Below are positions 1-64,000 of a stretch of 64,000 nt of DNA, piece after piece; the stretch's first letter is position 1; each line of letters begins with the position of its first letter. This DNA comes from Planctomycetota bacterium (GTDB lineage Bacteria > Planctomycetota > MHYJ01 > WSZJ01). The notes under the pieces were generated by a model. The model did not search any database. It was not told the origin of the DNA and saw only the letters and a program-made list of their open reading frames with translations. Position numbers and translations under genes: made by a program. The stretch spans positions 345,067 through 409,066 of the forward strand of contig JBBTCT010000022.1 of assembly GCA_038060895.1 (NCBI GenBank). Reading direction: 5' to 3'.

Positions 1-860
1 TGAGCAGCGCGCGCAGCCTCGTCGAAGAGACCCAGGACGCCATCGCACGCGTCGAGAACCTCTCCACGAAGGAGCTCGAAGCCAACCCGGAGCTTCTCCG
101 CGAGGCCCATCGCCTGGCTGAGGACGCGCGGACCGCGCTGACACGGGCCCGCACTTCTCTGGCCAACCAGCTCGGCAAGTCGATCGGCAGGGAAGAAGCC
201 ATCCAGATCAACCTGGCGATCGCGAGCAGCGAAGCGAAACTGCGCAACGCGTCGAGGAATCTTCCGCCGCTGCCGACGCCCGAGCCGAAGGAAGGCAAGA
301 TGTCTCCCGAGCGCGCCGTCAAAGTCCTGAACCGCGACGTCCAGATACTGACCACGCTTCTCGAACGCTCGAACGCCCTCTATGACGACGACCACGCCCG
401 CGCGACGGTGCAGGCCGCCTTCGACAGGATCGGCACCCGGTTCCCGAACGCCAACGAGTGGGGCGACAGTCTCTGGCTCAGGACCCACGACCCGCTCGGT
501 CGCCTGTCGAAGTCGATCGACATCCTCCGCCGGTACGCGAAGTCGATCGCTCGCAACGGCAGTAGCATGAATGCCGACTACGTCGTCCACCTCCACGACG
601 CCGCCCTCCGGATCGGCCGCGAACACAAGAGTTTCATGGAGACCGCCGCCGGCATCGTCGACAACCTGGCCCGCCAGGCCAAGTCGATGCAGGACGACCA
701 CGACGATGGCGAGGTCGGCAACCCCAACCCCGGACTCGACCGGATCAAGCGCGAAATGAAGCCGCTCTACGAGGCGATCAATGACCGGAACCTCATGAAG
801 CGCCCGAGAGAGGCCGACGAGTGGGTGAAGCTTGAAGCCGGGAAGAACAAGCAGAAGTAG
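1..860 (+). CDS. Hypothetical helical protein, 5'-truncated at the window edge
   Basis: The frame of ORF 300..860 stays open back to position 3 (SSARSLVEETQDAIAR...) with GC3-rich codons; stop TAG at 858-860. Confidence 0.75.
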   Translation, partial: SSARSLVEETQDAIARVENLSTKELEANPELLREAHRLAEDARTALTRARTSLANQLGKSIGREEAIQINLAIASSEAKLRNASRNLPPLPTPEPKEGKMSPERAVKVLNRDVQILTTLLERSNALYDDDHARATVQAAFDRIGTRFPNANEWGDSLWLRTHDPLGRLSKSIDILRRYAKSIARNGSSMNADYVVHLHDAALRIGREHKSFMETAAGIVDNLARQAKSMQDDHDDGEVGNPNPGLDRIKREMKPLYEAINDRNLMKRPREADEWVKLEAGKNKQK

Positions 861-877
861 GAAGACGCGAGTTTTCC

Positions 878-907
878 GGGACCGGGCCTCGAAAGGGGCC
901 CGGTCCC
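878..907. terminator. GC-rich hairpin between convergent genes
   Basis: gggaccgggcctc-gaaa-ggggcccggtccc: 13-bp stem with a GNRA loop, just after the stop at 860. Confidence 0.7.
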
Positions 908-940
908 GCTCTCGATTTCCGGGGCCCGCTTCCGGCCGAC

Positions 941-2245
941 TCAATGACGAGCCGTGCCACCTGACTCGAGCGGCGGAACCCCGAGCCGCCCGCATTCGCT
1001 GAGCATCCGGTCGTGCTGCGCGCCGCGCTGGGAGGTGTCGCCCACCTCGTCAAGGAGTCCCGCGCCTTCTCTCCAGGCGGCCTCCGCTTCCGCACGGCGG
1101 CCCTGCGGCAGAAGGAAAAGGGCGTACCCGCACAAGAACCCGCCTCGGGACCGCACGTCCCGGGCCTCGGCGAGAATCGCGAAAGCGTTCGAGAAGGCCG
1201 CTTCCGCCTCTTGCGGCCGCCCGGTTTCCGCGAACATCCGCGCACGGTTGCCCCATGCGACGCCCTCGGAACGGCGAATTCCGACCTCGCGATGGATCGC
1301 CATCGCTTCCTCGTCCAGCGGTTCCGCCTCGGCATGCCGACCGAGGGACATGAGAAGCACCGACAAGTTGCCGAGGACGATTCCTTCCGACCGCCGGTTG
1401 CCGACCTCCCTGTGAACGACGAGCGCGTCGCGGTAGAAGCGCTCCGCTTCTGCGGTGCGGCCCGTCTCGTGGCAGAGACCGCCGAGATTGCCGAGCGTCA
1501 CGCCTTCGCCGCGCCGCTCGCCGAGCTTGCGCTGCAGGGACTGCGCTTCCTCGTACGTCCGCTCGGCCTGCTCAAGCCGCCCGGTTTCCTTGTAGTGGAG
1601 CCCGAGGTTGCCCAGCAGCAGGCTGACGCCCCTTGGATCGCCCAGCTCGCGGTGGATTTCGAGCGAGCGTACGTACTCCGTTTCCGCCTGCGCTCCCCGC
1701 CCCGTCTCGAGGTACAGATTTCCCAGGTTCATCCGCACCGCACCCTCGTGCCGCAGGCTCCCCACCTTGAGGTCCTCCGCCAGCGCCTGCGTCAGCGCCT
1801 CCTCGGCCCGGGCCGAACGCCCGGTTGCCAGCAGCACCAGCCCTGCGCGCCGAAGCGATTCCGCCCGCTCGACGCCGGTCGCTGTTTCGGCGTGGGCCAG
1901 CCAGAGCCGGGCGGCGGCCTCGGTCTGGAAGCGGCGGTCCGCGAATTCCGCCGCGCGACCGAGGTAGAACCGCGCGGCCTCTGCGCCCGGCGCGCCGGAC
2001 GCTCCCTCCGCCCGCCGCGCGTGCTCCGCAAGCTCTTCGGCCCACGTGTCCGCCAGTCGCGCCGGCAAGTGAAACGCTTCTTCAAGCTCCCGCAGCGTAG
2101 CCCCCGGCGGCCTTCCGCCTCCGCGATCCTCGATCACGGAAAACGCAATCGCGTGCAGCCGCGCCCGGTCGCCGGGGAGCTGGAGCTGATACGCCGCTTC
2201 CCTGAGAAGGGCATGCCGAAACACATAAGCGATCTCTGCGTTCAC
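941..2245 (-). CDS. Stand-alone TPR protein (about 40-aa MalT/TPR_12-type repeats) starting at the STAND winged-helix motif
   Basis: GTG start inferred at 2245: VNAEIAYVFRHALLREAAYQLQLPGDRARLH; repeated 'EGxxLGNLG..Y...G...AE..Y..AL.IHRE.G' units. The upstream part of ORF 941..3280 is antisense to the next gene. Confidence 0.8.
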   Translation of the reverse strand: MNAEIAYVFRHALLREAAYQLQLPGDRARLHAIAFSVIEDRGGGRPPGATLRELEEAFHLPARLADTWAEELAEHARRAEGASGAPGAEAARFYLGRAAEFADRRFQTEAAARLWLAHAETATGVERAESLRRAGLVLLATGRSARAEEALTQALAEDLKVGSLRHEGAVRMNLGNLYLETGRGAQAETEYVRSLEIHRELGDPRGVSLLLGNLGLHYKETGRLEQAERTYEEAQSLQRKLGERRGEGVTLGNLGGLCHETGRTAEAERFYRDALVVHREVGNRRSEGIVLGNLSVLLMSLGRHAEAEPLDEEAMAIHREVGIRRSEGVAWGNRARMFAETGRPQEAEAAFSNAFAILAEARDVRSRGGFLCGYALFLLPQGRRAEAEAAWREGAGLLDEVGDTSQRGAQHDRMLSECGRLGVPPLESGGTARH

Positions 2246-2293
2246 GCGGCGATCATACGAATCCCGGCGGCCGTTTCCGGTGTATGTCATTCC

Positions 2294-3346
2294 ATGAAAA
2301 CCCTCGCGACCGTCGCTTCGCTGGCCCTCGTCATTTCCGCTGCCGCCGAGCCTCCTGCCGTCGCCCCGAAGCCAAAAGGGGACCGGGCCCTCGCGCTCAG
2401 CGTGACCATGCCCAGGGAAGGGGACTACGCGAAGGAGTTTGAGGAAGCGCAGAAGGCGGGGCTGCGGCACAACGTGCTGTCGTTCGACTGGGCGGACCTG
2501 GAGACGGCGGAGGGGGAGTACAAGCCGGCGACGAATTTCCTCGTGATTGCCAACGCGTGGTATCCGCCGCGCAAGGTCCCGGTGCACTTGATGGTGCGGC
2601 CGATTCACACGAACCAGGACGCGCGGCCGGCGTTCCGGAAGGGGAAGGCGTTCGACGACCCGGAAGTGATCGCCGCTTTCAAGCGGCTGCTCGACTGGGT
2701 TTTCGCGCAGGTCCCCGACCTCGAGGTCCCCAGCTTTTCGATCGGATCCGAGAGCGACCTCTGGCTCGAGCAGGACGACGCGCGCTGGAAGGCCTTCGGG
2801 ACGTTCCTCAAGGAGGCCGCCGCGCACGCCCGCAAGCTTCGCCCCGGCCTGAAGGTCGCGAGCGAATTTCGCCTCGCGGGCATCCGCGGCAGTCACTCCG
2901 CGCGCCTGAAGGGACTGCTTTCGAGCTGCGACGTCGCGGGCGTCTCCGACTACCCGATCGACGACCAGACGATCGCCCTCGACCCCGCCGCAGTCCGGGC
3001 GACGTTCAAGGACGCGGTCGCGTTCGCGGGGAAAAAGCCGGTGTACTTCTACCAGCTCGGTTACCCCTCCGGCGCCGGCTGCAAGAGCTCCGAGGAAAAA
3101 CAGGCGACCTTCATCCGCGAAGTTTTCGCCGCGTGGGACCAGCACGAGAAGGCCGTCGCGTTCGTGAACACCACCTGGACCACCGACATCCCCGCCGCCG
3201 CCGTCGAGGGCTACACGAAGTACTACCAGTTCGACACGCCCGCCTTCCGCGATTTCCTGGGCTCGCTCGGGCTGCGCCACGAGGACGGGAAGCCGAAGCC
3301 CGCGTGGGAAGCGCTGCGGGACGAGACGAAAAAGCGGGGCTGGTAG
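2294..3346 (+). CDS. Secreted TIM-barrel glycoside hydrolase-like protein (GH-A clan-like)
   Basis: Signal peptide MKTLATVASLALVISAAA; 'FDWADLE', 'IGSESD', 'GVSDYP', 'KPVYFYQLGYPS' and the terminal 'GL..EDGKPKPAW' are typical of GH-A-like proteins. Confidence 0.6.
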   Translation: MKTLATVASLALVISAAAEPPAVAPKPKGDRALALSVTMPREGDYAKEFEEAQKAGLRHNVLSFDWADLETAEGEYKPATNFLVIANAWYPPRKVPVHLMVRPIHTNQDARPAFRKGKAFDDPEVIAAFKRLLDWVFAQVPDLEVPSFSIGSESDLWLEQDDARWKAFGTFLKEAAAHARKLRPGLKVASEFRLAGIRGSHSARLKGLLSSCDVAGVSDYPIDDQTIALDPAAVRATFKDAVAFAGKKPVYFYQLGYPSGAGCKSSEEKQATFIREVFAAWDQHEKAVAFVNTTWTTDIPAAAVEGYTKYYQFDTPAFRDFLGSLGLRHEDGKPKPAWEALRDETKKRGW

Positions 3347-3403
3347 CGGGTGCCGCCCGCTCCCAGGAACGCCACGCCTTCTTCAGCGCCGCGATATCGA
3401 GCT

Positions 3404-4951
3404 TCACCATTCCCGCGGGTGAGGCTCCTCCGCCTCGAACGCCTCCACCCCGGCGTTCGCGCAGGCTTTTCGCATGTGGGTCATGGCTTCCTGGAGTTCC
3501 AGCGTTTCGTTGACCTCCCTCAGCAGCGCCACGCTGGAGCGCCAGAAGGCCCTCGACTCGGCGGCCTTTCCCTGGCTGAGGAGCAGGAGGGCGAAGCGCC
3601 AGCCGGTGGCTCCCTCGAGCCTGCGGTTCTGGATCGCGCGGTGATCGTCGAGCGCCCGCGCGTACATCGACGCGGCCTCCCCGCTCCTGCCGGCTCCCGC
3701 GTAGATGCCGGCGAGTTTCGCCTGCATGAGGCCGACGCTGCGCCGGTTCCCGACCTCCAGGTTCACGGCGAGGGCCTGTTCGATCAGGGATTCCGCCTCG
3801 AGCGTCCGTCCCTGCCGCAGGAGAATCTCGCCCAGGTTGCCGAGCGCGATGCCTTCGGACCGGCGATTGCCCGTCTCCCGGCTCAGCGCCATTGACTGCT
3901 CGTACAGGTCTCGCGCCTTGTCGAGCGCGCCGAGCTGCATGGCCGCGCCCCCCAGGTTGCCCAGCGCGTTGCCCTCGAACCGACGGTCCCCGACCTCGCG
4001 CTGGATCGCCAGCGCCTGCAGCAGGAATTTCTCGGCCAGCTCCGCGCGCCCCGTCACGAGGTAGACGAGCCCGAGCTTCTCCAGGGCGACGCCCTCACCC
4101 CGGCGGTTGCCGACTTCGCGCAGGACCGCCAGCGAATCCTCGTGCATGCGTTCCGCGAGCTCCATCCGGCCGGTCTCGAGGTAGATCCGGGCCGCGAGGT
4201 TGCCCAGCACGATGCCCTCGTTCCAGCGATTCCCCGACTTCCTGCAGATTCCCAGCGCCCGCTCGTAGGCCCGCTCCGCTTCTTCCATCCGCCCGCCCAG
4301 GGACAGGACGCCGGCCAGGTTACCCAGGGCCGCGCCCTCCCACGAAAGGTCGCTCGTGGGATCGAACGCCTCAAGCGCCCTCCGAAGAGTCGCTTCCGCA
4401 TCCTCGAGCCGTCCCGTGTCCTGGTACGCAAGCCCCAGCGCCACGAACGCGATCGCTTCCAGCCGCGCCATTCCCATCTCCCGGAACGCAGCCGCTGCTT
4501 CCTCGAGGAGCCGCACCGCCTCGGCGACCCGCCCCCGGGTCCACGCCGTCCACCCCGCCCGCCGCGTCGCTTCGGCCCGCTCGACGCCCCCCCGCACCCC
4601 GGCGAATTCCAGCCAGCTCTCCTGCGCGGCCTCGTACCGGAAGCGCTGCTCCGCCACCTCCGCAGCCTGGCGCAAGTACAGCGCGCGCGCCTCCCGCATC
4701 CCGGCCGCATCGCCCGCCCCCCGCGCATGGTCGGCCAGCTCCCGCGCGAACGCGTCCGAGGCATGCGGCCGCCTGCCCTTCACGTCCGCCTCCAGCGGCC
4801 CGGGGTCCGGCCGCCTCCCGCCCGCCAACGCTTCGATCGCATCGAATGCGGCCGCGTGCAGGCGCGCCCGCTCGCCGGGAAGCTGGAGCTGGTACGCGGC
4901 GTCGCGGAGCAGGGCGTGACGAAACAGGTAGACCGTTTCAGCGGAGCTCAT
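3404..4951 (-). CDS. Second stand-alone TPR protein starting at the STAND winged-helix motif
   Basis: MSSAETVYLFRHALLRDAAYQLQLPGERARLH followed by multiple 40-aa TPRs; paralog of 941..2245. An alternative in-frame ATG lies at 5002. Confidence 0.85.
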   Translation of the reverse strand: MSSAETVYLFRHALLRDAAYQLQLPGERARLHAAAFDAIEALAGGRRPDPGPLEADVKGRRPHASDAFARELADHARGAGDAAGMREARALYLRQAAEVAEQRFRYEAAQESWLEFAGVRGGVERAEATRRAGWTAWTRGRVAEAVRLLEEAAAAFREMGMARLEAIAFVALGLAYQDTGRLEDAEATLRRALEAFDPTSDLSWEGAALGNLAGVLSLGGRMEEAERAYERALGICRKSGNRWNEGIVLGNLAARIYLETGRMELAERMHEDSLAVLREVGNRRGEGVALEKLGLVYLVTGRAELAEKFLLQALAIQREVGDRRFEGNALGNLGGAAMQLGALDKARDLYEQSMALSRETGNRRSEGIALGNLGEILLRQGRTLEAESLIEQALAVNLEVGNRRSVGLMQAKLAGIYAGAGRSGEAASMYARALDDHRAIQNRRLEGATGWRFALLLLSQGKAAESRAFWRSSVALLREVNETLELQEAMTHMRKACANAGVEAFEAEEPHPREW

Positions 4952-4968
4952 GCCCGGCGCTGCCACGG

Positions 4969-4987
4969 GCGAGCGAAGCGAGTCGAA
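4969..4987. repeat. REP-like palindromic repeat family A, copy 1
   Basis: gcgagcgaagcgagtcgaa, identical to 11470-11488. Confidence 0.7.
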
Positions 4988-5219
4988 CGGCGGAAAGAAC
5001 ATGTAATCTCAGCGGTCACGCCGCCCACTCTACTCGTCGGGGACCGTCCGCGATTCCCCCTCAGAGTCCCAGCGCGAAGGCGATCGCGAAGTCCACCCGG
5101 ACGTCAGGTGGAAAGGGAAGCCCATCGGAGAGCGGGAAGCGGAGCCTGAAACTACAGCCAGAGACGGTTCGAATTGACGGTAACCGGAAATCTGAAGATT
5201 GGTCTGGTTCCTGGCTCTT

Positions 5220-6755
5220 CTATTCTCTCACCCAGCACACCCCCCAAACTTCCTCATCGACCACGAGCTCGACATTGCCGGTTTCGAGAGAGAGCACGCA
5301 GAGTCGTGCCATGCTGTTCTTGCCGTCGCGGCAGAAGAAGGCCAGAAAACGGCCATCCGGGGAGAGGGCCAGTTCGTCGAAGCGCCAGTTGTGATCGAGA
5401 AGCGTCCGGAAGCCTGTTCCATCCGAGGCGACCGAATCGACCCGCTGATGCTCTCCATCGACCCAGGTGGAGAGAAGCACGCGGTCTTCAAATTGCGACC
5501 ACGCAAGTGGCCTCGTGGACCTGACGTCCTCCAGCGTCAATGCAGTCTTGACGTCCGTTCCGTCCAGGCTGGCCACGTCGAGCGACCCGGACTCTCCGCC
5601 GGCCGGTGAGAAAGCAATCCGCTTGGAGTCAGGTGAGAGCACGGGCTGCGCTGTCGTGTCCAGCGAAGCAATCCGTCTCGGGTTCTTTCCTTCGGGATCG
5701 ACCCGAATTACTTCATAGACGAGTTCGTTCGAGGCGGAGGAGAGCCGGGTGACGAAGATCCCGGAACTGTCTGGAATCCAGATTCCGGCGCTGTCATGGA
5801 CATCGTCGTCCGCCAGCGGCGTACGCGCGCGCGGATTCGATCCGTCGGAGTTCATCAACCAGACCCGCCGCGAGACCTGCCCGGTACTGACGAAGAACAG
5901 GATCATCTGGCCATCCGGCGAGTACACCGGCGTGCTCGCGGGCCGAATTTCCGGCACGAAGGGAAGGACTTCGCCCTTGGCGACGTCCAGCCGCAGCAGG
6001 GTCCAATTGTCGAGATCAGGGGAGAAGGAGTGACCGACTGCAAAGAGACCGTTCGGCGAGAGGTTCAGGTCGGCAAGTTGCGGTCTCGAGTGTTCCACTG
6101 TCTTCCGAGCGGCAATGCGCTTGCGATCCGTGCCGTCGGGCCGGCAGGTCCAGAATTCCTCCGCTGAGTACTCCTCGCCGTCGCGACAGATGTGCCGGTA
6201 GAGGAGTCTCTCTTTCGCCACGGGACGATCGAGAAGAAGATGATCCGCCCGCTTTCCATCGAGGACGAACGAGTCGACCAGCGTCTCGATCGCCGGGCGG
6301 CTGGCGTCCCAATCGCTGTGCTTGAGAAGAAACGCCATGTCAAACGCAGCAGAATCCCCCTTGGAGAAATGCCTCACCTCGACGAGCGACTCTTCGTCCT
6401 GCTTATAAGCGACTGCAAGAAACCTCCGTCCGCCGGCGGAACCCCCCATGTGCGCGTCTCGAAGCCTTCGAGCGAATTGGCGTTTCTTGCTGGCCGCCAG
6501 GCTTTCGAACCACGCTTCCGCCCGGTCGTCCGCGCCTTCGCCGAACGGTGCCTGGAGAAGCGCACCTCTGACCTTCCGATCCTTCGAATCGAACTCGATG
6601 ATCGGCTGCCTGAACTCGGTGAACTGGAAGTCCTCCGTTCTGACGTCCCAGACTTCCGGAGCCGCTTTGAACGACAGTTTCTTGAGCTTCTCTTCGTCGC
6701 CAATAGCGGCGGAGGCGAGGCCTAGAATTCCGGCGAGGATTAGGAGCCGCTTCAT
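5220..6755 (-). CDS. Secreted TolB-like/PD40 beta-propeller protein
   Basis: Signal peptide; repeated 'P..SPDG..I.F' and 'DGT..R' blades. Confidence 0.8.
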   Translation of the reverse strand: MKRLLILAGILGLASAAIGDEEKLKKLSFKAAPEVWDVRTEDFQFTEFRQPIIEFDSKDRKVRGALLQAPFGEGADDRAEAWFESLAASKKRQFARRLRDAHMGGSAGGRRFLAVAYKQDEESLVEVRHFSKGDSAAFDMAFLLKHSDWDASRPAIETLVDSFVLDGKRADHLLLDRPVAKERLLYRHICRDGEEYSAEEFWTCRPDGTDRKRIAARKTVEHSRPQLADLNLSPNGLFAVGHSFSPDLDNWTLLRLDVAKGEVLPFVPEIRPASTPVYSPDGQMILFFVSTGQVSRRVWLMNSDGSNPRARTPLADDDVHDSAGIWIPDSSGIFVTRLSSASNELVYEVIRVDPEGKNPRRIASLDTTAQPVLSPDSKRIAFSPAGGESGSLDVASLDGTDVKTALTLEDVRSTRPLAWSQFEDRVLLSTWVDGEHQRVDSVASDGTGFRTLLDHNWRFDELALSPDGRFLAFFCRDGKNSMARLCVLSLETGNVELVVDEEVWGVCWVRE

Positions 6756-6892
6756 GGAAGCAGCCTACCAAGAGCGGCGTTCGCTGACAGCCGACGACCT
6801 TGCCTCCTGGTTCTCCGACCGTACTTCTGTCGACGGATTTGCACTCATCCGACGGGGCATACTCGCTGACACAAGTCGATCCCAACGACGGA

Positions 6893-9800
6893 TTACTTCA
6901 ACACCAACCCCTTAATGTTGTAGTACTTCGCCTCCGGGTGATGCGCCACGATCGCGCATGTGCTCTGCTCCGGAACGATCTGGAACGCGCTGGTGAGCGA
7001 GCAGCCGATCGCCTTCTCTGCGTCGAGCAACCCGAAGATCTTCTCGTTGTCGGCGAGGTCCGGGCACGCCGGATAACCCGGCGAGTACCGTTTCCCCCCG
7101 CCGTGCTGCATGCCGAACTCGGCTTTGAACCGGCGGTGGAGCCACTCGGCCATGGCCTCCGCGGTCTCGACCGCCAAGCCGTGCAGGTAGTAGCTCTTCG
7201 AGTACTCGCCCTTCGCGTTGAGCGCGTCGCAGAGCTCGGTCGCTCTCGCGCCGACCGTCACGCACTGGAACCCGATGACGTCCAGCCGGTCCGGGTCCCA
7301 GTAATCGACCAGGCAAAGCCGCTCGCCGTCGGGCTGTCTCGGCCAGTCGAAGCGACACCGTTCCTTCTTCGGGTCCTCGGGGTCGAAGACGACGAGCTGG
7401 GAGTCGCGGACCTGGCACGGGAAGAAGCCGTAGACGGCGCGGGGCTGGAACCATTTCTCCTGCAGGGCCTCCGCCTCCATCTTCACGAGGAGCGGCTCGA
7501 ATTCTTCCTTGATGATGTTGACGACGTCCTTGGCGGACTTGCCGTGGCCGCCCCAGCTCAGTCGGAAGAGGCTCTTCTTGTCGATGAGCGGGAAGACCTC
7601 GCGCAGGTCGATGTTCGCGACGGTCTGGTTGCCCCAGAACGGCGGGACGGGGATGTGCTGCGCGGGTTTGACGGCGCGCGGAGCGCTCGACGCCGCGGTA
7701 TTCACTTCCGGCGCAGGACCTCTTCCCGCCTCGAGGTCGAGCAGCGCGCGGACTTCCTTGTGGTTCTTCTCGACGCGTTCCTTGTTTTTCGCCGGGATGA
7801 CGAGGTCGTTCATCGCGTCGAGGCCGGTGAAGGCGTCGGTGCAGTAGAAGACGCCGGAGCCGTAAAAGCGGCCGTCTTCGAGGACGCAGGCTTTCTTGCC
7901 GAAGCGGCTGTTGATGGCGGCGCCGCCGATGATCACCGGGATTTTCAGCCCGTGCTTGTCGAGTTCCTGGACGCAGTAGGGCATCTGCTTGCTCGTGCTG
8001 ACGAGAAGCGCTGACAGACCGATCGCATTGGCGTTGGTTTCCTTGGCCTTGGCGATGAAGTTCTGTACGGGGACCTGTTTGCCCAGGTCGTGCACGGTGT
8101 AGCCGTTGTTCGTGAGGATCGTCTTCACGAGGTTCTTGCCGATGTCGTGGACGTCGCCGTACACGGTGCCGAGGACGATGGTGCCCTTGGAGTACGTGTC
8201 GGACTTGTCCATGAACTTCTCGAGGTAGGCGACGGACTTCTTCATGACCTCGGCGCTCTGCAGCACGAAGGGCAGGATCAGCTCGCCCGTCGCCATCCGG
8301 TCGCCGACTTCCTTCATGGCGCCGAGCAGGACCTCGTTGATCACGCCGACGGGGGAGTACTTCTTGAGCGCCTGGTCGAGAAGCGCCTCGAGGTCTTCGT
8401 GAATGCGGTTGAGAATATTGAAGTGAAGCTGTTCCTCGACGGTCAGGGCGTGCGTCGGCTTCGGCGCGGACTTCTTTTTGGACTTCGTCTTCTCGAAGTA
8501 CTCGATGAACTTCGCGAGCGCGTCGGGATAGCGGTTGAAGACGAGGTTTTCGGCGAGCTCGCGCTCGTTCTCGGGGATGGACGGGTAGGGGAGGATCTCG
8601 TTGGGGTGGACGAGGGCGATGTCGAGGCCGGCGTGCACGCAATGAGTGAGGAAGACGCTGTTGAGGACCGCGCGGCGTGCGGCGCCAGGCCGAACGATAC
8701 GTTGGAGACGCCCAGGCCCGTCAGCGCGCCGGGGAGCTTGTCCTTGATCTTGCGGATCGCCTCGATCGTTGCCGTCGCGCTGTCGATGTACTCCGGCGAA
8801 CCGGTCGCCAGCGTGAAGGTCAGGCAGTCGAAGATCAGCGCTTCCGGCGGAACGCCGTGGTCGTCGCGGGCCATGTCGCACATCCGGCGCGCGACGTCGA
8901 ACTTGCGGTCGGCCGTGATGGCCATGCCCTGCTCGTCGATCGTCATGGCGATCGTCGCCGCGCCGTACTCCTTCACCATCGGCATCACGCGGTTCCAGCG
9001 CTCGTGGCCCTTTTCAAGGTTTACCGAGTTCACGATCACGCGCCCCGGATAGATCTTCATCGCTTCGTTGATGACGTCGTACTCGGTCGAGTCGATGACG
9101 ATCGGCGCGTCGACGGCGTGGGCGAGTTTCCTGAGAAGCGTCGTCATCTGGTGCTTCTCGTCGTCGCGCTCGTTCAGGGCGACGCAGATGTCGAGCGCGT
9201 GCGAGCCGCCTTCGACCTGCGCGCGGGCGATCTGGATGATGGACGCCCAGTCGTCCTTGATCAGCAGCTCCTTGAGCTTGCGGGAGCCTTGCGCGTTCAC
9301 GCGCTCGCCGACGAGCATGGGTTTGGGGTACTGGTGAAGAGGCACGGACTTCATCATCGAGCTGATCGCCGGCTCGTAGGGGACCGTGCGCGCGATCGGC
9401 CTCAGCCCCTTCACGCGCTCGGACAGCAGCTTGATGTGCTCGTACGTCGTGCCGCAGCAGCCGCCTGCGATCGAAATGCCGCGCGACTTCACGAACTCTT
9501 CCATCGCGTCGGCGAATTCCTTCGGGCCGAGCGGGTAGACCGCGTCGCCGGTGCCTTCGTTCGCGGGGATGCCGGCGTTCGGCATGATCGAGATCGGGAT
9601 TGGCGATTTTTCGCAGAGGTACGCGACCGAGTCGCGCATCTCTTCGGGGCCGGTCGAGCAGTTGAGGCCGATGATGTCGGCGCCGAGGCACTGCAGCGTC
9701 GTGAGCGAAGCTCCGATGTCCGTGCCGAGCAGCATGCGCCCGGTCCGGTCGAGCGTGACCTGCGCCATGATCGGGAGGCGCCGGCCGGATTCCTTCTGCC

Positions 9801-10356
9801 ACCGGCGGATCGCGAAGATCTGCGCCTTGACCTCGAGGATGTCCTGCGAGGTCTCGATGAGGAACGCGTCGGCGCCGCCGTCGGCGAGGCCGCGGACCTG
9901 GGCGATGAAGCCTTCCACGATCTTGTCGAACGCGATGTTGCCGAGCGACGGGTCTTCCGATGAAGGCAGGTACCCCGACGGCCCGATCGACCCGGCGACG
10001 AACTTCGGCGCCCCCTGCTTCGAGTACCGGTCGCACGCCGCCCGCGCCAGCTTCGCCGCCGTCACGTTCTGGTCGTACGTCCGCTCGCCCACCTTGTACT
10101 CGTCCATCTTGAACCAATTCGACCCGAACGTGTTCGTCTCGACGCCGTCGGCCCCCGCTTCGAGGTACTTCTCGTGGATCTCCCGGATCACATCGGGCTT
10201 CGTCTGGCAGAGCCAGTCGTTGCACCCTTCCATCCCCGGCCCGCCGAAATCGGCCGCCTTGAACTTGTAGCGCTGCAACGTCGTCCCCATGGCGCCGTCC
10301 CACACGAGGACGCGCGTTTTGAGGGTTTCGAGCAGGGAGGGGCGGTCGTTCGTCAC
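6893..10356 (-). CDS. metH: Cobalamin-dependent methionine synthase, interrupted by a 1-nt frameshift near 8675
   Basis: Hcy domain (DGAMGT, GLNC, GGCCGT), pterin domain (IDST, SNVSFG), B12 motif DVHDIGKN and activation domain RYSPGYPACP are spread over ORFs 8443..10356 and 6893..8881. Adding one C restores SFGLAPHARAVLNSVFL. Confidence 0.95.
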
Positions 10357-10400
10357 GTTGCTGAAGGTTGGTCCTTTCTTCGGTTATCGACGACAGGAAG

Positions 10401-10496
10401 GGCGGACGCTGATAAATGCTGATTTTGCTGAAACCTCCGCTGATACGGCCGTATCTGCGGACGTTTCAGCGGAATCAGCCGTTATCAGCGTCCGTC
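10401..10496. repeat. 96-bp loopless imperfect palindrome (repeat family B doublet)
   Basis: The two 48-bp arms match at 41/48 positions around the central GGCC; each arm is built from gctga-like subrepeats. Confidence 0.85.
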
Positions 10497-10510
10497 GTTA
10501 CTCTGGATAC

Positions 10511-11386
10511 TTACACCGCCGACAGTCCCAGATGATCGCACCGGCAGAAGCGGGAGATCTCGAACAGCGCGCGAAGCACATCCTCCGCCTGCTGCGCCGA
10601 AAGCCCCGCAAGCCCGCACGCCGGTGTGAAGAACGACTGTTCCAGCACCTTCTTCTTATCGCCGAGCGGCGCGATCGCCGCGAGGAGTTCCTTGAGGATG
10701 GCCCGCGAGTGCCCGAGGGGCACCGCGCGGTCGGTCGGGACGATCCCCCAGCCGATCCAGCCGCCCGCGGCCACGTGCGCGACGAGCGCCGGGCCGCACT
10801 CCGCTACGAACGGCTTCACGCCCGCGGACACGTCGGGATTCACGAAGTCGGGCCGAAGCGCGAGCACGTCCTTCCACGCGCCCTTGCCGCAGCAGTGGAA
10901 CCCCACGACCGCACCCGCGGCGCGGATCTCCGCGACCAGCCGCGTCGCCGCTTCGCGGTCCACCGCCTCCAGCGGCTTCGTCCACGACGGCTCGTCCACG
11001 GCGATCACTGCCATCCGACCCGCCATCCGGGCCTGCGCCGCCTGCCACCGCGCGTGCGCGGCTACCTTCGTCGCGAGCGTCGCGTAGTTGCCCTTCCCGG
11101 CCTGGACGAGGCACAGCGGCCCGGCCACCTGTCCCTTCAGCCACGGAGATTTCGCCGCTTCCTGCCGCAGGCGGTCGAGCATGGCGTAGCAGCCGGGGAC
11201 GGAAGCGACGGTCGGGGGGGCGAGGGCCTGGTCGAGCATGGACTCGCCCTTGAGCTGGGGCCAGAAGGGGAAGTCGGGGAAGCGCTCGTGGACGTACGCC
11301 GCGGCGTCGGCTGCGCTGGTGTGGAAGGTGGAGCCGACGCCTGTGAAGCGGGACTGGGGGAGCGGGAGTGAGGGGGCGGGAGAAAT
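10511..11386 (-). CDS. Core cobalamin-independent methionine synthase (MetE C-terminal/URO-D-like) protein; start uncertain
   Basis: FTGVGSTFH..PFWPQL lies upstream of the first ATG at 11239; also KGQVAGP, VDEP, GFHCC, WGIVPT and TPACGL (Zn ligands H-x-C, C). Confidence 0.7.
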   Translation of the reverse strand: MSPAPSLPLPQSRFTGVGSTFHTSAADAAAYVHERFPDFPFWPQLKGESMLDQALAPPTVASVPGCYAMLDRLRQEAAKSPWLKGQVAGPLCLVQAGKGNYATLATKVAAHARWQAAQARMAGRMAVIAVDEPSWTKPLEAVDREAATRLVAEIRAAGAVVGFHCCGKGAWKDVLALRPDFVNPDVSAGVKPFVAECGPALVAHVAAGGWIGWGIVPTDRAVPLGHSRAILKELLAAIAPLGDKKKVLEQSFFTPACGLAGLSAQQAEDVLRALFEISRFCRCDHLGLSAV

Positions 11387-11463
11387 CTGGCTGAAGGGGG
11401 TGAGCTCCTTGGCCGGGCGGGGAGTGGTGGGGTTCGCACCGTTCGTCGGGTTCGCCCGGCCAA

Positions 11464-11494
11464 CCCTGAGCGAGCGAAGCGAGTCGAAGGGTGG
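11464..11494. repeat. REP-like palindromic repeat family A, copy 2
   Basis: ccctgagcgagcgaagcgagtcgaagggtgg; shares 19 identical nt with 4969-4987. Confidence 0.7.
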
Positions 11495-11547
11495 TTGAAC
11501 CGGGCATCGTAAGGAGGGTCCTTGCCGTGCGCAATCGCATTTCCTGC

Positions 11548-11577
11548 TTGACCGGTTCGTGGCGCGGGGGGTAGGCT
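11548..11577 (+). promoter_or_regulatory. Sigma70-like promoter of the metal transporter operon
   Basis: TTGACC-N18-TAGGCT immediately upstream of the first operator. Confidence 0.5.
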
Positions 11578-11580
11578 ATG

Positions 11581-11662
11581 AAAGTTAGCGTAAGGAAACA
11601 ATGACGGGGCGGCCGCGGAAGCGCGCCCCTTTTTGAGTGCCTTAAAGTTAGCTTAAGGAAAC
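11581..11662. promoter_or_regulatory. Two DtxR/MntR-family operator boxes
   Basis: AAAGTTAGCGTAAGGAAAC (11581-11599) and AAAGTTAGCTTAAGGAAAC (11644-11662): 18/19 identical imperfect palindromes, 63 bp apart, upstream of a DtxR-family gene. Confidence 0.75.
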
Positions 11663-11669
11663 TTGACGG

Positions 11670-12191
11670 ATGACCACCCGCCTCACCGCCAGCCAGGAGA
11701 ACTACCTCGAACACATCCTCAACCTTGGCCGAAGCGCCCCCGTCCGCGTCCGGGACATCGCGGAAGCGGCGGGCGTGCGGCTTCCCAGCGTGTCCAAGGC
11801 GATCGGACGGCTCGTCGATGCCGGCCTGGCCCGGCACGAGGCGTATGGCCGCGTCGAGATCACCGACAAGGGACTGCGCGCGGCGCGGTCCGTCGCCCGC
11901 CGTGATGAATGCCTGACGCGTCTCCTCGTGGACGTCCTGGGCATGCCCCCGGCGCGCGCCGCGGCCGACGTCTGCCGCCTCGAGCATTCCCTCGGCGCCG
12001 ACGTCCTCGAACGCCTGGAAGCCCTCGTCGCCCACGCGTCTTCGCCGGCTTCCGCCGCCTGGCGACGCGGCCTCGCACGGAAACTCGCGGCGCTTCCCGC
12101 CCAGCGCGACGACCGCGACGACATCCGCGTCGGCGCCAACGACCCGCACGTTCACGTCGGGAAATCCACCCATCAGGAGAGCCGGACATGA
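11670..12191 (+). CDS. DtxR/MntR/TroR family metal-dependent repressor
   Basis: SQENYLEHI, wHTH 'VRDIAEAAGVRLPSVS', 'CRLEH'. Confidence 0.9.
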   Translation: MTTRLTASQENYLEHILNLGRSAPVRVRDIAEAAGVRLPSVSKAIGRLVDAGLARHEAYGRVEITDKGLRAARSVARRDECLTRLLVDVLGMPPARAAADVCRLEHSLGADVLERLEALVAHASSPASAAWRRGLARKLAALPAQRDDRDDIRVGANDPHVHVGKSTHQESRT

Positions 12192-13078
12192 AATCGATAG
12201 CGCTGCTGCTGACCGCATTGACATTCCTGCCCGCGGCCGCCGATGAGCCGCGCAAGAAGGTCATCGTCTGCTCGACCACCCAGATCGCCGACTTCGCGAG
12301 GCAGATCGTGGGGGACCGGTGCGTCGTGAAGTGCATCCTCGCGCCGGGAGCGGACCCGCACACGTACATGCCGACGCCGGGGGACGCGGAGATCGCCGCG
12401 ACCGCCGACCTGTGCCTCGAGAACGGGCTGCACCTCGAGGGGAAGAACTGGATGGCGACGCTGGCGAAGGATCGCGGCAAGCCGATCGCGACGTGCACGG
12501 AAGGGCTGGAACCGCTCGAACTCGAAGCGGGCGGCCAGAAAATCCACGACCCGCACGCGTGGTTCTCGCCGGTGAACGCGGCGCGGTACGTGAACAACAT
12601 CGTCGTCGCCCTGTCGAAGCTCGATCCGTCCGGCACGGGGGAATTTGAAGCGAGGGCGAAGCTGTATCTCCAGCAGCTCAGGACGTTGGATGCGTGGATC
12701 AAGGAGCAGTTCAACGCGATCCTGCCCGAGAAGCGGATCCTGGTAACGAGCCACGATGCGTTCAATTACTTCTGCCGGGATTACGGCTTCAAGTCGGCGT
12801 CGCCGGTGGGCTGGTCAACGGGAAACGAAGTCGGCGCCGGGATGACTCCCGAGCGCCGCAAGGCCGTCGTGGATTCAATCCGGTCGTTCGGCGTGAAGGC
12901 CGTCTTCGTCGAGACGAGCGTGAATCCCAAGATGGTGCAGGAGCTCGCGCGCGAGGCCGGAGTCGCCGTCGGCGGCCAGCTCTACAGCGACTCGATGGGC
13001 GGCCCCGGCACGGCGGGGGAGACGTACATCGGGATGATGCGGGAAAACGTCCTCACGATCGTCAGGGCGCTGAAATAG
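12188..13078 (+). CDS. TroA/ZnuA/MntA-type metal ABC substrate-binding protein
   Basis: Signal peptide; DPHTY, NGLHLE, DPHAW, TSHDAF, YSDS motifs. Confidence 0.92.
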   Translation: MKSIALLLTALTFLPAAADEPRKKVIVCSTTQIADFARQIVGDRCVVKCILAPGADPHTYMPTPGDAEIAATADLCLENGLHLEGKNWMATLAKDRGKPIATCTEGLEPLELEAGGQKIHDPHAWFSPVNAARYVNNIVVALSKLDPSGTGEFEARAKLYLQQLRTLDAWIKEQFNAILPEKRILVTSHDAFNYFCRDYGFKSASPVGWSTGNEVGAGMTPERRKAVVDSIRSFGVKAVFVETSVNPKMVQELAREAGVAVGGQLYSDSMGGPGTAGETYIGMMRENVLTIVRALK

Positions 13079-13585
13079 ATGCGCTTCCTCCTCACCGCGT
13101 TGATCTGGGTCGTCTTCGTAGGCAGCGTCGCGCTGTTCACGTCGCGCCGGGACGCCCGCGGTCCGGTCGCTTCGTACGCGCGTGCGGCGGCGAAGGGGAT
13201 CTTTGCGGTGGAGGTGACGGCTTCGTTTACGGCGGAGCCGGACCCGTTTGCACTGGACACGGGCAAGGCGAAACCGGCCGGGCTGGTCGTCCGCGTGAAC
13301 GGCGTTGAGGCGATCCGGGCGGCGACGGTCAAGCCCGGCGCGGCCATCCGGGTCGAGCCCGTTGCCGCCGTCCTCGAGGGGAAGAACGAGCTTTTCATCG
13401 AGGCGTATCCGCCCGCGGACCAGCTCAACCGTTCGCACGCGATCCGCGTGCGCATCCTGCGTGACGGCGAGCCGGTGGCGGAGCGGACGTTCTGGAGCGA
13501 GCCGGGGACTCCGATCGCGACGGCGTTCCCGCTCGAGGTCCCTGCCGCGGGAGCGCCCGCGAAGGACGATCACAATGATCACTGA
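13079..13585 (+). CDS. Membrane-anchored hypothetical protein inside the metal ABC operon
   Basis: Starts 1 nt after the SBP stop and overlaps the ATPase start; N-terminal TM segment, beta-rich body, C-terminal DDHNDH. Confidence 0.75.
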   Translation: MRFLLTALIWVVFVGSVALFTSRRDARGPVASYARAAAKGIFAVEVTASFTAEPDPFALDTGKAKPAGLVVRVNGVEAIRAATVKPGAAIRVEPVAAVLEGKNELFIEAYPPADQLNRSHAIRVRILRDGEPVAERTFWSEPGTPIATAFPLEVPAAGAPAKDDHNDH

Positions 13586-14339
13586 CGCCCGCATTCCTGC
13601 CATCCAGGTCGAAAATCTCACCGTTTCCTACGGCCCCCGGCCGGCGCTTCTCGACGTCTCCGTTTCAATCGAACCCGGCACCCTCGTCGGCGTGATCGGC
13701 CCGAATGGCTCGGGGAAGTCGACGCTGATCAAGGCGATCCTGGGGTTCGTGAAGCGCGACTTCGGGACGGTGAAGATCTTCGGGGAGCCGGTCGAAGAGG
13801 CGCGCGGAAGACTGGCGTACGTGCCTCAGCGCGGGGCCGTGGACTGGGACTACCCGGTGACGGTCGAGGAAGTTGCGATGATGGGCCGGTACGGACGCAT
13901 CCCATGGTGGAGCTCGCCGTCCGCCGAGGACCGCCGGATCGTCGGCGAGTCGCTCGACATCGTGCGCATGGGCGACTTCCGCAAGCGCCAGATCGGCCAG
14001 CTCTCCGGCGGCCAGCAGCAGCGCGTGTTCATGGCCCGAGCGCTCGCGCAGGGCGCCGACATCCTGCTCCTTGACGAACCGTTCGCAGGGGTTGACGCCG
14101 CGACCGAGCGCGCGCTTCTCGAAGTCCTCCGCCAGGCGCGCTCTGCCGGCCGCACGCTCGTCGTCGTTCACCACGACCTCGCGACCGCGGCCGAGACGTT
14201 CGACCGGTTGATCCTCCTCAAGCAGCGGATGTACGGCTACGGCCCTCCTGAAGCGGTGATGCACGAAGATCTCCTGACCGCCGTGTACGAAGGACGCCTT
14301 CGAATCTTCGGGAAGCTGGCGAAGGAGGCGAAGCCGTGA
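13575..14339 (+). CDS. Metal ABC transporter ATPase (TroB-like)
   Basis: GPNGSGKST, AYVPQR, LSGGQQQR, LLLDEPF, VHHDL. Confidence 0.93.
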   Translation: MITDARIPAIQVENLTVSYGPRPALLDVSVSIEPGTLVGVIGPNGSGKSTLIKAILGFVKRDFGTVKIFGEPVEEARGRLAYVPQRGAVDWDYPVTVEEVAMMGRYGRIPWWSSPSAEDRRIVGESLDIVRMGDFRKRQIGQLSGGQQQRVFMARALAQGADILLLDEPFAGVDAATERALLEVLRQARSAGRTLVVVHHDLATAAETFDRLILLKQRMYGYGPPEAVMHEDLLTAVYEGRLRIFGKLAKEAKP

Positions 14340-15874
14340 TCGCTTCGATCTTCTCCCCGCTTTCCGAGACCTTCATCCAGAAAGCGCTTCTGGGCGGCTC
14401 ACTCGTCGCCATCGTCTGTGGCGTCGTCGGCTGCCTCGTCGTCGTCCGCCGCATGGCGTTCCTCGGCGACGCGCTCTCGCACGCGATGATCGCCGGCGTC
14501 GGCGCGGGGTACCTCTTCATGAAGCTGGTCTTCGGCAAGGAGGCGCACGCCCCCGCGATGCTCCTCGGCTCGCTCATCGCGGCGGGGATCACGGTCGGCA
14601 TGATCGCGTTCGTCTCCCGCGTCTCGCGCCTCAAGGAAGACACCGTCATCGGCATCATGTACTGCGGCGTCTTCGCCGCGGGCGTCGTCCTCGTGTCCGT
14701 CTTCCGCGACCATATCCATATCGACATCGTTCACTTCATCATGGGCGACGTCCTCGGCGTGACGGACACCGATCTCTGGGTCGCCGGGACCGTCGGCGCC
14801 GCCGTGCTGACGGTGCTCACGCTGTTCTTCCGCGCGTTCCAGTTCTCGTCGTTCGACCCCGTTGCCGCGCGCGCCGCGGGAATTCCCGTCGCGCTCGTGG
14901 ACATCACCCTCACACTCTGCGTCTCCCTCGTCGTCGTTTCCGCCGTTTCAATGGTCGGCGTCATCCTCGTCGTCGGCCTCCTCATCACGCCCGCCGCCAC
15001 CGCCTACCTCCTCTGCGACCGCCTCGACCGCATGATGGGCCTCGCCGCGCTCTTCGGAGTGACCTCAGTCGCCGGCGGCCTCGCCCTCGCCATGGCCCTC
15101 GACTCCGCCGGCGGCGGCGCCATCATGTGCTTCTGCACCGCGCAGTTCCTCGCCGTGCTCGCCCTCGCTCCCCGCTACGGCCTCCTCGCCGGCTGGCGCC
15201 GACGCCGCAACATGATCCCGCAGCAACTCTTCGAGGACATCCTCGGCTCCGTCCTCCGCGGCAAACCCCCCGTCGCCGCCGAGGTCGTCGCTTCCCACGT
15301 CCATCTGCACCGCGGCCGCCTTGTTCGCGCCATCGCTACGATGAAGTCGGACGGACTGCTGATCGAGGCGCCGGATGGACTGTCGCTGACCGAAGAGGGC
15401 TTCGCCCAGGCGCGCCGGCTGCAGCGCGCGCATCGTCTCTGGGAGACCTACCTTGCTCGCGTCGGCGTGCCGCAACAGGAGATTCACGCGAAGGCGGACG
15501 TGCTCGAACACGTTCACGAGGAAGAGGCGGTGGACTACATCGACGACCTGCTGGGCCACCCGGAGCGCGACCCGCACGGCGCGGACATTCCGGAGGACTT
15601 CGTGCACGTCGAAGGCGGCGCACCGGTCCCCGCGAGTTTTCTCCGCGAGGGCCGCCGGGCGACCGTCGTTTCCGCGCCCCCTGCGACCGGGCTCGCCGCC
15701 GGGCAGCGCATCGCGATGGCGCCGCGCCGCGACGAGGGACGGACATGGGTTGCGAAGCGCGAGGACGGGACCGAAGCGCTTCTGGACCACGCGACGGCCG
15801 ATGCCGTGATGGTGCAGCCCGATGCGGAGAGCGGGATCCGCCCTGCGGTGAATCCGGGAGCGGTGAAACGCTGA
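14336..15874 (+). CDS. Metal ABC permease fused to a C-terminal DtxR-like repressor domain
   Basis: ABC-3 motifs GDALSH and SFDP; C-terminal HRLWETYL..ADVLEH..LGHPERDPHGADIP plus an SH3/FeoA-like tail. Confidence 0.9.
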   Translation: MIASIFSPLSETFIQKALLGGSLVAIVCGVVGCLVVVRRMAFLGDALSHAMIAGVGAGYLFMKLVFGKEAHAPAMLLGSLIAAGITVGMIAFVSRVSRLKEDTVIGIMYCGVFAAGVVLVSVFRDHIHIDIVHFIMGDVLGVTDTDLWVAGTVGAAVLTVLTLFFRAFQFSSFDPVAARAAGIPVALVDITLTLCVSLVVVSAVSMVGVILVVGLLITPAATAYLLCDRLDRMMGLAALFGVTSVAGGLALAMALDSAGGGAIMCFCTAQFLAVLALAPRYGLLAGWRRRRNMIPQQLFEDILGSVLRGKPPVAAEVVASHVHLHRGRLVRAIATMKSDGLLIEAPDGLSLTEEGFAQARRLQRAHRLWETYLARVGVPQQEIHAKADVLEHVHEEEAVDYIDDLLGHPERDPHGADIPEDFVHVEGGAPVPASFLREGRRATVVSAPPATGLAAGQRIAMAPRRDEGRTWVAKREDGTEALLDHATADAVMVQPDAESGIRPAVNPGAVKR

Positions 15875-15918
15875 GGATTTTGGAACCCGGTCCCTCCCGC
15901 TCCCGTATCATTTGACCC

Positions 15919-16824
15919 GTGAAACGCTTCCTCAGAAAACGCCTCCTGCTGTCTCTCGCGGCCGCCGGAACGCTGGCCGTGGTCTTTCACCTCGGCCTCT
16001 CGTCCTGCGGACCTTCGCGCACCGGCAAACCCGTCGTCGCGTGCTCCAATTCGATCCTCGCCGACTTCGCGCGCACGGTCGCCGGTCCGCACGTGGATGT
16101 CCGCACGCTGGCCATTCCCCTGGATGACGCCCACAAGGTCGCGCCCACGGAGGAACTCAAACGCGCCGTCGGTGAATCCTGGGCAATCTTTGAGAACGGC
16201 CTGGGCCTCGAGCCGTGGCTGGACGACATCGTGAAGGCCGCGCCAGGCGAACACAGGCGCTTCGTCGCCACAAAGGGCGTCACGCCGATCCTGCGAGCGG
16301 ACGGCTCGCCCGACCCGCACGCCTGGCTCGACCCTCGCAACGCCCAGACGTACGTGCTCAACGCCCGCGACATGCTCATCTCGGTGGACCCCGACCACGA
16401 ATCGGACTTCCGCACGAACGCCGACTCGCTCATCGAGTCCATCAAGGGCGTCGAGGCCTACGTTACCTCCGAGGTCGAGTCGCTCGCCCCGCAGCGCCGC
16501 CGGATTCTCGTCGTCCACGACTCGATGCGTTACTTCGCGGCCCGCTTCGGATTCCAGACCACCGCCCTCGCCCCCGCAGGAATCAAACCAACCTCGCAGG
16601 ATGGCGAAGCCGCCACGGACTGGCTCCTGAAGGAACGGACGCCCGCGATGTTCACGGAAGCAGGGCACGACGAGGAAGCGATCCGCGCGCTCTCTTTCAA
16701 GAACGGCCGCAACGTGCTGGGCCCTCTCTGGACGGACACGCTCGACGCCCCCGGAAAACCGGCGGGGAGCTACGTCGGCGCCATGAAGGAAAACACGGCG
16801 CTGATCGTCAAGGGACTCCGCTGA
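15919..16824 (+). CDS. Second TroA-type metal-binding protein
   Basis: DAHKV, NGLGLE, DPHAWL, VHDSM, WTDT. Confidence 0.88.
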   Translation: MKRFLRKRLLLSLAAAGTLAVVFHLGLSSCGPSRTGKPVVACSNSILADFARTVAGPHVDVRTLAIPLDDAHKVAPTEELKRAVGESWAIFENGLGLEPWLDDIVKAAPGEHRRFVATKGVTPILRADGSPDPHAWLDPRNAQTYVLNARDMLISVDPDHESDFRTNADSLIESIKGVEAYVTSEVESLAPQRRRILVVHDSMRYFAARFGFQTTALAPAGIKPTSQDGEAATDWLLKERTPAMFTEAGHDEEAIRALSFKNGRNVLGPLWTDTLDAPGKPAGSYVGAMKENTALIVKGLR

Positions 16825-16889
16825 GCCGCCTGCGCCAGCGCTTCTATGTCAGTCCCCTCGTCCTCAAGGACGGCCACCTGCGTCCCGTC

Positions 16890-17225
16890 GTGGACCTCTA
16901 CGACGCGGCCTGGACATGGCTCGCGGACATCGGCGAGCGCCGGCTGGTGCAGGTGTTCGCGAAGCCCCAGACGATGACGCGGCTCGACCGTGACCGGCGG
17001 CTGGAAGCGATTGCCGGTGAAGCGTTCTCTCTGATGCAGGAGCTGACGCACCGCGAGGGCGGGGCGGAGCTGTTGAGGGAAGCCCTGGTGCGGCACCCGC
17101 AGATTGTTGATGCCGCGCGCGAAGCGCTGGCCGCGGCGCCGCCGAGGAGCGAGTCTCCCTTCGCGGCGGCGGATGCGAACCGCCCCGGAAAAGACGGGTT
17201 CGCGCCGCCCTCGTCAACCGGATAA
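16890..17225 (+). CDS. Small hypothetical protein
   Basis: GTG after an AAGGA-like RBS; fills the gap between flanking genes. Confidence 0.45.
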   Translation: MDLYDAAWTWLADIGERRLVQVFAKPQTMTRLDRDRRLEAIAGEAFSLMQELTHREGGAELLREALVRHPQIVDAAREALAAAPPRSESPFAAADANRPGKDGFAPPSSTG

Positions 17226-17282
17226 GATCCCGGCTTCCCCGCGCCCGTCGCCGGGCGCCTTCGACTTCCCGAGGAGTTCTCC

Positions 17283-18065
17283 ATGCGTTCCCTGTGCCTG
17301 CTTGCCCTCATCGCCCTCGCCGCGTGGGCCGACGACACGGTCATCGTCACGGGTCACGGCGAAGCGAAAGTCCGCCCGGATCGCGTGGAGTTCCGCTTCG
17401 CCGTCAGCGCGCGCGCTGAAAAAGCGGCGGACGCGGTGACGAAGATCGGCGAGAAGTCAGCGAAGGTGCGGGACGACCTCAAGGCAGCGGCGGCGGCCCG
17501 GAAGCTCGAAGGCGCGACGGTGAAGGAGAGCGGGCTCGACTTCCGGAGCCCTCCCGGGAACGAGGACGCGATGGTCGTGATGGGGGGTGCGGGAGGCGGC
17601 GGCGAAGGCGGCGGGGAAGTGATGGTCGAGAAGACGGTGACGATGACGGTGGACGGGATCGACAAGCTGAAGGATGGGGAAGTGGCGGAGCATGTGGCGG
17701 CGATCGTGGATGCGGCGGTCGCAGCGGGAGCGAACTACTCGGGCGGCATGCAGTGGGACTGGACGGGGCGCGGGCCGGTCCCGGCGACCGTCGTTTTCCG
17801 GATGAGCGATCCGCAGGCCGCGCTCGCCAAGGCGTGGGACGCGGCGGCCGAAGACGCGAAAAAACGGGCGGCCGAGATTGCGAAGCGCTTCGGCCGGCAG
17901 ATCGGCGACGTGTCGAAAGTTGAGGACGTGAGCGGGCCGCTGTCGGGGACGGCGGAGGCGCAGCCTCTGGCGCCCGGGCAGGCGGGGAGCCACCAGTCAA
18001 CGTTCAGCGGGACGGGGGAAGCGACGATCACGGCTGAGCTGAAGGTGGAGTTCAAGCTCAAATAG
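17283..18065 (+). CDS. SIMPL (DUF541) domain protein
   Basis: Signal peptide; 'TVIVTGHGEAKVRPD', 'AAEDAKKRAAEIA', terminal 'VEFKLK'; RBS gaggag. Confidence 0.85.
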   Translation: MRSLCLLALIALAAWADDTVIVTGHGEAKVRPDRVEFRFAVSARAEKAADAVTKIGEKSAKVRDDLKAAAAARKLEGATVKESGLDFRSPPGNEDAMVVMGGAGGGGEGGGEVMVEKTVTMTVDGIDKLKDGEVAEHVAAIVDAAVAAGANYSGGMQWDWTGRGPVPATVVFRMSDPQAALAKAWDAAAEDAKKRAAEIAKRFGRQIGDVSKVEDVSGPLSGTAEAQPLAPGQAGSHQSTFSGTGEATITAELKVEFKLK

Positions 18066-18159
18066 AGCGCGCGGCCGCCGACTCCAGCCTCAGGCCTGGG
18101 CAAAAGAGAGGGCCGCGGCAGAAACCGCGGCCCACTTTCATGGCTGCAGGATCGCCTGA

Positions 18160-18720
18160 CTAATCGGAGGCCGCGGGCGCTATCCACGTCGTGACGCCGA
18201 GGAAACTGTCGGTTGCCAGGAAGAATCCGGAGGACGCGTCCAGCACGTCCACGCGGCCCTGGAAATACAGGACGTTGATGTCCTCGCTGTTGTGATTGGC
18301 CAGTTCATCGGCCGCAAGGGGCATGTCCGCAGGGGCGTTCGTGCCGACACCCAGGACGGGGATCGTGTAGGCCGGCCCTGACGGGGGGGTCCACGACGAA
18401 CCCGTCGAGATGATTCCCTGGTAGTGAGTTCCCGCTCCCTTCTTGCCGCGAATGGCGCACCGGAAAAGATTGCCGTCGGTGGCGATCGATTGTCCCCAGA
18501 GTTCCCCGAACCACGTCGCCGCGCCCGGGATCGGGTAGTTCTCGAACTTGTTGTGGTAGAGCAGGAAGTACAACCCGATGCTCTTCAGGTTGTTCACGCA
18601 GTCCTTCTTCTTCGCCGCTTTTTTCGCTCCCATCAGGGCCGGAAGGAGGAGCCCGGCAAGGATCCCGATGATGGCGATGACGACGAGAAGTTCGATGAGG
18701 GTAAAACCGCGCCTGCGCAT
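18160..18720 (-). CDS. Prepilin-type N-terminal cleavage/methylation protein (planctomycete pseudopilin-like)
   Basis: [38 protein letters not shown]; C-terminal 'NH....NVLYFQGRV'; RBS caggag. Confidence 0.9.
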
Positions 18721-19133
18721 GAGAGTGCTCCTGTTTACGTGAAAATTCCGGGTCCGCGAGGCCGGCGCAGTGGAAGCGCAGGCAGCCTCCGCCGGGGAAA
18801 GCCGGTCGCGGACCGACCTGCGCAGCCAGCGGGCCGAGCAGGGCGAAAAGGTCTTTCGGGCGCGTCGCAGGAGACCGGGTTGTGCCGGCAGGCCCCGGGT
18901 TGGGGCGCGCCGTTCGAAGATGGATATAGGAAAGCGCTTGCGAGCTTGCGACCGGTAGTCTCGGGACGCGGCAGTGCGCGATTTCAGGCTCTCGACGGCG
19001 GTCGGACGGGCCTCCTTTCACCACAAAGGGACACCAGGAGTATAAGTCGAGAATTGCACGGAGCGCAAAGGTGAAAAGCGCCTTAAAGCCTTAAATTCGA
19101 AGGGGAAACGAGGGCCATCCTTACAATCCACGC

Positions 19134-20150
19134 ATGAGAACCCTGCTGGCGGCGGCCGTGGTGCTTTCCGGCCTTTGCCTGTCCGCACGGTCGGAGGAGC
19201 CCGAAGTGAAGCCGCCGACTCTCGACAGCGTCTGTGACGCGATGGCACCGATCATTGCAAAGGGGATCGCCGAGAAGGACACCGCCGCTCCGGTGTTTCA
19301 CGGCAACATCGACTGGCACTCCGCCGTTCACGGTCACTGGGCGCTCTTCAGGATCGCCCGCGCCACCGGCCGCCACGGTGAAGAAGCGCGGCTGGCGGAC
19401 GAGTCTCTGGAGCCCGGTCTGATTCTCAAGGAGATGGCTCTGCTCAAGGACGACCCCCTGGGAGAACTACCGTACGGCTTTGCCTGGTTCCTCCTGCTGG
19501 CGGAGGAGTTCGAACAGTGGAGCACAGAGCTGAAAGGCAAAGACCCGAAGCGGCTGCGCGCCATGGCGGACGCCGCGGCGGCCGCGCTCGTCGCGCACTA
19601 TCGCCGAAAAGGGCCTTCGCCCCTGACTCGCGAATACGAAAACGCATCGTGGGCCATGGTCCGCCTCCACAGCTGGTTCTCGTTCGCGCAGGACAAGGAA
19701 GCGCTCGCGGCCGTGAATGCATGGATCGCGGGCATGAAAGGCCTGGAGAAGCCTGCGAACGGTTTCGTTTTCGATCGCAGTCACTCCGATTTCTTCTCGC
19801 GCTTCGGCAACTTCGCCTACCTCACCGCGAAGACGCGCGAGCCGGCTGACCTCTCGGCTTTCATGGCCCTGCGCCCGATTTTCGACGAGGACATTGCGCC
19901 CCTCGTGAACACGGACGACACCGCCCACCACCTGGGCACGAACTGGTCGCGCGCGTGGGCACTCAAGGCGCTGGCAGCGACCGCGCCCGAGGAAGCCGAC
20001 CGGAAGCGCTTCCGGAAGGCGTTCGAAGCGCATGTCGTGCAGGGGATGAAGCAGCACGAGGAGTCCAAGGGCGACTACTGGGCGTACGGCCACTGGGTGC
20101 CGCAGTTTGCGGTGTATGCCGTGACGGATGGAGATGACGAGAAGAAGTAG
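19134..20150 (+). CDS. DUF2891 family protein, secreted
   Basis: FHGNIDWHSAVHGHW, PYGFAW, NWSRAW, YWAYGHW motifs. Confidence 0.8.
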   Translation: MRTLLAAAVVLSGLCLSARSEEPEVKPPTLDSVCDAMAPIIAKGIAEKDTAAPVFHGNIDWHSAVHGHWALFRIARATGRHGEEARLADESLEPGLILKEMALLKDDPLGELPYGFAWFLLLAEEFEQWSTELKGKDPKRLRAMADAAAAALVAHYRRKGPSPLTREYENASWAMVRLHSWFSFAQDKEALAAVNAWIAGMKGLEKPANGFVFDRSHSDFFSRFGNFAYLTAKTREPADLSAFMALRPIFDEDIAPLVNTDDTAHHLGTNWSRAWALKALAATAPEEADRKRFRKAFEAHVVQGMKQHEESKGDYWAYGHWVPQFAVYAVTDGDDEKK

Positions 20151-20171
20151 CCCGCGAGAGAGATGGGAATT

Positions 20172-20250
20172 GGTAGGGGGTAGTGGGTAGGAGGTAGGAG
20201 AGACCGTTGCAGTGGCTGCTTTTCCTGCCTCCTACCGACTACCCCCTGCC
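20172..20250. repeat. Inverted repeat built from ggtag heptamer-like units; possible bidirectional terminator
   Basis: ggtagggggtagtgggtaggaggtagga ... tcctgcctcctaccgactaccccctgcc between convergent genes. Confidence 0.7.
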
Positions 20251-20286
20251 GTACCGATGTCGGCAGCTTCGTCTGGTCCTGCTTGA

Positions 20287-21729
20287 TCACATCGCAGCGA
20301 GCACTGCTTTAAGCAGTCCATACACCCTTTCCACGCTCGCGATCTTCACGCGTTCATCCGGGGAATGCGCGCCGTGGATGTCCGGCCCGAACGAGATCGC
20401 GTCGAGCCCCGGCATCCGGTCCTTGAGCGTCCCGCACTCGAGCCCGGCGTGCACGCCGCGCACATCCGGCTCGTGCCCGAATGTTTTCGCGTACTGCTCC
20501 CGGACGAGTTTGAGAAGTGCACTGCCGGGGTCCGGCTTCCACCCCGGCGTCCGCGGCCCCTGCCTGCACGTCGCACCGGCCAGCTGCGCTATCGAGCGGT
20601 GCTGGCCCGCCATCTGCTCGAGGGACGAGTTGACGGAAGAGCGGCTGGTGCAGCAGATGCGCAGGGCACCGCGCGCAGTCGAAGCGACGGCAAGGTTGGT
20701 GCTCGACTCGACGAGGTCCTTGACGGTCTGGGACATGGCGAGGAGGCCGTGGGGGAGCGCCGCGAGAAGCGCGAGGGCGCGGGCTGAATCGGCCGCTCCC
20801 CATGCGTCCTTTGGAGACGCAGCGGCGAACCGGATCTCGAGGCCGTCGTCGATCCCGGCCACTTCTTCCGCGCGGATTCGCGCGATCGCCGCAGTCGCGG
20901 CCTTCTCAAGCGCCGCAAGTCCCTTCGCCGCGACAGCTACAACCGCCCGCGCCTCCCGCGGAATCGCGTTGCGCTTGTTCCCGCCCTCGACGTGCGCAAG
21001 CCGGAGCCCATCGCCCGCCGCGACGAGCGCCCTCGCGAGGATCCGGATCGCGTTGCCGCGATTCGTGTGAATCTCGAGCCCCGAGTGGCCTCCCTTGAGA
21101 CCGGTGACGAATACTTCGCGCGCCACCCAGCCCCTGGGAAGCGCCGACCGTGCCGCCTCGAGCGAGATCATCGACTCCTGCATTCCAGCGCAGCCGATGG
21201 TGAGCGAGGTGTCGTCTTCCGAGTCGAGGTTGATCATCCGCGTCCCCGTGAAAAATCCCGGCTCGACGTTCTGGGCGCCGGTGAGGCCGCGCTCCTCATC
21301 GACGGTGAGCAGGATTTCGATCGGCCCGTGCGCGACCGAGGGATCTTCCGCCGCCGCGATCGCCATGGAAACGCCGATGGCGTTGTCCGCGCCGAGGGTC
21401 GTGCCGTCGGCGACCACCCACTCGCCCTTCACCCGCGGAACGATCGGGTCCCTGGCGAAATTGTGATTCGACGACGCATTTTTCTCGCAGACCATGTCGA
21501 CGTGACCCTGCAATACGGTCACCGGCGTGCTCTCGCGGCCTTTGGCTGCAGGGACTGAGATCAACAGATTTCCGGTCTTGTCGCGCTTCGTTTTCTGCCC
21601 GCGCCCTTTCGCACGCTTTTCGAGCATGGACATGACCGCGGACTCGGCGCCGCTGGCGCGCGGAACGCGATCGATTTCGGCGAACAGCTTCCAGACGGCG
21701 GCGGGCTGAAGGGTGTCGTAAGTGCTCAT
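20287..21729 (-). CDS. pepD: Aminoacyl-histidine dipeptidase (M20C)
   Basis: QGHVDMVCEK, TTLGADN, TVDEE, NLDSE, GGHSG, HAGLECG, AHSPDE. Confidence 0.92.
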   Translation of the reverse strand: MSTYDTLQPAAVWKLFAEIDRVPRASGAESAVMSMLEKRAKGRGQKTKRDKTGNLLISVPAAKGRESTPVTVLQGHVDMVCEKNASSNHNFARDPIVPRVKGEWVVADGTTLGADNAIGVSMAIAAAEDPSVAHGPIEILLTVDEERGLTGAQNVEPGFFTGTRMINLDSEDDTSLTIGCAGMQESMISLEAARSALPRGWVAREVFVTGLKGGHSGLEIHTNRGNAIRILARALVAAGDGLRLAHVEGGNKRNAIPREARAVVAVAAKGLAALEKAATAAIARIRAEEVAGIDDGLEIRFAAASPKDAWGAADSARALALLAALPHGLLAMSQTVKDLVESSTNLAVASTARGALRICCTSRSSVNSSLEQMAGQHRSIAQLAGATCRQGPRTPGWKPDPGSALLKLVREQYAKTFGHEPDVRGVHAGLECGTLKDRMPGLDAISFGPDIHGAHSPDERVKIASVERVYGLLKAVLAAM

Positions 21730-21843
21730 CGAGGTGTGTTCCGTTTGAGGGGGCAGGGATGATAAATCCTCGGGGGAATCCGGTCACCTTTCGTGGGGAA
21801 GCGAGGGCAGGGCGGAATGTTGAGTAAATAAGTAAACTATAAC

Positions 21844-21872
21844 TTGACCCCGACTCTTTCTCCTCCTATGGT
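21844..21872 (+). promoter_or_regulatory. Sigma70-like promoter
   Basis: TTGACC-N17-TATGGT preceded by an AT-rich UP-like tract. Confidence 0.6.
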
Positions 21873-21882
21873 CTTCACCTTC

Positions 21883-21948
21883 ATGACGACGCGCATCCTC
21901 CATCGCATGTGTTGTCCCCGGGCCGCTGCCCGGGGCGCGCGCTCGTAG
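21883..21948 (+). CDS. Putative Cys-Cys leader peptide MTTRILHRMCCPRAAARGARS
   Basis: ATG about 10 nt after the -10 box; tandem TGT TGT codons directly followed by the hairpin ccccgggc-cgct-gcccgggg; upstream of a sulfonate-type ABC operon. Confidence 0.55.
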   Translation: MTTRILHRMCCPRAAARGARS

Positions 21949-22033
21949 CGTCTCTCCGGTCGCGGCCCTTCTCCTGCCTTCGCCGGACCGGAATCATGAC
22001 TCGCTGAATCAACATTAACGGAGACCCTCTTCC

Positions 22034-22123
22034 ATGATCACCCCCGTCATCCTTCTCGCCGTCGCCATCGTCTTTGCCGTCGCCGCCGGCCTCTGGGGCC
22101 GCCACGAGGAAGAGCAGATCTAG
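22034..22123 (+). CDS. 29-aa single-TM small protein MITPVILLAVAIVFAVAAGLWGRHEEEQI
   Basis: RBS ggag, GC3-rich codons, stop 5 nt before the ATPase ATG. Confidence 0.6.
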   Translation: MITPVILLAVAIVFAVAAGLWGRHEEEQI

Positions 22124-22128
22124 CCCCG

Positions 22129-22950
22129 ATGAATCTCGCCCTCGACACGCCTCCGGTCGCAATCCCGAAAGCCGAAATCTTCCGGCTCGCGCTGGCCGGG
22201 GTGTCGAAATCGTACGGCTCTCTCACCGCGGTGAAGGACGTGTCGCTCTCAATCCGCCGCGGCGAGTTCCTGTCGCTCCTCGGGCCGAGCGGGTGTGGCA
22301 AGACGACAATCCTCCAGCTTCTCGCAGGATTCGAGAAACCAGACTCCGGGCGCGTGCTGATGGATGGCCACCCGATCTCAGGCGCCGGGCCCGATCGTCT
22401 CGTCATTTTCCAGGAACCGGCGCTCCTTCCATGGCTGACCGTCGCCGAGAACATCGGCTTCGGACTGCCGAAACACCCTCGTCCGCTGCACGACGAAACA
22501 GTCGGGCTTCTCCTGCGACTCGTGCACCTCGACCGGTTCGGGCACCTCCGGCCTCACCAGCTCTCCGGTGGCATGAAGCAACGCGCCGCCCTTGCCCGCG
22601 CACTCGCAGTCGATCCCCAGGTGCTCCTGATGGACGAACCCTTCGCTTCTCTCGACCCGCAGACGCGCGAACTTCTTCATCTTGACCTCCAGCGCCTCTG
22701 GCTCGGGTTGCACAAGACCGTCGTGTTCGTGACTCACAGCGTCGAGGAAGCGGTCCGGCTCTCCGATCGCATCGCCATCATGGCGACTCAGCCGGGGCGT
22801 ATCCGCCGCGTCCTGGACGTCAATCTGCTGCACCCGCGCGATTTCAATTCGCCCGAAGTTGCCGAGCTGCGTGCGGCCATCCGGGAAGAGATGCAGGACG
22901 AGATGACGAAGCTGGCGCGCCGCGAAGGGGACGAAGGGTGGCGTCCGTGA
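22129..22950 (+). CDS. Nitrate/sulfonate/taurine-type ABC ATPase (SsuB/TauB-like)
   Basis: GPSGCGKT, FQEPALLPWLTV, LSGGMKQR, MDEPF, VTHSVEEA. Confidence 0.92.
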   Translation: MNLALDTPPVAIPKAEIFRLALAGVSKSYGSLTAVKDVSLSIRRGEFLSLLGPSGCGKTTILQLLAGFEKPDSGRVLMDGHPISGAGPDRLVIFQEPALLPWLTVAENIGFGLPKHPRPLHDETVGLLLRLVHLDRFGHLRPHQLSGGMKQRAALARALAVDPQVLLMDEPFASLDPQTRELLHLDLQRLWLGLHKTVVFVTHSVEEAVRLSDRIAIMATQPGRIRRVLDVNLLHPRDFNSPEVAELRAAIREEMQDEMTKLARREGDEGWRP

Positions 22951-23690
22951 AACCAGAACATCTCCCGTTGTTTTTCGCGTCCGCCGCGGCCTGCCTCGTG
23001 GTTCCCGCCTCCGTCGAGGCCGCCTCCCCTTCGCCATCGGGGATCGCCCTCAACCTCGCGCACGGCTTCGCTTCCGGAGACTACTTCCTCGCCCTCGGCG
23101 CATCGGCGCTTCGCATCGCCGCCGGCTTTGCGATCGCAGCGATACTCGGCGGCGCTCTCGGAATTCTTCAGGCCGTGGTGGTCCCCGTCCGCCGCATCTG
23201 CGGTCCCCTCACCACAGGAGTCCAGGCCCTCCCGGCCGTCTGCTGGCTCCCCGTCGCGCTCCTCTGGTTCGGCCGCGGAGAGGCCGCCGTCCTCTTCTGC
23301 GTCGTCGTCGGCTCTCTTTTCGCCGTCGCCCTCGGCGTCCGCGACGGCCTCGCCCAGGTCCCGCCCCTCCTGCGCCGCGTCGGCCAGACCTTCGGCCTCT
23401 CCCGCTGGCACCAGGTCACCCGCATCACCATTCCCGCTGCACTCCCTGCCATCCTCGCCGGCCTCAAGCAGGGCTGGTCCTTCGGCTGGCGCGCCCTCAT
23501 GGCCGGCGAATTGATCTGCGCCACGGCAGGCTTGGGCCGATCGCTCACGGCCGGAAGAGAAGCCGGCGACTCCAACCAGGTGTTCGCCGTGATGCTTCTC
23601 ATCCTCTTCCTCGGCGTCGCCGTCGATCGCTTCGGGTTCGGGCTGATTGAGAAGCGGGTGCTGGCCAAGCGGGGGCTGGCGTCCGCCTGA
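22947..23690 (+). CDS. SsuC/TauC-like ABC permease
   Basis: GTGA overlap with the ATPase; 'QALPAVCWLP', 'PAALPAILAGLKQGWSFGWRALMAGE'. Confidence 0.88.
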   Translation: MKPEHLPLFFASAAACLVVPASVEAASPSPSGIALNLAHGFASGDYFLALGASALRIAAGFAIAAILGGALGILQAVVVPVRRICGPLTTGVQALPAVCWLPVALLWFGRGEAAVLFCVVVGSLFAVALGVRDGLAQVPPLLRRVGQTFGLSRWHQVTRITIPAALPAILAGLKQGWSFGWRALMAGELICATAGLGRSLTAGREAGDSNQVFAVMLLILFLGVAVDRFGFGLIEKRVLAKRGLASA

Positions 23691-23793
23691 AGCGTCACCC
23701 GAGGAGGCCAGGGGGGACTTTGTGCCCAAACGATGCGACCCACCACCGTTGTTCCTGATACTCTCTGATCTTCAAATTATCAGGAGACTCCTC

Positions 23794-24723
23794 ATGCCCC
23801 GCCCCCTGCTCGCTGCCATTTTCTTTCTCTTCGCCCCGGCCTTTGCCCTCGCCGGCGAGCCGTCCCAGGACGAGCTCAAAAAGAAGAAAGAGGAGGTCCT
23901 CAAGGATCCTTTCCTCAAGAAAGCGCCCTGGACGCTCGACTACGACAAGGCGCTGGCCGAGGCCGTGAAGACGGGGAAGCCGGTCTTCGCGTACTTCACC
24001 CGATCGTTCGCCCCCTGACCCTTCTGCAAACAGGTTGAAGGCGGCGCCTTCAGCGACAAGGGGTTCCCGGCGTTTGCGGCGAAGGTCGTGCTGTTCTGCC
24101 ACGTCACTTCGCACATCGAGAACGAGCCCAACGACAAGCTGTTCGAGCAGAAGGGCGGCGGCGGGTACCCGACGATCATGATGCTGGACGAGAAGGGCGA
24201 CATGATCGGAAAGCACTCCGGCGAAAGATCGGTCGCAGAGTTCGAGAAGACGGTCGGTAAGGCCGTCAGGTACCTCGACCTGCGGAAGAAGGCCGAGTCG
24301 GGTGACAAGGCGGCCGGAATCGACCTGGCGATCGCGAAGCTGGAGCTCGGGTCGCTCACTGCGGACGCGGCGCAGAAGCAGATCGCCGAGCTGGGCACGC
24401 CGACACCGGAGCAGCAGGCGCAGCTCGACGCCGTACTCTTGAACCAGGAGGTCATGGCGATCTCCAAGTCCGCGGGCCAGGACCGCGCTTCCGCAGGCAA
24501 GAAGTTCAGCGAGATGAAAACGGCGGGGAAAATCCCGACGGGCGCGACGGAGTACCTCACGTTCTGGGACAACATCACTGTCTACGCCGAGGCGCAGAAC
24601 GACGTGACGATGTTCGAGGAGGCGCTGGCAAAAGTCCGCGAAAAGATCGGTCAGAATCCCAGCAAGAAGAAGTACTTCGAAACGAAGGAAGCGGCGCTGA
24701 AGAAGATGAAGTCGAAGAAATAG
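23794..24723 (+). CDS. Exported thioredoxin-fold selenoprotein (U75-P-F-C78) with helical C-terminus
   Basis: RBS caggag, signal peptide, WTLDYDKALAEAVKTGKPVFAYF; TGA at 24016-24018 is in frame with PFCKQVE... and ORF 24088..24723; cis-Pro motif GYPT; downstream hairpin. Confidence 0.8.
24019..24063 (+). promoter_or_regulatory. Bacterial SECIS-like hairpin
   Basis: gttgaaggc-GGC-gccttcagc (24034-24054); the loop starts with G, 24 nt after the UGA; lower stem ccctt/aaggg. Confidence 0.7.
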
Positions 24724-24738
24724 CAGGGTCCGGAGGCG

Positions 24739-27420
24739 CTATTTCGGCGCGAACTTCTCGACCAGCGCCGCCCAGCGGGGATCCAGGCGAAGCGGAGCCA
24801 GCTCCGAGTCGCCGGTCCACGAGCCGTCGCGGCTGACGCCGGCCTCGAGCCCGTTCTCGAGCGTGCGGAAGGCCTCGTCGGTTTTTCGCTGGCCGGCGAG
24901 GGCTCCCGCGAGCCGCAGCGTCGTCATCTGCTGGAACAGGATTCGACTGGGCATCAGGAGCTTCCCGCCTTCGGGATCGGAGGCGTCGTCGATTCTGCGC
25001 AGAACCTCCCGGTAGCCCTTCTCGGCATCAGCCCACCGCGCTTCGTCAGAAGCAGCGAAGGCGGCGGCGAGGCTGTCGCGGATGCCAGGGGTCATCGCTG
25101 CGAACTTGCGCGTCATATCGACGCCTTGCGCCATCTCGACAAGGTTGTTGGTGCGCTCGACGGGAAGCGCCTCGAATTGCTTCCGGGCGGCGCGCCGGTG
25201 CGCCGCGAACGCGGCGTCGTCTCCCGCTGCCAGGTCGAACGCCATCGCGAGGTACCAGCCCGCGCCCATTTCGGGCTCATCCCTCAGGATCCGCTCGAGG
25301 TCGTCGCGCGATTCCTTCACCGGGCGCGGCGTCCCACCGAGCACGAGGTCCTGGTAGTCCAGCGCCGCGCGGACGAGCCTGGCCCGTGTATTCCCGGGCT
25401 CGATGACCAGCACGCGCTCGACGTCCTTCAACATGCGGCTCCGGTGACGCCCCGTGCCGACGGAGGACAGGAAGACCACCATCAGCCGCTCCAGGATGGT
25501 GCGCGGCTCGTCGGGCGCGATCGAGACCGCTTCGTCCAGGTCCTCCAGCGCTTCTTTTTCGCGACCCAGCCGCAGGCGGATCTGCGCCCGCGCCATCCAG
25601 GCTTCGCGGAAATTGGGCTCCTGCTCGACGGCGATCGAAGCGTCGCTTTCCGCGCCCGCCAGGTTACGGCGCGTGGCCGCGTCGGGGCGCTCCACGCGAT
25701 TTCCCAGGCGGTACAGGGCGCGCGCGAGGAAGGCATCCGCGAACGTCGGGTCCATCGCGAGCGCTTCGGCCAGGGCGGGAAGCGGGTCGAACCCGGGCTC
25801 GAATGCGAGGCGGACCAGGGCTTCGGCGGTCAGCATGCGCGGCCGGAGGACGCCGAGATTCCGGAGTTCCGCGATGTCGGCATCGAGGAGCCTGCGCTCC
25901 TCTGCGCAGATCATCGCGAGATCCTGTGGCAGCACCACGAAGGTTCCTTCGATCGTCCGGTCCTGAACGAACATCATGCGCAGCAGGATGCGGTCGTAAC
26001 GGGCGTCTCCCAGCGCCGGGTTCAGCTCGAGCGCGCGGTCGAGGTCGGCCATCGCCTGCGGCAGGCGGTTCAGGTCGCGCAGGACGCGCGCGCGGGCGTG
26101 AAGAGCATCCGCGTGGTCCGGGAAGATCGCGAGGGCCTTGTCGAAGTTCGCGGCGGCGCTTCGCAGGATCCCCTGCCGGAGGGGCCGGTCCTCCTTGCGG
26201 CGGATCTTCCGGGCCGCTTCGTAGTCCGCGACCCCGGCGCTGAAGTCCGGCCGGGCCGCGTTGAGAAGCTCGAGGCGGTCCTGCCGGACCCCGCGTGTTC
26301 TCAGTTGCCAGGCCAGGGTCGCGGCGAGCACGAGGGCCAATGCCCCGGTCGCCGAGAGGGCCGGCCGCCGCCGGGCCCATCGCCAGGATCGCGAGAGCAC
26401 CCCCTCCCGCCGCGCGGCGACCGGTGCGCCTTCGAGGAAGCGGTCGAGGTCCTCCGCCATCGCCGTCGCGGACGCGTAACGTTTCGACTTCTGCTTCGCC
26501 ATCGCGGTCAGGCAGATCGTCTCGAGGTCCCTGGGTACGTGCGCCACGACGCGCGAGGGGGGCGACGGCTCGCGATCCTCCACGGCGCGCAGCACCGCGG
26601 CCATCGTCTCGCCCTCGAACGGCCGCTTCTTCGTCAGCACCTCGTAGAGCACCGCTCCGAGCGAGTACACGTCGCTCTGCCCGTCCACGGACCGCATTCC
26701 CGACACCTGCTCCGGCGGCATGTAGCACGCGGTCCCCATGACCTGGTCGGTCCGCGTCAGCCCCCCGTCCTCGTCCCCCGTCTTCGCGAGGCCGAAATCG
26801 GTCAGCCGAGCCGCCCCCGCGCCGTCCACCAGGACGTTCGCGGGCTTGATGTCCCGGTGCACGATTCCCTGCGCGTGCGCGACCGCCAGCGCCCGCGCCA
26901 CGTCCCGCACCATCCGCGCCGCATCCTGCGGCGCAACTCCCGGGTCGCGAAGCTGGCGGTCCAGCGCGCGCCCTTCGACGAATTCCATCGCGATGTAGTG
27001 CGCGCTCCCCTCGGCCCCGACGTCGTACACGCGGACGATCCCGGGATGATCCAGCTTCGCCGCGGCGCGCGCTTCGCGATCAAATCGCGCCAGCGTCTCC
27101 CTCGACGCATGCTCGCCCGCGATCATCACCTTCAGCGCGACAATCCGGTCGAGCGCCGTGTCGCGCGCCCGGTAGACAATCCCCATCCCGCCCGCGCCGG
27201 CCGCGGCGAGGATGTCGTAGCGCCCGATCCGCTTCGGTTGCGCGGGGACCACTCCGGGCGCAGCCGGCGGAGGCATCACCACCGTCGGGTCCGACCCCGA
27301 AGCCGCCGGAATCGCGACCGTCAGCGCGGCTTCCTCCGGCGACTTCCCGCACGCGGGACAGCGGGCAGACTCTTGCTGTCCTTCGAAGCGGTGCCCGCAG
27401 CCGGGACAGGTGACGTTCAA
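24739..27420 (-). CDS. Hanks-type Ser/Thr kinase with N-terminal zinc ribbon, TM segment and TPRs
   Basis: CPGC/CPAC; GAGGMGIVY, VALK, HRDIKPAN, DFG, MPPEQ. Confidence 0.93.
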   Translation of the reverse strand: MNVTCPGCGHRFEGQQESARCPACGKSPEEAALTVAIPAASGSDPTVVMPPPAAPGVVPAQPKRIGRYDILAAAGAGGMGIVYRARDTALDRIVALKVMIAGEHASRETLARFDREARAAAKLDHPGIVRVYDVGAEGSAHYIAMEFVEGRALDRQLRDPGVAPQDAARMVRDVARALAVAHAQGIVHRDIKPANVLVDGAGAARLTDFGLAKTGDEDGGLTRTDQVMGTACYMPPEQVSGMRSVDGQSDVYSLGAVLYEVLTKKRPFEGETMAAVLRAVEDREPSPPSRVVAHVPRDLETICLTAMAKQKSKRYASATAMAEDLDRFLEGAPVAARREGVLSRSWRWARRRPALSATGALALVLAATLAWQLRTRGVRQDRLELLNAARPDFSAGVADYEAARKIRRKEDRPLRQGILRSAAANFDKALAIFPDHADALHARARVLRDLNRLPQAMADLDRALELNPALGDARYDRILLRMMFVQDRTIEGTFVVLPQDLAMICAEERRLLDADIAELRNLGVLRPRMLTAEALVRLAFEPGFDPLPALAEALAMDPTFADAFLARALYRLGNRVERPDAATRRNLAGAESDASIAVEQEPNFREAWMARAQIRLRLGREKEALEDLDEAVSIAPDEPRTILERLMVVFLSSVGTGRHRSRMLKDVERVLVIEPGNTRARLVRAALDYQDLVLGGTPRPVKESRDDLERILRDEPEMGAGWYLAMAFDLAAGDDAAFAAHRRAARKQFEALPVERTNNLVEMAQGVDMTRKFAAMTPGIRDSLAAAFAASDEARWADAEKGYREVLRRIDDASDPEGGKLLMPSRILFQQMTTLRLAGALAGQRKTDEAFRTLENGLEAGVSRDGSWTGDSELAPLRLDPRWAALVEKFAPK

Positions 27421-27507
27421 GGCAACGACGATAGCGGGGAAGGGACGTCGAAGGAAGGCGCGCGCTTCTGCCTCGATCGCGACCGCTTCTCCGGAGCGGC
27501 GGCCAGG

Positions 27508-30500
27508 TCAGGGCTCTCGAAGCGCTCTCTCGGCATTTTCGATGTCTTCCGCCGACTCGGACTGCCGGGCGATTCTCAGCGCTTCATGGAAGTCGCCGAG
27601 CGCTTCGTCGGCCAGGCCGAGCGTCTTGCGGATGCGGCCGCGCTCCAGGAGTGCGCGAGATTCGCGCGGTCCCGCGCCGGTCGCCCGGGCCAGCGCGAGG
27701 GATTCCTCGATCGCGGCGAGCGCGCGTTGGGGTTCGCCCCGGCGACACAGGATCCGTGCGAGGTTGGCGAGCGAAGAGGAAAGCCCGCGGCATTCGCTGG
27801 TTTCGCGCCGGATCGATATGGATTCCTCGCTGTCGGCCAATGCGCCGGAAAGATCGCCGAGTTCTCCGCGCGCCCATGCCAGGTTGTTCAGCAGGGCCGC
27901 CGTCGCAGGGCGGTCGCCGGATTTGCGGGCGAGCGCCAGTCCTTCCTCGTACCACCCGAGCGACGGGCCGGTGCGCCCCCGCTGCCCCTCGAGATTCCCC
28001 AGGTTCCCCAGGCACGCCGCGACCCCCGCCTGGTCGCCGATTTCGCGCCGAAGCGCGAGCGCCTGGCGGAAAGGTCCCTCTGCCGCGTCCAGTTCGCCCC
28101 GGGCCCGGTGGATGTTCCCGACGTTGTTGAGTCCGGAGGCGATGCCGGCGCGGTCACCGGTGCGGCGGTCGATCTCCAGGGAAGCGCGATAAGCAGCGAG
28201 GGCTTCGTCCGCCCGGCCGAGGGCGCGCAGAGCGTTCCCCATGTTGTTGAACGCGGCCGCCTCGCACGCCAGGTCGGCTCCGCCCCGCGCTTCGACCAGG
28301 GCCTTACGGCATGCGTCCAGGCTTTCCCCGACGGCGCCGCGGTGCACGTGAACGTTGGAAAGCGCGACGTAGAGCGACGCCGCGAGCCGGCGGCCGGCGC
28401 GCGAGGCCGCGAATTCAGGCTCTGCCGCCAGCATCTCCTGCCCGCGACCGGTTTCGCGAAGGCTGCCTTCCCAGTCGCCCAACCGCATCAGCGCGCCGGC
28501 AAGGGCGATCTGCGCGACGACGCGCCAGCGGCCTTCCGGCGCTGCCTGCGCCAGCTGCCGCGCCCCGTCCGCCGCCTCACGGTACTGCCCCAGAGCGCCG
28601 CGGACACGCGCGGCAATGTTGAGCGCCTGCGCCCGCTGGTCCGGCGGCAGGGTCGACGGGTCACCGGCGCGCTCCGCCTCGACAAGAGCCTCCGCGGGCC
28701 TGGCGAGGGACAGCAGGGCTTCGGCCGTCGCGAGGACGGAGGCGGGGCGTGGGCCGGCGGCTCGCGTCGCTTCGCGTGCGTGGGCCAGCGCTTCGGCGGG
28801 AGCGCCATCCCCGATCGCCTCCACCGAGGCTTCCTCCCACAGCCCCGCGGCGGCCGTGGCGTCCCCCGAATTTTCGCGATGCCCGGCGGCCAGGACGCGG
28901 ATCGCGCGGCCGCCGCTTCGCGCCAGCAGGCGGTCCGCCGCCACGGCGTGGAGGCGCGCGCGGTCCTTTTTCGGGAGAAGCGAGTAAGCTGCGTCCCGGA
29001 GGAGCGCGTGGCGGAAGAGGTACTGGGCTTCGCCCGGGAGGAGGGAGTGCCTCTGGGCGCCGATCATGTCCCGGCGCGAGGCTTCGCGGATTGAGCCAGC
29101 GGGGTCCCTCGCGAGAAGTTCGCCGAGCAGCCCCGGCCAGAAGGCGCGACCGAGCACGCTCGCCGCCTTCATCGCTTCACGCGACTCCGCCGGCATTGCA
29201 TCCAGCCGTGCCACGAGAAGTCCGCGGAGGCCGGCCGGGATCTTCCCGGCCGGGCCGGAGAGGTCCAGCGGCACTCCCGCGACGAGGCGTTCGTCCTTGA
29301 GAAATCGGGCGAGTTCTTCGACGTAGAAGGGGTTGCCGCCGGATTGCGCGACGAGGAAATCGCGCAGCGCGGGGGAGAGCGGGGCGCCGAGGGTGTTTGC
29401 GGCGAGGCGGAGGGCGGCTTCGGGGACGAGGTCGGCGAGGTCGAGGCGTTCGAAACCGGCGGGAAGGCGGGCGCCCGGGCGGGCCGTGGCGACGACCATG
29501 AAGGGGCTGCCGGAAGCGGCGCGGGGAAGAGATTCCAGGAGGGCGAGGGCGGCGTCGTCGGCCCACTGGAGATCTTCGAGGCAGAGAAGCGCAGGCCCGC
29601 GCGAGGTCGCCCAAACGGCCCAGGCGTGGTGGGTTTCGTCGATGAGGCGCGCCGGGTCGATCGCGCGCACTCGTGCGTCGGGAACGGCCACGCCGATCGA
29701 AAGCGAGATCAGGTGGGCGAAGTTCTCGCGATCGACCGGGTCGGGCACGGCGTCCGCCATGGATTCGGCAAGCGCCAGGACGATCGGCCCCGTGGTCTCT
29801 GCGCGGGCCATTTCCGCGAAGGGCGCCATCGGCAACCGCGCTTCTTCAAGCGCCCTGCCCGTCGCGACGCGGGCGCCGCCCTGCCGGCGAATTGCGACCC
29901 GGAAGTCGGCGACGAGCCGCGTCTTGCCGACTCCCGCTTCACCCACGACCACGACGAACGCGCCCCTGCCCGACTCCCACGCGGCTTGAAGCCGCGCGCG
30001 CTCGATGTCCCTTCCCACCAGCGGCGTCTCGCGCCCCGGGCCGTGCCGGATCGACGTTTCACCCCCCAGGGGGCCCTCGGCTGCAAACGCCCGGACTTGC
30101 TCTTCGCGGCCTTTGACCCGCATGGGCTCGAGCGACCGGAAGCGAATGACGCGGTGCGTCAATCGCTCGACCGCCGCCTCGACGAGCACTTCCCCCGCCG
30201 CGGCGGCTTCCTCGAGTCTCCGCGCGACGTTCACGACGTCACCCATCGCCGTGGGAGGCTCGCCGGCGACCTGGCCCCACAGAATCTCTCCGAAGTTCAC
30301 ACCGATGCGAAGCGGCGTCGCGCCGGATTCTTCCCGCATCGCGAGGGCGGCGCGAACGGCGCGAAGCGCGTCGTCCTCGTGCGCGACGGGCGCGCCAAAA
30401 ACGGCCATGACCGTCTCGCCGATGAACTTGTCAATCGTCCCGCCGCGGGACTCCACAGCGCCGCGGAGGCGGGTGTAAGCGGCGTCGAGCCAGTCGCGCA

Positions 30501-30585
30501 ACTCGGCAGGCGGGAGTTGCGGGACGTCGCACAGGCCGGCGAACAGGATTGCCACGGCCCGTCGCTCGCTGGGAACTCTGCTCAC
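27508..30585 (-). CDS. Class III cyclase-like domain + STAND (AAA_16) NTPase + TPR protein
   Basis: DKFIG..VMAVFGAP.AHEDD, GDVVNVARRL; Walker A GEAGVGKT, Walker B EDLQWAD, GNPFY, YLFRHALLRDAAY, then TPRs. Confidence 0.92.
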   Translation of the reverse strand: MSRVPSERRAVAILFAGLCDVPQLPPAELRDWLDAAYTRLRGAVESRGGTIDKFIGETVMAVFGAPVAHEDDALRAVRAALAMREESGATPLRIGVNFGEILWGQVAGEPPTAMGDVVNVARRLEEAAAAGEVLVEAAVERLTHRVIRFRSLEPMRVKGREEQVRAFAAEGPLGGETSIRHGPGRETPLVGRDIERARLQAAWESGRGAFVVVVGEAGVGKTRLVADFRVAIRRQGGARVATGRALEEARLPMAPFAEMARAETTGPIVLALAESMADAVPDPVDRENFAHLISLSIGVAVPDARVRAIDPARLIDETHHAWAVWATSRGPALLCLEDLQWADDAALALLESLPRAASGSPFMVVATARPGARLPAGFERLDLADLVPEAALRLAANTLGAPLSPALRDFLVAQSGGNPFYVEELARFLKDERLVAGVPLDLSGPAGKIPAGLRGLLVARLDAMPAESREAMKAASVLGRAFWPGLLGELLARDPAGSIREASRRDMIGAQRHSLLPGEAQYLFRHALLRDAAYSLLPKKDRARLHAVAADRLLARSGGRAIRVLAAGHRENSGDATAAAGLWEEASVEAIGDGAPAEALAHAREATRAAGPRPASVLATAEALLSLARPAEALVEAERAGDPSTLPPDQRAQALNIAARVRGALGQYREAADGARQLAQAAPEGRWRVVAQIALAGALMRLGDWEGSLRETGRGQEMLAAEPEFAASRAGRRLAASLYVALSNVHVHRGAVGESLDACRKALVEARGGADLACEAAAFNNMGNALRALGRADEALAAYRASLEIDRRTGDRAGIASGLNNVGNIHRARGELDAAEGPFRQALALRREIGDQAGVAACLGNLGNLEGQRGRTGPSLGWYEEGLALARKSGDRPATAALLNNLAWARGELGDLSGALADSEESISIRRETSECRGLSSSLANLARILCRRGEPQRALAAIEESLALARATGAGPRESRALLERGRIRKTLGLADEALGDFHEALRIARQSESAEDIENAERALREP

Positions 30586-30803
30586 CTTTCCTGGCCGACG
30601 GCATCGACATAGTCGACCTGCATCGTCGGAGCGGGAATCGGTGCGCCGTCCGTCCGAGGTCCCTCCAGGTGAAGGCGGATCGCTTCCTTGATCAGGCGCC
30701 GTACATCTCTCCGGGTCGTGGCGACGGCAATGCAGCCCGGCAGGTCAGGGACGTGGGCCCCGAATGTCTTCGGCCCCTTCTCGATTACGACGGCACATTT
30801 CAT
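30582..30803 (-). CDS. hicB: HicB family antitoxin (short form without DNA-binding domain)
   Basis: VVIEKG..FGAHVPDLPGCIAV...IKEAIRLHLE. Confidence 0.88.
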   Translation of the reverse strand: MKCAVVIEKGPKTFGAHVPDLPGCIAVATTRRDVRRLIKEAIRLHLEGPRTDGAPIPAPTMQVDYVDAVGQER

Positions 30804-30808
30804 GGGCG

Positions 30809-30997
30809 TTAGCGCTCCATCCCGGCCTGCTTGCAAATGCTCTTGAGTGTCCCTGCGGGGATCTCGAGTCCCGGCTTTCCCGCGACCATTGCGCCGCCCG
30901 GCATCGTGGCGTGCCGGAATTGTCGGTGGCTTCCGCCGGTTCGGACGAGTCGCCATCCCGCGGATTCTAGCATTCGAATGACCTCGCGGACTTTCAT
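30809..30997 (-). CDS. hicA: HicA family mRNA interferase toxin
   Basis: MKVREVIRMLE..GW..VRTGGSHRQFRH..GTLKSI.KQAG. Confidence 0.88.
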   Translation of the reverse strand: MKVREVIRMLESAGWRLVRTGGSHRQFRHATMPGGAMVAGKPGLEIPAGTLKSICKQAGMER

Positions 30998-31174
30998 GTC
31001 CGGCCACGCGACCGCATGGCTTTCACAGGAAGCTCCCCGCTGGAATCCGGATCGACGCGCTTGCCGGATCCGGCCTGGAATTGTAAAGCGCGAGTCGGGT
31101 CCGCCTGTGTTACGAATTCACCCGGAGTAAATCAAGATGCTCCCCGGAGAATCCTCCGAGTTATCGTCCCGTCT

Positions 31175-31594
31175 GTGGAAGACCTGAAAATCACCGATCG
31201 CTGGTTCCTGCCGGCCTCCTCCCTCCGCGTCCACTTCAGCCGCGGCGGCGGGCCCGGCGGCCAGAACGTGAACAAGCTGAACACGAAGGCGGAGCTGCGG
31301 GTCCGAGTTGCGGAACTCGCGTTCCCGTCGCCGGACGTGGAAGCGCGTTTTCGCGAGCGGTTTGCGTCGCGGATCACGGCGGACGGGGAAGTGCTGCTGA
31401 CGTCGCACACGGGGCGGAGCCAGGCGCAGAACCTGGAGGATTGCCTGGAGCGGCTTCGGGAATTGTGTCGTGCGGTGTTCGTTGCGCCGAAGATCCGACG
31501 GCCGACGCGGCCGACGCGGGGATCGAAGGAGCGGAGGCTGGAGGCGAAGCGGCACCGGGCGGAGAGGCAGAGGCAGAAGCGGCTCGACGACTAA
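31175..31594 (+). CDS. arfB: Alternative ribosome rescue factor B
   Basis: SRGGGPGGQNVNK, RSQAQN, basic tail RRPTRPT.GSKERRL. Confidence 0.92.
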   Translation: MEDLKITDRWFLPASSLRVHFSRGGGPGGQNVNKLNTKAELRVRVAELAFPSPDVEARFRERFASRITADGEVLLTSHTGRSQAQNLEDCLERLRELCRAVFVAPKIRRPTRPTRGSKERRLEAKRHRAERQRQKRLDD

Positions 31595-31630
31595 GACAGG
31601 AGATTCATGAGAGGAAAAATTCCAGGCGTT

Positions 31631-32533
31631 ATGAAGGCAATCCTGCCGGCGCTCGCCGTGGTCCTTCTGGCGAGCTGCGGCAAGGATGAGGAGGGCGCGG
31701 GCACTTCGGGAGCGCGGACCGGCCCGTCCTCGGCGGGTGCGCCTGTCCTGCAGGTGCAGACAGGAAGATTCTTCAGATTCGCGGTTCCGTCGGGCTGGCG
31801 AGTCCAGGATGAGGGACAGTTCGCGGTAGTGCTGGTGGCGCCGGACGGCTGTGCCTTCACGGTGATGGCCGGGAATTCCGGTTTGCCGGCCAACTATCCC
31901 CCGGGCCAGTTCGCGCAGGAGAAGATCCTTCAGATGCAGGTCCAGGACTTGCGGTTAGGTCCGGCTTCGATGGCGCGGCCCATGGCGGGGTGCTCGAGCG
32001 CATGGGAGTTTGAGTACTCGTACACGGTGGGTGGCGCGCCCTGCCGGGGCATGGCCAAGTGCAGCGTCGCATCGACCTACGACATGTGCACGATGGTCGT
32101 GACGCTGGCGGCCTCGCAGGAGCCGCAATGGAGCGGCTATTCGACCTGGCTGCCTGCGGTTGCGGAGCAGGTCGCCGCGATCAACGGAGCGGCATTCGGT
32201 GCGCGAGGCGTGATGCAGCAGAACCTTGAGAACTCGATCAACCTTGGGGAGCAAGCCCGCCGGAACCGCGAGTGGTCCGCGACGACGTGGGGCCAGGTGA
32301 ACCGGGAGCGGGCCGCATCGCAGGACCGGCAGGCGACGGAGTTCCGGGAGAACCTCGGCAACGTGCAGACATGGACCAATCCCTTCGATTCGGGGAAGGT
32401 CGAACTTCCGGCGACCTTTTCGAACTATTGGATCAACCGTCAGGGCCGGATCGTCGGTACGAACAACCCGGGCGAGGATCCGAATAACGGCTCCACGGAA
32501 CAGTGGTTGCGGATGAACCCGATTCGTCGATGA
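31631..32533 (+). CDS. Hypothetical lipoprotein
   Basis: Lipobox LASC; long ORF with typical codon usage. Confidence 0.75.
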   Translation: MKAILPALAVVLLASCGKDEEGAGTSGARTGPSSAGAPVLQVQTGRFFRFAVPSGWRVQDEGQFAVVLVAPDGCAFTVMAGNSGLPANYPPGQFAQEKILQMQVQDLRLGPASMARPMAGCSSAWEFEYSYTVGGAPCRGMAKCSVASTYDMCTMVVTLAASQEPQWSGYSTWLPAVAEQVAAINGAAFGARGVMQQNLENSINLGEQARRNREWSATTWGQVNRERAASQDRQATEFRENLGNVQTWTNPFDSGKVELPATFSNYWINRQGRIVGTNNPGEDPNNGSTEQWLRMNPIRR

Positions 32534-32545
32534 AGTGAGGGTGGC

Positions 32546-33142
32546 ATGGGAATCAGCCGTGCGAACGGTGCGCTGGCGCTGATCCAGGACGTCATCCGCT
32601 CCGAGAAGCTGGTCGTTGTCGGGCTGAAGATGGCGGAGCTTGGGAACCAGAGCTTGCGCAAGGACGTGCTCGGCGTGCAGGTGCCGGCGAAGGCGTTTTT
32701 CGCCGCGATGGGGATCCTTCACACCTCGCTCGACATCAATGGCAAGGACGGGTCGCTGCCGGTCGACCTTCGCCTCCCGATCACGCAACCCGAACTCCTG
32801 GAGTGCTTCGACATCGTCACCAACTTCGGGACGATCCAGGAGATCGAGCGCCAGCACACCGCCTGGCAGAACGTCCACCGCCTCGCAAAGGTCGGCGGCC
32901 TCATGCTGCACCTCGTGCCGCAGGCGGGATCGTGGAAGGGGAAGTTCCCGCTCGGGTTCGGCGAAGAGTTCTTCCCGGCCCTCGCGCAGTGCTGTTCGTA
33001 CGACCTGCTGAAATTCGACCGCTGCGAAAGCGACCCGGAGTCGAAGCTCTTCGCCGCGGTCCTGCGGAAGAAGTCCCGCGAATTCCCTGCGGAGGCCGAG
33101 TTTTTCTCGAAAGTGCGGATCGACGGACTCGCGGCGCAATGA
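32546..33142 (+). CDS. Class I SAM-methyltransferase-like hypothetical protein
   Basis: ELGNQ, SLDING, FDIVTNFGT, 'KVGGLMLHLVP'. Confidence 0.55.
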   Translation: MGISRANGALALIQDVIRSEKLVVVGLKMAELGNQSLRKDVLGVQVPAKAFFAAMGILHTSLDINGKDGSLPVDLRLPITQPELLECFDIVTNFGTIQEIERQHTAWQNVHRLAKVGGLMLHLVPQAGSWKGKFPLGFGEEFFPALAQCCSYDLLKFDRCESDPESKLFAAVLRKKSREFPAEAEFFSKVRIDGLAAQ

Positions 33143-33161
33143 CCCGGCGCCCCGCCGGGAT

Positions 33162-33608
33162 CTATTTCTTTTCGACGATCGCTTCGAAGCCGTTCGCGCC
33201 GATCACGTTGTACCCGCCGTCCTTGTTCCCGTCAGAGAACCCGTCGTAAGCATTCCGGGCGAGGTAGATGCGGAGCGTCTTCCCTTCGGAGGGGCAGCCC
33301 TTGTGACCGCTGGTCCCGGGGGGCATGGGGCCTTTGCCGGTCCATTCGCGCGTCCAGTACCGCGCGTAGACGAGGCCTCCCTTGGCCGGGCCTTCGCCCT
33401 TCTCGACGTCGTTCACCGAAACCTCCGCGACGTAGTGCTTCGTCCGCCAGTTTCCTTCTTCCACCGTTCGCGTGTATACGGCCGTGACTTTCCCGACCAC
33501 GACGTGCGTCGCGAGCTCACGCAGCTGCTCGGGCGACAGGTCGATCTTCTCGGCCGCCAGGGGAAGCAGGCAGGAAAGCACGAGGGCGGCGGTGAGGGTG
33601 CGCTTCAT
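33162..33608 (-). CDS. Secreted hypothetical protein (OB/NTR-like beta protein)
   Basis: Signal peptide MKRTLTAALVLS; 'LSPEQL...ATHVVVGKV'; RBS ggag. Confidence 0.75.
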   Translation of the reverse strand: MKRTLTAALVLSCLLPLAAEKIDLSPEQLRELATHVVVGKVTAVYTRTVEEGNWRTKHYVAEVSVNDVEKGEGPAKGGLVYARYWTREWTGKGPMPPGTSGHKGCPSEGKTLRIYLARNAYDGFSDGNKDGGYNVIGANGFEAIVEKK

Positions 33609-33718
33609 GGCATGACTCCGAAGGGGAAGTTGGTTCGGTTCGCAGGATCTTCGCGTTCGTCCTTCGACGCATTCCGCGGTCCGCAGTTCCAGGTTTCCGG
33701 AGCGACCGCGAAAGGGGG

Positions 33719-35782
33719 CTACTTCGGTTTCCGGGCCAGGAAGCTCGAAACGCCCTCCGGCACGAACGCCTGGTCGGCGGTGATGATGATGGAAGCGATT
33801 TCGACCTGTCCGTCGGGGGCGACGATGGAAATCTTGTGGTCCCCCTTGATCATGGTCTGGAGCTGCGCGCCGCCGCGGGGGCCGGGGAGGAGATCCCAGA
33901 TCGGGGGCGGGTCGACCCCCGGGCCGAGGCCGCCGACGAGATCCCAGCGCGCCTGCCAGTTGCGCGGCTGGTCGCCGTCGATGGAGACGCGAAGCGGCGG
34001 CGGCTGCCCGGCGCGAAGCTGGCGTAGCGAGACCCATACGACGACGTCGGTCGGTTCGGGGAGGTCAACCGTGATGTCCACCGGCGCGCGCTTGTTGACG
34101 GGGATGACCTTGTGAAACGCCGGGGACCTGGGTGTCTTGACTTTCGAGGCGGCGGAAGAGGCGCTTTCGTTTCCGGCGCCGTCAACCGCGGTCACGGCGA
34201 TGGCGTACTCGGCGCCGGCAGAGAGGCCCCATTCGACATGGCGCGTGGCCGGGGTCGAAGCGACGCGCGCGGCGGACGCGCGCTTCTCAGCGCCCGGGCC
34301 GCAGTAGACGTTGTAGTACACGACGTCGAGGTCGTCCGGGGCATCCCAACCGATCTCGACGGTCCAGGCATCGAGCGCGCCGCACTGGACCCCGGCAGGG
34401 GCCCTGGGCGCCGTCGTATCCGTGTGCTCGGACTCGAGGCCGCTGTGCTCAACCGCGGTCACGGCGTACGTCCCGCCCATTTCGACCTCGCAACCCGTCT
34501 CACGCGAGAGCTCGCGCTTCAGCAGTTTGCCGTCCTTCCAGATGTGATACCCCGCGAGTTCGCGGCATCGCGCGGGAGCCTTCCATGTCAATGCTGTGCC
34601 CTTTCGTGTGACCTCGCGCGGAGGATCCGGAAGGCGGCGAACGGCCACGTAAAAATCGATGTCGCCGAGCATGGTGCTGGCGTAGCCGACCTTGGTGCCG
34701 TCGGGGGAAGCGACGGGCTGGGACTCGGTGTTCCAGCCGCCGTACCCCAGCTGCGTGTTGGGGACGCAGACAGGGGAGATCTTCCCGGTGTCCGAGGCCA
34801 CCGTGGCGACCTGGTTGCCCAGGCTCGCCAGGAGCCAGGCGTCCTCGCAGCCCCACGAAAGAAAAACACCGCGGTCGTTCGCGAGGCGCGCGAGCGGCCG
34901 GTTTTCTCCCTTCGCCACGTCGAACACCACGATGTCGCGCCGGAGGTGCGCGACCATTTTCCCCGAGGGGCTGGCGACGCCGTTCTGGAAGTGGACCGGG
35001 TCCAGCAGGTTCAGGGTCCCGCCCCTGGCGACGTCGCAGAGGAACATGCCGTCCTTGTACTCGCGATCCTGCGGTCTCTCGTAGTCGACCAGAAACGCCG
35101 CGTCGGCGCGCTTCAGAAACCACGCCTCGTGCGTCACGTCCGCAAGCTTGAACTTCCGCGGCAGTCCCGTCCCGGCCGCATCGATGATCCACGCCCACGA
35201 CTCAGCGCCGTTCCGGTCCTGCGGGTTTTCGATCACGAGCAGCCACTTTCCGTCGGGGCTCGGGGGAGAGAGCGACGTGCGGCCTGCGGGCAGCTTCCAG
35301 AGGGCAGTCTTCTCCCCCGTGAGTGCGTCGGCGCGCTGGAGCTCCTGCGCGCCTCCGTCGAGGACGAAGGCGATCTTCGGATCGTCCGCGCTCCAGGCGC
35401 TCCATCCCCACCCGAACCACTGCCACCCCGATCCGTCCGTGCGCGCGAGCCACGTTCCACCGCGCTCGCCGCGGATCCCCGTCAGCGCCAGCAGAGACCC
35501 GTCCGCATTCCACGGCGAGCGGAACGCGTCGTGCCGGTTCACGCCCGGCGTTCCGCTCATCCGCCACGCCGTCGTCCCCGTCGTCGCATCCTTGTAGACC
35601 ACGCGCTCCGACCGCCACTTTCCCTCCGCCAGGGCCAGCCTCTCGAACGGCTTCACGCGTCCGCGCCTCGCCAGTTGCCGAAGCGCGTGAATCTCCTGAT
35701 CCGGCGGTTCGGCGGCCAGCGCGGGAAGCGCCAGGGCGGCGAAGGCCATAAGAGCGCGACGTACGTGAATGGGAGCGGCCAT
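33719..35782 (-). CDS. Secreted beta-propeller (oligogalacturonate-lyase/TolB-like) + fibronectin type III protein
   Basis: Signal peptide; WNADGS, SPDGK/SPDGT blades; two FN3 repeats (YAVTAV..SGLES, IAVTAVDGAGNES). Confidence 0.75.
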   Translation of the reverse strand: MAAPIHVRRALMAFAALALPALAAEPPDQEIHALRQLARRGRVKPFERLALAEGKWRSERVVYKDATTGTTAWRMSGTPGVNRHDAFRSPWNADGSLLALTGIRGERGGTWLARTDGSGWQWFGWGWSAWSADDPKIAFVLDGGAQELQRADALTGEKTALWKLPAGRTSLSPPSPDGKWLLVIENPQDRNGAESWAWIIDAAGTGLPRKFKLADVTHEAWFLKRADAAFLVDYERPQDREYKDGMFLCDVARGGTLNLLDPVHFQNGVASPSGKMVAHLRRDIVVFDVAKGENRPLARLANDRGVFLSWGCEDAWLLASLGNQVATVASDTGKISPVCVPNTQLGYGGWNTESQPVASPDGTKVGYASTMLGDIDFYVAVRRLPDPPREVTRKGTALTWKAPARCRELAGYHIWKDGKLLKRELSRETGCEVEMGGTYAVTAVEHSGLESEHTDTTAPRAPAGVQCGALDAWTVEIGWDAPDDLDVVYYNVYCGPGAEKRASAARVASTPATRHVEWGLSAGAEYAIAVTAVDGAGNESASSAASKVKTPRSPAFHKVIPVNKRAPVDITVDLPEPTDVVVWVSLRQLRAGQPPPLRVSIDGDQPRNWQARWDLVGGLGPGVDPPPIWDLLPGPRGGAQLQTMIKGDHKISIVAPDGQVEIASIIITADQAFVPEGVSSFLARKPK

Positions 35783-35849
35783 GCGGGCATCGTAGCCGCT
35801 TCGCTTGCCAATTGACGACGGCGGGTCGCGCTTCGCACACTTCGGGGCC

Positions 35850-38423
35850 ATGAGATTCCTGATCCGAACTTTCTTCCTGGTGCTCGCCCTCCACGCGCCC
35901 GCCTTCGCCGAGAGCGCCGACAAGCCGATCAATCTCCTGCGCAAGGCGATTGCCGGCGAAGAACCGGTTCCCGCCGGCCTCGCCGACGACAACCCGGCCA
36001 CGGTCGCGAGCGGTCCGGCGCCTCTGGAAGTCGTGTTCGAGTTCGCGGACGTGGTGAGCCCGGAACAGATCGTCGTGCGCATTCCAAAGGGATCTTCGGC
36101 TGCATCAAAAGTCGAAGTCCTGGCCTCCACCGTCTCGCGCGACGGCGGGTTCGTGTTCGTGCGCGGAGACGCCCTTCGCGTCGGCGACATCGGGGCGCAG
36201 ACATTCCCGCTGCCCGTCACCGGTGCCAGGTGGGTCATGCTGCGCTTCGCGGGGCAGGCCGGCTCGGAAGAAGCCGCCGTGGCGGATGTCGCGCTGATGG
36301 GGCGGGAAGGCCCGCCTCGCAGCCTCTACGAGTTCAGCGAGTCGCCGGCGAAAGCGCTCGAGATGGTCGCCGGGCTCAAGAGCCTGACGCACCTCAAGAT
36401 CGAAATCACGCCCGACGAGACGAGCCTCTTTGAGGACGCGAAGGACGGCAAGCTCGACACGTGGACTTTCGCGGAAGCGGCGCTTCTGGCCTCGGGCGCC
36501 ACCGACAAAGCCCGCCGCGGGGAGTACGCAACTCGCATCGACGCGCTCTTTGAAGATGCGAAGAAAGTGAGCGAAGCCGGCAAGACCGCGGCCGAAAAGG
36601 GCGAGCTGCTGCTCAAGTGGCTTCACGCCGGCCCGATGAAAAAGGGCTACGTTTCCAACCAGACCGACGTCTCGGTCATCCTCGACTCCGGGACCTTCAA
36701 CTGCGTGTCGTCGGCCGCGCTCTACAACATCCTCGGCCGCCGGCTCGGGCTCGACCTGCGCGCCATCGAGGTCCCCGACCATGCGTTCGCGATCTTCTAC
36801 GACGGCGCGACGCACGCCGACGTCGAGACGACGACCGCGATGGGATTCAACCCGTCGCGCGACCAGAAGGCCGTCAAGGCGTTCGAGAAGCAGACCGGCT
36901 TCACCTACATCCCCGACAAGCACCGGGCCCAGCGCCGCGAAGTCGGCGAGACCGGGCTGGTCGCGATCATCTTCTACAACCACGGCGTCATGCTCAGCCT
37001 CGGGAAAGAACACCTCAAGGCGATCCTCAGCTTTTTCCGCGCCATGAGCATGGACCCCGAGTTCGGCTCGGCGGTGAAGAACGCGCTCGCTTCGCTGACC
37101 CAGTGGAGCCTCGAGCTGGCCAGGGAGGGGAAGTTCGCGGAAGCGGCCGCCGTGATCGACACCGGCGTCGGCCTGGCGCCCGGAGACCGGACTCTCGTCC
37201 ACAACCGCAAGTACGTCTGGCACCAGTGGGCCGAGGCGGAGATGAAGGCCGGACGCGAGGAAGCGGCGGTCGCCGTGCTGCGCGACGCCGCGGCGAAAGT
37301 GCCCGCGGAAGCGGAGACGTGGAATTCGATGCAGGCCGGGCTTTTCATCAAGCGGGGAGAAGCGCTCATCAAGGAGAAGCAGTGGGAGAAGGCGCTTGAG
37401 ACGGGAGCCGCTTCCAGACTCGAAGACAAGCCGCGCGAGCAGCTCGACGCCTGGCGCTCGGGCGTCCGCACCCGGTGGGCGCTCAGCCTCGTCAAGGAGA
37501 AGGCGTACGAAAAGGCGATGGAGCTCCTGGCGGCGAACCCTCGGGACAAGCGCACGGTCCAGAACATCGTGTTCGTCGTGCAGGAGTGGGCCTTCGCATC
37601 CAGCGACGACGACGCGCTGAAAATCCTCCGGGCGCAGGTGAAGCGCTTTGAGGACATCCCGGGCGTGAAGAAAGTCGCGGCCGCGCACCCGGAGAGAGCA
37701 ATCGCGGCGCTGATCAAGGGCGGAAAGTTCGAGGAGTCGGTCGCCTGCGCGGAGCGCTTCGCCGATTTCCTCCGCGAGTTGTCCGCGGACCCCGACCGCC
37801 TGCTTCTGGTCGCCTGGGACGGATGGGGGCAGACCTTCCTGAAGAAGAAGGACTGGAGCGGTGCGGCCGGCGTTTACGACAAGGCACTGAAAAAGCTCCC
37901 CGAAGAAAAGCTGTTTCTGACCAATCTCAAGTACGTCGCCCAGGAATGGTCACGGGACGCGTACGCAAAAGAAGGCGAGGCGCGCGCAAAGGAGATTCTC
38001 CAGGTGTACGCCGCGCGCTTTCCGGACGTCGCCCAGGGCCACGTCCAGTGGGTCGTGGCGACGCTGTGCAAGGAGGGCAGGTTCGAGGAGGCCGTCGGGG
38101 CTGCGGGGCGGCACAAGGAGCTGGTCAAGGACGCCGCCGCCGTCGCGCGCCCCGCGTACGACCAGTGGGCCGGTTCGCATTCGAAGAAGAAGGAGTGGAA
38201 AGAAGCGACCGAAGTTTATGGCCGCGGCCTGAAGGAATACCCGGGCGACAAGGCCCTGGAGAACAACGCGACCGTGGCGTGGGACAACTGGGCGCGGACG
38301 TTCTGGCCCGCGAAGGACTGGGCCGGCGCGATCAGGATCTACGACGAAGGCCTCGCGCAACTCCCCGGCAGCAAAGTGCTTCTGCAGAACCGGAAGTACT
38401 GCGAGGACCAGTCGAAGAAGTAG
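35850..38423 (+). CDS. Secreted transglutaminase-like (SirB1-type) + TPR protein with N-terminal discoidin-like domain
   Basis: FNCVS..VPDHAF..DVETT Cys-His-Asp triad; long helical repeats. Confidence 0.75.
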   Translation: MRFLIRTFFLVLALHAPAFAESADKPINLLRKAIAGEEPVPAGLADDNPATVASGPAPLEVVFEFADVVSPEQIVVRIPKGSSAASKVEVLASTVSRDGGFVFVRGDALRVGDIGAQTFPLPVTGARWVMLRFAGQAGSEEAAVADVALMGREGPPRSLYEFSESPAKALEMVAGLKSLTHLKIEITPDETSLFEDAKDGKLDTWTFAEAALLASGATDKARRGEYATRIDALFEDAKKVSEAGKTAAEKGELLLKWLHAGPMKKGYVSNQTDVSVILDSGTFNCVSSAALYNILGRRLGLDLRAIEVPDHAFAIFYDGATHADVETTTAMGFNPSRDQKAVKAFEKQTGFTYIPDKHRAQRREVGETGLVAIIFYNHGVMLSLGKEHLKAILSFFRAMSMDPEFGSAVKNALASLTQWSLELAREGKFAEAAAVIDTGVGLAPGDRTLVHNRKYVWHQWAEAEMKAGREEAAVAVLRDAAAKVPAEAETWNSMQAGLFIKRGEALIKEKQWEKALETGAASRLEDKPREQLDAWRSGVRTRWALSLVKEKAYEKAMELLAANPRDKRTVQNIVFVVQEWAFASSDDDALKILRAQVKRFEDIPGVKKVAAAHPERAIAALIKGGKFEESVACAERFADFLRELSADPDRLLLVAWDGWGQTFLKKKDWSGAAGVYDKALKKLPEEKLFLTNLKYVAQEWSRDAYAKEGEARAKEILQVYAARFPDVAQGHVQWVVATLCKEGRFEEAVGAAGRHKELVKDAAAVARPAYDQWAGSHSKKKEWKEATEVYGRGLKEYPGDKALENNATVAWDNWARTFWPAKDWAGAIRIYDEGLAQLPGSKVLLQNRKYCEDQSKK

Positions 38424-38428
38424 CCGGC

Positions 38429-39196
38429 CTACTTCCCGTCCGGCGGCTCGGTACCTTCCGGTTCGTCGTCCGTCCCGACTTCCCGGAACACGACGGACGT
38501 CCCGCTTCCGCCGAAATCCACCAGCTTCCCGGATTTCTTCAGCTCCTCGTACTTGTCCTGCTGCGCCAGGTCGAGCTCGCGCTTCACCGATTCATCGCAC
38601 TTCTTCCGGAGATCTTCCGATTTCTCCTGCGTCGCGCGCCAGTCCTTCCGCGCCTCCTCGCTCTGCCACATGTCCATCGTCGCGTCGTCCCGTTCCTTCA
38701 GGTGCCCCGCGATGCGCGTTTTCTGGATCGGCGAGAGTTTCAGCTCTCGCTCCATGACCGTCATCGGGTCTTCCCAGTTCATGAGCGACGCCAGCGGGTT
38801 CTTCTTGTCGCGCGCCGCGAGCTTCTTCTCGATCAGCGCCTCAACGTCCTGTTCCGACATGGCCTCGCCCGCCGCCCGCCGCGGAGACTTCAGGCCGGCT
38901 GCTGAATCGGTACCCGACCCGGCGGAGCCTGTTGCGCTCCCGGCAGGGAAGTCAGCGCCCGTGACAGGCGAACCAGAACCCGCGCCAGTCGCGGCCCCGG
39001 CCGGGCCTTCCTGCGAACCGCCACCGGCAGCGACCGCCGCTTCGCCGGGAGTCGATCCCGCGGGGAGCGGTCGTTCTTCGAGCTTCGCAACCTGGTCCTG
39101 AAGTTTCGCAAGTCGGTTCGAAGTGGCGACCTGGAGCGCGAGGAGGGCGACGACGGCGGCGGAGAGGGCGATCGGGGCGAGCGCGGCGCGTGTCAT
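38429..39196 (-). CDS. Membrane-anchored hypothetical protein (LTxxQ/CpxP-like helical C-terminus)
   Basis: N-terminal TM segment, G/A/S linker, 'ELKLSPIQK' and 'LDLAQQDKY'. Confidence 0.65.
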   Translation of the reverse strand: MTRAALAPIALSAAVVALLALQVATSNRLAKLQDQVAKLEERPLPAGSTPGEAAVAAGGGSQEGPAGAATGAGSGSPVTGADFPAGSATGSAGSGTDSAAGLKSPRRAAGEAMSEQDVEALIEKKLAARDKKNPLASLMNWEDPMTVMERELKLSPIQKTRIAGHLKERDDATMDMWQSEEARKDWRATQEKSEDLRKKCDESVKRELDLAQQDKYEELKKSGKLVDFGGSGTSVVFREVGTDDEPEGTEPPDGK

Positions 39197-39347
39197 GCAG
39201 GTCTCCTCTGGTTTTGGATTCAGGGCCACCGGGGCGCGGACGAGTCAGGGCGCGCCTGCCACACACAGACTTGCGAGCCGGGGCCCGGAAGGTTGCAGGA
39301 ATCCGAAGATTTATTGTTCGAGGCGCTCCCGATCGTTGCTCGCGCGC

Positions 39348-40859
39348 TCAGACCCTCAGTTTGTCGCTTCCGCGCACCACCAGCTTTACGAACGACTCCT
39401 TGAGGCCCTGGAACCAGCCCTCGACGCGTCCCATCTCGACGAGCCCCAGCTCGCCCGTCTTCATGCGAATGTAGCGTCCATCGATCGCGTCGAAGGGGTC
39501 GCCGATGTCCTCGTCCAGGACCTTCCTCGACATCAGCTTTGCGACGGGGTTTCCCGTCGGCATGTTGTGAAGCTCCATCATCATGTCCGTCGTGTACTTC
39601 ATCGTGCGCTTCACCATGTCCAGGTTCAGGTCCCTGTGGTTCACGTCCGTGTTGCCCGATACCACCGGCTGGATCAGGTTGAACGCATCCTGGAAATTCT
39701 GCGCCTCGACACCCTGGATCCTCACGATGTCCTGCTGGCGGATCTGGTTGTAGAAACCAGCCACCATCACCACGAAGCGCGTGTAGGCGCGCCGGACGTA
39801 GCGGTCGTGGAAATGCCCGGCGCCACCTTCGTCGATCTCTCCGCGCAGCGCAGCACAGATCGTGGCGGCCGAAGACAGGCCGCCGAGCATGGCAAGGTGC
39901 ACTCCCGACGAGAACAGCGGATCGATGAACGCGGCCGCATCGCCGGCAAGACGGTAGTTCGGGCCGGAAAACGAGTCCGCGACGTAGGAATAATCCGTCC
40001 ACTCGTGCAGCTGCCCCTGGAATTTCGCGTCCTTGATCAGCTTCATGATGTCGGGGCAAAGCGAAAGCCCGTGGTGATAGATCTTCTCGTTGTCGCCGAT
40101 CGTCTCCTTCCACTTCTTGTAAGTGTCCCGGTGGATCACGATCCCGAGGCTCAGCAGGCCGTCGCGAAGGGGGATCGCCCACGTCCAGCCGGAATTGTCG
40201 GAGAGCGCTTCCATCGAGAACGCCCCCGGGTGGGCCGTGCCTTCTTCGTCGCTGTAGGGGAGCGCGCCTGCCCAGTAACCGCCGACCGCGACGTTGGCGA
40301 AGGATTCCTGGAAGTGCCGGTTGCGCAGGTATTTCTGGGCCATGAGTCCGGAGAGGCCGGAAGCGTCGACCAGGTAGTCGAAGGTGGTGCGGCCCTTCTG
40401 TCCGGAACTGTGCGACCAGTCGACGGCCACGGGGCGGTCCTTGTCGAAGATAATGTCCTGCACGGCGGTCTCTTCGAAGACCTGCGCCCCCTGCTCGCGG
40501 GCGTGGTCGAGCAGCAACTGGTCGAACTCAGAGCGGCGGACCTGGTAGCTGTACTTGTAGAGCTTGTTGCGCCTGAAATCGACGTGTCCGGCGGGGGTTC
40601 CCTGTCGCACGCGAAAGAACCCGCTGTACTTCTTTACGAACCCGAAATTATCGACCTTTTCGCTGAGGCCCGCGAGCTGGAGCACCGGGTGGATGGCGGT
40701 CAACAGCGATTCGCCGATGTGGTAGCGCGGAAACTTTTCCTTTTCGAGCACGGTCGTCTCGACCTTCTCACGGGCCAGCAGGCTGGCGGTGATCGAGCCT
40801 GCCGGTCCTCCCCCGATGACAAGCACCCGGGTGCGTGATCCCGGCGTGGTCTGCGACAT
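39348..40859 (-). CDS. Flavin-dependent halogenase (phenolic/Rdc2-ChlA-like type)
   Basis: GGGPAG, FPRYHIGES, FVKK (catalytic Lys position), WTWAIP, GDAAAFIDPLFSSGVH. Confidence 0.85.
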   Translation of the reverse strand: MSQTTPGSRTRVLVIGGGPAGSITASLLAREKVETTVLEKEKFPRYHIGESLLTAIHPVLQLAGLSEKVDNFGFVKKYSGFFRVRQGTPAGHVDFRRNKLYKYSYQVRRSEFDQLLLDHAREQGAQVFEETAVQDIIFDKDRPVAVDWSHSSGQKGRTTFDYLVDASGLSGLMAQKYLRNRHFQESFANVAVGGYWAGALPYSDEEGTAHPGAFSMEALSDNSGWTWAIPLRDGLLSLGIVIHRDTYKKWKETIGDNEKIYHHGLSLCPDIMKLIKDAKFQGQLHEWTDYSYVADSFSGPNYRLAGDAAAFIDPLFSSGVHLAMLGGLSSAATICAALRGEIDEGGAGHFHDRYVRRAYTRFVVMVAGFYNQIRQQDIVRIQGVEAQNFQDAFNLIQPVVSGNTDVNHRDLNLDMVKRTMKYTTDMMMELHNMPTGNPVAKLMSRKVLDEDIGDPFDAIDGRYIRMKTGELGLVEMGRVEGWFQGLKESFVKLVVRGSDKLRV

Positions 40860-41044
40860 GAGTTTCCCCTATTTTGGCCGTGGCGTCGGCCTGGCGGATT
40901 CTAAGCGGGGAGAGGAGCGTGTCCCGCGATATTCCTGCTCGGGAAGCTCCGTCCTGAATTCCGCCCCTCCTGCAACTTCGCCCTTGATACGGCTCGTGCA
41001 AAGGAGTCTGCTAGGGGCAGGGTCAGTGAAGGGGAGGGAACGGG

Positions 41045-41803
41045 ATGGCTCAGACCATCGTCATCGGGGACGCCTCGTTGTCCGATCGCGGGGCGTTCCG
41101 CGAGGCGCTCAAGGGGACGGGTTACGAGGTCGTCGCGGACGCTGCGCACGGCGACGCGCTTGCCGAGGCGGCCGAGAAGCACAAGCCGTGGTGCGTCGCG
41201 TTCGACCTGCTGCTTCCCGGCCACGCCGATCGCGGCGGGGACGGCGGCGTGAACGTCATGAAGCGGCTGAAGCAGAAGTTCCCTGCTTTGAAGTTTCTTG
41301 CGGTGCACAACGTGCAGACGGCGCAGCTGGTGATGGGTGCGCTGTCCGACGGCGCAGGCGCGCGCGTCCGCAAGCCCTTCAAACGCGAATCGCTCATCGA
41401 GGCGCTCGCCAAGCTGGGGTCAGGGCAGGAGGGGACGACCTCGGTGAAGCAGCAGGCCGTGCGCCTACGGAAAGCGATGACCATGAAGTACAAGCTGGCG
41501 ACCGACGGGTTTTTCACCAAGAAGCGCGAGGCGGTCACGACGGATGTGAGCGAGGCGGGAATCGGGATGACGACCGAGGAAAAGATCCAGAAAACGGCCA
41601 TCCTCAACGTCGAGATTGACCTGGTCGGGGAGGCGCCGGTCCTGGCGAAAATGCAGGTCGCCCGCGTCGCACCCGTGGCAGGGCTTCCGCGTTTCGACCT
41701 GGGCCTCGTTTTCATCGAGCTGGACCAGGCGTCGCGCGAGAGGCTGAAGCGGTACATCATGAAGGAGTTGGAGCGCGGGACCGTCGCGCCGCCGAAGAAG
41801 TAG
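41045..41803 (+). CDS. Atypical receiver domain + PilZ domain protein
   Basis: FDLLLP and RKPF receiver motifs; PilZ DVSEAG and GLVF. Confidence 0.8.
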   Translation: MAQTIVIGDASLSDRGAFREALKGTGYEVVADAAHGDALAEAAEKHKPWCVAFDLLLPGHADRGGDGGVNVMKRLKQKFPALKFLAVHNVQTAQLVMGALSDGAGARVRKPFKRESLIEALAKLGSGQEGTTSVKQQAVRLRKAMTMKYKLATDGFFTKKREAVTTDVSEAGIGMTTEEKIQKTAILNVEIDLVGEAPVLAKMQVARVAPVAGLPRFDLGLVFIELDQASRERLKRYIMKELERGTVAPPKK

Positions 41804-41840
41804 TCTTCGCTGTCCACGATTCCGGGCATCATGGCGCGCC

Positions 41841-43103
41841 ATGACGTCCCCCGCCGTGCCCACGACTTCTCCCGTGACCCGCGGCGCCACCCTTGCGGTG
41901 GTCGTCCTCACCGCGATGAATCTGCTGAATTACATCGATCGCTGGGTGCCTTCCGCGGTCAAGGACCTCTTCAAGGCCGATCTGAAGCTCACCGACGCAC
42001 AGACCAGCCTCCCGCTCTCGGCGTTCATCATCGTCTACATGCTCTGCAGCCCGGTTTTCGGTTCGCTGGCCGAGAAAGGGCCGCGGCGGCTGCTTCTGGC
42101 ACTGGGAGTCGGCGTGTGGTCTCTCGCGACAGCGGGCGCGGCGCTCGCGACAAATTTCGCTTCGCTGCTGATCGCGCGGTCGCTGGTGGGAGTCGGTGAA
42201 GCGGCGTACGCGACGATTGCGCCGGCGATGCTGTCGGACTTTTTCCCGCCAGAGAAGCGAAACAAGATCTTCACGATCTTCTACGCCGCGACGCCCGTCG
42301 GCGCGGCGATCGGGTTCGCGCTGGGAGGGTACCTCGGGGGATTGCCCGGGTTCGGCTGGCGGGGCGCGTTTCTCGCCTGCGGCTTGCCGGGGCTTCTCGT
42401 CGCGTGCCTGGCGCTTGCCATGCGAGATCCGCCGCGCGGGCAGTTCGACGTGAACAAGGAAGTCCCGCCGCCCTGGTCGCAGGCGCTGAAAGTGCTGTTC
42501 GCGAACCGCCGGTACATGCTGACCGTCGCGGGATACACCGCCGTGACGTTTGCCACCGGCGGAATCGCCGACTGGTTCCCCACGTTTCTCTCCCGCGACC
42601 GCGGCATGTCGCTCGACCGGGCCGGCTACCTCGTCGGCATCGTCACCGTCGTCGGCGGCCTCGGCGGCACGATCCTCGGGGGCTTCGTCGCCGACCGCCT
42701 CGGCCGCTTCACGCGCCAGCCCTACCTCGCCGTCAGCGGCCTCGCGATGATCCCCGCCCTCGCGCTCATCATCGTCTCCATCTACGTCGTCCACGCGCAC
42801 ATGGCCATCCTCGCCTGCGTCCTCGTCGCCCAGATCTTCCTCTGGGCCTACAACGCCCCCGTCAACGCCCTCCTCGTCAACTCCGTCTCCGGCGGTATGC
42901 GCGCCCGCTCCATCGGCCTCGCCATCCTCTGCATCCATCTCTTCGGCGACGTCGCCAGCCCGCCTCTCATCGGGCGCATCAACGACAGCATTGGCAACCT
43001 CCCGCTGTCCCTCGCCGTGGTCCCCGCCGCCATCGGCGTCAGCGCCGTCATCTGGATCCTGGCGTGGCGCCTGCTTGCGGAAGCGCCGGCCGCGCCGAAA
43101 TAA
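41841..43103 (+). CDS. MFS transporter, Spinster-like
   Basis: NLLNYIDR, RSLVGVGEA.Y.TIAP..LSD.FP, IHLFGD..SP; about 12 TM segments. Confidence 0.88.
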   Translation: MTSPAVPTTSPVTRGATLAVVVLTAMNLLNYIDRWVPSAVKDLFKADLKLTDAQTSLPLSAFIIVYMLCSPVFGSLAEKGPRRLLLALGVGVWSLATAGAALATNFASLLIARSLVGVGEAAYATIAPAMLSDFFPPEKRNKIFTIFYAATPVGAAIGFALGGYLGGLPGFGWRGAFLACGLPGLLVACLALAMRDPPRGQFDVNKEVPPPWSQALKVLFANRRYMLTVAGYTAVTFATGGIADWFPTFLSRDRGMSLDRAGYLVGIVTVVGGLGGTILGGFVADRLGRFTRQPYLAVSGLAMIPALALIIVSIYVVHAHMAILACVLVAQIFLWAYNAPVNALLVNSVSGGMRARSIGLAILCIHLFGDVASPPLIGRINDSIGNLPLSLAVVPAAIGVSAVIWILAWRLLAEAPAAPK

Positions 43104-44223
43104 GGCGGGTCATCGCGCCCTCGAGCGCGACCGTCAGCCCTTCCGCCGCCTCCCGCGCCCGTTTGTCGCCCAGCGCCGCCTTCACGTCGATCGGCTCGCC
43201 GATCACCACCTGCGCGAGGCGCCTGGCCACGGGCTTCGCTTCCTCGCCCGTCAGGTCCTCTTCGAATTTCTCCAGGGTCTCGGCCATGCGCTCCGGTGTC
43301 GGAGCCGCGGAGAGGTAGTCGCCGGGATAACTGAAGAGCTGGATTGCCAGGTGAAGGTCCGCAAGCGCGCGCTTCGTACCCTCTGTGCGCTCCTCTTCAG
43401 GAAGCGCCAGCAGCTTCGCCCGGGCCCGCTTCACGCGCACCGGCGCCGGATCCTCGCTGCGCACGGCCTCATGCCTCTCGATCAGGTGCCGCATCAGGCG
43501 TTCAAGGCGGGCGGGAAGCGGCTCCGCGCGGAACTGGCTGCCGAGGATCTCCTTTTCTTTGACCGATAGAAGAGCTTCTCCGAACGCGAGGATTCGCGCC
43601 GGAAGCGCCGCGGACCTGGACGTGCCGGAAGGCGAGATTGCTTCCAGGGACTCGAGAGCCGCTTCGAGGCGCGGCGCGACGTTTTCGGCGAAGCGGTACC
43701 GGATCGCGGTGGGGACAAGCCAGACGCGGCCCGCGTCGCCTTTCTCTTTCTGCGCGGTCGCGGCCATGAACGCGACGCCTTCGCGGAGCGGCGTGAGGCG
43801 GTCATTCAGGTGGTAGTTCTCGCCCTCGGGGAAAACGACGAGGAAGCCGCCGCCGGCGAGGATCCCTGTCGCGGTGCGCATGGCGCGGCGGTCGGAGCCT
43901 TCGCGGTCGACCGAAAAGCAACCTTGGCGCTGCATGAGCCATCCGTCGAGGCCGCCGTGGCCCGTGAACAGTTGCCAGGCGGCCATGAGGTGGAACGGGC
44001 GCGGCGCGCTGCGGCCGGCTTCGACCATGACGACGCCGTCTCCGGCGTAGGAGTGGTTTGGGGTGATGAGCGCGCCGTCTCCCGGCGGAAGCGAGCGCAG
44101 CCGCTCCATTCCTTCAACTTCGACGGACGACACCGCGAACTTTCCGCGAAGCTGCCGCCGATTCAGCGGCGCGAGCAGCCACGACCAGAACCGCGACGGG
44201 CGCGGCGGCCAGAACGCGGGCAT
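43048..44223 (-). CDS. PlsC-family acyltransferase; start uncertain
   Basis: PNHSYAGD (HX4D), FSVDRE, VFPEG; the 3' end overlaps the MFS gene convergently. Confidence 0.82.
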   Translation of the reverse strand: MPAFWPPRPSRFWSWLLAPLNRRQLRGKFAVSSVEVEGMERLRSLPPGDGALITPNHSYAGDGVVMVEAGRSAPRPFHLMAAWQLFTGHGGLDGWLMQRQGCFSVDREGSDRRAMRTATGILAGGGFLVVFPEGENYHLNDRLTPLREGVAFMAATAQKEKGDAGRVWLVPTAIRYRFAENVAPRLEAALESLEAISPSGTSRSAALPARILAFGEALLSVKEKEILGSQFRAEPLPARLERLMRHLIERHEAVRSEDPAPVRVKRARAKLLALPEEERTEGTKRALADLHLAIQLFSYPGDYLSAAPTPERMAETLEKFEEDLTGEEAKPVARRLAQVVIGEPIDVKAALGDKRAREAAEGLTVALEGAMTRLISARPALPQAGATPGSR

Positions 44224-44369
44224 CGGTCCGTCGACGGAGACTCTGTCGCGCACCGCGAGATCATAGCCGCAGGGACATGTGGATCTCGCTGCAAGGCGTC
44301 CCTTCAGTCGAAGCGCGTCGGGCGCGCGCCCCCAGGCCTGAACAAGGGCGTTCACATGCGCCTTACGGC

Positions 44370-45524
44370 CTACACGCGGCGGAGCCTCGCCAACCCGGCC
44401 TCCAGCGTCGCGTCAACCTTGGCGAAGCACAGGCGCGCCAGCCGCTGACCCTTCGGCGGCTCGGCGTAGAACGGCGACAGCGGGATCGCCGTCACGCCCT
44501 TCTCGATCGTGAGCCATCGGCAAAAGGGGAGGTCGTCGAGCTCGCTCACGGCGGAGTAATCGACGAGCTGGAAATAGCCGCCCGGGACCGGGAGGGGCTT
44601 GAAGCGCGTCTCGCGGAGTTTTGCGGCGAAGGCGTCGCGCTTGGGCTGGTAAAACGCGCCGAGGCCTTCGTAGTGGGCGGGATGTTTCTCAACCATCTCC
44701 GCGAACGCATGCTGCGCCGGCGTGAACGTCGCAAACGTCACGAACTGGTGCACCTTCCGGAATTCGGCCGAGAGCGCGGGCGGCGCGATGCAATAGCCGA
44801 TCTTCCAGCCCGTGCAGTGATACGTTTTGCCGAAGCTGGAGATGACGAAGCTCCGCTCCGCCAGCTCCGGGGTGCGCAGGACGCTTTCGTGGCGGCGGCC
44901 GTCGTAGAGGATGTGCTCGTACACCTCGTCCGAGAGCAGAAGCGCCTTCGTCGGGCGCAGGATTTCGGCGAGCTGCTCCATGTCCCAGGCTGTGAGCACG
45001 GCGCCCGACGGATTGTGCGGCGAATTGATCATGACGAGCCGCGTCCGCGGCGTGATCGCGGCCTTCACGCGTTCCCAGTCCACCGAAAACTCACGCGGGT
45101 CGAGCGGGACATGCACGGCGCGGCCGCCGGCGAGGTCAATCGCGGGCTCGTAGCAGTCGTAGCAGGGATCGAGGACGACGACCTCTTCGCCCGGCCGGAC
45201 CACCGCGTGGATCGCGTCGAAAATCGCTTCCGTCGCGCCGCTCGTCACCGTGATATCCGTGTCCACGTTGACGTCGCGACCGTAACAACGCTTTGTTTTC
45301 GCGGCGATCGCCTGCCGAAGCGCCGGTACACCCGTCATCGGCGCGTACTGGTTCTTCCCGTCGGCCATCGCGCGGACCAGCGCTTCCACGAGCTGTGGCG
45401 GCGGCGGGAAGTCCGGGAATCCCTGTCCGAGATTCACGGCCTTGTGCTCCGCCGCGAGCGCGGACATGACCGTGAAAATCGTCGTGCCGACCTTAGGCAG
45501 CTTCGTCGGGACCGCGTGTGTCAT
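44370..45524 (-). CDS. ybdL: Methionine aminotransferase (class I/II PLP enzyme)
   Basis: KLPKVGTTIFTVMS, NLGQGFPDF, NSPHNPSG, SDEVYEH, SSFGKTYH.TGWK. Confidence 0.88.
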   Translation of the reverse strand: MTHAVPTKLPKVGTTIFTVMSALAAEHKAVNLGQGFPDFPPPPQLVEALVRAMADGKNQYAPMTGVPALRQAIAAKTKRCYGRDVNVDTDITVTSGATEAIFDAIHAVVRPGEEVVVLDPCYDCYEPAIDLAGGRAVHVPLDPREFSVDWERVKAAITPRTRLVMINSPHNPSGAVLTAWDMEQLAEILRPTKALLLSDEVYEHILYDGRRHESVLRTPELAERSFVISSFGKTYHCTGWKIGYCIAPPALSAEFRKVHQFVTFATFTPAQHAFAEMVEKHPAHYEGLGAFYQPKRDAFAAKLRETRFKPLPVPGGYFQLVDYSAVSELDDLPFCRWLTIEKGVTAIPLSPFYAEPPKGQRLARLCFAKVDATLEAGLARLRRV

Positions 45525-45638
45525 GTCCGCTGGATTCTACACGAGGACTTGACGCAGGATCCGGCGTCGCGGGTTCAATGCAGGGACGAACGCCCGGGCA
45601 ATCCTATACTCCTCGCATTCCCCAGGCAGGAGCCCGCC

Positions 45639-46055
45639 ATGCTCGACCGAATTCGCAAGGTCGCTCACTTCAACGCGTCCGTCCCCAACCAGCCTGGCGA
45701 AGGCGCCCGCATGCTGGAGACACTTCGAGAAGCCGGCGTCAATCTCCTCGCGGTCTGGGGATATCCGATGGGGGTGGAAGCGCAGATCGAGATGGTGCCG
45801 GCGAATCCGGCGCAGTTCGTACGGGCGGCGGCCAAAGCGGGACTGAGACTTGGCCCGCGCCAGGAGGCCATTTCAGTTTCCGGGACCGATCGCACGGGGG
45901 CGATGGCGGAAATTTTCAGCAAGCTGGCGGCGGCGGGGATCAACATCGGCGCCGCCCAGGGCGTCGCGACCGGCGACGGGCGATGGGGCGCCGTGCTTTT
46001 CCTGCCGCCGCGCGAGATCCCGAAGGCGATGAAAGCACTGAGGAGCCGGAAATGA
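45639..46055 (+). CDS. Tandem ACT-domain protein
   Basis: PNQPGE...L.EAGVNL and DRTGAM...LAAAGINI; RBS aggag. Confidence 0.8.
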   Translation: MLDRIRKVAHFNASVPNQPGEGARMLETLREAGVNLLAVWGYPMGVEAQIEMVPANPAQFVRAAAKAGLRLGPRQEAISVSGTDRTGAMAEIFSKLAAAGINIGAAQGVATGDGRWGAVLFLPPREIPKAMKALRSRK

Positions 46056-46525
46056 GCGCTTCATGGCAGGGCCAGGTCGTTTCCATCCATCTCATCCCCA
46101 TCGCGGGCGGCGCCGCGACCGCGGTCCCGCAGGCGAAGGCGCTTCCCGGCAAAGGCCTCGAAGGCGACCGCTACGGCGCGGGCGTCGGCACGTACTCGAA
46201 CAAGCCTGGTCCGTCGCGGGAGTTGACGCTGATCGAAGCGGAGGCGCTGGAGGGGCTGAAGCGCGAGGACGGACTCGATCTGGCCCCGGGCGACTCGCGA
46301 CGGAACGTGGTGACGCGCGGGGTGGCTCTCAACCATCTCATCGACCGGGAGTTTTTCGTCGGCGACGTGCGTGCAAAGGGAATCCGGCTGTGCGAACCCT
46401 GCGCGCGGCTGGCGGAGCTGACCGATCCGAAGGCTCATCCCGGGCTGATCCACCGCGGCGGCCTTCGCGCGCAGATCCTCGGTGGCGGAACGATCAAGGT
46501 CGGAGATCCGATTCGTCCGGCGTGA
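46052..46525 (+). CDS. MOSC domain protein
   Basis: GLEGDRY, RRNVVTRG, LCEPC, GG.IKVGD; ATGA overlap. Confidence 0.88.
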   Translation: MSASWQGQVVSIHLIPIAGGAATAVPQAKALPGKGLEGDRYGAGVGTYSNKPGPSRELTLIEAEALEGLKREDGLDLAPGDSRRNVVTRGVALNHLIDREFFVGDVRAKGIRLCEPCARLAELTDPKAHPGLIHRGGLRAQILGGGTIKVGDPIRPA

Positions 46526-46531
46526 AGTAAC

Positions 46532-48703
46532 TCAATCGCGGGGCGACAGTACGAGCTTCACCCACCCGTCATCCCACGCTTCGTGCTTGCCGATTCGATT
46601 CTCCTCCTTCGGATCCGTCGGCCTCAGCCAGCCGCGCAGAAGCACACCGCAGCCGTTTCCTACGGGCAGGCCGCGGAACTCGAACGTGCCGTCCGGGCCG
46701 GAAAGACCCGGCTCGAATCCCTTCGCACCGGCCACGAACGTCAGCCAGTCGCCTTCGGAGCGATCGGAAGTGCTGGCCGAGGGACCCGGGGCGAAGCGAG
46801 CCACGGCGTCCCGGTCGCGCGCGAGAACCTGGCATACGAAGACCTTCGCGCCTGCGATCGGCGCGCCCTGTTCGTCCACGACGATGCCCCGGATTGTCGC
46901 GGTCGCCGCGTGCAGCACGAGCCTGAGGGAAGCGTTTCCTTCCGCCGCGATGGCGACGGACCAACCGTATCCCGGCGCCCACGCCCCGACGAAGCGCGTG
47001 GAGGGAGCGGCCGAATCCGTCGAGAACCTGCCTCCCGCGTCCGTGATCCCGAGCACTTCACCGTCCGCGCCGGGCGCCGGCTCCGCGACGATGTGAGCGC
47101 CGGCAATCGGGCGGGCCTCACTGTCGACGACCTCGAAGCTCAGCTTCAGGCCGGAATGAAGGACGAAGTCGGCCGAAAGACCCTGGCGGACTTCAAAGAG
47201 CCGCGTGTCCGCGCGGAAACCCTCGGCCGTCGCCCGCAATTCGATTTCACCCCGCGGGTAGACCGACGCAAAGTGGAACCGGCCCGCCTCGTTCGTTGTG
47301 ACGGCCGCCTGGATCTGGATGGCGACCCGGTCATCGAATGGCCCTTTTCTCTTCGTCGCCCCGGGCACCTGCTCGACGTCGAGCGAGTGCTGTCCCATCT
47401 CGACCCGCGCTCCCGCGACCGGGTCGCCGCGCTCGTTCACGACGGTCCCTTCCAGCGTGAAGTCCGGCTCGAGCGTGACCCCGAGCGCAAAGTCGAGCTT
47501 CACGGTTTCACCGTCGCGGATTTCGAGAACCAGACCCTCCGAAGCGTGTGGTCCGCACGGGAATTCCTCGCGGTGCGCGTCGCGCCAGTAGCGCAGGATC
47601 GACCTTTCGACCAGCGCCCCAGCGTAAGAGGGCGACTCCGCGAGGAGCCTCCATTGCCCGGGTGCGACCTCGATCGAGAAGTCTCCGGCTGCGTCGGTGT
47701 CGAGAGTGAGCTTCTCACGCCCGGCCGCGGCGCCCTCCGGCAGCAGGCCCACCTTAGCGCCCGGGACCGGTGCGAGCGTGCGTCGGTCGAAGACGCGTCC
47801 CCAGACCCGCGACATCTTCCCCACCGGCGCCCCGGTTCCGCCCGCAACCGTGCGATCCGTTTCTCCCACTTCCTCAGTCGTTGACCCGGTCGAGTCGGGC
47901 CGCGGGGTCCCGGATCCGCTCTCGCCGCCGCTGCCGGCGCCGGCGCCCCCGTTCCCCAGGCGCGGCGCGACGAACGACGCGACGAGGAGCGCCAGCACCG
48001 CCGCGACCGCAAACCCGGCGGCGCGCGTGCGGAGACGCGGGCCGGGGGCGGTCAGCGGCGCACCGCCTGCGATTTCCGCGACGGCGCGCGACAGTCTGTC
48101 CGGGACCGTGATCGGTTCGGCGGCCTGCAGTTCGCTCTCGATCGCCGCAAGGGCGAGTGCGACGCCCGCGCCGGACAGCACCTTCTGGAGCCGCTTGTGC
48201 GCTTCCCCAAGCCGCCACGCCACCGTTCCCTCCGGCGCCGCGGTCGCCTGCGCGATTTCCGCATAGCTCAGTCCGTGGTCGTACCGCAGGCGCACCGCCG
48301 TGCGCAGTTCCTCTTCCAGCCCGTCCACCGCTTCCCGCACCCGTCCCCTGAGTTCCGTCGATTCCACGTGCGCCATCGGTTCCTCCCGGGTAGTCCGGGC
48401 GCGCTCCGCCAACTCCGCCGCCGCCGTCCGCTCCGCCTGCCGTCCGCGCCGAAGCGTCCGCGCCTTTTCAAGGGCGATGCGGATGAGCCAGGCGGGAAAG
48501 GCGCGGGGGTCGCGCAGATCCCTGAGGGACTGCACGACCTGCCGGAAGGTCTCCTGCGCAGCGTCGGCCGCGTCCGCCGGGTCCCGCAGTTCGGCGAGCA
48601 CGAGCCGGTAGACGTCTTCCTGGACGGTGCGGAAGAGTTCTCCCAGGGCTTCGCGATCGCCGTGCTGCTGGACGCGGATGACGAGGTCGGTGCAGGGCTG
48701 CAT
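46532..48703 (-). CDS. ECF sigma factor with TM segment and carboxypeptidase-regulatory-like repeats
   Basis: DAAQETF..F.AWL (region 2), LSYAEIA...PEGTV (region 4), TM segment, repeated 'G.V.D..G.P..GA.V'. Confidence 0.88.
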   Translation of the reverse strand: MQPCTDLVIRVQQHGDREALGELFRTVQEDVYRLVLAELRDPADAADAAQETFRQVVQSLRDLRDPRAFPAWLIRIALEKARTLRRGRQAERTAAAELAERARTTREEPMAHVESTELRGRVREAVDGLEEELRTAVRLRYDHGLSYAEIAQATAAPEGTVAWRLGEAHKRLQKVLSGAGVALALAAIESELQAAEPITVPDRLSRAVAEIAGGAPLTAPGPRLRTRAAGFAVAAVLALLVASFVAPRLGNGGAGAGSGGESGSGTPRPDSTGSTTEEVGETDRTVAGGTGAPVGKMSRVWGRVFDRRTLAPVPGAKVGLLPEGAAAGREKLTLDTDAAGDFSIEVAPGQWRLLAESPSYAGALVERSILRYWRDAHREEFPCGPHASEGLVLEIRDGETVKLDFALGVTLEPDFTLEGTVVNERGDPVAGARVEMGQHSLDVEQVPGATKRKGPFDDRVAIQIQAAVTTNEAGRFHFASVYPRGEIELRATAEGFRADTRLFEVRQGLSADFVLHSGLKLSFEVVDSEARPIAGAHIVAEPAPGADGEVLGITDAGGRFSTDSAAPSTRFVGAWAPGYGWSVAIAAEGNASLRLVLHAATATIRGIVVDEQGAPIAGAKVFVCQVLARDRDAVARFAPGPSASTSDRSEGDWLTFVAGAKGFEPGLSGPDGTFEFRGLPVGNGCGVLLRGWLRPTDPKEENRIGKHEAWDDGWVKLVLSPRD

Positions 48704-48823
48704 GCGCGCTCCGAATGTCGCGGCGCCGGATTGGCGCAGCGTTCGGGATAAAGGAGGAGGAAGCCGGGGATTTCTTGGTGAATTCTCGGAAAAACCGGAA
48801 GAGAGTCGCAAGTGCGGACCGGG

Positions 48824-49846
48824 CTACGCGCTGCGAGGCACGGCCAGTCCTTCCGCCCCGGGGAGAGGGCCGCGGTCCTCGAAGCCGCTCTTCGTTCGCA
48901 GATGCAGAGTCGTCCGCCATTCGAGCCCCGCCGCGGTTTCGAACACGCGGTGCACGAGGAGGGCGTCCTGGGGAAGCGGCGCGAGCGGGCCGTGGCCGCT
49001 CCGAACCCATTCTTCGGGGAGGAAGTCCCGCAGGACCGCCGTCCCGGCCCGCGCTTCGAGGACGTCCCCATGCGCAAACCGCCGCACGCGCCCGCCGGGC
49101 ACGTGGATATGCCCGGTGAGGAGGATGCGGAAGCGGTGGCGTGCGACGAAGCGATCGAGGGCGGCGCGGCTGCCGCGTGCGAGGCCGAGCTGCGGCCCGA
49201 GGTGGACGGGGGAGTGGTGGAGGAGGAGGACGCGGACTTCGTCGGCGCCGGGGGCGGGAAGGGCCTTCGCGAGTTTGCGGAGTTGGGAGCGGAAGGCGCC
49301 GCGGGCGAGCGCGCGCGAGGGGCCCCATCCCCAGACATCTGCGTCGCTGTCGATGCCGGCGAAGAGGAGCGAGCGGCCGCCGCGGAGAGCGAGGCGGCGT
49401 GGCGGGACTGGCAACGCGCCGAACGCGCGGCGGACCGCGGGGTCGCACCGCCCGAAAACGTGTCCGTTTCCCGGCCAGTGGTCGTGGTTGCCGGGGACGG
49501 CGAGCTCGAGGGCGGTCGGGTCGTCGAGGCCGACGGGACCGCCCGGCGTGTCGAGGCGCGAGCGGAAATAGCGGTCGGCCAGTGCGAGCTGCCGGGCGCC
49601 GCCCCAGCGAGTGAGGTCGCCGGTGTGGATCAGTCGCGCCCCTTCATCCTCGCGAAGACGCCCGTAGAACGCGGCGAGCTGCGCCAGCGCGACGTGCGTG
49701 TGGCCGAAGAAACCGTAGAAGTGCCCGCCTTTCTCCCATCGCCGGCGGACGCTCTCGTCCAGCGCCGCGTCTCCCGTGCGAGGATCAAGATCGCCGATGT
49801 GCGTGTCGGAGACGTGGACGAAAGTCGCGAGCCGGTGTTCGACCAT
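48824..49846 (-). CDS. Calcineurin-like metallophosphoesterase
   Basis: SDTH, TGDL, PGNHD, LHH, GHIH. Confidence 0.85.
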   Translation of the reverse strand: MVEHRLATFVHVSDTHIGDLDPRTGDAALDESVRRRWEKGGHFYGFFGHTHVALAQLAAFYGRLREDEGARLIHTGDLTRWGGARQLALADRYFRSRLDTPGGPVGLDDPTALELAVPGNHDHWPGNGHVFGRCDPAVRRAFGALPVPPRRLALRGGRSLLFAGIDSDADVWGWGPSRALARGAFRSQLRKLAKALPAPGADEVRVLLLHHSPVHLGPQLGLARGSRAALDRFVARHRFRILLTGHIHVPGGRVRRFAHGDVLEARAGTAVLRDFLPEEWVRSGHGPLAPLPQDALLVHRVFETAAGLEWRTTLHLRTKSGFEDRGPLPGAEGLAVPRSA

Positions 49847-49910
49847 CGGTGGAGATATATGGTAAGAAAAATCAGCGGGTTTCGCCGGGCGGGGTCTTTA
49901 TGATCCGTCC

Positions 49911-50468
49911 ATGAAGCGACTCGCGGTCTGTCTCCTGCTGGCCGGCTGTTCCGGTGGCGCCTCGAATGCACCCGAGGAACGCTGGACCGGGCACATCGTT
50001 TCCGTGCAGAGCGCCGCGTTCAAGGACGCCGCCCCGATCCCGAAGAAGCACGCCGCACGCGGCGAAGGCGACAACCTCTCGCCGCTTCTCACCTGGTCCA
50101 ATCCTCCGGCCGGCGTCGAGGAGTGGGCGCTGATCTGCGAAGAGCGCGACTTTTCCGGCGACGCGCAGGTCCACTGGGTGATCTACGGGATCATGAAGGA
50201 CGCCAAGGGCCTGCCCGAGGGAGTGCCCCAGGAGGAAGAGCTGGCGCGCCCTGCCGGCGCGCGGCAGGGGGACAACTCGTGGGGCGACACCGGGTATCGC
50301 GGGCCGAATCCGTCGCGCGGGGATGAGCCGCACAAGTACCGGTTCATCGTGTATGCGCTGAAGAAGAAGCTCGAGCTGCCGGCCGGGGCCACGGCGGGGG
50401 AGTTGAGGGAGGCGATGAAGGGTTCCGTCATCGGGCGCGGGGAAGTGGCGGGGACTTACCAGAGGTAG
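49911..50468 (+). CDS. YbhB/YbcL (PEBP) family lipoprotein
   Basis: Lipobox LAGC; NLSPLLTW, VHWVIY, GY.GP.P, H.Y.F.VYAL. Confidence 0.88.
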   Translation: MKRLAVCLLLAGCSGGASNAPEERWTGHIVSVQSAAFKDAAPIPKKHAARGEGDNLSPLLTWSNPPAGVEEWALICEERDFSGDAQVHWVIYGIMKDAKGLPEGVPQEEELARPAGARQGDNSWGDTGYRGPNPSRGDEPHKYRFIVYALKKKLELPAGATAGELREAMKGSVIGRGEVAGTYQR

Positions 50469-50473
50469 GTCGT

Positions 50474-50593
50474 TGTCGTATCCGCGGCTGTTTCCGCGAG
50501 ATCCGCTTTGATCCGCGTACGGATTTTTTCAGAAACGGCTACAGCCTTACGCGGATGAAAGCTGATTCAGCGGAAACGGCCGCGGATACGGCA
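50474..50593. repeat. Inverted doublet of the approximately 45-bp family B unit
   Basis: Arms 50474-50519 and 50548-50593; the right arm aligns without gaps to the left arm of 10401-10496. Confidence 0.8.
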
Positions 50594-50607
50594 CCAGAAC
50601 TTCGGCC

Positions 50608-53148
50608 CTACTTCGCCTTCATCCGCTCCTCAATCTTCGACAGCCGGTTCCGCAGCTGCCGGTTCTCTTCCCGCATCGCTTCCATTTCCTTCCTCACGTC
50701 CTTCATGTCCCCCCGCGCCGCCGACTTGTCCTTCAGCTTCTTCAGCGACTGCCGCCCGACGCGCCCGATGATGTTCAGCGGCTCGCGCTCGACCGCTTCT
50801 TCGAGCGCCGTCGTGACCTTCGGATCCTCCACCAGTCCCAGGTTTTCCATCGCGCCGCGGCGGATCTGGTGGGCGGGGTCGCGGAGAGCGGCGATGAAGT
50901 GGTCGCGAACCGGACCCTTCTTTTCCTTTTCGATCTCGGCGTACATTCCGGCCAGGCAGGTGTTCGCCGAGTTGCGCGCGAACACCGTCGAGGGCGCCCT
51001 CCCCGACTTCAGGGCGAGGGCCACCGCCTTCGGGTCCTTCAGCTCCTTCAGCCCCGTGAACGCCGCCACCCGGAGCATGTCGTTGTGCGCGTCGCGCTTG
51101 AGTGCCGCGGACAGGACCGCAAGCGCCTTCTTCGACTTCGTCTTGCCGATGTTGCGGAGGGCGGCTGCGGCGACCTGGGGGAAGCGGTCGCGGGACAGTT
51201 CGACAAGCTTCGAGGCGGCCTTCTCGTCCTGGAATGAGCCGAGGGCGTCGGCGACCGACGCTCGGACGCGCGGGTCGGCGTCCTTCGACGACGCGAGCAG
51301 AACGGCCAGCGCGTTGTCGGTCCCCATCTTGCCCAGCACTCCGGAGATCTCCTGCCTCACGCCGCGAAACGTCTCACGCTTCATCGATGCTGCCAGCGCT
51401 TCGACCGCAGCCGGATCCCCCGAGTGCTTCGCCAGCTGTGCGGCCGCGGCGACGCGGTTCATGGGGGTCGGGCCGTGCTCGAGCTGGAAGAGCAGCTCTT
51501 CCTTCGGTTTCTCAAATTTCGCGGTCTTCAGGAGGATCGTGTCCGGGTCGAACGCAACGATCTGGGGTTTCTCGTCGCAAGGGAAGTGGAACAGGTGCTC
51601 CGCCTCCTCGATATTGACGCGATGCGTCAATTTCGACTTGCCTGCCTGCACGAAGACGTCGAGGGGCGTGCGGAAGACGGGGGTCAGCTCATCCACTTTC
51701 TGGGTCTGCCTGACCTTCAGCGAAACCAGCTTCGCGCCGGCGTCGTACTCCCACGACACTTCGAACTCGGGATGCCCGCCGCTGTGCACCCACTGCTTGA
51801 AGAACCAGTCCAGGTGGATGCCGGTCGCCTCTTCAATCGCCACCTTCAGGTCGGTCGTCTCCACCACCTGCCGCTGGTGCTTGTGCGCGTAGTGCTTCAT
51901 CGACTTCCACCACAGCTCCTCGCCCAGCATCCACCGCAGCATGTGCAGGACGCAGGAGCCCTTCTGGTACGAGTGGCAGTCGAACATGTCGCTCGTGTCG
52001 TCGTACCTCGGCGAAACGATCGGGCGGCGGTACTTCTCGGCATCTTCCTTGAGGTAGGCGCGCGCGTTCCCGAGCATCTCGTAGCGGAATTCGTCGAGGC
52101 CCAGGTTGTGTTCGGTGAAGAGCGCCTCGAAGTAGGTCGCGAAGCCTTCGTTCAGCCAGGTGTGTGACCAGCTCTTGCAGGTGAGGAGGTCGCCCCACCA
52201 CTGGTGGGCGGCTTCGTGCGCGACGAGGGGGTCGCTGTCGTAGTACGGGCGGAACGAAGCGGGGATCAGCGCGCGATCCGTGATCGTGGTGATCGTCGTG
52301 TTCTCCATCCCGCCCCACATGAAGTCGGTGATCACGACCTGGTCGTACTTCGGGTACGGGTACGGGAGGCCGATCTTGTCGCTGAAGAACTTCAGGACTT
52401 TCCCCGTCTCCTGGAATGTCGGCCGGAGCATCGCCGCCTGCGGCTTCGCGACGTAGTAGCCGAGCGGCACGCCGGCGACGGTTTCCTTGACCTCCGCGAA
52501 CTCGCCGACAGCGATGCACAGCAGGTACGTGACCTGCGGCGTCTCCATCTTCCAGTGGAACGTCTTCTGCTTCTTCCCCTTCTCGTCCGTCACCTTCGAG
52601 AGCTTCCCGTTCGACAGCGCGATGCAGTTCGCGGCAACGGTCAGGTTGACTTCCCACGTCATCTTGTCGTTCGGGGAGTCGTAGCACGGGAACCAGTGCT
52701 TGCTGTCCTCCTGCTGCCCCTGGCTCCACACCTGCCGCGGTTTTTTCGGGTAGTCCTTAACCGGCTCGATGAAGTAGAGGCCCTTCGTCGGGTTCGCCTC
52801 GTAGCTCACGGTCACGCTGAAGCTCTCGCCGTCGGCGCCGTTCTTGCCGAGCTCGACGATCAGTTTTTCCGCGTGCGTCTGGAACGCCGCCTTCTTCCCG
52901 CCCACCGTCACGCCGCTGACGCGCAGGTCTACTGCGTCAAACTCGATCCGGGCGGCCGGCCGCAGCAATTTCAGCGTCGTCGCCGCCGAACCCTTCACGT
53001 GCTTCTTCACCAGGTCCACCGCGAGGTCCAGCTTCAGATGCTCCGCGTCATACCACCGGTCGCGGATCGGGCGCTCTTTCGAGCCGGTCTCGGTGAAGGG
53101 CTTGTGGCCATTGCCGTTATTGGGGTCGGGTTTGTAGCCGAGGCACAT
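50608..53148 (-). CDS. pepN: M1 family aminopeptidase with HEAT repeats and coiled-coil tail
   Basis: GGMEN, HEAAH..WLNEGFA, YQKG; HEAT_2-like repeats. Confidence 0.9.
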   Translation of the reverse strand: MCLGYKPDPNNGNGHKPFTETGSKERPIRDRWYDAEHLKLDLAVDLVKKHVKGSAATTLKLLRPAARIEFDAVDLRVSGVTVGGKKAAFQTHAEKLIVELGKNGADGESFSVTVSYEANPTKGLYFIEPVKDYPKKPRQVWSQGQQEDSKHWFPCYDSPNDKMTWEVNLTVAANCIALSNGKLSKVTDEKGKKQKTFHWKMETPQVTYLLCIAVGEFAEVKETVAGVPLGYYVAKPQAAMLRPTFQETGKVLKFFSDKIGLPYPYPKYDQVVITDFMWGGMENTTITTITDRALIPASFRPYYDSDPLVAHEAAHQWWGDLLTCKSWSHTWLNEGFATYFEALFTEHNLGLDEFRYEMLGNARAYLKEDAEKYRRPIVSPRYDDTSDMFDCHSYQKGSCVLHMLRWMLGEELWWKSMKHYAHKHQRQVVETTDLKVAIEEATGIHLDWFFKQWVHSGGHPEFEVSWEYDAGAKLVSLKVRQTQKVDELTPVFRTPLDVFVQAGKSKLTHRVNIEEAEHLFHFPCDEKPQIVAFDPDTILLKTAKFEKPKEELLFQLEHGPTPMNRVAAAAQLAKHSGDPAAVEALAASMKRETFRGVRQEISGVLGKMGTDNALAVLLASSKDADPRVRASVADALGSFQDEKAASKLVELSRDRFPQVAAAALRNIGKTKSKKALAVLSAALKRDAHNDMLRVAAFTGLKELKDPKAVALALKSGRAPSTVFARNSANTCLAGMYAEIEKEKKGPVRDHFIAALRDPAHQIRRGAMENLGLVEDPKVTTALEEAVEREPLNIIGRVGRQSLKKLKDKSAARGDMKDVRKEMEAMREENRQLRNRLSKIEERMKAK

Positions 53149-53227
53149 GGTGGCGGAAAGACCTCAGTGAGGGAGGGGGAGGATTGTGCCGGGGGGGTGG
53201 GAAAAGAGCGAGAAGTCGAGGATGGAA

Positions 53228-53322
53228 ACTCCAACCCCGAACCGTGCCGGTCATTTTGGGGTTGGGGTCCACCTACGCGCTTCGCGCTTCGGCGGACGAC
53301 TTGGAGTTGGGATTTGGAGTTG
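53228..53322. repeat. Composite REP-like element (ttggagt-type heptamers with a nested hairpin)
   Basis: actccaaccccgaa/ttttggggttggggt inverted arms, gtccacctacgcgcttcgcgcttcggcggac hairpin, ttggagttgggatttggagttg. Confidence 0.55.
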
Positions 53323-53464
53323 TCGGTCCTCCGTTCTGGGGCGAAGCGCGGGGCACGACGCCCCGGACTGGCCCAAAAAGGGGTGCGTTCCGTGTATCAG
53401 AGTTCCTGCGCATTTGATTCATAAGATGTTAATGAGCAATGACTTGTGTCATATGCATCCAGGC

Positions 53465-53480
53465 TGGCACCAATTCTGCT
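53465..53480 (+). promoter_or_regulatory. Sigma54 (-24/-12) promoter
   Basis: TGGCAC-caatt-CTGCT (GG-N10-GC), preceded by an AT-rich IHF-like tract at about 53412-53445. Confidence 0.65.
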
Positions 53481-53716
53481 TACTGCATCCTTCGTTCACT
53501 GACGTTGAGTTCGCCGCCGAACGCGGCCAACTCGCTTCCCCCGAAAGGGGAAGGTTGAAGGGAAGGGCCGGAAACGAAGGTCACCGCCTGATGCACGATC
53601 GAGGGGGAAAAGTCATGAGAGCCTGGATCCGCGGCCGTCCCGACCGCAAGACCTGACCGATTTCAACGTGATCCCGAACCGTCCTTCGACATCCCACTGC
53701 TGACCCCGAGAAACCC

Positions 53717-54154
53717 ATGAACACCCACCCCACCACCCGCTTCGCTCGATCCGGTCACGGCGCCGCCTGCGCCCTGACCCTCGCGCTGATCGCGGGACTC
53801 GCCACCCTGGCGAACGTGGGAATCGCGGTGGTTGCGAAGCGCCCCGAAGGGCCCGCCCCGGTCGCCTTGACCATGGCCGACCCGACCGCGCAGCTTCTCG
53901 ACGCCGTCCGCAACGGGTCGCTCGAACCGACCGCCGCGCGCGCCGAATTCGCGAAGCTCGTCCCCGCGCTCGCCGCCGTCGCTTCCAGCGACAACGACCC
54001 CCGCCAGGCCGAAGCGATCGTCGCGCTCGGCCTTGCGGGGACGGATGAAGCCTGCGCCGCGCTGCGAGCGATCGTCGATTGCGGGTCGCCGGCGGATGCT
54101 GAACTCGCGCTCGCGGCGCTCGCCTCCGCTTCGCACGCCTGCGCGATCCCGTAA
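53717..54154 (+). CDS. Membrane-anchored Ala-rich (HEAT-like) hypothetical protein
   Basis: ORF with a TM segment; the N-terminus HPTTRFARSG is encoded by a degenerate family A repeat (53725-53755). Confidence 0.65.
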   Translation: MNTHPTTRFARSGHGAACALTLALIAGLATLANVGIAVVAKRPEGPAPVALTMADPTAQLLDAVRNGSLEPTAARAEFAKLVPALAAVASSDNDPRQAEAIVALGLAGTDEACAALRAIVDCGSPADAELALAALASASHACAIP

Positions 54155-54190
54155 CGGGGGATTTGCGCCGCGCTGAACGGGCAATGTCGC

Positions 54191-54239
54191 TTGACGAATG
54201 TCGGCGAATGCGGGATACTTAGTGTACAAGTTACACTTA
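54191..54239 (+). promoter_or_regulatory. nadA promoter with NrtR-type operator
   Basis: TTGACG-N17-GATACT; 21-bp palindrome TTAGTGTACAAGTTACACTTA (54219-54239) with a GT-N7-AC core overlapping the start site. Confidence 0.75.
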
Positions 54240-54263
54240 GTGTCCGTCGTCAAGAGGCCCACC

Positions 54264-55415
54264 ATGCTCTCTTCCCAGCCACTCCCGGAACCCTGGGCCT
54301 CCCTCCCCGAGGCCGAAACACTCGAGCGCATCGTGCGCGCCAAGGCCGCACTCGGCAAAAAGCTCTTCATCCTCGGCCATCACTACCAGATGGACGAAAT
54401 CATCCGCTTCGCCGACGCCCGCGGCGATTCGTACCGTCTGTCGCAGATCGGGTCGCAGCAGACCGAAGCGCAGTACATCGTTTTCTGCGGCGTGCACTTC
54501 ATGGCGGAGTCGGCGGACATCCTCGCGCAGCCGGGACAGCAGGTGATTCTGCCGGACCTCGCGGCGGGGTGCTCGATGGCGGACATGGCGACCGCGGACC
54601 AGACGGAAGACGCGTGGGAGACGCTGGAGTCGCTTTCTCCCGGCCGGAACATCCCGCTCACTTACATGAACTCTTCGGCGGCCATCAAGGCGTTCGTCGG
54701 GAAGCACGGCGGTTCCGTGACGACGTCGTCGAACTGCCGCACGGCGTTCGAGTGGGCGTGGGAGCAGCGTGACAAGATCCTTTTCATTCCCGACGAGCAC
54801 CTCGGCCGGAACACCGCGTTCGCGATGGGCGTGCCGCTGGCGAAGATGGCGGTGTGGAACCCGCACCTGCCTCAGGGCGGGCTGACGGACAAGGAGATCA
54901 AGGCCGCGAAGATCATCCTGTGGAAGGGCTGCTGCTCGGTGCACCAGAAGTTCGGCGTGGCGGACGTGCCGCGCGTGCGCGAGGCGCTTCCGGGCGTGAA
55001 GGTCATCGTGCACCCCGAGTGCCGCTATGGGGTCTGTCAGCTCGCGGACTTCGTGGGCTCGACGGACTTCATCATCAAGACGATCACGGCGGCGCCGGCG
55101 GGTTCGAAGTGGGCCGTAGGCACCGAGATCCACCTGACGAACCGGCTCGCGCAGGAGAACCCGGACAAGACGATCGTGTCGCTCGCGGGGATCCAGTGCC
55201 TCTGCTCGACGATGTTCCGCATTGATCCGCCGCATCTGCTCTGGGTGCTCGAGAACCTTCTCGAAGGGCGCGTCGTGAACCGCATCGTCGTCGAGCCCGA
55301 GACCAAGCACTGGGCGCAGGTCGCGCTCAACCGGATGCTCGGCCTCAAGGCGAAGACGATCGCGCCGCAGAAACCGACGGCGCCCGCGGTCGCAGCGACG
55401 GCCGCCTCGGATTAG
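54264..55415 (+). CDS. nadA: Quinolinate synthase
   Basis: LGHHYQ, FCGVHFMAE, AGCSMA, YMNS, CSVH, HPEC, CLCSTM. Confidence 0.95.
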   Translation: MLSSQPLPEPWASLPEAETLERIVRAKAALGKKLFILGHHYQMDEIIRFADARGDSYRLSQIGSQQTEAQYIVFCGVHFMAESADILAQPGQQVILPDLAAGCSMADMATADQTEDAWETLESLSPGRNIPLTYMNSSAAIKAFVGKHGGSVTTSSNCRTAFEWAWEQRDKILFIPDEHLGRNTAFAMGVPLAKMAVWNPHLPQGGLTDKEIKAAKIILWKGCCSVHQKFGVADVPRVREALPGVKVIVHPECRYGVCQLADFVGSTDFIIKTITAAPAGSKWAVGTEIHLTNRLAQENPDKTIVSLAGIQCLCSTMFRIDPPHLLWVLENLLEGRVVNRIVVEPETKHWAQVALNRMLGLKAKTIAPQKPTAPAVAATAASD

Positions 55416-55448
55416 GCCGCCCGGCCGCGAATCGTTAGCATGGGCGCC

Positions 55449-56378
55449 ATGCGCTTCTCCACGCTGGCGATCGTCGCGGCTGCCGTCCTCTGCGCCTGCG
55501 AACCCAAATCGCCGTCCGGCGGCGGCCCTGCCGTCCCCGCGACTCCGTTCGGAGAAGCATTCCAGATCCGTTTCACGTGGACTCCCACGGTCGGGGCGGT
55601 TGAGGAAGCGGAGTTCCGCACGATGATGGTCGCGCACTCAAAGGTCCGCGCGAACGGGAAGGAGCAGGCGGTCGACGTGGAGCAAGGATTCGAGTTCGCG
55701 TTCACGGAGGAGACGCTCAAGGTAGACGGGCGCGTTGCTTCTGAGGTGAGGCGCAAGTTTTCAAAGGCTGCGATCTCGAGATCCGGGAAGCGCGAGACGC
55801 TAGGAGTCCAGGGTAAGTCGCTTGGGGGGAAGAGCGATCAGGGATCCTTCGTCTGGACGGTGGATTCGGGGGAACGGCTCAACGACCAGGACTACGGGTC
55901 CATGAGCGAGGGCCTCGGGAGGCGAGGCGGCTCGGGCGGAAAGGACGGATGCGTCGTCGACGAGGAGTTCGGGTCGGGCAAGGCGGTCAAGGTGGGTGAT
56001 TCGTGGCACCCGGATGCCGGCACGCTCGCGAAACTTTATGCGGACCCGGGCACGGAGGTCGATGCCGCGGCCTCGAGAATGACCTGCACGCTGAAATCCG
56101 CGGAGAAGCGTGGCGACGCGGTCTACGGCGCCGTTGACCTCGACCTGGATTTCAGCGTCGTGAAGTCCGGCGGAGGAGTTCTCAACGAGCCGCTTCATTT
56201 CATTCTGAAGGGGACCGTGACCGGCTGCCTCGACGGATCCCTGCCCGACGCGGCGCTGAAGGCCGCGATCACAATGAAGGGAACCCGCACGATCAGCCGC
56301 CCGGGCTCGAACCAGTCCATGGAGGTTGACTTCAACCTGCTGATCGAGCTCGACTCACGGCGCGCGCTGCGGAAATGA
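55449..56378 (+). CDS. Hypothetical lipoprotein
   Basis: Lipobox LCAC; beta-rich long ORF. Confidence 0.7.
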   Translation: MRFSTLAIVAAAVLCACEPKSPSGGGPAVPATPFGEAFQIRFTWTPTVGAVEEAEFRTMMVAHSKVRANGKEQAVDVEQGFEFAFTEETLKVDGRVASEVRRKFSKAAISRSGKRETLGVQGKSLGGKSDQGSFVWTVDSGERLNDQDYGSMSEGLGRRGGSGGKDGCVVDEEFGSGKAVKVGDSWHPDAGTLAKLYADPGTEVDAAASRMTCTLKSAEKRGDAVYGAVDLDLDFSVVKSGGGVLNEPLHFILKGTVTGCLDGSLPDAALKAAITMKGTRTISRPGSNQSMEVDFNLLIELDSRRALRK

Positions 56379-56394
56379 AACAGGAAGAGACCCG

Positions 56395-57456
56395 ATGAAC
56401 CTGGAACCCACGCACGGCCTGCTCACGATGGAAGAACTCCAGCTCGCCGCGCGCAACCGCGGAATCCCGCTCGAGGCGCTTCGCGACGACATTACGCCGA
56501 CGGCGCTCCACTACCTGCTCGTGCATTTCGACATCCCGGCCATCGACCCGGCGACGTGGCAACTCGACCTGGGCGGTCACGTGGAACGATCGCTGTCGCT
56601 GTCGCTCGAGGACCTGCGCGAGAGGCCGCGCCGCGAATTTCCGGTCACGATCGAGTGCGCCGGCAACGGCCGCGCGCTCCTGTCGCCTCGGCCGATCAGC
56701 CAGCCTTGGCTCAACGAGGCCGTGAGCACGGCGGTGTGGGCGGGCACGCCGCTCGCGCCGCTTCTCAAGGAGGCCGGCGTCAAGCCGGGCGCGGTCGACG
56801 TGGTGTTCACGGCGGCGGACCATGGAATCGAAAAGGGATACGAGCACGACTACGCACGAAGCCTGACGGTCGCCGACGCGACGCGCCCCGAGGTCCTGCT
56901 GGCGTACGAGATGAACGGGCGCGCGCTCGAGTCGCAGCACGGCGCGCCCCTCCGCGTCGTCGTCCCCGGCTGGTACGGAATGGCGCAGGTCAAGTGGCTG
57001 AAGAGGATCGACGTGCAGTCGACGCCGTTCGACGGGTATCAACAGAAAGTCGCGTACCACTTCAAGAAGGACAAGGCCGATCCCGGCACTCCGGTCACGC
57101 GCATCCGGCCGCGAGCGCTTCTGATCCCGCCCGGCTTTCCCGAGTTCCTTACGAGGACCCGGATCGTCGAGAAGGGCCGGGTCGCGATCCGTGGCCGGGC
57201 GTGGTCCGGCGAAGGCGCGGTTTCCCGCGTTGAGTTCGGCGTCAACGGCGTGTGGACGAAGGCGCTTCTCAGCGAGCCCGTCGGCCCGTTCGCGTGGACC
57301 AAGTGGGGTTGCGACTGGGACGCGAAGCCGGGAGAGTACGTGCTGTCGTGCCTCGCGACGGATTCCGCGGGCAACGTGCAGCCCGCCGGGCAGAACTGGA
57401 ACTACGCGGGGGCGGGCAACAACATGGCGCAGGACGTGCGCGTCACGGTGAGATGA
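56395..57456 (+). CDS. Sulfite oxidase-family molybdoenzyme
   Basis: IECAGNGR, LAYEMNG, HGAPLRVVVPGWYG..VKWL, C-terminal Mo-co dimer domain; no signal peptide. Confidence 0.9.
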   Translation: MNLEPTHGLLTMEELQLAARNRGIPLEALRDDITPTALHYLLVHFDIPAIDPATWQLDLGGHVERSLSLSLEDLRERPRREFPVTIECAGNGRALLSPRPISQPWLNEAVSTAVWAGTPLAPLLKEAGVKPGAVDVVFTAADHGIEKGYEHDYARSLTVADATRPEVLLAYEMNGRALESQHGAPLRVVVPGWYGMAQVKWLKRIDVQSTPFDGYQQKVAYHFKKDKADPGTPVTRIRPRALLIPPGFPEFLTRTRIVEKGRVAIRGRAWSGEGAVSRVEFGVNGVWTKALLSEPVGPFAWTKWGCDWDAKPGEYVLSCLATDSAGNVQPAGQNWNYAGAGNNMAQDVRVTVR

Positions 57457-58970
57457 ACCGGCGGATTCCGGAGGTCGTCCCCGCCGACGCGCTCAATCTC
57501 GAGCTGCGCGAGAACGTGCATCCGCCGAAGCGGGAGAACCCGAAGCCGGCGCCGTCGTACAACCTCGTCGTGCTGGGGGCGGGGACCGCGGGGCTGGTGA
57601 CTGCGGCGGGAGGCGCGGGACTGGGTGCGAAAGTCGCGCTGGTGGAAAAGCACTTCCTTGGTGGCGATTGTCTGAACGTCGGCTGCGTTCCTTCGAAGGC
57701 CCTGATCCGCGCTTCGCGCGTCGTCGGCGAGCTGCGAAAGGCGGCGGCGTTCGGGGTGAATGTGAAAGGCTTCGAAGTCGATTTCGGCAAGGCGATGGAG
57801 CACATGCGCCGCGTGCGCACGAAGATCAGCCACCACGACTCCGTGGAGCGGTTCTCGAAGCTGGGCGTGGACATCTTCCTCGGCGAGCCGAAGTTCACGG
57901 GGCCGAACACCGTCGAAGTGGACGGGCAGACGCTCAAGTTCTCGAAGGCGGTGATCGCGACCGGCGCGCGCGCCGTGAAGCCGCCGATTCCCGGGCTCTC
58001 GGAGGCCGGGTTTCTCACGAACGAAAACGTCTTCAACCTCACCGAGCGGCCGCGCCGCCTCGCCGTGATCGGCGCGGGTCCGATCGGATGCGAACTTGCG
58101 CAGGCATTCCAGCGGCTCGGGTGCGAGGTCTCGCTCTTTGACATGGCGCCGCACATCCTGATCCGCGAGGACGCGGACGCGGCGGAGGTTGTGCAGCGGA
58201 AGTTCGTGGCGGAAGGAATCAACCTCGTCCTGAACGCGTCGCTCAAGCTCGTGGAGAAGCGCGCTTCCGGAAAGCGGATTGTGTACGCACTCGACGGGAA
58301 GGAATCCGAAATCGAGGTGGACGAGATCCTGGTCGGCGCCGGCCGCGCGCCCAACGTGGAGGGCCTCGGCCTCGACAAGGTCGGCGTCGAGACGGACAAG
58401 AACGGCATCAAGGTCAACGACCGCCTCCAGACCACCAACTCTTCCATCTACGCCGCCGGTGACGTCTGCATGACGCACAAGTTCACGCACGCCGCAGATT
58501 TCGCCGCGCGCGCCGTGCTGCAGAACGCGCTCTTCAAGGGACGGAAGAAGCTCTCAGCGCTCACGATTCCCTGGTGCACCTACACCGACCCCGAGGTCGC
58601 GCACGTCGGGATGTACGAAGCGGACGCAAAGGCGAAGGGGATCGAGGTCGACACGTATCTGCGAAAATTCGACGACGTTGACCGCGCGATCGCGGATGGA
58701 GAGGAAGAGGGCTTCGTGAAGATCCACTGCCGCAAGGGGACCGGGGAGATCGTGGGCGCGACGATCGTGGCGTCGCACGCCGGCGACATGATCAGCGAGG
58801 TCACGCTGGCGCTGACGCAGAAGATCGCGCTCGGTTCGCTGGCAAGCGTCATCCACCCCTACCCGACGCAGGCCGAGGCGATCCGGCAGTGCGGCGACAT
58901 GTTCAACCGCACGCGCCTGACGCCGTTCGTGAAGAAGGCGTTTGACAAGTGGTTGCGGTGGACGCGGTAG
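57453..58970 (+). CDS. Pyridine nucleotide-disulfide oxidoreductase (MerA/Lpd-like, no C-terminal CC)
   Basis: GAGTAG, GGDCLNVGCVPSK, GAGPIG.E, HPYPT; ATGA overlap. Confidence 0.9.
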   Translation: MNRRIPEVVPADALNLELRENVHPPKRENPKPAPSYNLVVLGAGTAGLVTAAGGAGLGAKVALVEKHFLGGDCLNVGCVPSKALIRASRVVGELRKAAAFGVNVKGFEVDFGKAMEHMRRVRTKISHHDSVERFSKLGVDIFLGEPKFTGPNTVEVDGQTLKFSKAVIATGARAVKPPIPGLSEAGFLTNENVFNLTERPRRLAVIGAGPIGCELAQAFQRLGCEVSLFDMAPHILIREDADAAEVVQRKFVAEGINLVLNASLKLVEKRASGKRIVYALDGKESEIEVDEILVGAGRAPNVEGLGLDKVGVETDKNGIKVNDRLQTTNSSIYAAGDVCMTHKFTHAADFAARAVLQNALFKGRKKLSALTIPWCTYTDPEVAHVGMYEADAKAKGIEVDTYLRKFDDVDRAIADGEEEGFVKIHCRKGTGEIVGATIVASHAGDMISEVTLALTQKIALGSLASVIHPYPTQAEAIRQCGDMFNRTRLTPFVKKAFDKWLRWTR

Positions 58971-58973
58971 GCG

Positions 58974-59387
58974 GTGCCAAGGATCACGCGAGTCCTGGAG
59001 ACCGCCCTCTACGTCGATGACCTCGACCGCGCGGTCGGCTTCTACCGCGGCGTCATGGCCCTGCGGGTCCTCTTCCTGAATCCGCGTATGGCCGCCCTCG
59101 ACGCAGGGCAGGGAACCGTTCTGCTCCTCTTCCGTCGGGGCGCCTCCGCCGCGGGCGCCGGCGGACCGGATGGTTGGATTCCGCCGCACGACGGCGCCGG
59201 TCCGGCGCATTTCGCATTCGCGATCCAGGCGGAGGACCTGGCGGAATGGGAGGCGCACCTTGCGGCTCATCGCGTGACCGTGGAGAGCCAGATTACCTGG
59301 GAGCGCGGCGGCACCAGCGTTTACTTCCGGGATCCGGACGGGCATTCCGTCGAGTTGGCGACTCCGGGAGTCTGGGAAACGTATTAG
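58974..59387 (+). CDS. VOC/glyoxalase family protein
   Basis: ETALYVDDL.RA..FY, HFAF, YFRDPDGH.VEL. Confidence 0.9.
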   Translation: MPRITRVLETALYVDDLDRAVGFYRGVMALRVLFLNPRMAALDAGQGTVLLLFRRGASAAGAGGPDGWIPPHDGAGPAHFAFAIQAEDLAEWEAHLAAHRVTVESQITWERGGTSVYFRDPDGHSVELATPGVWETY

Positions 59388-59418
59388 GGCGGGGAGAAGC
59401 GGCGCTTCCCCCCGCCCT
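59386..59418. terminator. Hairpin between convergent genes
   Basis: agggcggggagaagc-ggc-gcttccccccgccct. Confidence 0.65.
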
Positions 59419-59425
59419 TCTGTCC

Positions 59426-59758
59426 TTACTTCCCGAACATGATCCCGGCCATCTTCGTGCCGAGATCGTTCTTCGACTTCGCCTCTGCCATCTTCGAGGC
59501 CCAGACGGCGCCCATCGCCTCGACGACGGCGTCGGCGCCCGCGTCGATCTTCGCGCCCCACGCCTTGACGATGCGGGACTTGAGTGCGTCGACGTGCGCC
59601 TGTTTGAGCGCGGCCGAGAAGGAGGCGCACCACAGGGCCTTGGCGCAGGCGACGGGGTCGCTGCAGTCACTGCCGCAGGGGCACTTGCCGGAATCGCAGC
59701 CGGACGAAGAAGCGGGCTGGGTGGAGCAGGAATCGGTCGAGCAGCAGTCGTTGGACAT
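59426..59758 (-). CDS. Small protein with Cys-rich (metallothionein-like) N-terminus and helical C-terminus
   Basis: MSNDCCSTDSC...: 9 Cys in the first 44 aa; RBS gaggag. Confidence 0.75.
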   Translation of the reverse strand: MSNDCCSTDSCSTQPASSSGCDSGKCPCGSDCSDPVACAKALWCASFSAALKQAHVDALKSRIVKAWGAKIDAGADAVVEAMGAVWASKMAEAKSKNDLGTKMAGIMFGK

Positions 59759-59829
59759 GGCACGGTCTCCTCTCAAGGGTTTCCGAAATGTGAAGGGCCT
59801 CAGCGGCCCCTTGTTTGTTTGTGCTAGAT

Positions 59830-59847
59830 ATACCAACTGGTTGGTAT
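59830..59847. promoter_or_regulatory. TetR-type operator palindrome
   Basis: ATACCAAC-TG-GTTGGTAT upstream of the Cys-rich gene; a related TACCaatcAGTA site lies at 60478-60489. Confidence 0.7.
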
Positions 59848-59866
59848 CTTTATTCCCGAAATAAGA

Positions 59867-60472
59867 TTACTTCCCGCACAGCCCCTTCAGGTACGTGCGG
59901 AAGTGCCGCACGTTCCGCGCCACCACGTCCGCATTCTTGCGCACCTTCGCCAACATCAGCGACCCTTCCAGCACGGCGATGAAATGCTCCGCCACTTCAT
60001 GCGGATCCCACGATGCCCGCGGAGCCACGGCTTTCTTCGCCGCGGCCAGTTCCGCCCCCAGCTTCTCCGACCATGCCTGGAATCCCCCGCAGCACATCGA
60101 CCGCATGGGGCCGTTGCAGTCACAGAGCTCCGCCGAGAATTCGCCCAGCAGGCAACCGCGGGACGCCTCGGGGTCGTTTGCGACATCCTCCACCGCGTCG
60201 AGGTACTTCAGCACCCGCTTCCACGGGTCTTTCTCCAGGCCGATGGCGACTTCGAATTTCCGGCCCATCTTTTCGCAGAAGCGCTGGAGGGCGGCGCGGC
60301 CGAGTTCGTCCTTGGACTCGAAGTAATGGAAGAAAGAGCCTTTCGTGACGCCGGCCTCGGCGCAGATGGCGTCGACGGACGTCCCGTTGTAGCCCTGCGA
60401 GAGCATCAGCGAAGTTGCGGCGTCGAGGAGCTTCTCGCGGGTTTTCGGATTGAGGGAGGCGGTTCGGGGCAT
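59867..60472 (-). CDS. TetR/AcrR regulator, NemR-like
   Basis: HTH 'TSVDAICAEAGVTKGSFFHYFESK', 'RGCLLG', several extra Cys residues. Confidence 0.92.
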   Translation of the reverse strand: MPRTASLNPKTREKLLDAATSLMLSQGYNGTSVDAICAEAGVTKGSFFHYFESKDELGRAALQRFCEKMGRKFEVAIGLEKDPWKRVLKYLDAVEDVANDPEASRGCLLGEFSAELCDCNGPMRSMCCGGFQAWSEKLGAELAAAKKAVAPRASWDPHEVAEHFIAVLEGSLMLAKVRKNADVVARNVRHFRTYLKGLCGK

Positions 60473-60477
60473 AGGCG

Positions 60478-60513
60478 TACCAATCAGTATGTGAATGCGT
60501 GTCCGTGTGTCAA
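60478..60513 (-). promoter_or_regulatory. tetR promoter overlapped by a putative autoregulatory site
   Basis: Minus strand TTGACA-N16-CATACT ending 13 nt before the ATG. Confidence 0.5.
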
Positions 60514-60538
60514 CAGTTTTCGCCGGGACTTCCCCGCT

Positions 60539-61258
60539 TCACGCCTTTTCGACCCTCGCCCTCGCCGCCTGCCCCCATTTGATCAGCGCGCCTTCCCCGC
60601 GCCCCCACCGGACCACCCTCCAGTTCGTGCTCATGCCGCGGTGCACCATGCGCAGGAACACCATGCTCGCAGGCTCCAGCGAGCGCTCCGTCCACGACGC
60701 CGGCAGGAACGCCTTCGCCCTCAGGGCGGGATCGGAGGTACGAAGCGGAAACGGCAGTTCGCTTGAGAAGGCGGAAAACGCGGACAGGTTCAGCTCCAGC
60801 CCGTAAGCCTGCATCCGGGTGCTCACGGAGTAGACACGTCCGCGGACCGCCGGCTCCGGAGAGCGGAAGACCCGCTCCTTCTCCGACCTGACCTCGAGCA
60901 CCGGCGTGGGGAGCTCGCTGTCCTTCGGCACCTTGACCGTCGCCTTGATCCGCGCCTTCCGGAATTCACCGTTCAGGCTGCAGACCCAGGCCATGTGGAC
61001 TTTGCTGTCCGCGCGCGCGACACGCGCCAGCACGAACGTGTGCGCCCGCCCTTCGACAGGGGCGTCGTCAGCCCGCATGTAGACCATCGCGTCGTCCGCC
61101 GCAACGCAGGCGACCAGGTGGTTTTTTCGCGCGGCGCTCCCCGGCTCGGCCCCCGCCCGGATTTCCGTCCACTCGCCCGGCTCCGTGCGCGTCAGGTCCA
61201 GGTGGTGGAACTGATGCTCGCGGACGTCGGTCGATTCGGGGGAAGCGGCGTCCGTCAT
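60539..61258 (-). CDS. Hypothetical protein
   Basis: ATGA overlap with the upstream peptidase gene. Confidence 0.65.
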   Translation of the reverse strand: MTDAASPESTDVREHQFHHLDLTRTEPGEWTEIRAGAEPGSAARKNHLVACVAADDAMVYMRADDAPVEGRAHTFVLARVARADSKVHMAWVCSLNGEFRKARIKATVKVPKDSELPTPVLEVRSEKERVFRSPEPAVRGRVYSVSTRMQAYGLELNLSAFSAFSSELPFPLRTSDPALRAKAFLPASWTERSLEPASMVFLRMVHRGMSTNWRVVRWGRGEGALIKWGQAARARVEKA

Positions 61259-62352
61259 TTCTCGACGAGGACTTCCGCGCCGCCGTCGGTGACGAGCACG
61301 TCGTTCTCATGCCGCACGCCGAATTTCCCGGGGAGGTAAATCCCGGGCTCGACCGTCACTACGTTTCCGGCGCTCAGCCGCCGCCTGTTGCCCTTCACCA
61401 GATAAGGCTGCTCGTGCACGTCCATGCCGAGGCCGTGGCCGGTGCGGTGCGTGAAGAACTCCCCGTAGCCGCTCTTCTCGATCACCTTGCGCGCGGCGGC
61501 ATCGACGTCCTCGCACGGGACGCCGGGGCCGGCGATCTCGACCGCGGCGTCGTGCGCCCGCTTCACGACCTGCATCACCTTCTTCACTTCTCCCGACGGC
61601 TCGCCGCCGAAGACAAACGTCCGCGTGATGTCGCCCTGGTACCCGCCGAAGGACGTTCCGCAGTCCATCAGCACGACGTCTCCCTTGGCGAGCTTCCGCA
61701 ACCCCGGGCTCCCGTGCGGGATCGCCGCCGACGGCCCGAACTGCGCCAGCGCCCACGACGGCTCCTTGCTCCCGTACGTCAGCGCAGACTGCAGCATCCC
61801 CGCAACTTCCGCTTCCGTGACGCCGGGCCGAAGCGCGTCCACGACGCTTTCGCGCGCGTCGTGCGTGAGGCGGATGGCGTGGCGGAGAAGCGCCAGCTCG
61901 GCTGCGGACTTGCGGGAGCGAAGAGCGTCCATGACTTCTTCGTCGGGGATGAGATCGAGCCGGTCGTCGGCCCTCGCGAGGCGAGCGCTCGTGACCACGT
62001 CGGTGGACGCCTCCATGACGATCACTCGCGCGCGCGTCCGCGGCTTCGACAGCCGGTCCGCCACGAGCCGGAAGGGGTTCTGGTCTTCCTCCCATGTCCG
62101 CACTTCCGCGAAGAGCCGGTTGTGCACGAGCCGCTCGCGTTCGAAGGCGGGGGCGATGAGTTCGGGGTGGCCTTCGGCGGGGACGAGGAGGGCGATCAGC
62201 CGCTCGGAGCGGTGAGCATCGAGGCCGGTGAGGTAGAGGAAATTCGTCCCCGGGAGACAGAGGAAAGCCTCGGCTTCGGCGGCGACGATGAGTTCCTGCA
62301 GGCGCTGGAGGCGCTCGGCGTAGAGAGTGCCGGGAAGTCGGCGATCGGGCAT
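61255..62352 (-). CDS. Xaa-Pro peptidase (M24B)
   Basis: Creatinase-like N-terminus, MDCG, GDITRT, HRTGHGLGMDVHE, EPGIY, RHEND. Confidence 0.92.
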   Translation of the reverse strand: MPDRRLPGTLYAERLQRLQELIVAAEAEAFLCLPGTNFLYLTGLDAHRSERLIALLVPAEGHPELIAPAFERERLVHNRLFAEVRTWEEDQNPFRLVADRLSKPRTRARVIVMEASTDVVTSARLARADDRLDLIPDEEVMDALRSRKSAAELALLRHAIRLTHDARESVVDALRPGVTEAEVAGMLQSALTYGSKEPSWALAQFGPSAAIPHGSPGLRKLAKGDVVLMDCGTSFGGYQGDITRTFVFGGEPSGEVKKVMQVVKRAHDAAVEIAGPGVPCEDVDAAARKVIEKSGYGEFFTHRTGHGLGMDVHEQPYLVKGNRRRLSAGNVVTVEPGIYLPGKFGVRHENDVLVTDGGAEVLVEK

Positions 62353-62411
62353 GCGTTCCTCGACGGGCGGTTTTGACGAGTATAATCCGGGGCTTCAAGG
62401 GGGGCGAGGGA

Positions 62412-63095
62412 ATGCGGCTGGCCGGAGTGGACACGGTGCTTTTCGACATGGACGGGACGATCTCATCGTCCGGGTCCCTGGCGCTGGACGCCGCCGAGGA
62501 AGGGCTGCGCCGGTTCTACCGCGAACTCGGCGAGTCGGCGCCGATTCCGGCGCGCGCCGAGATCCGCGCGATGATCGGTCTGCCTTCGAACGTCTACTTC
62601 GCGCGCCTCGTCCCGGAACGCTTCGCTTCGCGCTGGCAGGACGTCCGCCGGCACGTGCTCGCTCTGGAAATCGAAGCGCTGGAAGCCGGGCGCGGCGGGA
62701 TGTTCGAGGGGACGGCGGAAACGCTCGGCGCGCTGAAATCCGCAGGGCTGCAGCTCGGCCTCGTCACGAACGCCGGCCGCGGGTACTACGCCGCGACGTG
62801 GCAGGCGCTTCACCTCGAGTCTTTTTTTTCGGTCGGCCTCTGCATCGACGACGCCCCGGGCGGCACGAAGGCGGACCTGGTGAAGCGCGCAGCGGGACAG
62901 CTCGGCACGCGACGCGGCGCCATGGTCGGCGACAAGGTGTACGACGTGGAAGCGGGGAAGGCCGCGGGGTTCGCGACGGTCGGGTGCACCTGGGGATACG
63001 GAAGCGCCTCGGAGTTCGCCGGCGCGGACCACGTCATCGACGACATCCGGCGGTTGCCGGCGCTCTTGGGCCTCGCCGCCGCAGGGTCGCGATGA
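62412..63095 (+). CDS. HAD family phosphatase
   Basis: FDMDGT, VTN, K, MVGDKVYD, WGYG. Confidence 0.9.
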   Translation: MRLAGVDTVLFDMDGTISSSGSLALDAAEEGLRRFYRELGESAPIPARAEIRAMIGLPSNVYFARLVPERFASRWQDVRRHVLALEIEALEAGRGGMFEGTAETLGALKSAGLQLGLVTNAGRGYYAATWQALHLESFFSVGLCIDDAPGGTKADLVKRAAGQLGTRRGAMVGDKVYDVEAGKAAGFATVGCTWGYGSASEFAGADHVIDDIRRLPALLGLAAAGSR

Positions 63096-63931
63096 GCCGC
63101 GACACGGAAATCCGGCGCGCGAAGGACCAGCTTGCGAAGGGCGACGCCGCGGGAGCGGAGCGCGCGCTTTCGGCCTCGCTTGCGTCGGGTGGCGCAGCGG
63201 CGGACGCTTTGAAGGCGCGCGCGATGGCCCGCGCAGGCCAGGGAAACTGGGGCGGCGCGGCGGAAGACCTGGAGCGGGTGCTCAAGGCGGCGCCCGACGA
63301 GGCCTCGCCGCTCGAGATCGAATACATTCGAGTGCTTCACCTCGCGCAGTCGCTTCCGGAAGACCAGGCGCGGCGAGCGGTCGAGTCGTTCTCGTACGAA
63401 AAGCTCGCGGCGTCCGTCCTGCTCTCATGCCGCGACCGCTCGTACTCGATCGACGACTTCGCGACGCGCAGCGTGAAAATCGCGACCGAGAAATACGCCG
63501 CGGCGCCGCCCGAGAATCTCAAGCACTACCTCTCCGCGAAAATCCCAGGCCGGCTCTACCGCGCCCCCGCGCTTCAGTCCCTCCCCGCGATGGACGCCTG
63601 GGCGCGCTGCGAATGGTGGGTCCACCACGGTCTCGGCGCGGCCGACGTTGTCCACGAGGCCGTCACGGGCGACAACGCCCTCGCGGCCCAGCCGGCGCTT
63701 CCCAACCCCCCGTTCCGCTACGGCTCCGACCCGGCGGACCTGGGGAAGCGTTGCCCGGTGGACTGGGGATTCGTGCATCACGCGCTGCTGGTGATGGTCT
63801 ACGACCTGGCGGACGAGTTGGCGGAAGAGCAGGCGCAGCTGCGGACGGAAATGCCGGGGATACGGGATGCGGCGGTGAAGCCGTTGGTTTATCTGGGGTT
63901 TGGGATTGGATTGGAATCGCAGGGGATATGA
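63092..63931 (+). CDS. Hypothetical protein with N-terminal TPR
   Basis: ATGA overlap with the HAD gene; TPR-like 'ARAMARAGQGNWGGAAEDLERVL'. Confidence 0.65.
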   Translation: MSRDTEIRRAKDQLAKGDAAGAERALSASLASGGAAADALKARAMARAGQGNWGGAAEDLERVLKAAPDEASPLEIEYIRVLHLAQSLPEDQARRAVESFSYEKLAASVLLSCRDRSYSIDDFATRSVKIATEKYAAAPPENLKHYLSAKIPGRLYRAPALQSLPAMDAWARCEWWVHHGLGAADVVHEAVTGDNALAAQPALPNPPFRYGSDPADLGKRCPVDWGFVHHALLVMVYDLADELAEEQAQLRTEMPGIRDAAVKPLVYLGFGIGLESQGI

Positions 63932-64000
63932 AACGGCGGGGGATGGGGGACGAAGGGTTTGGGATGGGGAGGGCTGGGGCTTGGGATGGGGATGGGGCAG

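Follow-up and report, generated by a model that had tools for sequence, protein, structure and literature searches.

The locus described here raises the question of why two TPR genes should begin just where the winged-helix domain of a STAND (NLR-like) signalling ATPase is about to end. Plants, animals, fungi, and bacteria all rely on STAND/NLR proteins as their central intracellular pattern receptors. In the cases known to us, sensor and switch lie on one chain, and a new specificity calls for an entire new receptor. The window analysed, a 64,000-nucleotide stretch of a 5.4-Mb Planctomycetota MAG, holds both genes, which belong to a family named S here, and a full-length STAND of another class (F type). 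We put at about 0.7 the probability that each of the two genes codes for the sensor half of a STAND ATPase split in nature. The approximately 50 S proteins per genome would most likely plug into a single cyclase–NTPase core encoded elsewhere, and a single signalling enzyme may have dozens of fast-evolving sensors. This reading, which upholds the proposal of the first-pass annotation that the S proteins act as sensor halves and complete an NTPase core in trans (one effector, many sensors), is preferred because the ends of core and S are complementary, the two genes co-occur and are absent together, fused homologs exist, the S N-terminus is under purifying selection, and an interface between the two proteins is predicted.

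Two genes that begin within a winged-helix domain

The features of the window are as follows.
941..2245, minus strand: S-family gene 1, 434 aa, GTG start at 2245
2153..2245, minus strand: putative docking peptide of gene 1, VNAEIA-YVFRHALLREAAYQLQLPGDRARLH
2252..2257, minus strand: -10-like hexamer TATGAT, 6 nt upstream of the gene 1 GTG
3404..4951, minus strand: S-family gene 2, 515 aa, ATG start at 4951
4856..4951, minus strand: putative docking peptide of gene 2, MSSAETV-YLFRHALLRDAAYQLQLPGERARLH
27508..30585, minus strand: F-type STAND, 1025 aa, Guanylate_cyc + AAA_16 + TPR, with a single cyclase; comparator only
28948..29022, minus strand: internal motif copy of the F-type STAND, residues 522–546

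The gene 1 product comprises the final strand and helix of a STAND-type winged helix, followed by an arm and TPR repeats; gene 2 has the same architecture, with about 8–9 forty-residue TPR units. Both begin 6–7 residues before the motif Y(V/L)FRHALLR, as previously noted, the tyrosine being residue 7 in gene 1 and residue 8 in gene 2. The only Pfam families in the two genes are TPR families (TPR_12, TPR_10, and TPR_MalT in gene 1; TPR_12 scores of 109 and 203 bits for the two genes, at a curated cut-off of 30.1), and no P-loop NTPase domain (NBD) is found by Pfam in either. Nor is there an NTPase remnant upstream of either gene in the local neighbourhood, where gene 1 is divergent from a plus-strand gene with an ATG at 2294 and the upstream neighbour of gene 2 is a PD40/TolB-like gene (5220..6755). 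Gene 1 scores 168 bits against the S N-terminal profile, and the hexamer TATGAT so close to its GTG suggests a leaderless transcript. The ATG of gene 2 at 4951 fits the start pattern of the family; an alternative ATG at 5002 was rejected, the 17 residues that it would add being a translated dispersed repeat. Contigs from RNA libraries match both genes identically, a faint sign that they are expressed.

The motif is also internal to the full-length protein at 27508..30585, as the first-pass annotation had stated. Over the 25 motif codons, genes 1 and 2 differ by nine synonymous and three non-synonymous codons, the F-type copy and gene 1 by 14 and seven, and the F-type copy and gene 2 by 11 and six, in agreement with the earlier observation that the peptide rather than the DNA appears conserved. 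The full-length protein was considered and rejected as the parent or likely partner of the S proteins: it falls in a different clade from S and the split core and scores no more than 39 bits on the S profile.

The S family: copy number, starts, and selection

The S family comprises 53 paralogs in the MAG of the window, including both window genes, and about 20–90 genes per genome across the S-bearing genomes. A six-frame scan of the whole genome gives 65 motif matches, 57 of them of the short type, and in 47 of these 57 (46 by script, one by eye) an ATG, GTG, or TTG stands at codon -8 or -9 before the motif F. Counting genes that start at the motif in this genome and its relatives had been proposed as a check, and the starts are not scattered and are kept in two bacterial families: in the second family, f66, the start codon has the same position in 35 of 46 copies, and a -10 box is present in 23. 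The motif is present in 120 of 120 metagenome homologs among the matches listed, and in independent gene calls of such homologs the index of the motif F is 8 in 64, 9 in 15, and 10–11 in 12. The hexamer TANNNT lies 6–9 nt before 24 of 52 S starts, compared with two matches over 36 other offsets; a -10 box, seen in only about half of the genes, at such a distance from the start codon suggests that these copies are transcribed as leaderless mRNAs. An in-frame stop is found within 13 codons upstream of the motif F in 17 copies.

Conservation is concentrated at the N-terminus. Eight of its columns (F10, R11, H12, R16, A19, Y20, P25, and H32) are invariant in 97 sequences, and column identity reaches 0.85 and 0.78 in the first 40 residues as against about 0.5 in the TPRs, which confirms the earlier view that the downstream repeats have diverged. 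Across the 25 motif codons in 1326 pairs of 52 copies, pS is 0.56 and pN 0.06 (dN/dS about 0.06), with synonymous sites near saturation (third-position identity 0.56, dS about 1), and the DNA upstream of the 52 copies is 27% identical. The 25-codon motif is under strong purifying selection by these measures, a dN/dS comparison of motif and TPRs having been among the proposed checks. For the two window genes, the closest counterparts in other species reach 48–49% identity and are no better than within-genome paralogs.

The same data bear on whether S genes are silent cassettes or gene debris, i.e. truncated pseudogenes or donors that recombine into a full-length gene at the motif. The copies do sit in tandem clusters, and six to seven have weak or short ORFs, truncated or disrupted. 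However, 52 copies keep intact frames of about 430–590 aa, they have their own start codons and -10 boxes, the starts are conserved across two bacterial families, and the motif DNA shows no more conservation than its peptide requires. The RNA-library contigs point weakly in the same direction, and a full-length acceptor with an S-type motif was not found in the genomes scanned. An explanation by cassettes or debris has hardly any chance of being right.

A candidate core half, its fused relatives, and the predicted complex

Each S protein carries only the final strand of the winged helix, the His, and the final helix, followed by arm-like helices and 7–10 forty-residue TPR units, and the remainder of the domain is found, without the His motif, in a candidate partner outside the window.
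G000:C15:117791-120265: split core gene, single-copy, approximately 800 aa

A STAND gene ending just before the motif had been suggested as a thing to search for, and this core on contig C15 ends at the tip of the winged-helix wing. It has two Guanylate_cyc stretches and an AAA_16 domain, its Walker A sequence GEPGLGKT does not vary among orthologs, and its C-terminal element is the first wing strand, ...EGVLIPA. The 830-aa core ORF aligns to a local NOD profile over positions 1–341 of 375 and stops nine residues further on, and S proteins align to the profile from about position 336. The core and S have complementary boundaries inside the wing, with neither overlap nor gap. All 23 core orthologs that were read end in ...EGVL(I/V)(P/A)A plus 6–14 variable residues. 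Cores are 72–86% identical between species within the genus; a core conserved across species while S diverges is what sensor-like evolution of S would look like.

The phyletic pattern, scored as S-profile matches at a fixed threshold in 401 genomes of the phylum, is consistent with a functional link between the two genes. S is present in 21 genomes, four from the window's own family and 17 from f66, and a truncated core ortholog occurs in 20 of these 21 and in none of the 380 S-less genomes, a co-occurrence that rests on two families and few independent events, kin not being independent. When all tests are pooled, 25 of 27 S-bearing genomes have the core, the two in which it was not found being G006 and G419, which are 85% and 80% complete; the window's own genus is represented by incomplete MAGs throughout (G000 is 86.5% complete). 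Three S-less genomes of f66 also have no core ortholog, two of them from a genus in which four other genomes have both.

This distribution also bears on whether S proteins are decoys or dominant-negatives that invade full-length STANDs, such as the F type of the window, by displacing the host's own wing strand, helix, and arm. Potential targets are many (at least 28 AAA_16 matches over the Pfam cut-off in the genome, from full-length STANDs), and the F types share the motif core FRHALLRDAAY with S. The F types, however, have their own strand, His, and helix, form a separate clade in the tree, and score no more than 39 bits on the S profile, on which S copies score 150–189 bits. In addition, 380 of the 401 genomes have no S-profile match, whereas S tracks the split core (20 of 21), an argument that assumes a wider distribution of F types. 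We regard decoys as highly improbable, and of the first-pass suggestion that S proteins are interchangeable sensors or decoys, the sensor part stands and the decoy part is not favoured.

For the split STAND, the junction can be read in unsplit relatives. The best 150 of 1.84 billion cluster representatives compared with the core have as top match another split form (802 aa, 69% identity); 134 of the remaining 149 exceed 1100 aa, and the nearest of them carry the S-type motif internally. The 1110-aa ORF of genome G069 (L065), 41% identical to the core, reads through the junction as ...ERVILPEAMRGAAGAEAAYLFRHALMRDAAYHLHLPSARACLH... into TPRs, and the one S-profile match of that genome lies within this fused gene itself. 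These unsplit double-cyclase–STAND–TPR proteins (approximately 1100–1500 aa; P0122–P0131 and the G069 ORF) are single polypeptides with 35–41% identity over the whole core, and their junction motif, xAExAYLFRHxLM..AAYHLQ(L/P)P...LH, is of the S type. They represent a Rosetta-stone fusion for core plus S.

Modelling an S protein against an NTPase core had also been proposed, and an interface is predicted: the core–S complex scores 0.67, compared with 0.01 for the best control, the score mark used being reached by 58 of 80 solved complexes and two of 110 mismatched pairs. Between runs, at least 78% of contacts recur, and partner pLDDT is at least 79. Predicted contacts join core residues 390–396 (GVLIPAD) and 350–368 (VKHASILGVRF...) with residues 3–23 and 28–42 of the gene 2 protein; the core's last strand pairs with S residues 7–10, and the lowest-error pairs include core 391–394 with Y8 and F10 of S. 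In the model, these contacts correspond to the expected strand pairing and completion of the winged helix. There is no confident contact of S with the P-loop in this model, which had no nucleotide. The pass may reflect likeness to a solved intact domain, e.g. that of PH0952, since the pair amounts to its two halves.

A different view takes S proteins as independent TPR adaptors or regulators, in which the winged-helix remnant is a solenoid cap or a site for another partner, and co-occurrence with the core reflects ancestry or co-transfer. The AlphaFold2 model of gene 2 is a confident all-alpha solenoid when folded alone (pLDDT 93.7, pTM 0.89), with the N-terminal segment as a helix, and its top Foldseek matches are TPR solenoids, the nearest solved folds being generic peptide-binding TPRs, e.g. 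LGN/Pins. No S start lies within the 1.5–3 kb flanks of 27 core loci, i.e. there is no operon linkage, and the nearest S start to the core in G000 is about 2.9 kb off, with a kinase gene between. Furthermore, a C-terminal tail motif common to about half of S copies, and found in none of 134 fused relatives, could mark another partner. Yet adaptors would leave unexplained why the core is without exactly the piece that S carries, why a strand, His, and helix of winged-helix origin are the best-conserved part of more than 50 diverging paralogs, and why S and core are jointly absent within one genus; confidence in the monomer model is also lowest over residues 1–20 (pLDDT 76–78). We consider the adaptor view rather unlikely.

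A proposed system of one core and many sensors

The split-STAND reading implies the following course of events. The ancestor would have had the order 2x nucleotide cyclase–NBD–HD–winged helix–arm–TPR, and a gene fission at the beta-hairpin tip of the winged helix would have cut it in two. The core, as the N-half, would have kept both cyclase domains and the NTPase, ending in the first wing strand. The C-half, S, would open with the second wing strand (AYLF) and the His that contacts nucleotide and continue through the final helix of the winged-helix domain to the arm and the TPR solenoid; its gene would then have multiplied into a multigene family. Each S would dock on the core through its invariant N-terminal peptide of approximately 30 residues, completing the winged-helix domain and supplying the His and the arm that hold the STAND closed and ADP-bound. 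A ligand on a given TPR solenoid would release this lock, and the unlocked core would exchange nucleotide, oligomerise, and make cyclic nucleotide, many alternative sensors sharing one output enzyme. At a little under even odds, we further envisage a combinatorial, innate-immunity-like receptor system, in which 20–90 species-specific, fast-diversifying TPR sensors compete for one cyclase–NTPase core through the peptide that donates strand and His, and a ligand such as a phage or other non-self protein leads to cyclic nucleotide. Gene fission would in that case have produced a modular NLR in which the evolution of sensors is separated from that of the signalling engine.

Known systems offer partial parallels. 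According to PMC6468293, the winged-helix His of PH0952 (H382) contacts the ADP phosphates just after the S7–S8 wing, which bears out the earlier statement that F.H..R ends the winged helix and corresponds in position to the nucleotide-contacting MHD His of NLRs. STANDs of the MalT/PH0952 type (PDB 6MFV) have the same NBD–HD–winged helix–arm–TPR order, with arm and sensor clamping the NBD at rest (PMC6468293, PMC4381067), and the N-terminus of S can be aligned with the stretch of TOMM_kin_cyc that runs from winged helix to TPR and with the end of the NOD profile. In that type, though, each protein is a single polypeptide with one sensor, whereas here the chain would be cut inside the wing, the sensor half is a family of 20–90 copies, and the effector consists of tandem nucleotide cyclases. 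Antiviral STANDs (Avs) and bacterial NACHT proteins are single-chain STAND NTPases whose fast-evolving repeat sensors recognise proteins (PMC13581612); neither the core nor S was matched by a PADLOC model for Avs or NACHT, and S matched a generic TPR model only. PycC models do match the cyclase domains of the core (best E = 2.5e-17), a generic family homology. Pycsar cyclases are not STAND-fused, whereas the cyclase of the core is fused to a STAND NOD, and only four of 23 core loci have, as a divergent neighbour, a Ser/Thr kinase with a cNMP-binding domain (four of seven in the genus, none of 16 in f66). In the plant NRC network, many diversifying sensors converge on few signalling units, and both partners are complete NLRs with an NTPase; the sensors here, by contrast, are without NTPase and would complete the winged-helix domain of the core.

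Such a split was not found described in the literature searched (supplementary files not covered). The case would be a clear instance of a gene fission after which only one half expanded into a family, and S contributes many apparently leaderless genes from Planctomycetota. If the reading is true, an NLR switch can be assembled in trans from parts cut through the winged-helix domain, the sensor half being a large family with fast turnover, and the pairing of one core with defined sensors would offer a simple way to study how the NTPase is locked by sensor, arm, and His. The system would also suggest how modular biosensors could be designed.

Short genes that start in the winged-helix motif

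Two short TPR genes of the window open just before an FRHALLR motif, as the first-pass annotation had read them, and the motif also lies, as claimed, inside a full-length cyclase-AAA_16-TPR STAND protein (F type), where the copy YLFRHALLRDAAYSLLPKKDRARLH occupies residues 522-546 (window 28948..29022).

Features of the window
941..2245, minus strand: gene 1, S family (proposed free-standing sensor half of a split STAND); start GTG 2245; N-terminus VNAEIAYVFRHALLREAAYQLQLPGDRARLH
3404..4951, minus strand: gene 2, S family; start ATG 4951; N-terminus MSSAETVYLFRHALLRDAAYQLQLPGERARLH
27508..30585, minus strand: 1025-aa Guanylate_cyc, AAA_16 and TPR protein (Pfam)

Pfam matches in genes 1 and 2 are to TPR families only, and the winged-helix-to-TPR part of TOMM_kin_cyc (NCBIfam) aligns with residues 5-126 of gene 1 and 5-234 of gene 2. 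A plus-strand gene (ATG at 2294) is divergent from gene 1, a PD40-repeat gene precedes gene 2, and a check of both loci found no upstream NTPase remnant. In the PH0952 structure (PMC6468293), the S7-S8 beta-hairpin ('wing') ends the winged-helix domain, H382 after the wing bonds the ADP phosphates, helix H12 follows with its N-terminus touching the P-loop, and the arm and TPR sensor come next and clamp the NBD; this agrees with the earlier assignment of the motif as the segment that closes the winged helix and holds the nucleotide-contacting His. Aligned to long STANDs of the same genome (...SLLPGEAQYLFRHALLRD...), S proteins have their N-terminus at the hairpin turn (MNAExAYLFRH...) and still contain S8, His, H12, arm and sensor.

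A six-frame scan of the assembly (5.42 Mb, 47 contigs, 65.8% GC, 86.5% complete), in which the window occupies C22:345067-409066, gave 65 motif matches, 57 of the short type (...AAYQLQLPGDRARLH) and eight internal to long STANDs (...AAYSLLxKKDRARLH). With a profile made from the N-terminal 135 residues (alignment A1), the count of genes starting at the motif, suggested by the first-pass annotation, came to 53 ORFs at 150-189 bits, 52 with at least 429 residues past the match start and one truncated. A further 6-7 fragments or diverged copies score 26-105 bits, and full-length STANDs of the genome score at most 39 bits. The copies are frequently arranged as tandem clusters, and each protein carries 7-10 TPR units of forty residues with conserved framework positions and variable positions 4, 7, 8, 14, 16-18, 22 and 28-31.

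The conserved entity at the N-terminus is the peptide rather than the DNA, as first proposed. Genes 1 and 2 show nine synonymous and three non-synonymous codon differences over the 25 motif codons; across the 52 intact copies (1326 pairs) these codons have pS 0.56, pN 0.06 and a dN/dS of about 0.06, with identity of 0.56 at third positions and 0.93 at the first two. Columns of residues 1-40 have mean identities of 0.85 and 0.78 vs about 0.5 in the TPRs, which have diverged as described, and F10, R11, H12, R16, A19, Y20, P25 and H32 are invariant in 97 aligned members. Neither a recombination site nor conservation of the DNA ahead of the genes was upheld as an explanation: the region 30-90 nt upstream is 27% identical, and beyond a -10 box and two small motifs of subgroups the upstream regions are unrelated. 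No longer protein (903-2575 aa) matched the N-terminal 135 residues at E <= 0.001, which is weak evidence.

The starts themselves appear to be real. Counting back from the F, codon -8 or -9 is ATG, GTG or TTG in 47 of the 57 short-type copies and ATC or CTG in three more; in 17 copies an in-frame stop lies no more than 13 codons upstream of the F. In f66, a second family of the phylum, the start position is shared by 35 of the 46 S copies. The motif is present in 120/120 metagenome homologs among the matches listed (283-902 aa searched), with the F at index 8 in 64, 9 in 15 and 10-11 in 12; the remainder have longer predicted N-termini, in which the family position is often a V or M.

A -10 box placed right before the start codon is a signature of leaderless mRNA. 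Among 52 S starts, a TANNNT box ends 6 nt from the start in 16, 7 nt in five, 8 nt in one and 9 nt in two, and 36 other examined offsets gave two matches altogether; f66 copies carry the box in 23 cases. Gene 1 has it (TATGAT-CGCCGC-GTG) and gene 2 does not. Because the box directly precedes their start codons, S mRNAs from genes that have it are probably leaderless. Four S genes without a start-adjacent box (C5:111865, C5:117393, C24:139948 and C35:63210) have in common an upstream CT-rich repeat, …CTACTCAACCCTCAA(A/T)ACTC(A/C)A(C/T)ACTC…CCGATGAA, which may be a different promoter or leader. Expression of both window genes is weakly hinted at by metatranscriptome contigs (libraries X10 and X14, one sample) identical to window 1835-2056, 3777-3947 and 4134-4261, and also to the plus-strand gene at 2551-2859; such contigs show neither starts, strand nor level, and DNA carry-over is possible.

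Several further features accompany these genes. A tail motif, approximately M(R/H)xAC(A)xAG(V/I)xPF(D/E), closes about half of the S proteins (window 3404-3520 in gene 2); by a loose pattern it occurs in 28/52 copies of the genome, 48/120 metagenome homologs and 0/134 unsplit two-cyclase relatives, and it may form a second conserved contact site. In many S-like genes of f66 (e.g. L097-L108; 365-660 aa) the match is confined to the first ~41 profile positions, which cover the proposed docking peptide, and both arm and solenoid are strongly diverged. The peptide behaves as a portable module. Upstream of gene 2 (window ~4955-5010) lies a REP-like dispersed repeat, CCCTTCGACTCGCT(T/C)CGCTCGCTCAGGGC(G/A)GAGCC, that is also found genome-wide. 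Its 10-mer TTCGACTCGC occurs 103 times on both strands vs about 12 expected; some of its copies form tandem arrays (three units of 24 bp precede the S gene at C16:88303), some directly follow tRNA-like 3' ends, and the in-frame 'FDSLRS' extension that gene 2 would gain from ATG 5002 is translated repeat. An 893-aa ORF at window 24739-27420 (minus), 88 nt downstream of the full-length STAND and on the same strand, by eye resembles a Ser/Thr kinase at its N-terminus and a long run of helical repeats towards its C-terminus.

A truncated cyclase-AAA_16 core and its fused relatives

The first-pass annotation had proposed a search for a STAND gene ending just before the motif. Alignment of 13 long STANDs supplied a profile of the NBD-HD-winged-helix switch module (NOD), with which every ORF of the genome was compared; one single-copy ORF, C15:120280-117788 (minus), covers profile positions 1-341 of 375 and terminates nine residues past the aligned part (...LLLESQREGVLIPADGPQTAAAKS, then stop), and S proteins align from about position 336. 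This proposed N-terminal half, or core, carries two Guanylate_cyc stretches and AAA_16, and lies outside the window, on contig C15. It scores 118 bits on the NOD profile vs 360-543 for ordinary long STANDs, and is therefore an old, separate lineage rather than a recent pseudogene. The core gene has a normal Shine-Dalgarno sequence (GGGAGAGGAAAATCGATG) and about half of the S genes have the -10 box; the organism therefore probably uses both modes of initiation.

Core orthologs occur in 7/8 genomes of the window's genus (72-86% identity; absent from G006, which is 85% complete) and in 17/17 S-bearing f66 genomes (58-67% identity), and all 23 orthologs whose C-terminus was read end ...EGVL(I/V)(P/A)A followed by 6-14 residues that vary and are often acidic. 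An ECF sigma factor gene is next, starting 68 nt past the core stop, and no operon linkage of core and S gene was seen in 27 core loci. A Ser/Thr kinase with a cNMP-binding domain (L033:7365-8747 (+), C15) divergently adjoins the core in 4/7 genus loci and in 0/16 f66 loci (1.5-kb flanks); as a conserved neighbour it was rejected, being found only in the window's own genus, where it is a possible reader of the core product.

Fused proteins of the same build exist. Two S-less genomes of the phylum sample carry more distant, longer core homologs; in one (G069) an ORF of 1110 aa, 41% identical to the core, reads ...GERERVILPEAMRGAAGAEAAYLFRHALMRDAAYHLHLPSARACLHRRAAEVIEGL... and then into TPRs, and the only S-profile match of that genome lies within it. 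When the core was scanned against 1.84 billion cluster representatives, the top cluster among the best 150 listed was itself of the split form (P0121, 802 aa, 69% identity, ending ...EGVLIPADQAPGTAEKK); long proteins follow at less than 42% identity. Of the 149 remaining listed entries, 134 are longer than 1100 aa, and a pattern for the winged-helix motif matched in 125 of all 150. The nearest long homologs have the S-type version (e.g. GGEAAYLFRHALMQKAAYHLQPPSLRACVH). On sequence grounds, the S family and the core therefore correspond to a single member, cut in two, of a large 2x-cyclase-STAND-TPR family.

A second independent split was considered for P0154 (794 aa) and P0253 (803 aa), which end near the wing site, and was rejected. 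These are regarded as fragments: P0271, a near-identical fragment, reads through the wing site, and only three short proteins, one labelled partial, match the sensor half of that subfamily. A 519-aa ORF of the genome (C20:50409-51968 (+), equal to L034:1910-3469) has a NOD with complete winged-helix motif LLFRHDLLREAAES, ends 27 residues after it and is without arm or TPR sensor; it is therefore a sensor-less STAND of another kind. A 2247-aa ORF on contig C12 holds two complete tandem NOD modules, each matching profile positions 1-375.

AAA_16 pair of the 2247-aa ORF
C12:97722-98261, first AAA_16
C12:100515-101078, second AAA_16

Co-occurrence, turnover and the predicted complex

In a phylum sample of 401 genomes (S threshold E <= 1e-15), S was found in 21, four of the window's own family and 17 of f66, and the truncated core in 20 of these 21 and in 0/380 others. 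Within the order holding f66, S is present in 20/23 f66 genomes and in 0/2 sister-family genomes; the three S-less f66 genomes (76-88% complete) are also without a core ortholog, and for two of them the genus includes four other genomes with both. Of two more S-bearing genomes, one has the core and the other, at 80% completeness and 410 contigs, lacks it; overall, the core was found in 25/27 S-bearing genomes tested, a count that represents few independent events, since these genomes are related.

Each genome of the genus has 18-89 S-profile matches; four f66 genomes that are nearly closed have 21-45. The best matches in seven other species do not exceed 49% identity for gene 2 and 48% for gene 1, and in-genome paralogs are equally close; the core keeps 72-86% across the genus. 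An unrooted FastTree of the 135-residue N-modules, weakly supported at depth within the S group, places 96/99 S copies in one group, mostly as family-specific expansions, apart from both the fused two-cyclase clade, with support of 0.96, and the F types, with 1.0. The full-length STAND of the window accordingly falls in a separate clade.

Modelling of a TPR protein against an NTPase core, also proposed at the outset, was carried out with the core NOD (last 405 residues; alignment A3, 22 orthologs) and residues 1-140 of gene 2 (alignment A2). The predicted complex scored 0.67 vs 0.01 for the best of three controls, a verdict of 'supports binding' at a mark reached by 58/80 solved complexes and 2/110 mismatched pairs; contact agreement between runs was at least 78% and partner pLDDT at least 79. 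On the core side the confident contacts fall at 331-340, 350-372, 383, 390-396 and 277 (conserved GNPF motif), on the S side at 3-23, 28-42 and 75. Predicted error is lowest where core 391-394 (VLIP) and F360 meet Y8 and F10 of S and where core 350-355 meets S 16, 19, 20, 31 and 32; in the model these are the contacts expected of a hairpin formed in trans and a completed winged-helix fold. The pass may nevertheless reflect likeness to known structures, since intact STANDs have been solved. Alone, S is modelled as a confident all-alpha solenoid (pLDDT 93.7, pTM 0.89) with lowest values in the first 20 residues (pLDDT 76-78); its Foldseek matches are generic peptide-binding TPR solenoids (LGN/Pins, OGT), with no STAND chain among the matches listed.

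A proposed receptor assembled from two genes

Short genes starting at the motif are a real finding, and the split-NLR reading of them is supported with two corrections: the window's full-length STAND is not the relevant relative, and the probable partner is a core encoded elsewhere in the genome. Missing from the core are the His and helix with which a STAND closes on ADP, as well as the NBD-clamping arm and sensor, and every S protein carries exactly these. No published description of such a split STAND was found in the article texts searched, and defence-system models matched core and S only through generic cyclase and TPR profiles.

In the simplest model, the resting receptor would be a heterodimer of the core with any one S protein. 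A ligand at the TPR solenoid would open the heterodimer, and the opened core would then oligomerise and synthesise a cyclic nucleotide. By analogy, the copy number of S, its species-specific repertoires and its invariant docking peptides resemble those of immune receptor families.

Follow-up and report, generated by a model that had tools for sequence, protein, structure and literature searches.

A candidate exported selenoprotein family with a UxxC thioredoxin domain and a SECIS-like hairpin in Planctomycetota

The gene at positions 23794 to 24723 of the window, by which we mean the whole 64,000-nucleotide stretch of DNA analysed here, is best explained as an intact gene for an exported selenoprotein in which an in-frame UGA is read as selenocysteine (Sec) by way of a SECIS hairpin; we put the probability of this reading, taken as a whole, at about 85%. 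Judged from its sequence, it is almost certainly a genuine Sec gene, with a product that is a candidate at the protein level. The UGA at 24016-24018 would be decoded as Sec during translation, and the hairpin at 24034-24054, acting as a bacterial SECIS element, would recruit SelB carrying Sec-tRNA(Sec). The evidence that carries this reading is the conservation of the TGA column among homologues, the position of the hairpin relative to it, and the presence of the Sec machinery in the host genome.

The in-frame UGA and its conservation

The elements of the gene that bear on its decoding are the following:

23794..24723, + strand: whole candidate selenoprotein gene, 309 codons plus a TAG stop (24721-24723), with one Sec-UGA (translation with TGA as U; homologues in frame across the TGA)
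23782..23786, + strand: Shine-Dalgarno-like AGGAG, 7 nt 5' of the ATG at 23794 (read from the sequence)
24016..24018, + strand: candidate Sec-UGA, residue U75, first position of U-P-F-C (aligned column TGA in 94 of 99 distinct copies)
24025..24027, + strand: TGC, Cys78, presumed resolving cysteine of UxxC (invariant column of the 32-sequence alignment A3)
24034..24054, + strand: SECIS-like hairpin with a 9-bp stem and a GGC loop, coding for V-E-G-G-A-F-S (fold, recoding test, conserved position)

A preliminary description of this DNA had claimed a single frame of 309 aa across the TGA, with a Sec codon at the first cysteine of a redox motif. Translation and full-length in-frame homologues bore out the frame, and the homologues carried either TGA or Cys codons at that place. 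The codon for U75, in the context FTRSFAP-U-PFC-KQVE, was the sole in-frame TGA of the 309-codon frame. The same description had called for a check of the TGA against reads, and the codon was kept in the independent assemblies with which it was compared. Among contigs of four runs, a DNA contig from an independent study, covering 23750-24258, showed 0 differences from the window and the same TGA, and so did, with 0 differences over 23909-24121 (TGA and hairpin included), a 213-nt contig from a metatranscriptomic library, which is compatible with transcription of the gene though no proof of it; the interval 24381-24493 was uncovered and is uninformative about the gene. A scan for promoters and terminators gave no promoter-like site; on the minus strand it gave three terminator-like sites where 1.9 were expected.

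Homologues with TGA or Cys at position 75 were sought in two ways. The read-through protein was searched against 61 genomes, the window's own and 60 relatives, and 46 matches covered at least 270 of the 309 residues; exactly one in-frame TGA was present in 42 of them and none in the other 4. When 30 full-length copies from 29 loci were aligned, TGA occupied the U75 column in 28, and the remaining two had TGC or TGT there, giving a C-P-A-C motif. A scan of contigs with one genome per species yielded 176 stretches encoding relatives, from which 79 loci were kept; the motif occurrences at these loci were TGA in 82 of 85 cases and TGC in 3, a share of TGA that may be overstated because the scan pattern, although it stops before the Sec column, derives from a Sec-dominated alignment. 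After merging and deduplication, the set comprised 99 distinct copies, 94 with TGA, 4 with TGC and 1 with TGT, the TGA copies reaching down to about 32% identity. The pairing of Sec and Cys forms by which bacterial selenoprotein genes are recognized is therefore found in this family, at 94 TGA against 5 Cys codons.

The host genome, that of an uncultured organism recovered as a metagenome-assembled genome (MAG) of 5.4 Mb in 47 contigs and 86.5% complete, contains the machinery for Sec decoding. The preliminary description had implied that selA, selB, selC and selD would lie elsewhere in the genome, and all four were found with scores above the curated cut-offs: the tRNA-Sec (selC) at 71.7 bits against a cut-off of 47, classified by ARAGORN as tRNA-SeC with anticodon tca, selA at 541 bits, selB at 344 bits summed and selD at 364 bits. 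The host selD itself carries one in-frame TGA.

The SECIS-like hairpin

The hairpin consists of a 5' arm, gttgaaggc (24034-24042), a GGC loop (24043-24045) and a 3' arm, gccttcagc (24046-24054), with a spacing from the UGA to the loop of exactly 24 nt (24019-24042). [quoted passage not shown] Every one of these quoted constraints agrees with the hairpin of the window, with its 3-nt GGC loop, 9 bp, 24 nt and -13.5 kcal/mol. When the 66-nt region (24010-24075) was folded alone, the result was not significant (z -1.32; 21 of 200 shuffles were as good). Since the single-sequence fold is unremarkable, the case for a SECIS element must rest on comparison with the relatives.

The main evidence in this comparison is a test of the stem in each sequence against background, rather than counts in fixed columns. 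Of the 94 TGA copies, 76 had a stem of 7 bp or more without interruption and 83 had one of 6 bp or more, with a loop onset always 23-26 nt past the UGA, whereas in 5,940 windows of downstream coding sequence from the same genes the frequencies were 5.0% and 11.4%, respectively. None of the 5 Cys copies had the hairpin, their longest stem being at most 4 bp. RNAfold gave interrupted stems for most of the 11 TGA copies (of 94) whose unbroken stems fell short of 6 bp. GGC, GUG and GUC were the commonest loops among the TGA copies. The 5' arm occurred in 39 distinct versions, and complementarity to the respective 3' arm was kept in all of them; stem pairs switched on both sides (at one position GC 14, UA 11 and CG 8), the register-split pair table being descriptive only, as its classes were picked for already having the stem.

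Synonymous recoding of the 12 codons past the motif in 28 Sec forms pointed in the same direction. For the window copy, this 36-nt region folded at -13.5 kcal/mol against -8.0 for its synonymous recodings, and none of 300 recodings was equally stable. The natural sequence folded better than the mean of its recodings in 27 of the 28 Sec forms, and in 17 of the 28 it stood at 5% of recodings or less. The hairpin potential is partly built into the conserved peptide (L/V)-E-G-G-A-L. With a fixed register, 80.2% of positions were paired in alignment A1 against 69.7% after shuffling, and 68.4% against 62.1% in alignment A5, where a slide of +2 gave a higher value, 72.2%; the hairpin occurs in two registers, offset by a single nucleotide, and this keeps the covariation in fixed columns moderate. 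A covariance model, R1, gave 90 matches, the one in the window being the hairpin itself, and these mostly reflect homology of the gene because the model includes coding flanks. Together, these results uphold the proposal of a SECIS hairpin, which agrees with the bSECIS constraints, persists in the Sec forms through compensatory changes and is missing from the Cys forms.

Two other ways of reading the TGA were weighed against selenocysteine. If it were a true stop, the locus would be a pseudogene or two genes, one for an exported peptide of 74 aa and another for a protein of 211 aa starting at GTG 24088. ORF calling with table 11 yields exactly this split (an ORF of 123 aa up to 24018 and one of 211 aa at 24088-24723), public databases hold the 211-aa fragment and relatives of it as "hypothetical protein", and 68 of the best 150 family representatives start just past the residue-75 column. 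Yet a pseudogene would not be expected to show 94 distinct TGA copies at one column, down to about 32% identity, next to 5 Cys forms; the split would cut the thioredoxin fold through its active site, a position-locked hairpin accompanies the TGA forms only, and the genome has the Sec machinery. We consider a true stop very improbable. Still harder to credit is a genome-wide code, of the type of table 4 or 25, in which TGA would stand for a standard amino acid and selenocysteine would play no part. Many thioredoxin-like frames of this genome do contain an in-frame TGA, but all 18 of 18 such codons in Thioredoxin_7 frames sit exactly at the redox Cys position, and a tRNA-Sec with anticodon tca is present together with selA, selB and selD. 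Furthermore, TGA serves as an ordinary stop, ending the upstream permease ORF at 23688-23690 and a homologue, L033; since it terminates ordinary genes, reassignment across the genome is excluded.

Domains and possible function of the predicted protein

The predicted selenoprotein comprises the following parts:

23794..23853, + strand: putative Sec-type signal peptide, residues 1-20, MPRPLLAAIFFLFAPAFALA, with A-L-A before G21 (read from the sequence)
23929..24189, + strand: Thioredoxin_7-type thioredoxin-fold domain, residues 46-132 (PF13899 and fold matches)
24169..24171, + strand: codon of Pro126 in a conserved G-[FY]-P loop (invariant column of alignment A3)
24232..24720, + strand: C-terminal all-helical TPR-like domain, residues 147-309 (AlphaFold2 model; no Pfam family)

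All 30 aligned homologues have a comparable hydrophobic stretch ending in A-x-A at the N-terminus, and pLDDT is low (56-62) over residues 1-20. The assignment to the Thioredoxin_7 group, already suggested in the preliminary description, was corroborated by Pfam PF13899 (E 3e-7; 30.9 bits against a cut-off of 27) and by the fold. An AlphaFold2 model built on 32 sequences had a mean pLDDT of 93.0 and a pTM of 0.82, and the nearest structure to its thioredoxin domain was that of chlamydial DsbH (2ju5; Z 12.5, rmsd 2.9 Å over 118 residues), which also gave a sequence-profile match in the PDB (E 2.8e-8). It was followed by an exported DsbD-like domain (3f9u, Z 12.3), the eukaryotic PDI-family domains AGR3 (Z 12.0) and ERdj5 (Z 11.3), and DsbD-gamma (1vrs, Z 10.4). 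U75, C78 and P126 are invariant columns among the 32 sequences of A3, and we equate Pro126 with the cis-proline known from thioredoxin folds.

The long helical tail that had been proposed is likewise present in the model, as eight helices over residues 147-308 with pLDDT above 90 (96.6 when the domain was folded alone). Its best structural matches are all of TPR type, with Z values of at most 8.0 that lie below the trust line for helical repeats, and the TPR-like assignment of the modelled domain possibly reflects just a common helical arrangement. Pfam found no family in the helical domain of the window copy and only scattered chance matches among 29 members, the TPR model matching 1 of the 29 at chance level (E 0.18). 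With the whole model, the top Foldseek match was Escherichia coli YbbN (3qou, E 6.1e-5), along with the Salmonella homologue 3qdn; at TM-scores of 0.24-0.27 and an rmsd of about 20 Å, this match of the predicted structure is a likeness of architecture and no superposition.

The protein probably serves in the periplasm as a thiol-disulfide oxidoreductase whose helical arm binds the substrate. That it is an exported redox enzyme we hold to be likely; that it works in the reductive direction, fed by DsbD, is a tentative suggestion to which we give somewhat less than even odds. On export, the product would shed its putative signal peptide of 20 residues, and the mature protein would present U75-P-F-C78 opposite the Pro126 loop of a Thioredoxin_7 fold fused to a TPR-like domain of roughly 160 residues. 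Sec75 may attack a disulfide or sulfenate of the substrate, after which Cys78 would resolve the selenenylsulfide, and the helical domain may hold the substrate or a partner, by analogy with the TPR domain of CnoX/YbbN. Recycling could plausibly fall to the host DsbD homologue (L129:865-2811, 648 aa), which has a UxxC motif of its own, F-S-U-T-N-C, in the C-terminal gamma domain and is adjoined on its 3' side by the gene of a WCGPC thioredoxin.

A genuine selenoprotein could instead be an oxidase or isomerase of the DsbA/DsbC/PDI kind. This is unlikely in our judgement, though it deserves serious weight: a Pro directly follows the first redox residue (U-P-F/P-C), as it does in oxidising thioredoxin-fold proteins such as DsbA (CPHC), and AGR3 and ERdj5 are among the fold matches. 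Against it, the nearest relatives in sequence and fold are of the DsbH and DsbD-gamma type, which the libraries name disulfide reductases. It is also conceivable, with rather poor odds, that the core job of the protein is non-catalytic binding, that of a holdase acting through the helical domain as a periplasmic counterpart of CnoX/YbbN, the UxxC motif being an accessory that protects or releases clients. The Foldseek match to YbbN, the fit of the helical domain to 3qdn (Z 6.9) and the 33 of the best 150 representatives with SxxC, CxxS, SxxS, AxxA or similar motifs speak for such a role. The likeness to YbbN is one of architecture only, however, the Z values of the helical domain fall within the range rated as a common arrangement, and that most copies bear the cost of Sec at this site speaks for the importance of the redox chemistry.

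On the same strand, the gene is preceded by those of an ABC-transporter ATPase and a Pfam-supported permease; past its 3' end, the other strand encodes a Ser/Thr kinase containing TPR repeats. Among 101 flanking ORFs of 28 other loci, no family was common to the set; a Kdo/WaaP-type kinase lay upstream in 5 of these loci and a rhodanese was a neighbour in 2. As the neighbours are not conserved, the gene context gives no functional lead.

A more striking lead than the family itself is the enrichment of Sec in exported Thioredoxin_7 proteins across the genome: in 18 of the 23 Thioredoxin_7 matches of the host, TGA occupies exactly the U position of UxxC and a hairpin comes after it, an indication that the exported redox system of groundwater Planctomycetota is unusually rich in selenium. 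Put together, these observations might mean that the thiol-redox network of the envelope in these organisms has been rebuilt on selenium, with a UxxC DsbD feeding a battery of exported Sec-containing Thioredoxin_7 proteins, and with the present family as a periplasmic, Sec-dependent chaperedoxin that holds its clients in a TPR-like arm; this is a speculative picture that we think unlikely to be right in full. A side effect in such a network may be that the SECIS dictates the peptide past the active site, causing a covariation of amino acids driven by RNA, the choices concerned being S...L versus N...F and GAG...Leu versus GAA...Phe.

Relation to known families and distribution

Thioredoxin-fold UxxC selenoproteins with a SECIS in the coding region are described as the commonest kind of bacterial selenoprotein in the available part of the 2026 review (PMC13188914), whose catalogue of prokaryotic selenoproteins, in the same part, had no PF13899 entry and no matching family. 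Closest to our family there are two entries, a "thiol:disulfide interchange protein" with UxxC (PF13098) and a Trx7/PDZ family with CxxU (PMC13188914). By its description, rather than by a representative sequence, the former shares with our family the Sec in place of the first Cys of CxxC, the thioredoxin fold, a G-led small-loop hairpin 16-37 nt past the UGA, Cys-form homologues and decoding by SelA/B/C/D. It differs in that PF13098 reaches only 21.4 bits here against a cut-off of 27, and in that our protein has an additional TPR-like domain of roughly 160 aa without a Pfam family. The Trx7/PDZ (seleno)protein, NF041199, is likewise a catalogued selenoprotein of Thioredoxin_7 type and weakly matched 16 of 32 members, but its motif, as described in that part of the review, is CxxU instead of UxxC and it has a PDZ domain instead of the helical one.

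DsbH of Chlamydia (2ju5) and DsbD gamma (1vrs, 2fwh), the best matches in both sequence and fold (residues ~42-163), are exported proteins of the Thioredoxin_7 group with a CxxC-type site; unlike our protein, they have Cys in place of Sec and lack a helical domain at the C-terminus. The CnoX/YbbN chaperedoxins (3qou, 3qdn) have the same order of a thioredoxin domain and a TPR-type helical domain, and our family also includes members with a degenerate redox motif. In contrast to them, the protein studied here shows no match to their Pfam or NCBIfam families and has Sec and a putative signal peptide. CnoX is a cytoplasmic holdase, activated by HOCl, that works with GroEL/DnaK, whereas the signal-peptide-like N-terminus of our protein argues for export. 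The combination of export, a Trx7 domain and a TPR-like domain is an unusual architecture.

The suggestion that the family might be uncatalogued also stood up to comparison with NCBIfam, where the protein of the window remained far from the cut-off of each model that it matched: 22.7 bits against 190 for DsbH (NF043050), 17 against 330 for DsbD (NF001419), 16.7 against 300 for Trx7/PDZ (NF041199), 13.7 against 275 for VPGUxxT (NF041383) and 17.2 against 805 for TsoB (NF045694). The 32 aligned members gave only weak matches, to these same five models, the best being to DsbH (E 1.5e-11). One chance match among the 32 was to PRK00977, the exodeoxyribonuclease VII small subunit. A literature search on the selenoproteome of Planctomycetota found no paper. 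The main text of the 2026 review, in the part available, has 0 occurrences of Planctomycetota, and cites Deng et al. 2026, who surveyed groundwater MAGs with deep-Sep (PMC13188914). Selenoproteins have been reported in marine planctomycetes, in a source whose available text does not mention this family (PMC4807772). We regard the family as a new, large and so far unannotated one of a known kind, the genes of which may already be listed in Deng et al. 2026 or in BSepDB. It leaves the knowledge of Sec decoding itself unchanged.

When a profile of the family was run against 1.84 billion representative proteins, at least 570 of them, each standing for a cluster at 50% identity, matched with E<=1e-30. 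The best 150 representatives of the family comprise 49 full-length CxxC forms, 33 without a CxxC/UxxC pair, from which it follows that not every member is a redox catalyst, and the 68 that begin just past the residue-75 column, which have the appearance expected of Sec forms split at the TGA. In public records, fragments of Sec forms are named "hypothetical protein" and one Cys form "thioredoxin family protein"; all three named records come from MAGs of Planctomycetota or Planctomycetia, and the 79 loci kept from the contig scan are nearly all from MAGs of Planctomycetota type. Selenoprotein genes are systematically mis-annotated, and standard annotation cuts this family in half at the Sec codon. 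Because the named records of its Sec forms are truncated hypothetical proteins, a family of at least 570 clusters is invisible to functional surveys; its recognition corrects the gene models in the 176 relatives from the contig scan.

A FastTree tree was computed from the region past the hairpin for verified Sec and CxxC forms (149 leaves). It required at least 29 changes between Sec and Cys, against a mean of 45 and a minimum of 36 for shuffled labels, and several small clades with support of at least 90 mix Sec and CxxC forms. The sequences thus give a clear indication of repeated switching between Sec and Cys, though error in the tree inflates the counts, and this frequent switching makes the family useful for asking when selenium pays off.

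Selenocysteine-containing thioredoxin-like proteins in the genome

Sec-bearing thioredoxin-like paralogues are unusually numerous in G000, the genome of origin of the window. Eighteen of its 23 Thioredoxin_7 (PF13899) matches, which are distributed over contigs C1, C2, C4, C5, C9, C12, C14, C22, C24, C34, C35, C39 and C42, have an in-frame TGA precisely at the U of U-x-x-C, each with a hairpin 3' of the TGA, and Cys is used in only five. These matches and the Sec-related genes include:

C9:127495-127674 and C9:128861-129073, (-), two neighbouring Thioredoxin_7 frames with two in-frame TGAs each
C4:12960-13217, (-), and L001:1501-1593, Sec-type Thioredoxin_7 frame with the motif D-D-U-G-A-C close to the tRNA-Sec gene
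L129:865-2811, on C14, (+), DsbD homologue of 648 aa
L018, C2:48628-49548, (-), selD match with one in-frame TGA

In each of the two C9 frames both TGAs lie within the motif R-U-V-P-U-x-S-C, and it is possible that these genes encode double-Sec proteins. The tRNA-Sec gene (C4:13533-13624) was located approximately 300 nt from the C4 Thioredoxin_7 frame, and selA (24942-26297) is found on this same contig. Given the in-frame TGA in the selD match, the selenophosphate synthetase of this genome is probably itself a selenoprotein. The DsbD homologue carries a signal peptide, an N-terminal domain and the DsbD_TM core, with a Thioredoxin_7 domain at its C-terminus, and is followed by a thioredoxin gene with a WCGPC motif; the single in-frame TGA of the DsbD frame, within F-S-U-T-N-C, makes this protein look like a selenoprotein as well.

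Coupling between the SECIS hairpin and the encoded peptide

Pairing in the RNA stem ties the amino acids on one side of the loop to those on the other: where one arm encodes Ser (AGC) the other encodes Leu (CUC), and where it encodes Asn (AAC) the partner is Phe (UUC). Likewise, Glu encoded by GAG pairs with Leu and Glu encoded by GAA with Phe, the latter being the case at positions 24034-24054 of the window. Examples within the family are L081, L092, L103 and L109 versus L079, L088 and L098. The conserved peptide L/V-E-x-G-x-L/F-S is therefore partly shaped by the SECIS.

Gene neighbourhood and copies of the family

Two features flank the family gene in the window:

22129-23690, (+), ABC-transporter ATPase and permease pair, directly upstream on the same strand
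24739-27420, (-), Ser/Thr kinase with TPR repeats (893 aa), adjoining and convergent

Among the loci of relatives that were examined, neither arrangement was seen again. In five loci belonging to one related group (L029, L033, L038, L041 and L044), one of which is a Cys-form locus, the gene upstream on the same strand is of the Kdo/WaaP-type lipopolysaccharide kinase family; in two others (L040 and L043) a rhodanese-domain gene is located 5' of the family gene.

Paralogues also exist within the family. One relative harbors four copies in a tandem array, three with the TGA and one without it, and a further relative has three tandem copies:

G000:C1:203676-204557, (-), further copy in the genome of the window itself, 43% identical and with a single TGA
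G025:C262:22989-26694, G002:C29:12293-15630 and L034, other places of family copies
L027:1498-2949, (+), and G011:C376:4230-4730, homologue with a repeated helical region

In the 484-aa frame of this last homologue the helical C-terminal region occurs twice, suggesting that its TPR-like domain may be internally duplicated. Several representatives of 485-509 aa (P0017, P0019, P0025) have a similar appearance, with two matched stretches each.
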